Positions 1 through 64,000 of a stretch of 64,000 nt of DNA are shown here, one piece after another (position 1 is the stretch's first letter; every line of letters starts with the position of its first letter). Both the position numbers and the translations under genes were made by a program. Under the pieces are notes generated by a model. That model saw nothing but the letters and a program-made list of their open reading frames with translations, had not been told where the DNA came from and did no database searches. The DNA lies in the NCBI GenBank assembly GCA_951406725.2, contig OX597832.1, positions 19,282,001 to 19,346,000 on the forward strand, read 5' to 3'. This stretch comes from Octopus vulgaris. Its lineage: Eukaryota.

Positions 1-844
1 TCGTAAAACTTGTGCGGACAAGAAAAAGAGACAACGGGTACGTACTCAACTGTACCGGACTAATATGTTCACATTGACTGAAATCTTGCACCACTTGGAC
101 TAAATAAGTTAATAACCCGTGTAGATTAGCTAATAATCCTTGATCTGAAAGAATATGATGCTCAGTTCCAAGCTATTTCAGAGAAGATTTGGGAAAATCT
201 CAAGATGTGTACTTCTAAGAAAACAGATTGATTTTTTTTGTTTTTTTTTAGTCTTTTCCTATAAATATGAAAAATACTTAAATATGCCCTCAATACTACA
301 ATGCTTACATGAATAAACAGTGTATTCATGAGAATTTTTTTTGTGTGTTTTTTTGCTTTCTGTGAGAAGACATGACTTGGATTCTTGCGTTCAATTCCCG
401 AGTCAGTCAGTGAGTTGTGGTCTTCAGCAAGGTACGTCGTTTCACGTTTCTTCATTCTAATACAACACCAGCCAGTGCTCGGCACAGCCTTCTCCCCACC
501 TCAGCTATCGCGTCTTGAATGTTCTTTGGGTCAACATTAAAGGAATAATCAAGATGTATATGTCTACGACAATAAAAACAAACTTAAAACAGCGAAAGTA
601 TGGAATATATTACATTCAAACTTCACTCTGCTGATGTTAGACATTTCTGAAAGAAATCAAAGCCAAATCCTTATCATCTAAAACGTTATTGCAGTAATTC
701 TCGGTTCTTTTGAATTCGTGGCACATTAGAGATTAGATAAAGAAAAAAATAACTGCGGCTGCACCTTGCATGAGAAGTAAGGCAAATTATTTTGCAGTTA
801 AAGTTACAAATTAAATAATTACAAAAATATTTTTTCCTTTTAGC

Positions 845-1246
845 TTTTATTTCATTTGTTTCAGTAATTTGACCGCGGTCATGCTGGAGCACCACCTTTA
901 GTCGAGCAAGTCAACCCCAGAAATTGTTCTTTGTAAGCCTAGTATTTATTCTATCGGTCTCTTTTGCCGAACCACTAAGTGACGAGGACACAAACGCACC
1001 AGCGTCGGTTGTCAAGCGATGTTGGAGGGACAAACACAGACACACAAACACATACACACACATACACACACATATATACATATATACGATGGCTTCTTTC
1101 AGTTTCCATCCACCAAATCCACTCACAAGGTTTTGGTCGGCCCGAGGCTATAGTAGAAGACACTTGCCCAAGGTGCCACGCAGTGGGACTGAACCCGGAA
1201 CCATGTAGTTGGTAAGCAAATTACTTACCACACAGCCACTCCTGCG
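845..1246 (-). mobile_element. SINE family A, full length
   Basis: Near-identical to the reverse complement of 42887-43300. Confidence 0.92.
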
Positions 1247-1753
1247 ATATTCTAATCATATCTATATTCTATTCATATTTATATAACAATATGATTTTTC
1301 TCCAATAAGCCTGAGATTTTGGGGAAACTTTAGTCGTAACATCGATTTCAGTGTTTAACAGGCACTTATTTTATTGACCCCGAAAGAATTAAAGGCGAAG
1401 CCGACCTCGGCGTAATTTGAACTAAAAGGTGAGGACGAGCGAAATGCCGTCCAGCATTTTGCTCGGTGTGCTATCGATTCTGCCAGCTCAATACCTGAAC
1501 ATTTTATTCCGATCCTCTAACGGTTCTGTCAGTTTGTGAACCTTAATGACTGAATAACATTTGCCAGTTGTTTGTCAACTACAAGACAGGTGCAGTACAA
1601 GAAAATTCATGTCTTCGTTTATTTATCTCAGCAATGATTGTAAACAAAAACGTGTTAATACATTCACACTGACCCACAAACTATGTGAGTAATATAACTC
1701 ACAACGTTATCGTTATTAGGACGTTGCACTGTTCGCACAACCAAGGTAACGGA

Positions 1754-1914
1754 TCTCGCCACTTGCTAGAAATAGCAGACTAATTAGCTCAAATTGACCG
1801 AGCTTAAACAGTGACATATCCGCTTAAGTTTTTTTCTTAATTTTTATTAGTATTTTCTCACTGTGGGTTTGGTAGACGGAAACTGAAAGAAGCCCATCGT
1901 ATATATGTATATGT

Positions 1915-1978
<64 letters not shown>

Positions 1979-2149
1979 ATGTTTGTGTCTCGTCACTTGC
2001 TAGAAATAGCAGACAAATTAGCTCAAATTGATCGAGCTTAAACAGTGACATATAGGCTTTAGTTTTTTTCTTAATTTTTATTAGTACTTTCTCACTGTGG
2101 GTTTGGTAGACGGAAACTGAAAGAAGCCCATCGTATATATGTATATGTA

Positions 2150-2240
<91 letters not shown>

Positions 2241-2427
2241 GTGTATGTTTGTGTCTCGCCACTTGCTAGAAATAGCAGACAAATTAGCTCAAATTGACCG
2301 AGCTTAAACAGTGACATATAGGCTTTAGTTTTTTTCTTAATTTTTATTAGTACTTTCTCACTGTGGGTTTGGTAGATGGAAACTGAAAGAAGCCCATCGT
2401 ATATACGTATATGTGTATATATATATG

Positions 2428-2487
<60 letters not shown>

Positions 2488-2521
2488 TGTGTGTTTGTTA
2501 GTACCGCCAACATCGCTTGAC
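1754..2521 (+). repeat. Three-copy tandem duplication (unit starts 1754, 1988, 2254) containing a SINE A fragment and microsatellites
   Basis: TCTCGCCACTTGCTAGAAATAGCAGAC...GAAAGAAGCCCATCG is repeated three times; periods of 234 and 266 bp differ by CT/TA repeat length. Confidence 0.95.
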
Positions 2522-2732
2522 ATATATACGTATGTGTGCGTATGAGTATGATATTCCATACTTGTATGTGAGTGAATTTCATCCGCTGATTGCACACGAA
2601 TTAAAATGTTGTAGTCCCCGCGTATTATTATTATTCATATAATTCTGTTTACTCAACTTATTTAGTGTTTTTTTATTATTTTTTTTTCTGGAAATGAAAT
2701 TCCGATACAAAATTAAGCTGTAAAACACTCAC

Positions 2733-2791
2733 GGCCTGAATTATGTTCCAGACCAAAGACAGAAAGAGACGTTAAAACGCCTCCTGCCAAT
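2733..2791 (-). other. Candidate 59-nt internal exon
   Basis: Acceptor GGTTTTGGTTTACAG| and donor |GTGAGT. One open frame: LAGGVLTSLSVFGLEHNSG. Confidence 0.4.
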
Positions 2792-3254
2792 CTGTAAACC
2801 AAAACCAATAAATGAATATTATTTTGCGGGCGGGAGATTTTATAATTTTCGTTTTGATATGTTTGCGTGGGGAGTGGAATAAAAAATAAAAACAAAACGA
2901 AGTGAAAACAGACACACAGAATTTTTTTTGTTATTATTTTGTATTGATTTTTCATGCTTTTTTTAGTTTTTTAAACAGATTTTTACGCCTTATAGGCTAT
3001 TTCCCTTCCTGTCAGGCATCAGAGCTGGGGAGAGAAATATAAGAGGGAGGCTGGATTAAGAGGCTACTATTTCCACACCCGCCTTATCCTGCTAAACGCA
3101 AATATAAAATAATAAAAGGAGAATAATCAAAGAGAGACACTACAAGAAAGCAAATATAAAAATGAATATTTTTAAAAGGATTAAATATATGTCTAAGTGC
3201 GTGCGTAGACGCGCATGTTTATACAAAACAAACAAACACATACACGCATTCTGT

Positions 3255-3855
3255 TATTCTTTTACTTGTTTCAATCATTTGACTGCGCCCATGCTGGAGC
3301 ACCTCCTTAGAGAGTTTTTAGTCGCAGAAATGAACCCCTTGACTTATTATATGTAAGTCTGGTACTTATTCAATTCGTCTCTTTAGACGAACCGCTAAGT
3401 TACTTGGCTGTAAACACACCGGCATCGGTTGTCAAGATGACATATATATATACATATAAGGATAAGATCGATATTGAAATACCGATCTTATCAGGTGGCC
3501 AGCATGGGAAAAAAACCTTCGAAGTTAATAATAATTATTAAAATTATAGGGTATCTAAGAGATACCACCACGCTGGAAATAGCAGCTAAAACTTGACTCT
3601 AAACCACATTAAAATGCTCATAGAGAACCAGGTGAGAAGATATTCAGATATCACATAAATACAAATATATATATATATATATATATGCAACATATCGTAT
3701 GTTGTATATATATATATATATATGACGGCCTTCCTTCAGCTTCTGTCTACGAAATCCATTCACAAGATTTTGGCCCATGGTGCCACGCAGTGAGACTAAA
3801 CCCAGGAACATGTGGTTGGGAAGCAAGCTTCTTACTACACAGTCATGCCTGCACC
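3255..3855 (-). mobile_element. SINE family A with about 210-bp foreign insert (3455-3665) in its internal microsatellite
   Basis: Tail half at 3255-3440 and head half at 3722-3855, separated by unrelated sequence. Confidence 0.85.
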
Positions 3856-4021
3856 TATGTATCATAATATTATATTAATAAATATAATACTGTTAATACT
3901 GGTTACACATTTTAGCACAAGGCCAGCAATTTCGGGGGAGGAGTAAATCGACTACTTATTGACCCAGAAAGGATGAAAGGCAAGTTCGACCTCAGCAGAA
4001 TTTGAACTCGGAACGTAGCGC

Positions 4022-4285
4022 ATGAGGATATCGAGTAAGCGATAAGAACTATGAAAAGTAACAAGTCAGTGGGATTCGATGACATGTTACCTGAGGTTGA
4101 AGAAAATGGTGCTAATCTGCTTCATTATCAACTGTCTCGCCTCCTTATCAAGTCTTAATAACTGAAGATGTACCAGTGGACCCTAAGGATTGAACAGTCT
4201 TTGCAATCCACGAAAAGAGAGATAATCAATAATAATGTGGAAACTATCTCAGACTATCTCTTGGTGGCAAATATCTCGATGTTTT
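4022..4285 (+). pseudogene. Decayed LINE reverse transcriptase N-terminal fragment
   Basis: Reads AIRTMKSNKSVGFDDMLPEV...EDVPVDPKD*...HEKRDNQ**CGNYLRLSL, matching the LINE K(A/S)xGxD...KKGD...CxNYRxISL block. Confidence 0.75.
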
Positions 4286-5129
4286 AAACAGCGCATGTCC
4301 ATATGCAGAAATTTACGCGGAATGTTATTTGTAGAATGTTTTAAGTTAAATAAATATCTCAACAATTTCGGATGCCCAAACCTGATGCGTCTTTAATTTT
4401 CGTTTTTTTTTTCTTTTCGTAAGTTATTCTCAGATAATTTCACTAGCTTTCAAATATAACTCGCTAACAAGTTATATTTTCATATTAGAAATACAGAAAG
4501 AGTGAGTGTGCTTGTAGAATGAAGCATTGAAGGACTTGTTTGAAGAGTCGTCATTTACTAAAACACAATCTGCTTGGCATTTTACTCAGCAAGTTCTTAC
4601 AAGAGGGTAATTTACATTAATATATCTACAGATATTTTGTTATTCTTAGAAGTTTTTGATTTCCGTGTTTACTAGCGATTTCGGAATGGTTAGAATTTGT
4701 CGATATATATATGCAAATTTGTATGTTGTAGCAAATGAAAACACGGCAATTTATTCGCTTAGATGTTCTCAACATGAACGGATATGAGGTAGCTTAACAC
4801 AGACAACTCGTTTAATCCCTATTCATTTTATTAATCTACTTATAGACAGTATTTCGTTGCGGGTATCAGATATATCGTCAAAAATGACTTGGTTTGAAGA
4901 AAGCAAATAGAATCAAAAGATTTTCTTTACCAAGTTCTTACTTGCTAGGGTTTGACTGAGAAAGTTTACCTATAAAAGCAGCTTTGCTATGGGATTTATA
5001 TATTTATAATAAACAAAGACTTAATTATATTAAAATTTATATCAAGAAGGTTTTCAAATATTTGACCAGCAATAAAACCTAATTACTTATTTACTGAGAT
5101 TGTTTACAACATATTCGTTGAAAGTAGAA

Positions 5130-5362
5130 AGACTTCCGGGTTACAAACAGTCGCCATCTTTATTTGGGTCGCTTATGATAGAAGGACAATTATCATATTT
5201 TGTTGAGAAATTGAATTCCTTTCTGCTCTAGCAAATTGGCTTGCAATTTTAGAGGAGCAGCCTGCGAATTTGTTTCCACGAGAGTTCCGGACCCCTGTTA
5301 TGAACTCATTTGCATACAGCCAATCAGAGCTCAGCTATCAAACTAATTTATGACCACATGAC
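5130..5362. promoter_or_regulatory. Candidate promoter: ETS, YY1, octamer, CCAAT, Hox/Cdx-like and E-box motifs
   Basis: ACTTCCGG 5132-5139, CGCCATCTT 5152-5160, ATTTGCAT 5308-5315, AGCCAATCAG 5318-5327, TAATTTATGAC 5344-5354, CACATG 5355-5360, all in repeat-free sequence. Confidence 0.55.
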
Positions 5363-5635
5363 AAGTGATGGGCGATACGATAATGTCACTTGGGTAAAGA
5401 ATCACCATGCTTCATTTCTCTTTTAAGAATACTCGTTGTTCTTGTTCTTGTTTCAACCATGGTTGCCTTTGCGTAGTTATTTGTGTCGTTGTTTACTTTG
5501 TGAAGCATAAAGGAGAGAGGGCTGCAACCACATCACATTTTCTATCACATTTTCCCCATCCACACCTTTACTATAGGAGCCCTAACAAAATCTGACAATA
5601 GGTATCGCTGCAAATCTATCTAATTACTTGTCTCC

Positions 5636-6061
5636 GGCGATCTTTCGTCTCTAGTAGACCTTTCCGTCGATTTCCGTAAAAAAATTTTTTTTTTACATAT
5701 GGGCTTGCGGGAACTTTTTAAGTAATATACATACATATACACACACACCGAGTTAAAAATTTCAGTTATCTCTTTCTTTCACACATTACTCTGTCTCTTC
5801 ACACATACTAACAGAAGCACTTCACTTACACAACATACTGTCTGTCTCCCACACCCCATCAAACACACACACACACACACACACATGTACATCAATGCTT
5901 CACATGCACGGTAACTTCAAAAGAATTTCCCTCGTCATACAATCGCTTTCTCTTAGTCTCTTTCGCTCTCATTACTTCAAAAGTTCTCGCAAGCCCATAT
6001 GTAAAAAAAAAAAAATTTTAGGGAAATCGACGGAAAGGTCTACTATAGACGAAAGATTGCC
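5636..6061. mobile_element. MITE with about 90-bp TIRs and 9-bp TSD (Merlin- or Mutator-type)
   Basis: TIRs GGCGATCTTTCGTCTCTAGTAGACCTTTCCGTCGATTTCC... and ...GGAAATCGACGGAAAGGTCTACTATAGACGAAAGATTGCC. Exact TSD CTTGTCTCC at 5627-5635 and 6062-6070. Confidence 0.9.
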
Positions 6062-6094
6062 CTTGTCTCCTTCTAAAATCATGCATAACTTAGC

Positions 6095-6270
6095 GATCGG
6101 TCGACTTACAACACCGTTCTTCGTCTTGAGTTTACTTGGTAGAGTGTGTTTAAGCAAGACATTGGATGTTTTTAACTCATTCACAAATGTTAAGCATATT
6201 CTGTTGAAAATCGATCGGTCGATTTACAACACCGTTCTTCATCTTGAGTTTAGTTGGTATAATGTGTTTG
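6095..6270 (+). repeat. Diverged two-copy repeat with about 117-bp period
   Basis: GATCGGTCGA(C/T)TTACAACACCGTTCTTC(G/A)TCTTGAGTTTA(C/G)TTGGTA occurs twice. Confidence 0.85.
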
Positions 6271-6454
6271 TTAACTTGACAACCTGGTCGAGGTGAGCTC
6301 TGGTTGGCTGTATGCAGTTGAGTTCATTACTAGTGTCCTCATTACTAGTGTCCGGATCTCTCACGGGAAAAAGAAATTCGAGAGCGGGATAGTCGATTTC
6401 ATTGACCTCGGAGCTCAACTGGTACTTATTTCATTGAAACTTTTCTACACACAC

Positions 6455-6512
<58 letters not shown>

Positions 6513-7565
6513 AAATTAAAGTCGAGTTAAAAGTGCAGGCAATGTATCATGATGCACACGCACGCGCAGAGACACACACACGCACACTTATATACATATG
6601 AAATAGAGATATACATCGCTATGTATATATGGGTTATATACTTCTGACTGCCTCTGTGTGTGTGTTCAGATATACTTCAGAATATGTGTATTTTGTGTTT
6701 AAATGCGTGTGTATATCTCATTTCATGTGTAGTACACACCTCTGTGTATAGGTGTATTTATCGCCGCCAGGTGTTTACGACACACACCACATACCCCTAA
6801 TCTATCGGATTATTGCTGTCCTGTAGTATGACCAGATTACTGCTGGTAAGCCTCTTGGATCAGAACATCTTAAGAAAAAGTATATACATACATATATACA
6901 TATATATATATTCATGTCAGTTTATATTTGTATACATACACTTAAACACACACGCACGCACATATATATATGCGTGTGTGTGTATATATATATATACATA
7001 CATATATATGTACATATCTATATATGTAAATATATTTATGTATCTATGTATGTGTGTGTTCATGTATGTATTTGGAAATTTGTAAATAAGTGTACGTGTG
7101 TTTACGTGATAGGTTGTATGAGTATATATTTCAGAATATACTGAACCACCATGTTCAGACCTTTTTTTTTGTATCATTCTCTCTTGTTTCTGTGAAAAAA
7201 GGGGCTCCTGTACCGTGGCACCTGTACTATTCTGATCAACGAATCAGTGATCTGTCTTAATGATCAAGCGCATTTCATACGGCAAGGAATTACTTATAGA
7301 TCCATCCGTTTCAACTTACCAACGTAATCTTCATTATTTCTTAAATATTTTGAGTGGCATCTGTTCCCTTGTATCAACAGCTGCACAAGATGTAATTCAC
7401 AGGCTTTCGATACTACCATACTTGCATGAGATGCACTCTTTCCTTTTCTCTTATTTTTCGCTCTCCTCATCTATCCTTCCTGTAAATGTGCTTGTGCTCG
7501 AAACGTTAAAAACTTCTTCCGATATTTCAGACCGTCAGTATGTCAGTATCATACAATGTCCTATA

Positions 7566-7599
<34 letters not shown>

Positions 7600-7664
7600 G
7601 GCGGGGAGGGGGTATTATTTAATTATTAATTATTTTTTGTAATATTAAAGGCTAGCTTTGCAAC

Positions 7665-7920
7665 CACATGGTTTTGTTTCAGAAGCGTTGGTCTCATCAA
7701 AGCCTTGTGAGTGCCAATGTTAGATAGTAGGTGAAAGAAACCTGTCGTATATGCATATGTATGTATATATGTATGTATGTGTGTGTGTGATATGTGTATG
7801 TGTGTTTCTTTGTCACTCACCAACACTTGACAATGGTGTTGGTGTGTTTCCGTTCAAGTAACTTATCGGTTCGCCAAAACATAACGACGAATTAAGCTCA
7901 GACTTGAAAAAAAAGTATAT
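7665..7920 (+). mobile_element. SINE family A, diverged partial copy
   Basis: AACCACATGGTT...AAAGCCTTGTGAGTG...GAAAGAAACCTGTCG-microsatellite-CTTGACAA...TCGGTTCG. Confidence 0.75.
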
Positions 7921-8025
7921 ACAACACAGAAGTCCGGATGGAACTTTTACACAAACACACACACACATCGAAATCTATAGCTATCTATCAATAAATATAT
8001 ATAGATATATACATGTGTGTGTGTG

Positions 8026-8073
<48 letters not shown>

Positions 8074-8513
8074 CACATATATATTTATAGATATATATAT
8101 AGATATCGATGTATGTGCGTGTGTGTGTACAAAAGTTCCTTCCCGAATTCTGTGTTGTATATATTCTCAACAGGACAGGCCGGCGGACAGCCCTAGGATT
8201 ACATATTTTGGGACAGGAACGCCTCTTCAGGAATCGAAACTACAAGCTAACGATTATGGGTACAAAATCTTGACCACTAATCCACGTATTCTACACTATA
8301 TATGAACGTATGTTTATGAGTGTATTGTGTTTGAGTTTATGTATGCTCACACCTATATACACATATATACTGATATACGGATATAGACATACACACATGT
8401 AGATAGACAGATGGATGGGTTGGTGTGCGTCATGCAAGTGTTAGTTGACATGTATTTGTGCATTTAATATCCATGGCGCACACTTACACACAAATATAAT
8501 ATGTATGTATATA

Positions 8514-8568
<55 letters not shown>

Positions 8569-8708
8569 GTGCGACCGCGTCTGTACCGTTGGCGATTTCT
8601 TTCCTCTGTCTTCCCTTCTCTGGATCTTTCCTTCCTGAGCGTCCAATAATACTATATTTGTTCAACGTCCTCGCGTTGTTGTGTCTTTTTGTGCTTTCAT
8701 GTTTGGAT

Positions 8709-8751
<43 letters not shown>

Positions 8752-8796
8752 AGATAGAGAAAGAAAAGGAGATATACATAGATAGATTGATTGATT

Positions 8797-8837
<41 letters not shown>

Positions 8838-9185
8838 CTACATACATACATACATATTTACATACAAACATACATACATACATACATACATACATGCATA
8901 CATGCATACATACATACATACATACATACATACATACATACATACATACATACATACATGCTTATGCATGTATGTATGTTGCCTGTCTCGCTTCTCTATT
9001 TGTTTCTTTCGTTGTTCGAAAAAAGTTCGTTTTCCATGTTTTTGCTTTTTTAAGTTCTCGTTCTTCATTTTCTTCGCGTTTTCTTGACATCCTGTACCCA
9101 TATATACATATCTATGTAGGTATGTACATATATGTATGTATATATGCATATATATGTATTATATATAAATAAATATACGGATATG

Positions 9186-9235
<50 letters not shown>

Positions 9236-10412
9236 ACTAAGCTGTTCTGCAAAAGGGAACGATAATATAAAAACAAAAAAGTAACTGAGTTGATTCGTGT
9301 GACCAAAATTCTGGAAGCTGATGCTCCAGCATTGCCGCAGTCTAATGACTGTATCAAGAAAAAGGTAAAACATTAAAGATATCATACGCATCGTGTACAA
9401 ATAAACGATGCAGAAATATTGTAGGGAATGGTACGTATATTGATCAGGTTTATATTCATAATATATTAATGATTGTGTGCGTATGTATGTGTATAATATA
9501 AACAGTAGACGCAGAGATACGTAAACGCATACACAATCGCTCTCAATCACTCACGCATACACACATACAGACATATATACGCACACGCGTATCTAACCAA
9601 AGAGTGTCTACACGAAAGGTTCAAAACCCGCAAATCCTACAAATGAACGCCCAACGCCACCGAACGTCTCCGAGGTTATATCGTGAACAGACCGACTTAC
9701 TATCGCACACATAGATTGCCACGCCTGCACACAACTGCACATACACGCACAAACACATATATATATATATATATATACACACATACATTGGAATACACAC
9801 GCGTGCACTTATATACAAACGCACTCTCTCACTGAGACAAACAGCAGACACACAACTCGCAGCGCAGGAAAGAGATAGAGACGTAGAGAAAATTTATAGA
9901 AGACCTCCTTAAAGGAAGGAAGGATGGTTGAGCGCCTGGCTGACTGTAGTGGTGGTTTCTGCCGTCATCACGAAGACAATAATACAATGACAACCTCGGT
10001 AATACACAGTGGTTGAGCTGTAATCAACCGACTAACCTACCGACCAACCAACAAGGCCCAAACAAGAAATACATTTTTAAGAGGCTTTCGGATGAAATCT
10101 AATGTCTAATGAGTTTTAAAACAGCAGATGTTTCTTAGATTGTTGGAAAAGTCACACATACACGCGTACACCCCACACCTACAGACATGCGCACACACGT
10201 ATATAAAAGCGCTCACATACACAAGAACACATATACACATACTTACAAACATTGCTGGTAGGGGAAGGAGTAACAGGCAGAGTGGAGTATGTAGGTTTGC
10301 TTCTATATATGTATATGTGGGGGCTGGGCATATATGTATATATATATATATATAAATGCATATGTGTTTGAGGGAAATTATGTATATGCGTTGGATGTAG
10401 ATATCTAGATAG

Positions 10413-10504
<92 letters not shown>

Positions 10505-10689
10505 GTAATTATTACGTCGCACCAATAAATTTGCAGGAATATTGGTGGCGCCGCCCTAGAATTGTCAGAGCCCGATAACGGTAACCAGTAAGTGTTACAT
10601 ACGTATTTACACGCACACAAAAACACACATATAGATGTTTATATATTTAAAAAGCATACACTAACATGACACACATACACTTAAATATA

Positions 10690-10709
10690 TAATGATGATG
10701 ATGATGATG

Positions 10710-10802
<93 letters not shown>

Positions 10803-10818
10803 TTAATAATGATAATGA
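10690..10818 (+). repeat. (GAT)n/(TAA)n microsatellite, representative of dozens of simple repeats
   Basis: Directly visible. Other examples: (TAGA)n 8780-8836, 10406-10503, 52861-52930; (TG)n 11740-11852; (TA)n 15820-15943; (TAA)n 33565-33685; (GAA)n 35421-35477. Confidence 0.98.
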
Positions 10819-11029
10819 ATAATTTGGACAAAAAGTTTCAGTATATATATATATATATATACATTCAAAAATATACATATATATATATATATCTATATAT
10901 AGATGTGTGTATGTGTGTATGTATACACACAGATATATTTATATACATATATATGTTTGTGTGTGTGTACTGTAGGTAATTATGTTCATATATGTGTTTA
11001 GGAAGACAGTTAAAAATAATTGGAATAAG

Positions 11030-11503
11030 TTGGAGGAATGGTGAGAGGAAGAAAAATTGGATAGATTAAATGTGAGAGATAGAGAGAAAGAGAGAGAGTG
11101 GGGGGGAGAGAGAGATGAAGAAAGTGTAGAAGACAGAAAGAGATAAAGGAAAACGTAAATGGTGGTGGCATTGAGAGAAGAGAAAGTAAATATGGATCTG
11201 TAGACATGGGAGAGAGAGAGATAAAAAAGGGAGAGAGGACTGTTGTAGAGATGTGAGTGAAAGTATGAATGAATGGGTGAGGGGAGAATGGAAAGTGAAA
11301 GAGAGACAGAGAGAGGGTGGTGGGAGAACTAGAGAGAGAGAAAGTGAAAGAGAGAGAGAGAGAGAGGGAGACACAGAGAGTTTAACTATTCTGCAAACAT
11401 TTTCGATGTGACAGCTGCCCTCTTAGATTTAGGGTAAAAATAAAATAAATAAAAAACGGAAAAACTGATAATTGAATAATTAAATATATGAGGCAGAATG
11501 ATG

Positions 11504-11554
<51 letters not shown>

Positions 11555-11650
11555 GAAGGAAGAGGGAGAGTCAAAGACAAAGGAAAAATAAGAAAATGAG
11601 AGAGAGAGATAGATAGAGAGAGAGAGAGATGTTTGAAAGGAGAAGAGAGA
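11030..11650 (+). repeat. Long polypurine, (GA)n-rich tract
   Basis: About 600 bp strongly purine-biased, with several perfect (GA)n runs. Confidence 0.85.
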
Positions 11651-11745
11651 AAAAATACTTATAACGAAAGTTTAGAAATGTAGACAAATATGAAAGGAAA
11701 AAAACGAAACATTGTAAATTCAGAAAATAAGTTGTCACTCTGTGT

Positions 11746-11856
<111 letters not shown>

Positions 11857-12234
11857 TGTGCGTGTGTAAATATTCTCATGGGTATGTATGTATATATGTA
11901 TATATATATATAAATATATGCGCTTCTATACATATGCATGTATATTTATATGTACGTATATATGTATGTGTGTATATAAATGTGTGTATGTATGTGTGTA
12001 TATTACACGTGTTTTTATAATTTGTGCGTTGCACATGTAAGATAATATTATAATGTAAATGTATATATGTATATATACATGCGCGTGTGTGTGTGTGTGT
12101 GCATATGTATGTGTGTATATATATATATATAGACATAGGGAGAGCGAAAGAAAGTGAAAAAACGAATGTATTTTATATATGATATACATTTAATATTTAT
12201 AGCACACACAAAAACACACACATATATACATATA

Positions 12235-12268
<34 letters not shown>

Positions 12269-12350
12269 GACACATACGTATGTGTGTTTGTGTATATATA
12301 TATATATATATTATATGTATATATATATATCATATATAATACATATAATA

Positions 12351-12389
<39 letters not shown>

Positions 12390-12722
12390 TGAGTGATTAA
12401 ATGATAAACGCTTTGTTGCTGATATAACTTCGGGGCAAATATAATACTGCTAATCCTAATAATAATAATACTATTAACATAAATATTAACTGTGGTAGGA
12501 ATGGTAGTAGAAGTAATAATAATAATAATAATAATGATAATAATAATAATAACCACGAGAACAACAACCAGCACACAGTCATCCTGGTGATATTTAAGGC
12601 AGCTGTATGGCTGTGCTTAAAGATAATGCGACGAACATTAACCCACGTTGTATTCTACCCTGTTACGCTAAATCGGTAGAATGAGAGGGAAAGCGATCAT
12701 TACTGCAATCATCATCATCATT

Positions 12723-12754
<32 letters not shown>

Positions 12755-13624
12755 TATTATAATTATCATGATTATTATTATTGTTGTTGTTGTTGTTGTT
12801 GTTGTTATTATTATAAGCTGGCAGAATCGTTATGCCGCCGGGTAAAATGCTAAGCGGTATTTCGTTGGTCTCCGTAGAGGTCGACTCTTCGTTTCCTCCT
12901 TTCGGGGCTGATAAAATAAATACCAGTTGAGCACTGGGGTCGATGTAATCATCTTCCCGCTTCGCCCGAAATTGCTAGCCTCGTGCCAAAATTTGAAACC
13001 AGTGAGTATAATAATAGTGTGTGTGCTTGAATTCACCAAATTTTTAGCTGTTGTTATCATTGTTGTTGTAGCTATCGTTCTTTAATCGATTAAAGTACAT
13101 TATTTCTACATCATATTTTATCGATCGCGACAGAATAAACTTAAACGCTAAGTTTGAAACTGATGACACAAAGGGACGTAACTAGAGTATTTTCTCAACA
13201 CCGTATCTGTCCAATAGTTTCAATATCGTCAAACATGTTGATACTTTTAACAGCAAATATTTTACCAGGGCTTGAACTCTTCACGGCATATTCTCGGTTT
13301 GAAATGGAAATATACATGATTAGATCTTTCTAAGAAATAGAAAGCATTTTGCATGATACACTAAAGATTCTAACACATATATATATATACATATATATAG
13401 TTTTATTCTTTTGATATTTCTCAGCCCGAAGGTTGTGACCATGTTGGGACACCGGCAGTATCATCAATTTTTCAATGGCCACTCCTTGGTGATTGGCTTT
13501 TGGTGATGGAAGGAGTTTGGTATTGTTGCCCCTCTCTTGTGTTTCTTGCAGTAATATAAATTCATCTGAGATCATGGACAGCAGATGCAACTTGCTTCTT
13601 GAAAACATCTACCCCACTCAATAT

Positions 13625-13661
<37 letters not shown>

Positions 13662-13993
13662 CCTCTCCTCTCTCTTTCTTTCTCTCCCTCTCTCCCGTCC
13701 TTCCTCCCTCACCCACTCTCACTCTCTCTATATATATATGTAGATATATATATTTATATATATGTAAGTATCTATCTATCAATCTATTTATCTATCTGTC
13801 AATCTATCTTTCTGTATGCATGTATGTATGTATGTATGTGCACGTGTGTTTGTAAGACAAAGCATAAATAATAGTCATTACATTGGTATTATTTTGTTAA
13901 ATTTGATTTATTTTAGTAAATATACAGCTGTTTCCAGTTGTCATTAATGGTTCATAACTGATTACTCAATCATCCCATTGTTTATATATAAGG

Positions 13994-14024
<31 letters not shown>

Positions 14025-14096
14025 TGTATGTATGTATGTATGTATGTATGTATGTATAGACATATATACACGTATATATACATATATATATATATA

Positions 14097-14649
14097 CAGG
14101 GTACAGTGAATAAATTACGGAAAAATGAAAATAACACTGACATTTCATTTTGATATATATATTTACGAAAATTACATAAAAATATCTTGAGGAAATTTAT
14201 TCAATAAAATTGTCATTAGCTTCAACCACGGCCTCCAGACGACTTCAGATTCTCGTGCAACTCTTCCGGATGGTGTCTTACTCCTTGCCTTTTAGTTCAT
14301 TTTTGGTGTTACAAAATAGTTTTGTTGGTCTCGCTCACGTACGTCCCACTCATGATAATGAATTGGGTTGTAGTCTAGGGAGTTAGGTGGTCAGATGTTA
14401 GGGGAAATGTGGTCGCATAGATGGTCTGACAGCCATGACTGGGTTGTCCTGCTTGTGTGTAATGGTGCAGATAGTGCTCTGTGTCAAGAGGGCAGCACTA
14501 CCTCCTAAAGGTACTTGATATAAGCCCCTGTGTTGTGTCTAAGGCCATGTGGGAAGATTAATGGAGGCCTAACGTTGTCATCACTCCAAATACCACAGTG
14601 TTGACTGGATGCCTGATTTTTATCACCCTCAGTACATGTTTTGGGGGCA
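14097..14649 (-). pseudogene. Tc1/mariner (DD37D, maT-like) transposase 3' remnant with right TIR
   Basis: Minus strand reads SAPLHTSRTTQSWLSDHLCDHISPNI*PPNSLDYNPIHYHEW and IRKSCTRI*SRLEAVVEANDNFIE* (stop at 14197-14199). End TA|CAGGGT at 14097. Contains stops and deletions. Confidence 0.88.
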
Positions 14650-14986
14650 CGGAAATTGAAAGAAGCCCGTCGTATATATGTATATATATATGTATGTGTG
14701 TGTATATTTTAAAAATTTTTTAAATTTTTCTAGTTATAGCTTACGAACTGTGGCCATGCTGGGGCACCGCCATATGTTAGTGTGTCTGTGTTTGTCCCCG
14801 AACATCGCTTGACAACCGATGATTGTGCGTTTACAATCCCGTCACTTAGCGGTTCGGCAAAAAGAGACCGATAGAATAATCACTAGGCTTACAAAGAATA
14901 AGTCATGGGCTCGATTTGCTCGACTAAAGGCGGTGCTCCAGTATGGCCACAGTCAACTGACTGACGCAAGTAAAAGAGTAAAAGAA
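14650..14986 (+). mobile_element. SINE family A, 5'-truncated, abutting the mariner remnant
   Basis: GGAAATTGAAAGAAGCCCGTCG through AAGTAAAAGAGTAAAAGA. Contains a short inverted piece of its own tail near 14745-14772. Confidence 0.88.
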
Positions 14987-15660
14987 TCAGATATTGGTTC
15001 ACCTGGAAAGAACCAACACAGTTATTAATACAAAGAGTTGGAATTAACGCAAGCAAGATTTCAGAGCACCAGCATCACCGCTACTTTCCAGCTAACCCGC
15101 GTATATATAATAAAAAAATACTGTACCTTGAAATACCTACATACCTACCATAAATATTTTGTATCTTCCAGCGAAAGAAAAAGAATGTCAGGAAACCAAT
15201 ATCTTAGAGTCCAAGGTCGTTTGCTGTGAAACAAAGTACTTACCTAGATCAACACTGATAGCTGTGACCAACATTAATCTACAGACACGTATGACAAGCA
15301 GCGCACATGAAACGATTGAGGCTAGATAGAAAGCAACGTACCTAGAGAGATATATACTTGATGAATGTATATTTCTTGGCCACATTAATATAAAGAGTTA
15401 CAGTATGCACTCGAATTTGTGTCCGGCCTATGCAACCAGTGTGTTAAAGATTGCAGCAATATTTATGCATACATACAAGTGAAATATATATATTTCTATA
15501 GACATGCATACACACACACATACACTCACACAAATGTATGAGTATCTATGCAAGTATCTCAATATGTATGAGTGTATATAATTTTATTATATTCTTGAGT
15601 TTTATTTTCCTTTGAAATCCCGAAGTTTCTTCGGCTAATCAATGTGGTGTATTTTTCACA

Positions 15661-15723
<63 letters not shown>

Positions 15724-15808
15724 GTTTCACTGTGTATATACATATGTATTCGAATAAATGTATGTGTCGAAATGTATGTATGTATGTGCATATATATACA
15801 TACATACG

Positions 15809-15947
<139 letters not shown>

Positions 15948-16055
15948 ACAAGTATACATATACATATATATGTATGTGAGTATGCATATATGAATATACA
16001 AACATTAGTGCTTTTTAAATATAAACACTCTCCTATATATGTGTGTGTGTATGCC

Positions 16056-16124
<69 letters not shown>

Positions 16125-16487
16125 GTATGTATATATGTGTGTGTGTATATTTGTATCTATATGTGTGTGTTAATGCATATATGTGTGCGTATGCATACAT
16201 ATTCATACACCCACATACAGAGCCATACGCACAAACACACACACAAACACCCCACACATTCACCCACTCTGCGTTTCACGCCTTTATACACCGTTCACCT
16301 ATTTTTCACGCACAAAACATACAGCGCTGAATCATGAAATGTTATGCATGGGTGAATTATATATTTCCAAAATGAAAGCCTTTGCCAAATGATATAGTTT
16401 TAAGGTAATTCCTCTGAGTCGAATCACTAGAATCCGTGAGATTAATGACTTCATTGCAAATCCGATCAATAAATATAAAACATATAC

Positions 16488-16559
16488 CTGTAAGATTCTG
16501 AGACTTTCGTTCATTGAACTTCAGAATGATGTCTTCTTTTTTTCTTGTTTTGTTTTTTG
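16488..16559 (-). other. Candidate 72-nt symmetric (phase 1-1) exon
   Basis: Acceptor ATATTTTACAG| and donor CAG|GTATAT. Open frame KNKTRKKEDIILKFNERKSQNLT. Confidence 0.25.
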
Positions 16560-16719
16560 CTGTAAAATATTCATTTTTTTCTTTCATGCATATATTTATT
16601 TATATATTTAATTATTTATTTATGCATTTCTTATAAATTATTTTTTATTTTTATTTATTTCATATACACCATTGTTTTAATTTTTTGTTTTTTCATTTTT
16701 TTGTTAACTTTAATTTTGA

Positions 16720-17320
16720 CGGAAGATGAATCTGTCGTGGTCATATCTATGTTTCTTCTGGTTTTCTTCTTTTTCTTTTATTCAAGCTCCACCTATGAAA
16801 TCTCCATCCAATCACAGGCGACTCTGGTTTATATGACTCTAGTTATACTATTTATATCAAAATATCTTAAGGATTCTTTGTTTAGCCGCAGGCCTGTCTA
16901 CTCCTGGATGAGTAGATCTACCATCTCACTCACCCCATTCGTGGCCCTAACGTTTGTCACTCCAACATTTTAGGGCCTCTGTCGTTCAACGTTGAGCATG
17001 CACTTGTTCATGTACCTGAGTATGCATGGACAAGTTTTATTCATTTTTTTTCTATTTTTTTCTCTGAAAAAAAATACAGGTAGGCTGTTGGCTCCACCTA
17101 GGAGTACTTACATTCAATACGTGTTTGTATTATCCGATGTTTGTCCGAGGAACTGTCACTGGAATGGGCCGATATCTTTCGGCACCAGGCTCTTCTTAAC
17201 TGTTGTTGTGACAAACCAAAGTACCAGAAGAGATATCGCAAAACATTTCAACCAAATCATATCTGCTGTTCGACCGCATTGGATGCTACACGTTGATCTT
17301 CAGACATTACCAATTCACTG
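16720..17320 (-). pseudogene. Highly decayed RTE-like LINE 3' fragment
   Basis: Minus-strand remnants such as NT..VL..AN and GLRLNKESLRYFDIN resemble the RTE C-terminus. Many stops and frameshifts. Confidence 0.45.
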
Positions 17321-18183
17321 AACAATTCAGTCAAATGTGACCTTCACATATTTTGTAAGAGTGTAATTAAAGAGATTTTTTCCTTCTATTTCTTTAAGTG
17401 ACAATTTCGTTGATTTTGGTGCAGTAATCACAGCTAAGCTAAAGCTATAATACTTAAAAGAGAGAGCGTATCAAAAATCAAACTGATCAGAAGGCCGTGT
17501 ACTTACGTTAATGTTATAATTAGATCGACGCACCTAAAAACCCGGAAGAAATGCCATAATGCATTTTATCAGACGCTCTAACGATTCTGTCAGATTACAG
17601 CCTCTAAATAATTGTTACAGCTTTAGCCATAGGGCCATCACTTTTGAAAGGAAGATATTAGGTCGTAGCACTTGACTGTTATTTTACTGTTTATCTATTG
17701 GCTCTGAGGGATGAAAAGCTAGTACGGCATCGGCATATTGTATTAGAGAGCACATACCAAACGCAAAGAGGTCATGGAACTCAGACAAAGTCATATGCTA
17801 TAGATTACTGTGCAGTTATGTGTCTTTAATTGTCAACCTTATTTCTTGTAAGACATTCAAACAGTAGGGGACGGAGGGTCAGCCTGGCTGGTGGCAAATG
17901 TTTTATCGTGTTTTATGGTGGATCACATTGACAAAAAAAAACAAAAAGAGGTGAGTGGATGATTATGATGCCTGAGTAAATACAGCTGGTACATAAAAAT
18001 AAAAACAAAAACTTGTCCAAGCTTGTACTATTGTTTTCGAGACCTTTGCTTAACCTAGCAGTTATCATAAGTTTTTTACTCGCCAGTCACACATACACGT
18101 ATGAATATAGCTGAAGTCGTAGTTCTCACCCTCTTTCCTTCCTTCCCTATCTCTCTCTCTCTCTCTCTCGATATATACATATA

Positions 18184-18238
<55 letters not shown>

Positions 18239-18304
18239 ACATATATATATATGTATATATATATGAATATATATATATGCTTATATATTTATATATATAT
18301 ATAA

Positions 18305-18399
<95 letters not shown>

Positions 18400-18935
18400 T
18401 TAGTTAAACATAAGTAATGTTGCCAATATATATGTGTATACATAAATATATATATATTTATGTATACATAAATATATATATATATGTGTATACATAAATT
18501 TATATATATGCATACAAATATATAAACTAACAAACGCACAAGCACAAACACACACAGGGACACACTCACATGAAGTCAGTTTAATGTGCGTACTAATATA
18601 TATATTAGCTGATAATAATAGCTAATTAGATAAACTCATTAACTAGTGTAACGCTATGAAAATAATTAAAGTAATTAGAAAAATCTACTTGGATTTGTAG
18701 TGAAGGGAGCGGACTGTTGTGATGTGTATGCCTTTCCCTTGCTTATTAGTGTAATAGGTGAATTTATTTGTCTATGACCATGCACTAATTTCACCGGATT
18801 AATTAGTTTGTTTGTTAATTGGTTTGTTTCAATTATTTTCTATATCTAATGAGTTTGCTAGCCAATTAATATTAGTAAGATTATTATTATTGACATTATT
18901 ATTATCATTATCATTATTATTGTTATTATTATTAA

Positions 18936-19342
18936 TATCGAGTGAGAGAGCAGAGCATTGCCATCAAAGTGACACTGGGGTAAATTATACAAAGTCTAAT
19001 TTACCCATCATGACTACCCGTCTGATAAGGGCATATCATCCACATGCATCGGAACCATATGTACGCGACATGGTGATCTCATATCAAGATAAACAGCACG
19101 TGACCTTGCAGGTGGGGCCCAGTTAGAATTCATTTTCTTCAGGCCGAGTAGCCCGACCCACTCAAATGGTCGCTGAATAGGGGTTGCTTAAGGATGTTGA
19201 ATAAAACACCCATGCTTCCAAAGGTGAATTATCCAAACCTCAAGGAATTCCTCTCAACACATGGCTATGATGCTCCCCCAGTACTTCTGCTCATGATCAG
19301 AGATGCACATATCGTCAACCACTAAGAGACATGCTCAACTGG
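18936..19342 (-). mobile_element. Non-coding repeat inserted into a (TAA)n tract, possibly the 3' UTR of an R4/Dong-type LINE
   Basis: About 400 bp of complex sequence flanked on both sides by (TTA)n. R4/Dong elements are known to target TAA repeats; the family assignment is inference. Confidence 0.4.
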
Positions 19343-19372
19343 TTATTATTATTATTATTATTATAATTATCA

Positions 19373-19404
<32 letters not shown>

Positions 19405-19566
19405 GGTAAGGCGGCGAGAGGACAAAATCTTTATTACATCGGGAAAAATCCTTCCCAATACTTCTTCCGGCATTACGTTCTGAGATCAAATGCTGCCATG
19501 ATCGACTTACCCACTTATCATTTCGGGTGGATGAAATTAGTACAATTCCAAAACTGGAGTCAATGT

Positions 19567-21525
19567 ATTAAGTTCTAATAAAGCCTAACTTTATTTTATT
19601 TTGATTGATCCCAATGGGAGGGAAAAGAAAATATCAACCAGATACAGATTATTTAATAAAATGCTGCTCGTGCCCAAAGCATTCTGTGGCTTTGTACCAC
19701 GAATAGAAATCATTTATAGATATTAGAATGTAAGTTGATATCACACTTCCTCATTTCTAATTATCTTTTTTCTTACTTATAAACTTTAAGATAGTCTTTA
19801 ATATATGTTTCATTATAATCCATCTAGAATAACACTTTTTTAAAGTTAGATATTCAACACAATTGTGAAGGAAATATATTAAGTATAGTAGGCGATCGAA
19901 AAGAAAATGCCAAAATTATTTTACCTATATCGCTCATTTTAGGTGAAATGCAATATTAATAAAGCGTGGTCAGTTTTATTTTACTTTCTGAAACATTTTT
20001 TCAGGACTTTTGTCACTAGTAGAAAGTAGTGTCGTTTACGCTGGCAATTCAAATAACCAACGAAATTGCAAATTTATTTCACGAATCAAGGTTCGATAGC
20101 ATATAAAATTCAATTTCTCTTCCATCCGCTACAAAAATATAATGGTTTCTAGGCATGAGCCTGAATTTAACCGAAAACGTCGCTCCTAGTACATCATTAA
20201 TAGTTTATTTTCATTGATCCAGCAGGATGAAAGACAAACTTGATCAAAACAGTATTTGAACTCTGTACGTTAAGATCCGCAAGAGATCTTAACGTACAGA
20301 AATCGCATTTTTTTTCCGATCCTCAAGTGATTCCTCAAATTACTGGCCAAAATAGCATTCAATTCAGATAAACAATGGCAACTTTTCATGTGATGATGTT
20401 TATAGATTTTATAAACATCAGTATTTCACCGGTACATATTTTATCGACCTTGAAAATTAAACTGAATATTTGGCCTTAATGGAATTCGAAATAAAAATAA
20501 ATAAGCTAAGCGTCAATATCATTGACTGTACACTCGCTTCATTTGTGCTTTATAGTCAAAAATCGTATCGAAATAACAATAAATTTGATTATTAATTTAT
20601 TGCCCTATCACCGTCCAAATCACGTAGAAGTTGATAAACCGAGAACAGGTGGAGTGGGATTTGTTGTTGTTTTTCTCGTTATTACTGTTGTTTTTTAACC
20701 CTAGGTCTGCCTTGAGAGAGAAAGCCTATTGTCAAAGATATTTAATCCGTGACAATCTCGATTTTCCTTTCTAGATGTACAGGAGAATATGTTTCTGGAG
20801 ACTTTATGTTATATTTAGCTTAAAAATTGTAGTATACTTATTATACTTAAAGATTGTACTATACTTACACAAATTTCACTGCTATTTCTAGTACAACGCG
20901 TGGTCATATGGCGTTACCCTCATTAGCTCAACTAAAGACCAACAAAACAGATGATTCAGTAAATAAGAAATCGATTAAATTCCAAACTTGAAGAAAAAAT
21001 CTTAAAAATCATCTGGCTGAAAGTATGATTTTCTGTGAATTGCAGAATTAATGGAACAATTGGAAAATATTTTGTTGCAGTTAGTTACATTCTATCCATT
21101 AAGTTCTAATAAAGCCTAACTTTATTTTATTTTGATTGATCCCAATGGGAGGGAAAAGAAAATATCAACCAGATACAGATTATTTAATAAAATGCTGCTC
21201 GTGCCCAAAGCATTCTGTGGCTTTGTACCACGAATAGAAATCATTTATAGATATTAGAATGTAAGTTGATATCACACTTCCTCATTTCTAATTATCTTTT
21301 TTTCTTACTTATAAACTTTAAGATAGTCTTTAATATATGTTCCATTATAATCCATCTAGAATAACACTTTTTTAAAGTTAGATATTCAACACAATTGTGA
21401 AGGAAATATATTAAGTATAGTAGGCGATCGAAAAGAAAATGCCAAAATTATTTTACCTATATCGCTCATTTTAGGTGAAATGCAATATTAATAAAGCGTG
21501 GTCAGTTTTATTTTACTTTCTGAAA
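19567..21525 (+). repeat. About 427-bp near-identical direct repeat (19567-19993 and 21098-21525) around a 1.1-kb spacer
   Basis: ATTAAGTTCTAATAAAGCC...TTTACTTTCTGAAA. By eye, only one substitution and one T indel. Confidence 0.95.
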
Positions 21526-22991
21526 AAATGGGATATTTTAGCGAATATGGTCCGGAACAACTAACCTGGAGACAAGATTCCGTTTATCATCTTGGTTCTG
21601 ATAGATAAACATTGCAACAGAGAATCTGACATTTCTGATATAGGCTCCAGACATGAGATTTCAGAAAACAATTTAGACGATTTAAATTGACCCTAGTATT
21701 AGAGTGAAGTTTAATTTGATCGAATCCAGAGTGACGAGAGTCACAGTTGAGTAAACTTTTTCTCCTCAACGCTCTAAAGATTCCGAGAATCCACCGCAAT
21801 CATACAATTATAACTAAGTACAACTCATTCATCAAGGTCGATAAAATTTAACCACTACAGCTCACCCAAGACAAATTTGATTATTAATGCTAATGTGAGA
21901 AATCGATAAAGTGTTAAATTAAATAACAAGGCTGAAGTAATCAAAGAACTTTCATTTAAGTCGCTAGGTCCTTTGCAAAGTTCATGAAGTTTACAGCGTC
22001 TAATGTGTAAACGGTATATCTCAAACTTCATGAAACTTACGTAGGTAAAAATTATATAAATACGTGTATGTGTGTGTATGGGTATGTGAGTGTGTGAATG
22101 TATAGGAATATGTTTGTGCGCCTATGTGTATTTATATAAATGATATATAAACGTAGATATAACCATATATATATAAATATGTGTGTATATATACATTCAT
22201 AGATGTATATTTGCAGATGCATACACAAATATTTATGAACACACACACAAATATATATTTATATTTGTGCGTGTGTATAGACACGTACACACGTTTACAT
22301 ATATCAATACATACATATATATATGTATATACTTAATCCTACATGAACACACATGCATATTAATGTCTTTAATCGATCGAAAGTTAGCTAAAGAGATTTA
22401 AGAGAGAGAGAGAGATTTTCGTAAATGGAACGTGTCCGAGTTTTGAAAAACATTTCCACGAAACCTTCAGAGCTTCAGTAACTTTCTTACATATGCATAC
22501 ATACAAGCATACACTATGTGTGTGTGTGTGTGTTTGTGTATACATATGTATGTGTAAGGTGCGTGGAAGATAGACGTTAAACGATGATGATGTATGTATA
22601 TATATGTACGTATGTATATATGTATATATTTATATGTGAATACACCTACGTATGTTTGTATATCTACGTCTTGCACCAAATCAATCTCTAATTCTGTGGG
22701 ATGGGATTATAATTCGAAAATTTAAAGAGAAAATTTCTCAAGGCAAAATTTAGCACAAGACTCAATATCATATTAGCTTCTGATTGCAAATCTTAATAAT
22801 TTCAAGGAGGTGAAAACGATGAAACTTATAATGAAGGACTTATATATATTTTCATTTAAGTCGCTATGTCCTTTATTAATGGATGCTGCTGAAATTGTAC
22901 AAACACACGCACATATATATACATTCATACATGCACACACACAAACATGTCTTAAATTTGTATATATAAATATGATATAGATTATATATAT

Positions 22992-23251
22992 TGTTTGTTC
23001 CTTCTCGATCCACGCTTATCTCATACCGGCCGGTTTCCCGGTTTCCTTGGCGTATAGGTTCCCCCACCTTGACAGGACGCCGGACCATCGCAGGTGAGCT
23101 GCAAGATGCAGGAGGAAAGAGTGAGAGAAAGTTCTGGCGAAAGAGTCAGCAGAAGTTCGCCGTTACCTTCTGCCGGAGACGCGAGGAGCTTAGGTGTTTC
23201 GCTCATAAACACACACATCGACCGACCTGAGATTCGAACCCACGATCCCCC
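22992..23251 (-). mobile_element. SINE family D, head-truncated
   Basis: Minus-strand B-box GGGTTCGAATCTC and tail GAAACCGGGAAACCGGCC; the same tail occurs at 42435-42453 (+). Confidence 0.75.
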
Positions 23252-24098
23252 ATCTATGCATGTATTTGCACATACATTTGTTCAGTATAAACAAATCAGT
23301 TGAGCAGGTCGTTCGGCAAGAGCTGAACACTCGTAAGTCATCTTCGACGGGAGAATTCATCCTATGAATGTGTTATATACAAATATTTGGACATTTGAAT
23401 ATTAAATGCGTGTGCTTCCTTAATTTTTTTTTATTATGATTAAAGTGTTGATGCATAAACGCTGCAACTATTTTCGTAGGAGTACGTGAGCCAGCAATAT
23501 TGGCTCAGTTTATTAATCAACATGTGTGTATTTTAGAAGAGAAATGGTATTTTATTCAGAAAAAGATCAATGTCACAAGCTCTCTCTATCTTCCATCCAT
23601 AGGTCTGAAACTCTGTTCTACTTTATGCAAAATATCTTCGTCCATTTTTAATATTCACTTAACATTCATATTAGAATTACACTGAATCGTGAAATAGCGT
23701 ATCCCCATCATAAACTTCACTGGGCTTCTGTCCAATGGAATGTGGTTTAGCATCTTCACTGTTGAATCAATAGTAGATTCAGCAGTATGATCCTATTCAT
23801 AACATCCAAACATTTCACATCAGTTTTCTTATGTCCAAGATGCGTTTGAGAATATCATAAACATGAATATCACAATACATATCTATTCTACTTTAACACA
23901 GCATCTACAGTGATGAGTTGCCGAAACAAAAGAAAAAAAATACTGTTTTTTTCTTTCCATTTCCATTTTTTTTTTACATCTCTAAATCTAATCGGCCGAA
24001 CGATGCATTTCGCCATTTTGTTCAAGGGAACATGAAAATATTTAAAAGAATTTTTGCGATATAGTTCTTTAAAATTTTGTAATTGATACATGTATAAT

Positions 24099-24132
<34 letters not shown>

Positions 24133-24292
24133 TACATATATATATATATATATGCAAACATATATACATAAATACATACATATATACACATTTATAGATA
24201 AATGTATATATGTATATATACATATACATATATATACACATATATAGATAAATGTATACATGCATACCTATATCTATCTATCTATCTATCAA

Positions 24293-24330
<38 letters not shown>

Positions 24331-24579
24331 ATATATATATATATATATATATGTACATATATGTATATACATATATATACACACACACGTATATACGTCA
24401 TAACCATATATCCCGTACTAATGGTAAAATGGTACAATTTGACATAATTCCAAGCCTTACTGGGACGCAGCCTAAATCAATATAATATCGATACGAGCTC
24501 TTCCTGTAAACGAGAAACGCCCAACACATACATACATACATGCATACATACATACATACATATATACATACATACATAC

Positions 24580-24619
<40 letters not shown>

Positions 24620-25456
24620 GTGTTTGTGTGCGCATGTGTTGATAGGTCTAGTTATCATAGATTGCTGCACTTTAGGAAACGGAATTAGTTTTAACATTAT
24701 TAAACTATAAGGAACGCGGGAACCTGGCAGAATCATTAGCACTCCGGACAAAATGCTTAGCGACATTTCGACCGCTTTTAGGTTCAAATACCACAATAGT
24801 CGAGTTTGTCTTTCATCGCTTCGGGGAGGGGGGGTCAGTAAAAAAACAGCAGAACGAGTTAATAACTGAGGTCGATGTAATCGATTTATTTTATACACCG
24901 AAATTGCTGGCCTTGTGCCAATTTTTGAAACCAATATTATTTATCTGTAAATATGATTATAAATTATTCATATCTGGTCGTCAAATGATAACAACGAAAA
25001 CTGAGAAATCCCTTAAATAAATATTATTCTACGTTGTCAATATGCTTGGTTCTATATATATACATACATACATACATACATACATACATACATACATACA
25101 TACATACATACATACGTACATATATCTATGTAAAACGTTTAAATTATATTTCGTCCTTTAATTTGGAGCATTCCAAAAAAAGATTTCTAACATAGATTCT
25201 TCATATATTTTGCTGGTAGCTTACTGGCGTAAAATTGCGAATATGAAAATAATACTTGTATAGGGTGCGTTGTGTCTTTCCATAAATTCACATAACACAC
25301 CATATACAATATATATATATATAATACATACAAACATATATATAAATATATATGTATTTACGTTCATACACATACGTGCATATATGCGTGCATGTATAAA
25401 GCATAGAATACCCTGTTTTCTGTATATTATTAATGTTATTCTTTTATTATATCATT

Positions 25457-25828
25457 ATTTTACTTGTTTCAGTAATTTGACTGCTGCCATGCTGGAGAAC
25501 CACCATTAGTCGAGCCTAGTAACTTATTCTATCGGTCTCTTTTGCTGAACCGCTAAGTAATGGGGGCGTAAATGCACCATCATCGGTTGTCAGGCAATGG
25601 TGGGTTAACAAACACAGATATACAAACATATATACACTCACACATACATATATATATGTATATATACGACGGGCTTCTTTCAGTTTTCGCCTAACAAATC
25701 CACTCACAAGATTTTGGTCGACCCGAGTCTATAGCAGAAGACACTTGCCCAAGTTGCCACGAAGTGGGACTGAACCCGGAACCATGTGGTTGGTAAGCAA
25801 GCTACTTATCACACAGCCACTCCTGCGC
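25457..25828 (-). mobile_element. SINE family A, near full length with small internal deletion
   Basis: Matches 845-1246 but lacks about 30 bp after TAGTCGAGC. Confidence 0.9.
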
Positions 25829-26400
25829 ATTTATTTATTTATTTACGCATAGATATACACGTGAATGTATACATGTATATGACTGTGCAGAAGAAATACT
25901 TTGGACAGAGAACAGTATCGTAAACACCAGATTTCTCGAGTGTAATACGTTGGTAATGCTTCAAGAGGTAAAGCATTGGATAAAATGTTCTAAAGCAAAT
26001 ACAGATAAGATTTATGTTAATCTTGGATAACACATTACGTAGTTTTGCTTTCTGTTATCTCATATAGAAAAAAATATTTATCGATAATCCGCAACGAGAA
26101 ATCGGAGATAGTTGAATTTAATTTGTTATGTATAGAATGCATGTGCGATCGCGTGTGTTAGTGTGTGTCGTATATATGGCCGTTACTGGCTCGTTCAGAA
26201 GAGGTGCTTATAACTTTTTTTGCAAATAAGTGCATCGTGTTCTGTCCTGCTATATATATCATGTTAGATTAGGTATACCATCGTAGTTTCGTTTTGTATA
26301 GCGACCATGCTGTAGCAAGTAATATACATATATATAATATATATATATGTATACGTATATATATATATATATATATATACTTTATTTAAATGTATATATA

Positions 26401-26620
26401 CTTTATTTAAAGCAGCAGAAAATTCTACAAAACCTGTTACTCTGAGTTTCGCGTTGCCGTTCATCGGACAGTTTTTGCTAGAAAAAACTGTCCGATGAAC
26501 GGCAACGCGAAACTCAGAGTAACAGGTTTTGTAGAATTGTCTGCTGCTTTAAATAAAGCATATTACTCTACCACTGGTATTTGAATACTCTTTTTTTCCA
26601 CCTTGTTTCACATTTATGTG
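26401..26620 (+). mobile_element. Penelope-like pseudo-LTR fragment with inverted partial duplication, embedded between (TA)n and (TG)n/(TATG)n
   Basis: Arms 26401-26476 and 26483-26558 are reverse complements with 1 mismatch around loop GCTAGA. Contains the hammerhead motif, with unique tail to about 26620. An inverted pLTR plus hammerhead is a known PLE hallmark. Confidence 0.6.
26488..26525 (+). ncRNA. Minimal type I hammerhead ribozyme motif (Penelope-like element type); mirror copy on - strand at 26434-26471
   Basis: CTGT (stem I) - CCGATGA core (C at position 4) - A CG GCAA CG C (stem II with GNRA loop, A.C closing mismatch) - GAAA - CTCAGAG - TA - ACAG (stem I partner). Stem III is quasi-palindromic (ACTC A GAGT). 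GUA cleavage triplet at 26519-26521. Confidence 0.72.
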
Positions 26621-28894
26621 TGTGTGTATGTATGTATGTATAACCAAATTGTTGCATCATGTTTTTACCTATATCTTTTTTCTTCTTTTCCTTTCGTCTG
26701 TTACTTGACATGTTGCTTAGAGCCCCATATTTGACCGCTTGTTGGAGTATTTTCGATTCATTTTTCAGTCACTTCCTATTTTATTGTGAACATGATCAGC
26801 AAGAAGAAGAAGAAGAAGAAGAAAACCAACAACAAGAACAAAAACGACGACGACGACAACAACAACCATAACAATCAGCAACTGTATGTAATTAGAGCTT
26901 TATACATCGACCCCGACAGAGTGAAAGATCAAGTTGATCACAGCAGAATTTGAACTCAGAACGTAAAGTGCATGAATGTATACCGCATTGCATTTTATCC
27001 GATAGTCAAACCATTCTGCCATTACAACGGCCGAACAATGACAAAAGACTATAAATTGGGCAAATGGCTTGCAGCTCTCTGTTTGTAATAAGGGGTGGGT
27101 TTGTTTATGTTCTCAGCTCCTGTGTAAGACTGGTATTATATTTTGTTGAAACCGGAGGAATGAAAATCAAAGTCGACTTCAGCAGGATTCGAACTCACCA
27201 AGCTAAGATACCCAGCAAATGATGCAAGTTATTTTAAGTGACGCTCACACTCTTTTGTCTGTATAATCTACCAATTTCTGAATTAATGGACCTTGAGCAT
27301 CGATCCAACGAAACGTAGGACTATCTATGTGAATGACCTAATCAAAGTGCTGGAAATAGCAGCCACATCTCTCGAGTAATAATCCACCGTTAAAAATGTA
27401 GACAGACCTGAAGATTTCTCCATGCCTGAAACAAAAACAAAACAAAAAAAAGATGGAAAAAAAGGAAAAGAAAGATAGGGACCAAATGACCATAGATATA
27501 AGGCCTTATTTTCTAAGGCAGTGTGAATAGTGCTGACCGGAGGTGTAACAAGTCCATTTATCTCCTATAATAAAATATGAAGTAACGTTACTGTATAAAT
27601 ATTTTATATATATTTTTACATATGTTCAGTGCTTGTATGTACGGATATGGTTTAATGGGAGCCCCTAATTTCAGCTATCACAAACTAATGAGATGAACCA
27701 AGGCAGGGTCGCTACTAATATCTCTCTTATCAAAGATGCACATTTTGTAACATCATAAGATAAATCAATGAATGCACACAGCTCCATTTCTGTCCCATTT
27801 AGTCGCGCATATACACTGTAACTAACTTGGAGTGTGTATATGTGAGTGATCATGCATTTTTCTCCAAGCATTTCGTCCGGCATGCTAACGTTACCTATTT
27901 CTTTATTGCCCACCAGGGGCTAAAAATAGAGGGGGCTCACAAGGACATTAACTGGCAGAATCGTTAGCACGTTGGTCGAAATATTTAGGAAAATTTTGTT
28001 CGTCTTGATGTTCTGAGTTCAAATTACGCTGAGGTAGAGTTTGCCTTTGATTCTCTCGAGATCGATAAAATAAATACCTGTTGAGCACTGAAGTCGATTA
28101 CATCAACTTACTTCATACTCCAAAATTGCTGGCCTTGTGCCAAACCTTCGGGTCAATATATGACCCTGTGTATACAATTAAGTGCTGCCCTTTACTCATC
28201 ACCCTCTTCAAATTTAGCTGTAAATGTACGTAAAATATGTGAGTGTGCAGGCATGTCAATGTGTGTCTGTATGCTTCCGAATTTTCGACTGCTTCGACGA
28301 AAAGCGCTAAGGTTAATCAACAGAATTACGTGTTCAATAAATTAAAGTTCTAGCAGTCAGGTATTTCACTGACATGTAAAATATTTACATAATACTTAGG
28401 AAGAAACAACGTGTCAGAAACGGTAAGAAAGCCGTACCTTTGATGTACATCTACAGTAATTCCATCAACGGACTTCAGTGCAATTTTACTCAGAGAGATT
28501 ATGTCAATCTATGGCAAGGGTAAAAGACACTCTCCAAAATGCCACGAAATGAGATTAAATCTACGAACATGTGTTGATGAAGCAATTTACTTAAAATTTC
28601 GTCGAAGCTACTTAAGGGGAAATGTATATGGAGTTTTATTACGGACGGTATGAGGTTCGCACCAATACTCAAATGTACAAATAAACGAAAAAGAATGTAG
28701 CAAAAAATACGCACACATACACGCACGTGCATAGGCGAGGGCACTTTTATACACACACACAGACATATATATATGTGGGTCTCGGTGTGTGTATACGTAT
28801 ATCTATCTATCAAACTATTTGTATGTAGGAGTATATGTATAATTTTAGATTTTTTATGCTTTTACTCGTTTCAGGCATGCAATCGTATATATGC

Positions 28895-28973
<79 letters not shown>

Positions 28974-29013
28974 TGCGTTCGTGTGTGTGTGTATACATGC
29001 ATGTATATATGTA

Positions 29014-29056
<43 letters not shown>

Positions 29057-29213
29057 GCATATATGTACATATATATGTATATATATATATAATATATATT
29101 TATAAATGTTTTTATATACATATGTATTATATATGTATACATATACATATATATATATATATGAATAATATATATATATTATTTATATACATATATATAT
29201 ACATTCATATGCA

Positions 29214-29247
<34 letters not shown>

Positions 29248-29260
29248 CACATATAATATA

Positions 29261-29470
29261 TGGTACAGGACGTCACCATCAGTAAACAACATGAAATACG
29301 AAAATAAATTAGTTCAATACGCAAACAACGAGAGAAACAAATGGAAAACAGAACAAGTAACATAAACCGTGACCCATCCTGTTTTCCATTTGTTTCTCTC
29401 GATATTTGCGTATTGAAATCATTTGTTGTCTGATTTTATGCTGTTTACTGTTGGTGAAGTCCTGTGCCCA
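29261..29470. mobile_element. Fold-back pair of a microsatellite-embedded repeat ending CCTGTACCCAT
   Basis: Arms 29261-29351 and 29379-29470 are imperfect reverse complements. Single-arm relatives at 8978-9100 (+) and 47983-48186 (-). Confidence 0.75.
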
Positions 29471-29532
29471 TATATGCGTGTGTGTGTGTGTATGTGTGCG
29501 TGTACACACATATATATGTGTGTGTATATATG

Positions 29533-29590
<58 letters not shown>

Positions 29591-29958
29591 TGTGTGTGTG
29601 AGTACAGGCACGCACACACATTCACAGATATAGATTTGTCTAATTAACAAGGCAGCTAGAGCGTGGTATATGCTGCTTCGTATTAATTGTTCTGCTTCGC
29701 TGCACACTGACTTCAAATAACACGAAGTACTGATTTGAATTTCATCAGGTTTGGTGTTGATATATAAAGTGGTATTTGTCTTCTGGGGTGACTGTTCTCT
29801 GTCACTAACACCTTTCTCTATGAAGTTGTCTCGCACTCTTAAAGTTCGCTAAGTTTAAGATGTCTCAGCACAACCATATCTCACACCAGCCCTTCTTCAA
29901 ATCCATCAACAAGTAGAGTGCATATATACATACATATATACATACATGCATACATATA

Positions 29959-30003
<45 letters not shown>

Positions 30004-30027
30004 ATGTATGTATATATATATGTATGC

Positions 30028-30108
<81 letters not shown>

Positions 30109-30145
30109 TATATGTATACATATGTATATATATATATTGTGTGTG

Positions 30146-30196
<51 letters not shown>

Positions 30197-30571
30197 TACT
30201 CAAAGGAATTCCAACTCTATTTTATATGTTTTATTTATATTCTTATAATTTTAATATAGGATATAGAATATATAGTAAGAAAGAAATGAAATGAATTATT
30301 GTCTTATTGAACAAATGAAATATTGAAAATTAAATATTAAATGACTTTTCTCATTCAACTAGTATACTTTCTTGCATTTAAGCATTGTTCAGATCGTGGC
30401 AGGAACGCTTCGACTATATATATATATATAAATACGACGGGCTTCTTTCAGTTTCTGTTTAACAAATCCACTCACAAACCTGTTGTCAGCCCGAGGCTAT
30501 AGAAGACATTTGCCCAACGTGCTACATTCCTATATATATGTATATATACATATACACATTCACAAGTTTAT

Positions 30572-30602
<31 letters not shown>

Positions 30603-31157
30603 TACACTGATGGGCACTGAAGTGCAAAGCAAGGTGGAGTATATAGTACTCGAATACCAAGTGTACTTGTCTGTGCGTAAGTACGTATGAATGTAAACAT
30701 GTATGACGTATATACGGATGTACGTATGTGAATAGATCACAAATACATGTTTTATGTCATATATTCTCGTCTTCAATTCTTCTAATACGTCATTAATCAC
30801 GTCATCCTTAAGAGATTAAAGGTGCTACACTTGTGAAACAGTACTTGGTTTCTGTGCATGTTAAAGACAAACGTATATCCAAGCACACGATCGCATTCAG
30901 GCGCGCGTACACAAACATAGAAACACACACACACACACTTACATATTTAATTGGGTGGATGAACGAAGTGAAGAAAGTAGCACTCAATATATTTTTTTTT
31001 GTGTTTGAATATTTCATATCACGCAAACATAGTTACAAATCACTTGATGTTTCATTGGTCAGTTCACGTTCACGTGATCAGCTGTAGACTGTCACAGTCA
31101 GAATCTTTTTATCAAATACATATCCATGCTTAATAATCTAGCACGTGTGTTTATTTG

Positions 31158-31218
<61 letters not shown>

Positions 31219-31230
31219 GTATGTATATCG

Positions 31231-31261
<31 letters not shown>

Positions 31262-31270
31262 TTGTGTGTA

Positions 31271-31420
31271 GGTGCAGGAGTGACTAAGCTTGCTTCCTAA
31301 CCACATGGTTCTGGGTACAGTCCCTCTGCGTGTCATCTTAGGCATGAGCCTTCTACTATAGCCTCGAGCCGACCAAATCCTTCTGAGTGGAGGAGGTAGT
31401 CGGAAACTGAAAGAAGCTGG

Positions 31421-31493
<73 letters not shown>

Positions 31494-31585
31494 TATTAAA
31501 TTAGAGACAAATCCACTATTATGCAAATCAAACAAAGAAAGACTTAAGCCAATACATAAAATAATTTGGATTTATTCCCTAATAT

Positions 31586-31663
<78 letters not shown>

Positions 31664-31885
31664 TATGTATGCTTGTGTGTCTGTGTTTGTTCCTCTCACT
31701 ACTGCATGACGACCGATGTTGGTGTGTTTATGTCCCCCTACCTTAGCGTTTCGGCAAATGAGGCATATAGAATAAGCACTAGGCTTACAATAAAATATGT
31801 CCTGGGGTCGATTTGTTCGACTAAACGTGGTGCTCCAGCATGGCTGCACTCAAATGACTGAAACAAGTAAAAGAATAAAAGAATA
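31271..31885 (+). mobile_element. SINE family A with expanded (TA)n and insert (31490-31608)
   Basis: Head at 31271-31422 and tail at 31670-31885. Confidence 0.87.
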
Positions 31886-32019
31886 TATACATACATACAT
31901 ACATACATACATACATGCATATATATATATATATATATATATGCATGCGTGTGTCTATGTATGTATGATTGAATATATATTTAAGTATTTGTGTATATAT
32001 ATATATATATCTGTACGTA

Positions 32020-32403
32020 TCTCTCTCTATATAAACGGCAGTTTGTCTGTGCGTGTTTCTGTGTGTCTGTTTTCTCGTACCCTCACTCTGACCACGGCTT
32101 TCAACCGATTCTGATGAAACTTGACACACACATAGCCCAATGTCATAATTCAAAACTAACGCACCGAAAATTTTGAAAAGTTCCCCCAGTTCTGAAAAAA
32201 TCGATAAATTCGACATGGGGTCGAGAATCAGAAACCCAAACCACAGACCGTCTAGGGGACGCGACTCCACCTTTTTTAACTCTCAAAAAAAATTTACCAT
32301 CATTTTTTTTCCATTTTTTTGCTATTTTTTGGCTATAACTCTCTAAAAATGCTTTATACTTATTTCCCTTACAAACCTGAGCAACGCCGGGCGATACTGC
32401 TAG
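32020..32403 (+). mobile_element. Complete non-autonomous Helitron
   Basis: Begins TC (tctctctctatataaa) after an A. Ends with subterminal CCTGAGCAACGCCGGG hairpin-like motif, then CTAG before a T. No TSD. Confidence 0.85.
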
Positions 32404-33299
32404 TAAACATATAAATGTAGAACAATGCTCACAAAGCGATGTTCACTCAGACGTGTAGAAAATGTTAAATTTTAGCGTTGATTGGATAGACAAGAGAATC
32501 TGAAAAATACGTACCGTTCCGACCTTTATATATTGTATACTATTACAATCTACATTTCATTTTACATTTTATACTCTATCTTGTTAAAAATTAATCTGAT
32601 ATAATTAATGTAAATGCGTTCATGTTTAACTTGTTGTCACTAGACTGTGTAATTATGTATCCTGGATAATAACACTGTTATTTCTTTTTATCACGGTGAT
32701 GATATATGTAATATCAGGATTTTGACTGGTCATTAACCAGTTGCTTGAAAAATACCTATTTGTTTGAATATATCAGCCTCAGTGTGTTACTGGTACACAT
32801 GTTAGTGAATGTGGGTTATAATTAAAAAATATTATAGAAGAGTACACGCGAAATTCTGAATGGGGCGTTTGCGGTGTTCTTTTTAGCACCTACACGAAAT
32901 ATACTAAGTTAATAATTATTTGTAATGTTTTTATATTATCAACGCCTTCATCGTATAAGTGTCTATATCTCCATGTTTGCATACATCCGAGGGAATTTAT
33001 CGAACCAGGTTTTTCTACAGCCTGTTGTCCTTGATGCCCTTGCTCTGATCAGTTTCCAAGCAAGTTAGGATATTCCTTATTTCATGTAAAATTGTACGCA
33101 AAAGTCATTGCTTATATAACGGTGAAACTCGTTTTACAACCATCGCGTGAATTTAAGACGAGACACAAACCTTCCAGCATAAACACAGAAATACATACAT
33201 ACATACATACATGCATACATTCATACATACATACATACATACATACATACAAGTATGCATGCATACATGCATGCATGCATACATACATACATACATACA

Positions 33300-33333
<34 letters not shown>

Positions 33334-33497
33334 CATACATACATACATACACATACATAGGCGGGACAGTATCAGCTGAATCTACTCCTAATATTCTTGT
33401 CATCTATGGGTCCAGAAAGCGACACTTCTCCAAAGTGTCACACAGTGACATTGAACCCGAAATTCTGCGGTTGAGAAGCAAACTTCTTAACTATACT

Positions 33498-33542
<45 letters not shown>

Positions 33543-33608
33543 TTACTACTACTGCTATTTGAAATAATAATAATGATAATACCAATAATAACAATAATAA
33601 TGATGATG

Positions 33609-33678
<70 letters not shown>

Positions 33679-34198
33679 TAATAATAATTTCATACATAGA
33701 GAAGAAATGACCTTTATGAGGAAAATTGTATAGACGATTTAACCGTCCCTCATTAGATGGAAGGACTTCACCTATAAAATAATTGTGAATGTCGTATCCA
33801 GCAAGATTTAAATTCAGGAAGAAATCCCTGGCGATTCTGAGTTACGGTTCTCTACATTCTAATTTCTTGACTATTCATCGAAATACAACATTTTCATCTC
33901 TAGAGAAACGGAAAATTCCTTTAATAATTGCTTCTAATATCGGCATGAAGACGGGCAGCTATCTGCTAGCATCATTACTGCGTAGGACTAAATGCTTAGC
34001 GGCATTTCTTCTACTTCTTCATGACTTGAGTTCAAATGCTGCTGAAGCTAGCATTGCCTTTCAGCATTTCGGAGTCGATAATGAACATACCAGTTATGCA
34101 CTGGGGTAGATGTAAACGATTTCTTCCTCCCCAGGAAAATTACTGGCATTCAGCAAAAAGTTTTATTGGAAGGGGTTCGTTCATTATATCGACTCGGA

Positions 34199-34780
<582 letters not shown>

Positions 34781-35203
34781 ATTGACTTCGTTGGGACAGT
34801 GATGTGGAATTTAAGGCTGTAAAACAAATACCTCAAAGCATGGGATTTGAACTCAATATATAACGATCAATAAACACAGCAACTCATTTTGTCTTACGTT
34901 CTAGTGATCCTACCAAACCACCATACTCGTTTATGGCGATTTTTAAGACATAAAGGGCACTTAAAAAGAAACTAGTATAATATTGCTAACATTGGTACTG
35001 TGTTACACGTTTGTAGATATGCAGAGTGTGAATGGCAGGTGATAAGCACTCGGTATTCTCTGTTAAGTTACTGGCGTTAGGAAGGGCATTCATTTGTAGA
35101 AATCGTGCCAGAGCTGACATCGGAGCTCGACACAGACCTGTAGCTTACCGGATCCTGTCAAAACCTTCTAACCTTAGCCAGAAAAGAAAACGAACGTTAA
35201 ACC

Positions 35204-35237
<34 letters not shown>

Positions 35238-36308
35238 CGACGACAACGACGACGACGACGATGACGATGGAGATGATGATGATGAGGATGATGATGATGA
35301 TGAGTAACCCATTTAGGTAGTAACTTCTTAGAGTCTGAATGTAAAGAAGCGTTCCGTTCGAAACGTTAAAGGGTGTCATGGTATTTTATCGACGCAGTAC
35401 ATCTCTGGTGCTTCTTTAATAGAAGAAGAAGAAGAAGAAGAAGAAGAAGAAGAAGAAGAAGAAGAAGAAGAAGAAGAAAAAAGACAAATTTGTTGATTAG
35501 CCACAGGTGAGTCTTTGTTTATAACAAATTATATTTTATATGCAACAGCTGTGAGCATCCCCCGTCTTCTTCCAGTCTCAAATTTATAATGAAGGGAAAA
35601 TTCGCAGTAATTTCTACCAGGTCAAAAGACCACGTGAAGGTTATTGTCATCAACGTGCCATCAAGTGTGAAGTCCACTTCCTCGATGTAATTTGACCCCC
35701 AAAGCCTACGTGGGGCCGGAACTAAATATGAAGTATTTTGTCCTATATTTTTTATAGATTAATATAGTGTACTCCGTTATGAGTCCATCATTTTGTCAGA
35801 TTATTCAAAATTTGCCAAACACCATGGAATATAAGTGTGTTTTTTTGTGTTGTGGGATGGAGTTGGAGAGAGGAAAAAAGAGAGAGCAAACAGAAATTTT
35901 AGCAATTGTTTGCCAAGCGTATCAGTGCTACGGCTGGGCAACTCATTAGAATATCATGCAGAACTTGTCACTCACAGAATCACTAGATATCTAAGGATCC
36001 TGTATATATCGGGACCCTCGCTGAAAACAAACAAAACAAATTCATACCTAGTTCGATGCTAAATATTAATAGTGGAACTATAGAATAAATGTGCTGATAT
36101 ACATATGTAGATGTTTGGCTTTAAAACTGTGAGGATGAGCGAAATATTGCTACAAGGTACAGTCATATCTTCGCAGCTTGGAAATTGCTCCATCCTCACT
36201 CCAGGTTTTTGTCTGCTGAGAGATATTAGTGACAAACAAAAGCGACTTCCGTTGCCACATCATGGAAAAACTGTACAAGACCAGAACGAATCCCCAAATT
36301 ATATAAGG

Positions 36309-36711
36309 TTACTCTTTTACTCTGTTACTTGTTTCAGTCATTTGATTGCAGCCATGCTGGAGCAACGCCTTTAGTCGAGCAAATCGACCCCAGGACATAT
36401 TCTTTGTAAGCCTAGTACTTATTCTATCGATCTCTTTTTGCCGAACCACTAAGTTACGAGGAAGCAAACACACCAGCATCGGTTGTCAAGCGATGTTGGT
36501 TTGGACAAACACAGACACAAAAGCACATACTCACACTCACATATATATACATATATACTATGGGCTTCTTTCTGTTTCCGTCTACCAAATCCACTCACAA
36601 GGCTTTGATCGGCCCGAGGCTATAGTAGAAGACACTTGCTCAAGATGCCACGCAGTGGGACTGAACCCGGAACCATGTGTTTGGTAAGCAGGCTACTTAC
36701 CACACAGCCAC
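36309..36711 (-). mobile_element. SINE family A, near full length
   Basis: Matches 845-1246. Confidence 0.92.
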
Positions 36712-38087
36712 AGAAAAATTGAAGTCACTGTCAGACCTTCTTTTATGAATAATAATATAGTATTACACTAAAATTTATCGAATGATTGTTGGATTTAATA
36801 TACAATACTTTGCAAACACACCCGCACACACACACACGTGTATTACAATAAGGTATGGTGGATTAACTGGATTAACAGTGTGTAGGATCAAAGCCCAGTG
36901 CTCTTTGTCCTGACTCTTTGCATTCTGGGTTCAAATCCCACGAGTTTAACATTGGCTTTTATCCCTCCAGAATGGACAAAATAAGTTACCAGAGAAACTT
37001 CTGATTCGAATTAATTAATGCACCTAGTCATTCCTGGCCATTTGCCTAATTTTAGAAAGCACTTATATTGATCGCTAAGTATAGGCAAAGAAGCTACTAA
37101 AATGTCGATGGCGGCGTGCAAAAGCAGTTAAAATTTTGGTAAATGTTTTGGAACAAATCACTATGGCCTTGATTAAACACAGTAGTTCTCTCAGCTCTAG
37201 AAATTCTGAATATATAAATCATCTGTTGAATTCATCGAACAGAACCATGTTCAGGATGTGTGCTTTATAGGTAATTAGACATTTCTTGGGCCAATATCCT
37301 CTCTCTAAGCGAAATAGTAAACGGAAAGAATATATTTCTTCAACAAAATATGCCTGTATTAACGTTGGGGTAAACTTTCAGGACATCTAGTTGCCTTTAC
37401 AATATTCATTTTTCAACAGATCTACAAAGAAACAGAGACCTTAAAATACATACTTTAAATAGCAGTTGATCATAGGGTACATGGGTGGGGAGATAACTTC
37501 CAAAATGTTGTACTAAACTATTAGCTAGGCTCAAATGATTCTAAAAAGAACAGCACTTTCTAATTCGTCGAATTGAGAGACTATTAAATGTGGGCGCTGC
37601 TATTAATAATTTCGTTAATTTAATGTATGCATATATGTGTGTGTTCATATGTGTGTACGCCTGTTGAAGTGTGTGCAATGAGAACCGTCTCTATGTCCAA
37701 GTGTTATCAAGGGATTCAAATCCTCACATGCGACATACTATGGTTTCCAGGGATCTAACTACGATAAAAGCGTTCAATATGAAATATGTTTTCTCATAAA
37801 AAAGTCCATAAACACTGTCACCATAAAAACAATAAACTCTTGTTGAGCTCATACACACACGCACGCACGCACAGACACACGTGCACACACACATACATGC
37901 AGGCACGTACGATTTGAAGAGGACAACCGCCAAAATATTTCCTAGATCTCACTGAGAATGTACGATAATTTTTAGGTATTTATAAAGCATTGTGACAGGT
38001 TGCAGAGATGCAGAACCGTTAGGGAAGACACTCCAGTCTTGACCATCTTGACCATCCCATCTTTCAGTCTACTAAGTTCCACATTTT

Positions 38088-38210
<123 letters not shown>

Positions 38211-38320
38211 CATACATAAATATATATATATACATATATATATATATATCTGTATATATATATACATATACATATGTATATATATACACATATATATATA
38301 TATACATACATACATACATA

Positions 38321-38544
38321 CACGAGGGTTATTTGGAAAGTTCCTGGCTTTGGGTAAATGAAAATACAGGAGGATCAGTTAATCATGATTTCATCATTCA
38401 ACATAATCCAGTCCTAGATTAATACAGTTATTGCAGCAGCCCTTCAGCTCTTCTAATCCCTGTAAAGGAACCCTGAATTATGGTCTTCCAGCCGGGCCTT
38501 TCAGGATGCTCTTAAAGACAGGAAATTTTAAGCACACCTTCGTA
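38321..38544. mobile_element. mariner-type MITE in a TA-rich microsatellite
   Basis: Imperfect TIRs CACGAGGGTTATTTGGAAAGTTCCTGGCTTT and AAAGACAGGAAATTTTAAGCACACCTTCGTA, flanked by TA. Confidence 0.7.
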
Positions 38545-38556
38545 TACATACATTAC

Positions 38557-38609
<53 letters not shown>

Positions 38610-38674
38610 GTATGTATACGAAGGTGTGCTTAAAATTTCCTGTCTTTAAGATATCCTGAATAGGTCCGGCTGGA
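38487..38674. repeat. Palindrome centred on (TA)n that duplicates the MITE right end
   Basis: TCCAGCCGG..TCAGGAT..TCTTAAAGACAGGAAATTTTAAGCACACCTTCGTATACATACATTA is followed after (TA)n by its reverse complement. Confidence 0.9.
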
Positions 38675-40132
38675 TATATATATATATATATATATATATA
38701 CACTGTGCAGAAAGCTATTTTTAGCGGTTCATGTGACCGCACAGTCACTGTCCCTGACTTGTTACATATATGTGGGTGAAATGCACTCATTAAGCTCATT
38801 ACAGACATGAGAGTCAAACAGGGTAGTACACGGTCTACTATTTGTTTTTAAATGGATCTTCAAAATTACTAGGATTAACTTCAAAATATATTTTCACGTC
38901 ATCGTAAACTAACGTTTGTTTGCTTTTTTAAAAATATTTTGTTGTTGAGGAAATAAAATATTTTCTGCGATGCTATTAACGTTATGTACACTGCTCTAAC
39001 TTAGCTCCAGTTCAGACTTTACCAATTGGAGCCAAGATCAAAATATTTCAAAAAGAACCTGGTCCATGATTGCATTTCAGATATTAGTGTACATTTAATA
39101 AGGAATTAGGGTGTGATTTTAGTTAATTTTGGCTAGTATTTCTTGCACATCAGGCGGTGATATAAAAATTCCTTCGTAGTTTAGAATCTTCAAAATGTGT
39201 GATCATCACACGCACAACATACATCGTAATTCGATCATGTGAATGATTTCCCCTTTGAACCGTTAAACCAAATACACCTCTCACACACACACACACACAT
39301 AGTTCAATCGTTTTGTTTTTTTTTAACAATATAGAACATGGTGAAATATAAAAATAAACTCGGAGTACCAAGATTCCAAAACAGATAGTATTACAACGGC
39401 GGGGGAAATGCTTAGCGGCATTTCGTCCGTCTTTACATTCTGAGTTCAAATTCCTTTGAGCTGGACTTTGTCTTTCATCCTTTCGAAGTCGCTAAAATGA
39501 GCGGCAGTTGAGCACTGGGGCCGAAGTAATCAATTACCCCCCAACCCCCAAATTTCAGACGTAATGCCTTTAGTACAAAGGATTAAATCTGCAAGCTGGT
39601 AGAATCGTTTGAGCGCGAGAAAGATTGATTAGCGATATTTTCTCCCTCTTTACATTCCGATTTCAAATTCCACCGTTGTCAACTTTGCCTTTCTTCATTT
39701 TTGTGTGTTAAAATAGGTATCGCTTGAACATAGGGAACAATTTAATCGACAAGACCCATTCCCCCAAATTTTCAAGGCCTTGTGCCTATATTAGAAGGTT
39801 TTATTGCTTGAAATTATGTTTTCTTTAATTGATAACTTCATTGGTGAAAGCAAAACAATGCGATTGATTTTTTATTGTTTGAACTAAAGATTTCCTCTTC
39901 AAACTCATTCCGTTACAGAATTTATAATTTTGTTATCTATCATAAGCTTGATTACTTGATAAAAGGCATAACAGTAAATACTCTTTAGGGATTGCCATTG
40001 TTACTACAGTTCTTACAGGTATATGAGAGATATCCTTAGTTTCGTTCTAATTCAGTCCACTGATATGTTAATTTCCAAGTAAAAGACAACTGCAGAAGAC
40101 TAAACGTTAATGGGGATAATACGCACATTATA

Positions 40133-40208
<76 letters not shown>

Positions 40209-41613
40209 GACATATACATGTATACAGACACACATACATATAAATACATATGTATGTATGCATTTTATATGTATTATGGGTATTCAGGTATATATATATA
40301 TATATATATATATAAATGCACTTATTACTATATACATATGAAGTATTCACGTAATATCACATATATTTTACATTTAAGCTCATATACACACACACATATA
40401 AATACGTACAATATATATATATATACGTATATATATGTGTGTATATATATATATGTATATATACATACATATATATATATACACAGATAATATATATACG
40501 TATATTTGTATATATATATATACACAGATAATATATATACGTATATATATTTGTATATATATATACATATATATACACAGATAATATATATACGTATATA
40601 TATATACACATATATATACATAGATAATATATATACGTATATATATATATATATATATATAATCATATATATATATATATACACATGCATGTATATATAC
40701 ACATTATATAAACATATCAGTTTAATCTTATATACACACATCTATAACACGAGAAAAAGTCAAATACCATCCTCTAATTTTCCTCTAAAATTATGCCTAT
40801 TTATACAGAAATTTTTAGTGAAAATGTCATTCAAACTCTAGATATAACTTATCATCAGCTCTACCTTATATATCTAACTAGTTCAATTCATACCATTGAG
40901 GAGTTTATAAGTTGTTTCTCGGGAGGTTAAAAATAGTAAATCTCATACAAACCACACCCTACAATCTTGAAAAAGGGAAGGACATGTCTGACAATGTAGA
41001 ACGATGGCTGTAATAAAAAGTCGTTATGGTTCAACCTGGAATTATTTTAGATGTTTTAATCATAGGTCTACTGAGTCAGCGTCATGTTCATGCATGGAAT
41101 ATTCAGTGTACACTCAACTTGGGTCTTTGAGTAAACTGTTTACAAGGCTCATGTTACGTTGGCTTTGATGCACCTTAAGAATCCAGACATGGCAGTAGAG
41201 AGATAGCCAGGTGTCATGAACCTGCAGGTGACTCGGCCTCCTTGGAGTGTAAGGAGTTAAAGACCTAGACATTTACAAGAAAGGGTTCACTTCTCTGAAG
41301 AACTTACGCTGGTCAGCTCTCCCTTGAATTTTATACCATCTGGATTTAGTTATATATTCAGATAAGGACGCAGACAAACAAACACACACACACAATTTTA
41401 TTAGCACGAATTTTTACTCCCACCCACAAAATAATGTTTTATTTTTAGTTGGGAATGGGAGTTTCTCGACTCGAATGTACGTATTATGTGACGAAACTAT
41501 TTTTTGGTGTAATGTTATATGATACATGTGACTATGCACGTATTTGTAAATACGCACACCTTATGTACATATTCTATATTTAGTGTAACATGTATCTTTA
41601 AATAACATACAAA

Positions 41614-41653
<40 letters not shown>

Positions 41654-41734
41654 TGTACATATATATTTAGTGTAATATCTATCTATATACAACAAATATA
41701 TGTGTCTCAGATACGTTCTGAATGTTGGCTGGAC

Positions 41735-42276
41735 CTTAAAAACTCCAGACTCGCATGTCCTTAGGACAGCTGATATCTTGAGTATTTGGGGTGATGGTGT
41801 ACAAGCACCGGTTGCGTTGGACTGGACACCTTATTAGAATGAAGGATAGCAGGACCCCTAAGTAGATGCTATATTGGGCACATGTGAATGGAAAGAGACC
41901 TCTGTAGAAACCAAGGCTGCGATTTAAGGACTGTGTCAAGTACTCATTAATGGCCTGTGATATGCAGAAGACTGACTGGGAGAGCAATGCCTGTCATTGT
42001 CTCAGATGGAGGATGCAGGTTAAGAAGAGGTTGGACACTTTTGAGAGAGCACCTATTCTGCATGAAGAACTTGGGCGTGCTGCTCGAAAGCGCACTGCTG
42101 GTGTAGTGTAGGAGGAAAGCTTGGTTTGCAATGTTTGTAATCGTGTGTGCTTGTCAAGAGCAGGTCTCATTAGCCACCAACGGAGTCACATATGCAAAGT
42201 ATAAGTTAGTCCTTGAGCGCAAAATGTTCCTGACGGTCAGCAATGGACTTCATCGGTCACGAGTGGATGACCATCA
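41735..42276 (+). pseudogene. 5'-truncated RTE-clade LINE: ORF C-terminus with C2H2-type zinc finger and short 3' UTR
   Basis: Frame 41791-42204 reads HRLRWTGHLIRMKDSRTPK*MLY...KPRLRFKDCVK...DWE...RWR...LVCNVCNRVCLSRAGLISHQRSH. RLRWxGHxxRM is an RTE signature. Several in-frame stops. Confidence 0.9.
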
Positions 42277-42313
42277 TATATACATACATATGTGTGTGTG
42301 TATATATACACGT

Positions 42314-42362
<49 letters not shown>

Positions 42363-42494
42363 AGTATGTGTGGCAAAATGAGTTATCCTGTGACAGACCG
42401 GTGTCCCGTCCATGTGATAAATATATATGCCATAGAAACCGGCAAACCGGCCCTATATGATGAGGAAAATATCTTTATCCTTTATCCTATATAT

Positions 42495-42848
42495 CTTTCA
42501 TGTATTTCAGTCATTAAACTGTGGTCATGCTGTAGCGCTGACTTCAAGAATTTTATTCAAACACGTCAACATTAGTATATATTCTTTAAAACCGAAGAAC
42601 TTACTCTATCGGTTACTGTTGCCATTGCTAAAATACAAGCTAATAAACACACCAACAAATACACACACACACATAGGTGTATATACAGGACGACCGTCTT
42701 TCAATTTTCGTCCGCCAAATGCATTCAGAAGGTTTTGGTCTGCTCGGAGATATACTAGAATTCTTGCCGAAAGTGCCACGCAGTGGGACCGAACACAGGA
42801 CAATGTCGTTGGGAAGTAAATTTCTTACCATACATGCATGCCTGCGCC
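42495..42848 (-). mobile_element. SINE family A, diverged copy, head-to-head with 42887-43300
   Basis: Reverse-complement similarity along its length, ending CCTGCGCC. Confidence 0.85.
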
Positions 42849-42886
42849 TAGGATGTTAAAAATTGATATATAAATTTATATATAAA

Positions 42887-43300
42887 GGCGCAGGAGTAGC
42901 TGTGTGGTAAGTAGCTTGCTTACCAACAACATGGTTCCGGGTTCAGTCCCACTGCGTGGCATCTTGGGCAAGTGTCTTCTGCTATAGCCTCGGGCCGACC
43001 AATGCCTTGTGAGTGGATTTGGTAGACGGAAACTGAAAGAAGCCTGTCGTATATATGTATAAATATATGTATATGTGTGTGTGTGTATGTTTGTGTGTCT
43101 GTGTTTGTCCCCCTAGCATTGCTTGACAACCGAGGCTGCTGTGTTTACGTCCCCGTAACTTAGCGGTTCGGCAAAAAGAGACCGATAGAATAAGTACTGG
43201 GCTCACAAAGAATAAGTCCCGGGGTCGATTTGCTCGAATAAAGGCGCTGCTCCAGCATGGCCGCAGTCAAATGACTGAAACAAGTAAAAAAAAAAAAAGA
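42887..43300 (+). mobile_element. SINE family A (tRNA head, CORE-like block, internal TA/TG microsatellite, GTAAAAGA-type tail); best full-length copy
   Basis: Head GGCGCAGGAGTAGCTGTGTGGTAAG with B-box-like GGTTCAGTCCC, then CTTGGGCAAGTGTCTT, internal microsatellite, and tail CAGTCAAATGACTGAAACAAGTAAAA. More than 15 related copies in the window. Confidence 0.92.
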
Positions 43301-43615
43301 AATAATAAATCCGTGTCTGGTGTTTAATTAAGAAGCTCATATCGCTACGAATATGTTCACAGTTGACATTCCACTGCGCAGAATTTTGTGGGTATGTGAG
43401 TTGTAGTGTATTTTCGACTCGACGACTAACTTTAAAATTCTAGGCGGTGATTGTGGATCAATTTTTCTTGTGTGTGTGTGTAACTATGTTTGTGAGTTGC
43501 GTTTAGAATACTTGTGGTTTTTATTTCCTCTTTCCGTGTCCTGCCGGTGCAAGCGGTTAGAGAAAGTGAGATCGACATTATACGTATCACTCTGAAATAG
43601 CTGATAGGCTCCGTA

Positions 43616-43944
43616 GTTGAGACCCCCTTCAGTCAAGACTGACCGTGGGATTGCATCTAGAAAGCTACCCTCCCAGGCACAAGTCCGGGCAAGGTTGTTT
43701 ATGGAAGACCAGCAGTCGCCCATGCATACCGACCTCCCCTCTCCACGCCACCAGTGTTATCCAAGGGAAAGGCAATGGGGCCGATACAGCTTGGCACCTG
43801 TGCCATCGCAACTCATTTCTACGGCTGAGTGAACTGGAGCAACGTGAAATAAAGTGTCTTGCTCAAGAGCACAACACACAGTCCGGTCCAGGAATCGAAT
43901 TCACAAACTTACGATGCTCTAACCACTGAGCCATGCGCCTTCAC
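43616..43944 (-). mobile_element. SINE family C (tRNA head plus CORE-like block) with TSD
   Basis: TSD TAGGCTCC(G/A)TA at 43605-43615 and 43945-43955. Minus strand reads GAAGGCGCATGGCTCAGTGGTTAGAGC...TTCGATTCC...TTGTGCTCTTGAGCAAGACACTT. A decayed relative lies at about 365-500 (+). Confidence 0.85.
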
Positions 43945-44009
43945 TAGGCTCCATAATGGTCGATTAATTCCACTTAAACTGGTGCCCTGAACATGACTGT
44001 ATCCCTAAA

Positions 44010-44238
44010 TATTTGTTTCTTTACTACCCACAAGGGGCTAAACACAGAGGGGACAAACAAGGACAGACAAACGGATTAAGTCGATTATATCGACTCCAGT
44101 GCGTAACAGGTACTTAATTTACCGACCCCGAAAGGATGAAAGGGAAAGTCGACCTCGGCGGAATTTGAACTCAGAACGTAACGGCAGACGAAATACGGCT
44201 ACGCATTTCGCCCGGCGTGCTAGCGTTTCTGCCAGCTC
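44010..44238 (-). mobile_element. SINE family B (tRNA head plus TTTCATCCTTTCGGGGTCG central block), young copy with TSD
   Basis: TSD GTATCCCTAAA at 43999-44009 and 44239-44249; B-box GTTCAAATTCC on - strand. Diverged copies near 1305-1490, 3910-4020, 12815-13000, 19405-19570, 20150-20350, 24720-24935, 26900-27260, 27950-28145, 33960-34140, 36880-37050, 39400-39790, 61050-61250 and 62365-62530. Confidence 0.9.
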
Positions 44239-44942
44239 GTATCCCTAAACATTGAAAAAAGCAATAACCGTATTATACGCTATACATATTTACTTTGATG
44301 GACATAACGTTTACAACGTACAAACTACAAAGCAAATGATACTGAGAAACGGTGAGACTGGCTGAACGACAGAGTGGAAAACTGGTAGCTGAATTGACTG
44401 ATCATGATTAGAGTAATAGAGTAAGGCCATTAAATGGACTTGTTGCACTCACACTTTCACTTTCACATTCCCTCCCTCTCTCTCCCTTCTCTCTCTCTCT
44501 CTCTCAATCATTTGCTTTCACTCTCCTAATTCTTAATTAGTGCTAATGAAACAGACATCAACAGAATGATTTAATTTTTGCTTAATTGATAACAAGGATA
44601 GTCTTACTACTAGCAAGCACTTAAAAGAAAAAAAGCAACAACGACAGTAACAACAACAACAACTAGCAGCAGCAAACCAGTGTCACGCCATTCTTGACCC
44701 ACGCAAATGGCTTTGAGCTTGCCCAAATTAGAGCTGGCAGTACGACTGTCATTGATACACACGCACACGCTGTTTTTTTCTCTGTTCTTCTGTCTGTCCC
44801 TGTGTGTATGTATATCTCTCTCTGTCTGTCTCTTTCTCTCTATGTACATATGTATGTGATATGTGATGTGTGTGTATATATAAATATGAGTATGTGTGTC
44901 TGTGTATGTATATATATAAATATATATGTGTGTGTATGTATG

Positions 44943-44984
<42 letters not shown>

Positions 44985-45028
44985 CGTGTGTGTATATATC
45001 TATATGTGTGCGTATATATATGCATATA

Positions 45029-45060
<32 letters not shown>

Positions 45061-45107
45061 CATGCGTGTATATATATATAGATATATGTATACATATAAT
45101 TATATAC

Positions 45108-45147
<40 letters not shown>

Positions 45148-47631
45148 ACATATATGAATGTATACATGTTTATATATATATGTATATAGACATATATGTA
45201 TGTATATATAATCATGTATGTTCGCGCGCGTGTGTGAAGAATTTACAAATCATTATGAAATACTACAGTCAAAAGTTTCATGTGACGTGTAACATTTTTC
45301 CCGATTGGCAGGCCAGTTAAAAAAAGACAGATTGTGGATCTTAAGGCAGATTTTACGATTACCAAAATACATAGGACGAATTAGATGAAGATATAGGAAA
45401 TTATAACACGATGGTTACAAGTAGGAAATCGTTACTGATAGTGATCACATCGATTAAGGATAATCTGTAACTAGGCACCGATAATAACATGAAAGTACTC
45501 AAACCTCAGAAAAAAATGTGTATTAAAAGTTTATGAACGTAATCGTACAAGGTTCAAAACCGAGTATCTTCCAGTTCCAGAGGATTAAACTGAAGAACTA
45601 ACAAGGTACTGTTCGTACTAAACGAATGCACCAATCCCTGTTCAGTACTTAACAAAACATATGTTACGCCTATGTGCACGAATGTGAAATAGGTCCACAC
45701 ACCTATAACTGAGTATAGAATGTGTGTCTGCATGTATATGTGTGTGTGTGTGTGTGTGTGTATGTTTGTATACAGAAATATATCTACACGTCATATATAT
45801 ACACACATATATATAAACGTTACATATACTCATATATATATATATACATGCATACATAAATATATATGCATACATACGTATTCATACATACATACATATA
45901 CATACATATATATATATTATTACATATATACATATATATATATACATACATATATACATGTATGTATATACATACATATATACATATATATACATACATA
46001 TATACATATATATACGTACATATATACATATATACATATATATATATACGTACATATATACATATATATATATACATATATGCATACATTTATACATATA
46101 TACATACATACATATATACATACATATATACATACATATATACATACATACATACATACATACACATATAATCAGTACAATCGTTTTGATCTCTCTAGCA
46201 TCGATCTCACACGGGTGGGAAACTTAAGAACAGGTTCAGAAGCAGATGCATCTCTTCGGGTAATAAATAGATATAATACGTTAGAATAACAGTTCCGCCA
46301 TGCATCTTCTCAAGGATCGATGCAAGATGAGTCGAAACAATTGTAGTGATAACTAATAATTTTCGTATCTTCCATCTTATATTAACCAAATATATAACGA
46401 ATATATATTATTGTCTAATAATAACAATAATAATAATAATAATAATAATAATAATTTCATATCTATATATATATATATATACACACACACATATTCAAGT
46501 CTGCATTTATGTATGTACACAGACACGCGGGCAGGATACTTATGGTTGTTGTAAATATGTATATCGCCTTATCTCTCAGACAAGTACGAGTGTTTGTGTT
46601 AATATACAACGATGCATCCGAATTTGGTTCCCATGTTTCCTCATTCCACAGTGTTTTTATATTGCCTCTTGGTAATCCTAGTACACGATTGACAACGAAG
46701 ACCAATATAAAACAAATGACCGGTCACAAAGTTGAACAAAGAAATGTATGCATTTACAGATGTACATACACACAGACCACATGAAACTCATATATATGTA
46801 CATACACACACACTGTCTTTCTCTCTGTATATATTTGTATATATATATTTATACTTACATACATACATATGTATATTGATGCATACATACATATGTATAT
46901 ATTGATTCATACACATATATATATATATATATATTGATTCATATATATATATATATTGATTCATATATATATATATATATATATACTTACATATACATAT
47001 ACATACACACATACACACGACCATGTGAGAAAGCAAATGAATGAAGGTAGTACTCAATATGTATGGTTGGATTGAAATGTATTCAATAGGTATTTGACGG
47101 AACTCAACATGACTTCAAGGTTCGTAGACGTCTAGAGCACGCCCAATCCATCAGATGTTCAGCATAAGAGCCTTATTTTGCAGAGAAAATTTTTAGTCAA
47201 GTCAAGCTGAGTCGAGCTATTGGGCACACGCGCATACAAACACAGGCGCACCCACACACGAACCCATATGCACATATCTTTGAATATATATACGTGCGTG
47301 TTGAGGTGTATGTAATATGCATTGCGTGTGAGTCTGTAACTGTCAAACATGTGATTCTTAGGATTATGTGAAGGAATCAGAAGTTACCAATATTTGCTTT
47401 CGGATATTGAGAAGACATGTTTAGTATAAAACACATATTACTATTTTATGTGACATATATAAAACATTATGTGTATGTTTTATAAATCGTATATAAAATA
47501 GAAAAACGGCTCCAGTTTATTTCATTTTGTATGATTTATGCATTGAACTACGCAAATAATGTATACTCGCGAATATGCGCAAATTTATGCAAGTAATATA
47601 AGCACATACAATTTATGTACTCATGCCACCA

Positions 47632-47871
47632 ATCCGACCGTGGCCGTTGCCAGCCTCGCCTGGCACCTGTGCGGGTGGCACGTAAAAAGCACCCACTACA
47701 CTCACGGAGTGGTTGGCGTTAGGAAGGGCATCCAGCTGTAGAAACATTGCCAGATAAGACTGGAACCTGGTGCAGCCTTCTGGCTTCTCAAATCCCCGGT
47801 CGAACCGTCCAACCCATGCTTGCATGGAGAACGGACGTTAAACGATGATGATGATGATGATGATGATGATG
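47632..47871 (+). mobile_element. Retroposon 3' end (RTE-like tail) terminating in (GAT)n
   Basis: GGTTGGCGTTAGGAAGGGCATCCAGC...GGACGTTAAACGATGATGAT. Relatives at 35030-35303 and 22560-22592. Confidence 0.75.
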
Positions 47872-47889
47872 TATAGAGAATTAATATAA

Positions 47890-47977
<88 letters not shown>

Positions 47978-48267
47978 ATATATGGGTACAGGACATTACC
48001 AACAGTAAACAACTCATGTGAAAACACATGAGTTCAATACACAAACAACGAGAGAAACAAATGGAAGACGGGACAAGTAACATAAAGAGTGACCCTTCAT
48101 CAGTTATCGGCTGTCTACCTACTGCTCATTTCGAGTACTGAACGACAATATGAGTCTTCGAAGACAGTTACTCCCATAAGTACCATATATATATATATAT
48201 ATATATATGAGAGTTAACATGAATATACCTAGTTAAATGATATATACCGACAAGATACCTTTATACA

Positions 48268-48780
48268 GATGCAGGCCTGGCTATGTGATATGAAGCTTGC
48301 GTCTGAACCACTTGTTTCCAGGTTCAGCCCCACTGCATGACACCATGAGCAAGCATCTTCTACTGTAGCCACAGGCCAAGTAAAGCATTGTGAGTGGATT
48401 TGTTTGACGGAAACTGAAAGAAGCCCATTGTGTATATATATATATATATATATATATACACTGCGATTTAAAGCAACATTTGTACATGAAGAAATTAACT
48501 TGTTTGTTTATGAAATATTATTTTGTAGGCGTGTGTTTGTATGTGTGTGTGTCTGTGTGTGTGTGTGTGTGTGTGTATGTACCCCTCGCCATAACTTGTC
48601 AACCGATGCTGGTGTGTTTATGCCCGTAACGTAGAGGCTTAACAAGGGAGATCGATAGAATAATTACTTTGGTCATAAAGCTCCATGGGTCGATTTTTTT
48701 TCGACTAAAACCATTCAAGGCGGTGCTGCAACATGGCCGCAGTCAAATGACTGAAACAAATAAAAGAATCAAAGAATGAA
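48268..48780 (+). mobile_element. SINE family A, diverged full length
   Basis: Head GCAGGCCTGGCTATGTG...GGTTCAGCCCCACTG and tail GGCCGCAGTCAAATGACTGAAACAAATAAAAGA. Confidence 0.85.
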
Positions 48781-49056
48781 ATACATATGTATATATTTTA
48801 GCTCTTATTTGTAGAAGATATACGAGTGTCGATATGCTGTAGCACCTACTTGGTGGGTTTAATCGAAAACATTCAAGACCAACAGAGCTTCATATTAAAT
48901 CTAGCACATATTTCATCAGATATTTATGCACAACGACTATGTTAAGGGGGCATAAATACAGCAAGAAGCCAGGTGTCAAGCAATGGGTGACAACCACTCT
49001 CAAACAGACACAACCACAGGTATATGTGTGTATATGTATATGTGTGTATGTATGTA

Positions 49057-49088
<32 letters not shown>

Positions 49089-49336
49089 CGTGTGTGTGTG
49101 TGTGTGTGTATAAAATGGGACAAGAAGGCAAAACATCCAGACAGTTAGGTGATACAAAAAGGGGGCAACAGAGCATCCAGATAGACGATACAAACAAAAC
49201 AAGGAGGGTCATACTTCCTCAGTCAAGTATCAGATTAACTCGCAATTTCGGCTGATTATACTTGAGATTGCTCCAATGTGACCAGCCCCAAGGAAAAACT
49301 AATCTAAAAGCATTAGCTTCCTTGGAAGAAAGCACC

Positions 49337-49370
<34 letters not shown>

Positions 49371-50088
49371 AATCTCCGATGAAGCTATAGGGAAAAACAA
49401 GCTCTCATATAGTATGTGCATTGCATGGTAAAGCAGAAACAACTGTTAGCTGATGAAGTCCATAACATAATTTCTTATTCCATTGTCATTTGCCCACAGC
49501 CTTAAGGCTGAAACATATTATATATATATATACATATATATATAGGAGAGAGACAGAGGGAGAGGGAGAAATGATATAAATATATTTATTATTAATTCTA
49601 TATTTGTGTATAGAACTGTGTAACTAATAGATGTATCTATTATTGTATTTCATATATATGAAGATAGCATGCATGAATATGTATAAACTATGTGCAGTAA
49701 CTACATCATTAATTGTGTGTATATCGTGTGATATATATATATATATATATATATATTATACGGTCTTAGATGTATTAAGTCTCAATGTTTTTCAGGAGGC
49801 GTTACTACGCATTGTTATAATGATTTCAAGACAAACGTGTTAATAATTGGTACATAACTCATTCCAGTGCTTATCCAAGCCTACTTCTAAGCTGACAAGA
49901 CATATGGAGAGAGATCATAAGCAGAGATATGTGAATAATGTTCACTGTGCGTTAACAAGGTATTGGTCACTTCAAGTTGAGGAGACGCAGTTGCATCCCA
50001 AAATATACAACGTAGTCGCCTGGCGAAATTCGTAGATATGATCTGTAATGTGTGTCTATACATGTGTGTATACATGTATGTGTAACTG

Positions 50089-50133
<45 letters not shown>

Positions 50134-50159
50134 GTGTATATATATATATACATACATAC

Positions 50160-50190
<31 letters not shown>

Positions 50191-50288
50191 CTGAGCGGGA
50201 CAGGGAGAGAAAGAGAAAGGGATATATATATATATATATATATATCCCTATCTATCTATCTATATATATATATATATATTATATATAG

Positions 50289-50319
<31 letters not shown>

Positions 50320-50668
50320 TGGATGGATGGATGGATGGATAGATAGGTATGAAGTGTACATGCACATAAATATATAAAGTTATAAACCATAATTAAACGC
50401 ATAAGTCATCACGATTTCTTTCTATATTAATTTATATCTGTATATTGTATGTATGCTTCATGAGATATAAAACATATACATAGATGTATATGTTAAGTGT
50501 ATATACGATATATACATGTATGGGAAGTATATATGTATGTATACATTTAAGTAAACGTAAGATTTTATACGTTTCATATACGATGACGATGATGATGATA
50601 TATATATATATTTATCCTCGCTCAAAGAAATATATATGTACATATATATGGTTATATACAAAAGAGAA

Positions 50669-50708
<40 letters not shown>

Positions 50709-50744
50709 TATATAAATACAAAAGTCTATATATAACACATCTAT

Positions 50745-51398
50745 TTATACTCGTATTCTTTTTCTTGCTTCAGTTATTTGACTGCGGCCATGCTGGGTTA
50801 TTTTTAGTCGAAGAAATCGACCGCTGGACTTGTTTGTAAGCATAGTTCTTATTCTATTGGACTCGTTGGAATGAACCGGCTGAGTTACGGAGACGTAAAC
50901 ACACCAACATCGGTTGTGAAGCGATAGTGGGTTGGACAAGTAGACTCAAAGACACAGACATTAATATATATATATATATATAAATATATATATGAGACAC
51001 ACACATAATATAGAATACTTACACACATACACACACAGAGACCCAAATGCGTATACAAGAATGTATGTATGAACACATATTTTATATAAAATCATATATA
51101 TATATATATATATGTCTACCACATACGAGCGTTTATTTAAATATAGGCGTGTATATATTTTATATATATATATATATATATATTTTATCTTTTCTGTCAT
51201 GTGGATGCAGCCATGCTAGAGCACCGCCTTGAAGAAACTTTCGTTATATGTTTGTTTACTAGGATATTTGTTATTTTAAGTCTAGGACTCATTGTATCTG
51301 ACTATTTCGCCGAATTACAAAGTTAAGGAACGTAAACAAACCAACACTAGTTGCCATGTGCTAGTTGGTACAAACACAGACCAAAAGACGACAGCGAG

Positions 51399-51462
<64 letters not shown>

Positions 51463-51612
51463 GATGGATTTCTTTCAGTTTCCTCAAACAAATTCACTGA
51501 CAAAGTTTTGGTCAGCCCCAGGCAGTCATTTACACAAGGGGCTACGGGGTGGAAATGAACTCGAAAGCATGTGGTTAGGATGGAATCTTCTAATCACTCA
51601 ACCACGCTTGCG
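50745..51612 (-). mobile_element. Two diverged SINE family A copies (50745-50960 partial; 51183-51612)
   Basis: TTTGACTGCGGCCATGCTGG and GCAGCCATGCTAGAGCACCGCC tails; TTCTTTCAGTTTCC body. Confidence 0.75.
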
Positions 51613-51787
51613 TCTATACTATGTAAACAGAAATATTTGCTATATATGTAGACATTTTTATCATTATGTATGAATTTTATATGTACATATGGAGTTTATA
51701 AACGAATATAATACGTGTATATATGTGTATAGATTTCAGAATGAGAGAAATGGAGAGAGACTATATGTGTGTGTATGTGGGGGGGGG

Positions 51788-51948
51788 GACAATTATTCGT
51801 TAGCCATGATAAAAATTCCAAGTTTCGGATGTCGGGGGTCATTTTCATAGCGTTTTTTCGATGGCCTGATAACTGAAGAGATAGCGGCATGGGTTTCCGC
51901 CCCGACATTCGAAATTCGGAGTTTTATAATGGCTACCGAATAATTGTC
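51788..51948. mobile_element. Small fold-back element or decayed MITE with about 50-bp imperfect TIRs
   Basis: GACAATTATTCGTTAGCCATGATAAAAATTCC..GGATGTCGGGG pairs with CCCCGACATTCG..GGAGTTTTATAATGGCTACCGAATAATTGTC. No TSD resolved. Confidence 0.6.
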
Positions 51949-52139
51949 ACATATTATTGTTACATGATATCGAGGTCTCGTTCATTTTTTTTTGTTGGCT
52001 TACCATTTCTATCAATATATATATATATATTTCATTTCCATATGCCATTTCGTGTTACAATGGATTTAAGGTTGTATATATAAAATAAAGACTTTATATG
52101 CATACATTAATGTGTATATATTAATGGTGTGTGTATTAT

Positions 52140-52530
52140 TTTACTCTTTAATTTATTACTTGTTTCATTGATTTGACTGCGGCCATGCTGGAGCACCGCC
52201 TTTAGTCGAACCTTAAGCAGGTGTCTTCTCCACAAGTTTGTGGGTGGATTTGGTAGATGGAAACTGAAAGAAGCCGGTTGTACATATATATATATATATA
52301 TATATGAGTGTGTGTCTGTGTGTGTGTGTGCGCGCGCGTCTGCCTCATCCCCTCCCTGCTTGACATCCGAGGTTGGTGCGTTTACGTCCCAGTAATTTAA
52401 CGGTTCAGCAAAATAGACTCTTGGAGTAAGTACTAGACTTACAAATTATAAGTCCGGGTTCGATTTGCTCGACTGAAATTAGTTCTCCATCATGGCCGCA
52501 GCCAAATGTCTGAAACAAATAAAAGAATAA
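52140..52530. mobile_element. SINE family A tail (- strand, 52140-52210) fused to a 5'-truncated + strand copy (52213-52530)
   Basis: TTACTTGTTTCATTGATTTGACTGCGGCCATGCTGGAG is the reverse complement of the tail at 52485-52525. Confidence 0.8.
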
Positions 52531-52863
52531 ATACTATATATTCAAAACTACGCATGTATACGCACACATAAAATATGCGAATATACATATCTATGTTGTG
52601 TGTGTAAAATTTAGCCTATATGCTCCTTGCTGTCATGACATATGCAAATGAACTGGTAATGTGTGTGCCTATATAGGTGTATATATATATATATATGTGT
52701 GTGTGTGTCTGAGATTATATATATATATGTATATAATATACACATAATGTATTGTAATAATAAACGCAATATTTTGTGTGTATATACACACACACACACA
52801 TATATATATACACATACATATATAAATACACACACACACACATATATATATATGTATATATAG

Positions 52864-52935
<72 letters not shown>

Positions 52936-53780
52936 TACAAATAAATATATAGCAGTTCATTGTTTATATTTATATATAATGCTAATACACATATATATTT
53001 GTATACAATGCTCAGATATATATTCATATAAATGTGTATGATATATATATATATATTATATATCTATGCTTGTATGTATGTATGTATATAATCATAAATA
53101 ATATCCCTATTTCTAGAAATATTAATTTCGAATACACACAACATTTTGTTTATAAATCTCATTCTAATCCAATATAATTTGATACCAGCTCATGTCAATA
53201 AATTCCTCCAATTTAAATCAGAATTTATCCCATGTAATTAACACTAATATTCTACAAATTGATCGGCTAATATTTATGCAATATACTAGAGGGTCACGAA
53301 TATAAATTGTGAAATTGCGAGGCCTTATTACTTACTAAACAACAGCTACGAAATTTATTTGTATTATATGCATTAAAAATATTTACTAAATGTATTCATG
53401 CATGGATATGGATATATAGTACTTGTATGCTTATATATATATATATATATATATATGTGCCTTTCTGTGATACTCTCTCTCTCTCTCTCTCTCTATCACA
53501 TACACACACACATTTGACAAAACGTGTAATATATTACTAAATTCGCTTTTGTGTTAAATACTTATTCTATATAATGTGTACTGTTCCATATGATATTTTG
53601 CAAGTATTTATCTCATATACGCTATATACATTATATAGAAAAATTATATACGAAAAAACATATTTATGGTATTTATATTAGAAAAAAAAACGTCTCTAAT
53701 ATATAAGTCATATATTTTTATACATTTATGATTCATAAAATATGCACCCATTATATTGTATTACACTATATATATATAGA

Positions 53781-53818
<38 letters not shown>

Positions 53819-55609
53819 GGAAGATTATACAGTTTTCTAAAATGGTGTATGAAATATTTATATGTGATACAGATTTTGAGTGATGCAAGTTTTGAATTCT
53901 TATATTCATAATTAATTTACTTGTTAACTGTAATCCTTAATATGTTTTTTATATGTCCGTGAAATGGGGTATCCATATGTATGTATAACTGTTTGTATTT
54001 GTATATCATACAAATGTTTTTATATGGAAGTCATGCAACATGCAAATATTTATTTATGGTGTGTGTTTGTATACCTTATACGAACATGTCTTCTAGTATT
54101 TTCCTAATGTATGCAAAATGTGTTAGAATTTGTAGGTATAAGATTCTTATGTACGCTATTTTAATTTAATTTATTTTATTTTTCTTTATTATATATTTTC
54201 TGTGATCTGTGTTCCTGTATTGAACATGAAATACGTATATCATTTTGTATACATAAATATATATATATCTATACCTACATCTATACATCACAAAAATATA
54301 GAAATACAATTTATATTCTATCTTATATTCTATATTTTTTACAAATGCTATATAAATGTTACGTTATTCCTCAGTAAATTCTATATCTATCATATTTTGA
54401 AGAAACCACATAAGCACACACACACGTATTTACTATAAATATACCGTACACATAAAACATAATTTATTTTTACATATGTATACATGTATATAATCATACA
54501 TACACTTTAAGTTATCAAATATTGAAATATATGAATTTCCGTATTCAGTCACAAGACCTGAGAAGCTGTTAATCGATACCATGTACACCAGTACACATCT
54601 GGTAACTTAGTTCTCTCATCCGGAAATTACCTCGGTGGATATTTAAGTCGAATTTTACCAAGCCATTTGCCAGTGCATCTCTTTCACTGGTTTTCTTCAT
54701 TTCGGCACAATGCTACCAATTTAGACGAGATGAATTTAGTTAATATTATTTAACCTAGTACTTTTCTGGTTCTGCAGTTTATCGAATACGAAAAGCCGAA
54801 AGGTGAAGATATTCCTGTAGGATTTGTACCTGTTAGGCAAATTACCTAATCAATTAATGCAAATCATTTTCTAGGATGCTCTAAAAATTCTTCCACTTAT
54901 CAAATAAAATTAATATTACCATTTTATAATTTATATACATTATTCTAACCCATGCTAAGATAACAGGCGAATATTTTGTTGTATTTATCACACACATATA
55001 AATACATATGCTAGATTAATTTATTTATATAAGAAGCGTATATATAAATTATCTATTTGAGCACACGCACGGACGTGCACACAAATATATTTATTTACAT
55101 ATAGTTTTCTGGTATATATCAAATTAATAAACAACCATTATCAAAAACGAGAGAGAAATTGTCTTAATAATGGCTCGGTACAAAGCCATTATTGCTTAAT
55201 TGCCCTAGCACTACTAGTGAAGGCCCGAAGTGCACCGGACAGCTGGCAATACTAAATTGTGGCCAGCATACACGTATACTGTAATCCGTGGCTTGTGCAG
55301 ACAAGAGCTAGACTGGTACCGGGATGTTACACTTTAAAAGTCTTTGGAGGTGGGAGGTCCGATGAGGGTTAGTTATTGTAGGTGCATAATAATAAGAATC
55401 TCATTTGACTTCAGATGAGATGGAATATGTATTGTTAAAATGGCATTTCAATATTTGTGCATGTATACATAAGAACATACACACACACACACACACACAC
55501 ACATATGCATACATTGTGTCTGTGAGTATGTCTGACTGTGTCGTATGTGTTAGTATATACAAATATATTTCAAGTATTTATACATAAATATATATATCCA
55601 TATATATAT

Positions 55610-55910
55610 TATAATTATATATATCACATATTTATCCTTATATATATATATATCATATATATATATATTATAATATATATATATCACATATATATCCTTA
55701 TATATATATATATATATATATTATAAATATATATATATCACATATATATCCTTATATATATATATATATATATACCATATATATATATATCACATATATA
55801 TCCTTATATATATATATATATTATATCATATATATATATCACATATATATATATATACCATATATATATATATCCTTATGCATACATGCATACATATATA
55901 TGTATATCCT

Positions 55911-55915
<5 letters not shown>
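55610..55915 (+). repeat. TA-derived minisatellite, unit about ATCACATATATATCCTTATATATATAT
   Basis: Unit repeated about 5-6 times. A similar GATAATATATATACGTATAT x4 array lies at 40485-40640. Confidence 0.8.
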
Positions 55916-55945
<30 letters not shown>

Positions 55946-56234
55946 TTATATATATATTAAGCAACCACGTAAGCAATTAAGTACCTATAATATATATGAA
56001 ATATATACATATTTAGTATGTACACTAAATAATATAGACTAACATTGGGTGTTTGGTTACGAAATAAATTTTCATATATTATAAATAAGAATATTCAAAA
56101 TATATATATATATCCAACACCGCTTATACTGTCTATTTGATCGTCTTAAACTCTCGTCTAACCAATGCCGGCATGGAAATTAAGACAGGAAAAAAATATA
56201 TTACGCGTTTGTGCGTGTGTGTGTGTGTGCGTGT

Positions 56235-56289
<55 letters not shown>

Positions 56290-57678
56290 TTCATCTCATT
56301 CAATCTTTTCTTCTCAGAGGTATATTAATATATTTTGTACTTGCAATTGATTCGATATGTTCTATGCTTTCACTTATATATAATTGTTACATTTTAATTT
56401 TTGCGATAGTGCACTCTTTATAATTATTCTGTTATACGTGTCTTTATGTACATACACGCACAAACGTATTTACATAGATATATATATATACATATATATA
56501 TGTCTATATATATATACACACACATACATGTATGTGCATACATATATATATATATATATATATCTACACATGTATGTGCATACATATGAATATATATATA
56601 TATATATATACATGTATATGCATGTCTGTATATATAAACATACATGAATATGCATACATATAAGTATATGAAAATATATATATATATATATATATACATT
56701 AAAATGTGAGTGTGCGCGCAAATATATATACTTATATATATATATTGCATATTCGCTTACACACCATTAGTCCTCTGGCTCTATATTAGTGGATGAGAAC
56801 TGGACCTAACTGAATATAATTCGATTTATCTGAGAGTACATGACCACAACAATGGGGCCCCAAACTCAACACCAATGTAACGAAGGGTAATGCTCACTCT
56901 GCCACAGTTTACTTCTTTTCAGGTGGATGTACTGTAATAACATACAATGAATACATTTCCTCAATATTATCACAACGTGCCACTTCGTCCTACCCGTAAC
57001 CTAGCACCCTTGCACTAAACAACCTATCCACTAGAACACGCGTCTGTACTCACACTATTACGTTTCACTCAATTTTTTGGTGACCACTTTGCAATCAGTA
57101 ATTAGAATGAGAGGATCTAAAATTTCAAATTCCTCTCTTATATACACACAACTAATCTTCGTTGCTTAATTATCAATCATTAAAGCATAAATAAATATCA
57201 ATAGTATATTTTTCGCAGTTTAATTTACGAAGATATATATGTATATTTCGTCTACATTGTTTTAACGCTAAAATACAGTGAATCATTTCTAAAATGAATA
57301 TATTAAAAGTTACTATAAATATTCATTCATATATAACTTTATAAGTTCCATTGAAAACAAATATATACCGATAGTTAGTGTCTTACATTATTTTATATCT
57401 AAGTTCTAAAAAGATAGAATCAGTCTTGTATTCTCCAACGTAGTGAAGGTAATCAAAATGGATGTTAATGAGAATTACTAGTAGTTCGCGCTTTTGGATT
57501 TTGTTTTGTTTTAAGTACAGGAAACCTTGTCTGTCCTAAGTAGCAGAGCCAATATACACAACGATAAAATTGGGAGAGGAGGTAATTATTCTAGTAATTG
57601 TAGAGTACTCAACAACCCTGGGATTTTTAGTCTTATTTCCTTAACGCAGAAACATCAAAGTAAAGTAACACGGCTTTC

Positions 57679-57712
<34 letters not shown>

Positions 57713-58386
57713 TAAAGTTTTAACCATTTTGTAGTTTTTGTCTTTTACATAATTAAAATCTGTTATGTTTGAAGTGTCTATGGTGTGTATATGCGTCTTA
57801 TGATTAGTGTATGTGTATATATATACACACACACACGTGCATGATTATTATTATTCCTTGCATGGTCGTCTTAGACCGGAGTAATCTGAGAGAAGCTAAC
57901 ATCACATCTCTTTCTCATTCTTAAGATTTCACACCTGTACCAAGTGCATATGTTGTTGTTTATCTTAGAATGAAATAAGCAAACTTTCAATAACAAATTG
58001 TTTACTAACAAACAACGAAGAACAAAACACATTGAGAAAGTAAAATAAAAATCCATCAAATTTCAACTTATTTAAAACATTTACTAAAAACAGGGAAAAA
58101 AATCAATGTGAGATGTGTTACAAGGTTGGTTTTACAATTTGATATAATACAATATAAACATGAGAGAAAAAAAATAGTTTGAATAACAAATGTACGAACT
58201 CAATATCATAAACTGTGAAAATAGTTTAAATTTTTTTTATCCTTTGTTATTTTTTCTTTTGTTTTGTTTTGGCTTTTATATTACTTTTTCATTCAATCAA
58301 TATTTTTTTTAGTTTAAGGTCCAAGTTCTTTTTTTTAAAAAAAGGTGAGATAGGTAAAAATGTTGGCAGAATTATATATATATATG

Positions 58387-58442
<56 letters not shown>

Positions 58443-58473
58443 CAAACCCATCGCATCAGAGAAAGTAGCTCAC

Positions 58474-59324
58474 CTAAGTTAGTTGCTGTGGGAGAAGGAA
58501 AATATCCATAGCCGAGAGAAATAATTTTCGGTTCGGTGAAATAAAAATTTCGCGCAGATCCTTTCATATGGAGAAGTTAATGCAATGCCTTGTCGTGTTG
58601 ATGGATTTTGTTTCCGTAAATATAACTCCAAGCATATCTGAAGAACTTTGGGTCTTTTGTTGTTTTGGATTGTACTTTTTTATATTTTTATTATCATATA
58701 TATATATATATTTATATATATATATAATTTTTTTTTTTTTGAAGTCGTTGAAAAGATCTACAGGGGGAAAATAATTGATTGTTATCAATTCTGAAATAAG
58801 ATGTTTAGGAAAAATTATTAACAGAAAAATATATTTATAAATATATATATTTTCTTCTTTTTAGCGTGGATAATTCTAAGTAAATTGATGGAAAAATGAT
58901 TCATCAGAGAACAGGTTATATTATAATTTATTCTGCAAAAATTTCAAAAAAAAAAAAAAGAAAAAGAAAATTGTGTTTACAATTTAGTAAAATGCAGTCA
59001 TTGAGAAAATGTTAAACGATTTGATGTGTAAATAAGAGAAACAAATGAATGTAAATGAGAAGAATTTTGTAAAGAAATGTGGATAGGCAACATTTTGAAC
59101 AGGAAATGAAACTGTGGAAATATCAAAATTTAGTTCACAAAAAATTCTGAATGAATTTGGGTTGGCGGAAACTGGATCCAGTCCGATGGACTATACCTTT
59201 ACTTTAAACGGTCAGCCTTATCGCCTACGTTTATGAGGCTGATTTTGCATTAGAATTAGTACATTTGTCTAATTCAATGAGCAAGTAGGACAATGGTTTT
59301 CAACTGAATCATCGTCGAAACTGA
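58474..59324 (-). other. Candidate first exon of a minus-strand gene (long 5' UTR, possible CDS start at 58567)
   Basis: Two TCAGTT initiator-like motifs (59319-59324, 59302-59307), a TE-free U-rich leader, ATG at 58567 (MKGSARNFYFTEPKIISLGYGYFPSPTATNL), and donor TAG|GTGAGC at 58474/58473. Confidence 0.4.
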
Positions 59325-59908
59325 AGAAGATCCGATCCCCCCCTTTTTTTTTCTTCTGAGTATGTCTCTCAAAATAGAAAATATTAACATTATAACAACA
59401 GATTTTAAGGAAAGTGTGTTTAAATGCCTTTTAATTAATAATTAGAAATATCCACGTTAAAAAGAAAAAAAGTAACTTCTCAAGTGTAAGTTAATGATAT
59501 ACAGTCTTTATAATTTATAATGTCTGTAAGAACAACTTCATTTATTATATAAATCTTTCAGTTGATGATAGAAATAGATAGGAATTCACAATATTATGCT
59601 GTATATTATTTTATAATATTAAGAAATTTTGACAGAAATAAAACTGACTAGATTAGTTTAAAATCCCGAACTAAACTTCAAGTTATGAAAACTAAGAACT
59701 TCAGTATCAAAAATAGTCTCCTAAGATGAGAAAGTATATAATCAATTAATTAGTTCATTGATTAAAATGTAATGATAAACCTTTATTTTCTATTATATTT
59801 TATTTTAATTATCCATTTACGTATCAGTCAACTGAAATATTTATCATTGATTAAGAAGGTAAACAAACACTTAATAGCGAACATAGATCAAAGTAGTAGT
59901 AGCAATAA

Positions 59909-59949
<41 letters not shown>

Positions 59950-60142
59950 CTTAGATCGAATGCAGGATCAACTTCAGTATAAATAAAAAGGGAAAAAATA
60001 AGGAACAAGAAGATGGAAGAACAAAAAAATAAATGGAAATTTTATTTAAATGCAACCATTTCAGTGCAAGACCATTTAATTTAATTTTATTTTTTGTTAT
60101 TTATTTTTAAGTGTTATATAGATGTATATATATATCTAGATC

Positions 60143-60184
<42 letters not shown>

Positions 60185-63100
60185 CCATGCTGAAATATTT
60201 AAGACATACTTTTATTTAATTTTTATTTATTTTAGTCCTTCTACCCAGATGTGTCAGACTTACTGGAGATTATATATTTTTTATTTTTTTGTTAAGGATT
60301 AGAGACAGGTGATAAAAAAAAAAAAAACACACATTATATGAAATTTGAACTTAGACACCCGGGGAATAGAGATATAACTAATTTTTGTGTCATCACTGAC
60401 CACGTTTTTAAAAGATGCTTTACACGGTTTTTAATGCTAAATATGAAAATAGCAATTTGTGTGTACCATGGGGGAAATTTGAATTCTATTCGATACGTAC
60501 ATACTTCTACATTTTAAAGAAAGATGTACTTAGAAGTAGACGTAATTCTTTCCTCTAAATATTTTGATATTATTTCTTTAAAACGCCCATGGAAATATAT
60601 CTGTGTAGAAAGTAAGGAATATACCTTACACAAACATAAATGCGCTCAATGTATATTTTTAACGGGAATATACCAGTAAGCGGGTTAGAATTTCTTTCAC
60701 TTCGGCAAAATATCTTCTTAGAATGACACTTTACTCACTATAAATAAAGCGTAAGGGACAGAAAAAGTTGAATCCCAAATAAAGTAATTATGTACTACAA
60801 AATTTGATTTTGTTTCCCTTTCGTTCTGAGTTCAAAAATCCACCATAGCCGATATTGCCTTTCAACTTTGAGTGAAAACAGGCGTGGAGTATTAAGAGTA
60901 ACATCGTCTGTACTCCTTCTTTAAAATGTCTAGCATTGTATGTGATACCACTATTACAGAAATAGTTTATATTTTAACGCCTTCATTAAAATGATACGCA
61001 TGAACATTTAACTTCTTTTTGTCCCATCCTCCAAATACACGTTCCCCGATTATGTCAGAATAGTTAGACAGTCGACAAAGTGCCTTGCGTTATTTCTGCT
61101 GGCTCTTTACTCTCTTGGTTCAAATCCCGCCGAGATCTATTGTGTTTCTAATCCTTCAGGCGTTGATGAAAGTACGCGTGAAGTTCTCACTGGGGCCGAT
61201 GTAATCGATTAGCACTCTCCTCCAAATTTCAGACATTATGCCTTAATTAGAAATATTTTACGGAACGATTTCATGAAGAAAAATTAACCTTCTGTTTCAG
61301 AATATTTAGTTTAATGTGAATTTATAATTTTGAATTTCTATTCGCAACGAAGAAGAAATATGCCATCAACAGGCGTCATAGCCTCATTTGTCAGTGCACC
61401 ACATGGTACCCTTATTGTGCCTAATCCTCCTGTTCCTGCATTAACCACTATGCGTATTCTTACGTCTCATATACTTCGATCCTCTGGTATATTCCCCCTG
61501 CTCATATCAATCCTGTAGGTGTTGAACTGCAACAGTTTAAAGAGAACAATTACGACATCAGTCTCACCAGTGTCGAAGAGCCTGAAGAGATCACTGGCTC
61601 GCCCATTCCTTCAGTCTTAGCAACTTAAAAAAAAATCGCTCTGTTTATGTTACGATTCTTTTGAATGAACCATCTCATAACATTTGGGAAATGCTATTGG
61701 TTAGCGAATTTCCTAGTCTACAATTAGAAACAGTTGAGATCAAAGAAACCCGCTAAAACTGCTTTTTTGCTTATTCGCTGACATACAACTCATACAAATT
61801 TCTACTAAAATTCACTTACGCCAAAACCTACCAAAACATTTTTTCTCTTTTTAAAGACTAATCTGTTATCCAAAGCTTTGGCTGTTATTTGGTTAAATAA
61901 CCTTAATCTAATCAGGTAATTTCGAATGCAATGCTTAGAAGGTAACCGTTTCGTTTTCGAAGGGGAATTCTCCTAAAAAAAAAAAAAAGAAAAAAAAAAA
62001 CAGAACTCCCTTTTCTCCAGGGAAAAACCTACTTGATTTTATTTTACAAACCATTACCAATATTTCAGATTACTTATTTTCTTAGAATAATTCTCTGCTA
62101 GGATTTACTTCGATGTTTATTTTATGCAAGAAATTCTTCAGATAAAAGCGAATATAATTTTCTTTAGTACACTAATTTCCCCAACTTATGCGATATTGAT
62201 GAATAATGTTAATTACTTCTTGGTTGAATCTAGAAAATTATGTTGAAAATAATTACTAAGACCGGACTTATTTGAATATGATAAATGTCATAACATCTTA
62301 ACTAAGGCATAATAGAATGATCAACATTATTACGTTGTTAAAGCGATAAAATTAATTAATTCTAACGAAGGCACAAGACCAGAATTTTAAGAGAATTATA
62401 TAACCGACAATATTAAACTAAGTACGTAACTGGCACATTATTTTATCGACTCCAGGATGATTAAAAGCTAAGATAGACCTCGGTGGGATTTGAAATTACG
62501 ATGCAAAGAACCTAAACATGTACCGCAAATAATGTCCCAACCTAAATGAAAAATATAGTTTTGAGTCAGTATAAAAGGTAGCATGCCATATATTATATAT
62601 ATGCATGTAAAAAATAAATGATGTTAACAATTATGTATTACCATATGGGATATATGGTGAATTATGCATTATCACATGAGATATTCGATCGAAATGCAGT
62701 GGATTCAAACATAGACAGGGTTTACGGATTTGGTGAACCGGAAGTTAAAGTCTTTATGAAGTCTGTGCACGCTGCTACACTAATATAAATTATTTATATT
62801 GTTTAGCATATATTTTACATAATAACAATGCTGGGTTTTTTTAATTGACGCAATCCTACATAGGTATTTAAAGAGGAAGTGAATTGATGTATGGATCAAA
62901 CTGTACCAAATTTTATCGAACTGGAAAGGAGTAATTTCAAGGAAGCCCTTAACTAAATTCAAGCAAATAATATTAAGAGGATGAGATATTAATACCACCT
63001 TTCTGGATATCAATATTAAAAAATTTATTTCACCTAGGCTTATAACTGACATAAATATAGATAAACTCGTATTATAGCAGAAACCTATTTTTAATCAAAT

Positions 63101-64000
63101 CGTTAGATATATATTAAAAAATTGTTGAACCTAAGAAATTTTCAGCTGAAAGATTGAAGCTCCGAATATCAAAACATCTCATTTATTGGTTTATTGAAAG
63201 AGATAAGTCTCAATTCAAAGGATGCGGGCCCCCATGAAAGCATGAAACCTTTAACCTAAATTCTGTTGAAGGTTTTACAAATTTAAAAGTTCTCAAATCT
63301 GGAGAACTATAATTTTTTTTCACCACTCTGCTTCCCATATATATTTTATATATATATATATATATATACTGTGAGGAGTGAGTGATTAAATTAAAGCTTA
63401 TTGCTTTTCTTAGAGCAGAGTGCACACATAAAACTTGAACTTACAATTCACCAATCTATGATTGTAAAATGGTCCCAAAACAGCTGCATTACACAGTCAT
63501 TAAACATGTTAGAAACTGCAGCCAAGTGATCTCTTGACCACATAAAACGAAGAGCGGGATTCGATAACGTGGTTCTAGATTGTCATCTTGGAGCGCTCTT
63601 CATCAAAAGTTCTCTCAAACAGATGAACACACTGAAAAGGATTAAACATGAGTGTGTTAGTATAGTAGTATTAAGTCGTATACACTTGTAATTTCCTAAT
63701 CTCAGGATAATTTTTTTTCTTGGAATCCCCGGGTGTTAAAATGAAAAGTAATCGTATTGAGATGGGGTTCAATCTCTCCAACACAACACACTGAAGATGT
63801 TAATGAAAATCGCCAAGTCAACTGCGCCTATTTAATTCTGCATGGTCATTTTTACAGATGAACACTAAACAATCATTATTTTTAAAAGAGGGTGAGATAA
63901 AAAGACTTTAATGTTCATGCTTTCATTCAAGGAAGTTGAATTTTAAAAAAATAAAGGAGAAAAGAAATTGTTCCAACGGGAGAGCGAAACCGGATTGCAG

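Follow-up and report, generated by a model that had tools for sequence, protein, structure and literature searches.

Layout of the palindrome

A near-perfect palindrome with two back-to-back predicted hammerhead ribozymes inside a microsatellite raises the questions of what kind of element it belongs to and how such a structure is made. We analysed one at positions 26401-26620 of the window, by which we mean the whole 64,000-nt stretch of Octopus vulgaris DNA (Table 1). The element is numbered such that window position 26483, the first A of stem I, is position 1, which places the predicted cut at 39|40. As predicted, the arms comprise 76 bp each with one mismatch: 26401-26476 pairs with 26483-26558, and the sole difference is T/G at arm position 57. 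The 241-nt region folds with -138.5 kcal/mol (z = -22.6), and 0 of 200 shuffled sequences folded as well. The supposed 6-nt loop, GCTAGA, does lie between the arms, but it is element sequence: the left arm is 6 nt longer and reaches element position -5, so that the true arms measure 82 and 76 nt. The right arm extends into the 71-nt tail of the family, of which the last ~10 nt are absent at ~26620. The predicted insertion into a microsatellite was confirmed as well, with (TA)n as target.

Table 1. Features of the palindromic insertion and its borders in the window.
Feature	Position	Strand	Basis
(TA)n-type microsatellite target; at 26380-26390 it holds 11 nt that repeat the element end	26322-26400	.	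TRF, sequence
Inverted arm without tail, element 76 back to -5; its end lies at the first putative RT start site	26401-26482	-	
Left predicted minimal type I hammerhead, U4C core, predicted cut 26438/26437	26429-26476	-	
Junction GCTAGA, left-arm sequence at CTAG microhomology; the junction of locus L007 is identical	26477-26482	.	
Right predicted minimal type I hammerhead, predicted cut after 26521	26483-26530	+	
Right hammerhead, stem I	26488-91/26522-25	+	
Right hammerhead, core CCGAUGA	26492-98	+	
Right hammerhead, stem II	26500-07	+	
Right hammerhead, GAAA	26509-12	+	
Right hammerhead, palindromic stem III	26512-20	+	
Sense arm, element 1-76, subfamily S4 (C4, 11.1=C, position 51=A)	26483-26558	+	
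Tail, element 77 to ~138 of 147	26559-26620	+	
Right-flank microsatellite (GT)n/(ATGT)n	26621-26641	.	sequence

All hammerhead parts named in the original prediction, including the cut site, are present in the sequence. Each arm holds CUGU/ACAG, CCGAUGA, CG-GCAA-CG, GAAA, ACUC-A-GAGU and GUA; the left hammerhead is identical to the right one over 48 nt, and the layout matches the Hydra hammerhead table. A single arm gave a z-score of about 0, and its hammerhead fold (-0.3 versus -4.4 kcal/mol for the MFE) is thus not the minimum-energy fold. The self-duplex of stem III, at -7.4 kcal/mol, fits the expectation for a dimer-type motif. Comparison with the Rfam hammerhead models, which had been proposed as a check, gave no match at E<=10 in three scans for either the window arm or a canonical-core copy, and the hammerhead call therefore rests on the likeness to published Hydra hammerheads. 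Matches to Rfam miRNA models were rejected, as they reflect the long hairpin alone. Judged by its letters, each arm carries a predicted minimal, dimer-type type I hammerhead with a U4C core, and the predicted combination of such a motif with an inverted partial copy is supported. Cleavage would need an RNA dimer or the help of a protein and would be weak in U4C subfamilies, and a transcript spanning both arms would lock the hammerhead inside the 76-bp hairpin. Dimeric hammerheads of Penelope-like elements (PLEs) are a subject of Lunse et al. 2017. Minimal PLE hammerheads are reported to cleave poorly and as dimers only (PMC4209133).

The window copy is an ordinary example of a large family and not unique. 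Using tblastn with two element proteins, no coding partner of the element was found in the window, and a search for host genes gave 0 Pfam matches for 62 of the 96 filtered window ORFs. A weak match to the element 3' UTR (68% over 121 nt, E 1e-6), maybe a low-complexity chance hit, lies at 45884-45996. Two other abundant short repeats, SINE-like and unclassified, occur in the window (24724-24921, 26900-27000 and 27952-28143; 25523-25830) and also border many of the fetched family loci.

The element family

The arm proved to be a repeat: an initial search gave 519 candidates, and the 25-mer at its 3' end has 5,462 exact matches genome-wide. Upstream of the arm, we found a 3' UTR of ~1.2 kb preceded by an ORF of about 710 codons, and the long copies L097, L099 and L104 carry ORF, 3' UTR and the same hammerhead joined to each other. 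The Penelope-like nature of the element, for which an RT/GIY-YIG ORF beside the hammerhead was to be sought, is borne out by these longer copies. In the rare copies L098, L101 and L197, the tail continues through the 5' UTR to an ATG at about +215.

The single ORF encodes RT followed by a C-terminal GIY-YIG-type endonuclease, as read from the broken natural copies L097, L099, L088 and L069; none of the copies read had an uninterrupted full-length ORF. It comprises the RWK and DKT motifs (RRLRWKAFF and NSDKTRNLY in L097), YRDDG and a CxCX5C linker, which reads CNCK.ESSC in the basal subfamily and CNFK in most younger copies. The E and N of the endonuclease are flanked by CxxC and CxH (CNLC..E..N..CRH), and CCHH is, by eye, absent. 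The Hydra clade has the same RWK, DKT, YRDDG and CxCX5C motifs, the same CxxC/CxH at E/N, a C-terminal endonuclease and (TA)n targets (PMC8557442); we judged this likeness by motifs and the published supplement alignment. Homologues of the element protein are numerous (3,825 of ~700 aa at E<=1e-30, best 56% identity), and Pfam gave no curated match for the element proteins and three homologues. The window palindrome is a truncated insertion of a coding Hydra-clade PLE, in place of the self-standing non-autonomous or retrozyme family that had been proposed. Its predicted youth agrees with a divergence of about 1-2% at non-CpG sites.

Several features set the family apart. Published Hydra elements are generally <3 kb (a tendency, not a rule) with tails of 30-40, whereas the unit here is estimated at about 3.6 kb, with the 1.2-kb 3' UTR and the 71-nt tail. 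The hammerhead of Hydra-1_Obim, a published octopus family, is a different one, and in one block compared by eye about 38 of 82 residues (about 46%) are identical; the window element therefore belongs to another family. Unlike the published Hydra CxCX5C, the second linker Cys is Phe in most younger copies (the set of L198-L210, L097 and L099), and (TA)n targeting was kept; this is relevant to the targeting role proposed for the linker.

Other relatives and rearranged copies were seen in the same genome. Degraded further Hydra-like families with 27-52% protein identity occur at L115:8292-9484 and L117:8231-9888. Another PLE fragment (L046 / L065:4340-4951, minus strand) has, by eye, a Neptune-type CxxxxCxxC linker and a CCHH-like endonuclease; it has its own inverted repeat and adjoins a family copy. 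L098 (~5146-5490) and L101 (~3030-4730; G000:C17:22.36-22.39 Mb) hold a tandem array in which the ORF end is fused directly to element position ~60, with loss of 3' UTR and hammerhead, and the sequence continues from there into the next ORF. At L116 (G000:C29:21178000-21187900), one palindromic insertion is present three times at a spacing of 2.3-2.65 kb, always with a dead CCAA core; this is a local tandem duplication.

Subfamilies and the U4C core

Five sites within positions 1-48 vary between subfamilies: hammerhead position 4 (U or C), N7, the GNRA loop at its second base, 11.1 (A, G, U or C), and the bulge in stem I. Apart from position 4, all of them (N7, loop II, 11.1, stem I bulge) are structurally tolerant sites, a pattern suggestive of selection on the fold. 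With 1 variable site, however, positions 49-147 are conserved no less than the core, so that the expected conservation of the core beyond its flanks did not hold for the 3' flank.

Two traits had been put forward as subfamily marks. The A.C at 10.1/11.1 does not serve as one: the position is A, G, T or C depending on the subfamily, and in published Hydra motifs stem II is likewise flanked on both sides by an unpaired base (PMC8557442). C4 is a genuine, inherited variant. It does not extend to the whole family, as the canonical CUGAUGA core (S1, the largest subfamily) accounts for 3,458 of 5,582 exact motifs. The U4C core is found in the window copy (S4: C4, 11.1=C) and in S2-S4, which lack the canonical CUGANGA. 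A count that had made C4 appear family-wide (797 CCGA versus 51 CTGA and 45 CCAA) was rejected, as its patterns left out the 11.1=A and 11.1=G subfamilies; read from the symmetric 51/45 count, CTGA is CpG decay, inside the 11.1=T/C subfamilies only.

A tree of 20 endonuclease regions placed S1 within C4 copies, with support of 100/99 for both the S1 clade and S1+S2. By outgroup residues, the C4 subfamily S3b (only 2 copies) is basal: it retains the linker Cys, as do 59 of 60 outgroups, and agrees with P0003 at 5 sites versus 1. U4C is probably ancestral in the family and S1 a reversion to the canonical core, which could be neutral because C4-G5 is a CpG. Subfamily age alone did not resolve the order of U4 and C4 (S1 versus S2, p=0.13 in the unbiased sample and 0.03 with all loci). 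Contigs from four runs, each labelled as a different organism, contained both C4 and U4. U4C occurs in 0 of 26 published Hydra rows, for which the descriptor required CUGA, and here in several subfamilies. A natural viroid variant with the same core change (cited in Perreault et al. 2011, PMC3088659) is reported to be much less active in vitro but sufficient in vivo, the viroid being still infectious. Unlike in the viroid, U4C is here found in thousands of retroelement copies and was apparently reverted in one subfamily.

Ends, tails and pairs

Insertion ends were analysed in the first 100 of the 5,462 25-mer matches by position, which cover the first 71 Mb of contig C1. With 8 loci removed as overlaps or duplicates, and counting only arms that start no later than position 48, the sample comprised 68 loci with 107 arms, in which older copies are under-counted because of the exact 25-mer and the restriction to these 71 Mb. 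The 3' ends are fixed at 76 or 147, and most copies shown continue from there into (TA)n. We found 38 head-to-head pairs and 31 unpaired arms. The 71-nt tail is present on exactly one arm in 37 of the 38 pairs, and two whole hammerheads back to back, as in the window, in 13; by extrapolation from the latter, there would be roughly 700 loci with double-hammerhead palindromes.

The 5' ends pile up just before stem I. Among the 107 arms, 48 start at -8..+5, 25 at 6..35, 9 at 36..44, 9 at -58..-9 and 16 further upstream. The rate of 6.1% per nt at -8..+5 is about 7-fold above that elsewhere (0.86% at 6..48, 0.91% at -58..-9 and 0.97% around the cut site at 36..44), with a p-value of 1e-18 that is inflated because the hotspot was picked after seeing the data. 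Its left edge is sharp (0 arms at -13..-9, 1 at -14). Unpaired arms show the pile-up too: 10 of the 31 start at -8..+5, 2 at -27, 9 at 7..39 and 10 past -58, which amounts to 10 of the 21 short ones. Position -4 alone accounts for 11 arms, and part of the peak reflects CTAG microhomology. Ends at the predicted cut site, hinted at by L015 and L103, were rejected, as the 9 of 107 arms found there correspond to the background rate.

The sequence at -26..0 (e.g. L030:1475-1500) resembles a 3' splice site, with TTGAY, a pyrimidine tract and TAG before stem I, and the Drosophila Penelope intron ends at helix I (PMC4209133). As a cause of the peak, such a site directly ahead of stem I (TTCTAG) was rejected because the arms usually keep the AG.

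Among the first 100 of 322 listed matches, we counted by eye 13 perfect palindromes in which both arms end at -7/-6 via an AT common to the two, as well as 5 junctions made up of (TA)n, G and position -7. In the control (first 100 of 161 rows), G was found 5 times at -7 versus 4 times at other starts (-5, -9, -10 and -10), and junctions with C at -8 were found 4-5 times. The excess is modest, and a cap-G signature at -7 is a hint. We take position -7 to be the A of an initiator-like YYANWYY motif. Drosophila Penelope has an internal pLTR promoter with initiator (PMC2377424), and untemplated G in L1/SVA has been attributed to cap copying (PMC3287187).

Both arms belong to the same subfamily in 28 of 35 listed pairs. 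One discordant pair is a cross-pairing of neighbouring palindromes, another results from an alignment overrun, and in most of the remainder the arms differ at a single site. A private variant is common to both arms in two pairs (L007 and L130). In L019 (G000:C7:107193699-107193929), one arm is canonical S1 and the other U4C S3, with 3 diagnostic differences, suggestive of two templates or later conversion and of co-activity of the subfamilies. From the arm sequences, one or two RNA templates per palindrome both seem possible.

Origin of the palindromes

Our preferred reading, with a probability of about 0.65, is that of a short non-coding insertion, made of two internally primed cDNAs that ran off the likely capped 5' end of an uncleaved RNA and were joined head to head. 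Transcription would start near -7 from a pLTR promoter. The GIY-YIG endonuclease would nick both strands of (TA)n, and each nick would prime at one start site, one at 76 and the other at 147; since the hammerhead lies near the 5' end of the next unit, RT must start internally. With the hammerhead uncut, the cDNAs would reach the RNA end after about 80 and 155 nt and anneal there via 1-4 nt of microhomology (AT, CTAG). The window copy would be one such product, with its left arm running to -5 and its right arm from +1. Hammerhead cleavage would likely be unneeded for making the template.

A precedent is PAc (Poseidon, Anolis; Frangieh et al. 2024, PMC11167929), which has a hammerhead near the ORF start, starts RT internally in vitro at two sites bounding the tail, primes both DNA strands and has uncleaved RNA as its main substrate. 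Unlike in PAc, the hammerhead lies wholly in the 5' UTR here, with start sites located 37 and 108 nt beyond the cut. Moreover, the PAc evidence is in vitro and ours genomic. The excerpts of that paper do not describe run-off at a fixed 5' end or head-to-head joining, and later transposition steps were left unvalidated.

More tentatively, and with odds against it, the palindromes could be read as a fossil record: of run-off by a dimeric RT-endonuclease, and of a U4C knock-down followed by a revertant, such that cleavage helps but is not required. Two-strand priming, run-off and cDNA joining would then explain the inverted pLTR and the one-sided tail, and the spread of U4C, followed by a canonical revertant as the largest subfamily, would argue that cleavage is helpful and dispensable.

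The pile-up of 5' ends may also have arisen on a longer RNA, as a stop or join hotspot of RT at a weak upstream hairpin or at self-complementary CTAG/AT. Many junctions do show CTAG or AT microhomology, the starts scatter across -8..+5, and the sequence has a short imperfect inverted repeat at -29..-6. We nevertheless consider this unlikely, as the left edge of the pile-up is sharp, unpaired arms joined to (TA)n also begin at -8..-1, and an untemplated G is present at -8.

That the short copies amplify themselves as a non-autonomous retrozyme-like element, via hammerhead cleavage and circular RNA, is very improbable. Short copies are the majority, a few junctions recur exactly (L003, L009 and L016), and animal retrozymes have been proposed to be pLTR-derived (10.64898/2026.07.22.740005). 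Like non-LTR retrozymes, the element is non-coding in its short form, with a type I hammerhead of pLTR origin. Unlike with those, head-to-tail arrays of the short unit were not seen in the 68 sampled loci (a look for tandem copies had been suggested as a check), and the ends do not lie at the cut site, where no excess was found. In addition, the junctions vary, and the subfamily letters are common to short and ORF-bearing copies.

We give little more than passing credence to a single priming event after which one cDNA folds back and copies itself. Near-symmetric junctions and the private variants shared within L007 and L130 would suit it, but the arms end at different fixed sites (76 versus 147), their 5' ends are independent, and the L019 arms differ at 3 diagnostic sites. 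Near-perfect palindromes are a known artefact class. An assembly or library fold-back chimera is nonetheless practically dismissed by the one-base difference between the arms, their different flanks, 38 comparable pairs with varied junctions beside 31 unpaired arms in the 68 loci, opposite-strand joints in contigs of other runs, and the published occurrence of the structure in Hydra elements (PMC8557442).

Relation to known elements

Inverted 5'-truncated copies with a one-sided tail are typical of PLEs (Craig et al. 2021, PMC8557442), and for Hydra elements such truncated inversions, insertion into (TA)n and near-identical hammerheads have been published before. According to the same source, Hydra-2_aMil agrees with the window family in stem I, the stem III arms and the cleavage base, Penelope-3_HM shares its ACUC-A-GAGU stem III, and Penelope-13_HM, as here, bears hammerheads on both strands and an inverted 5' copy. 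Minimal PLE hammerheads (Cervera and de la Pena 2014, PMC4209133) share the short helix I, the palindromic helix III and the dimer type, and hammerhead pairs on opposite strands, separated by 100-700 bp, had been described in Schistosoma. Unlike those hammerheads, which have a long helix II, the ones described here have a helix II of 2-3 bp with a GNRA loop, no conserved G10.1-C11.1, and U4C.

In the literature excerpts searched, mostly outside subscription journals, we found neither the window family nor a U4C PLE family nor fixed-5'-end run-off as an origin of PLE palindromes. Craig et al. name the role of the hammerhead in endonuclease-bearing PLEs and the origin of inverted and tandem ends as open questions (PMC8557442). 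Thousands of dated junctions, together with matched U4/C4 subfamilies, make both testable.

Signals at the RNA level

The insertions seed the genome with near-perfect hairpins of 80-150 bp, and any transcripts of these would serve as substrates for ADAR or Dicer. In sequence runs with four different organism labels (none on record as RNA, two guessed to be RNA), the summed contig depth rose 3- to 7-fold at -5..+5 in each of the four. Only the two guessed-RNA runs had A>G at positions 39/40 (L033:1664-1665, the cleavage-site A and the next base), at 10-16% of the depth versus 0.5% or less in two large runs; they also show scattered T>C, represent different organisms without matched DNA and differ at non-editing sites as well. 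This hints at A-to-I editing at 39/40, which, if it occurs, would destroy the GUA site.
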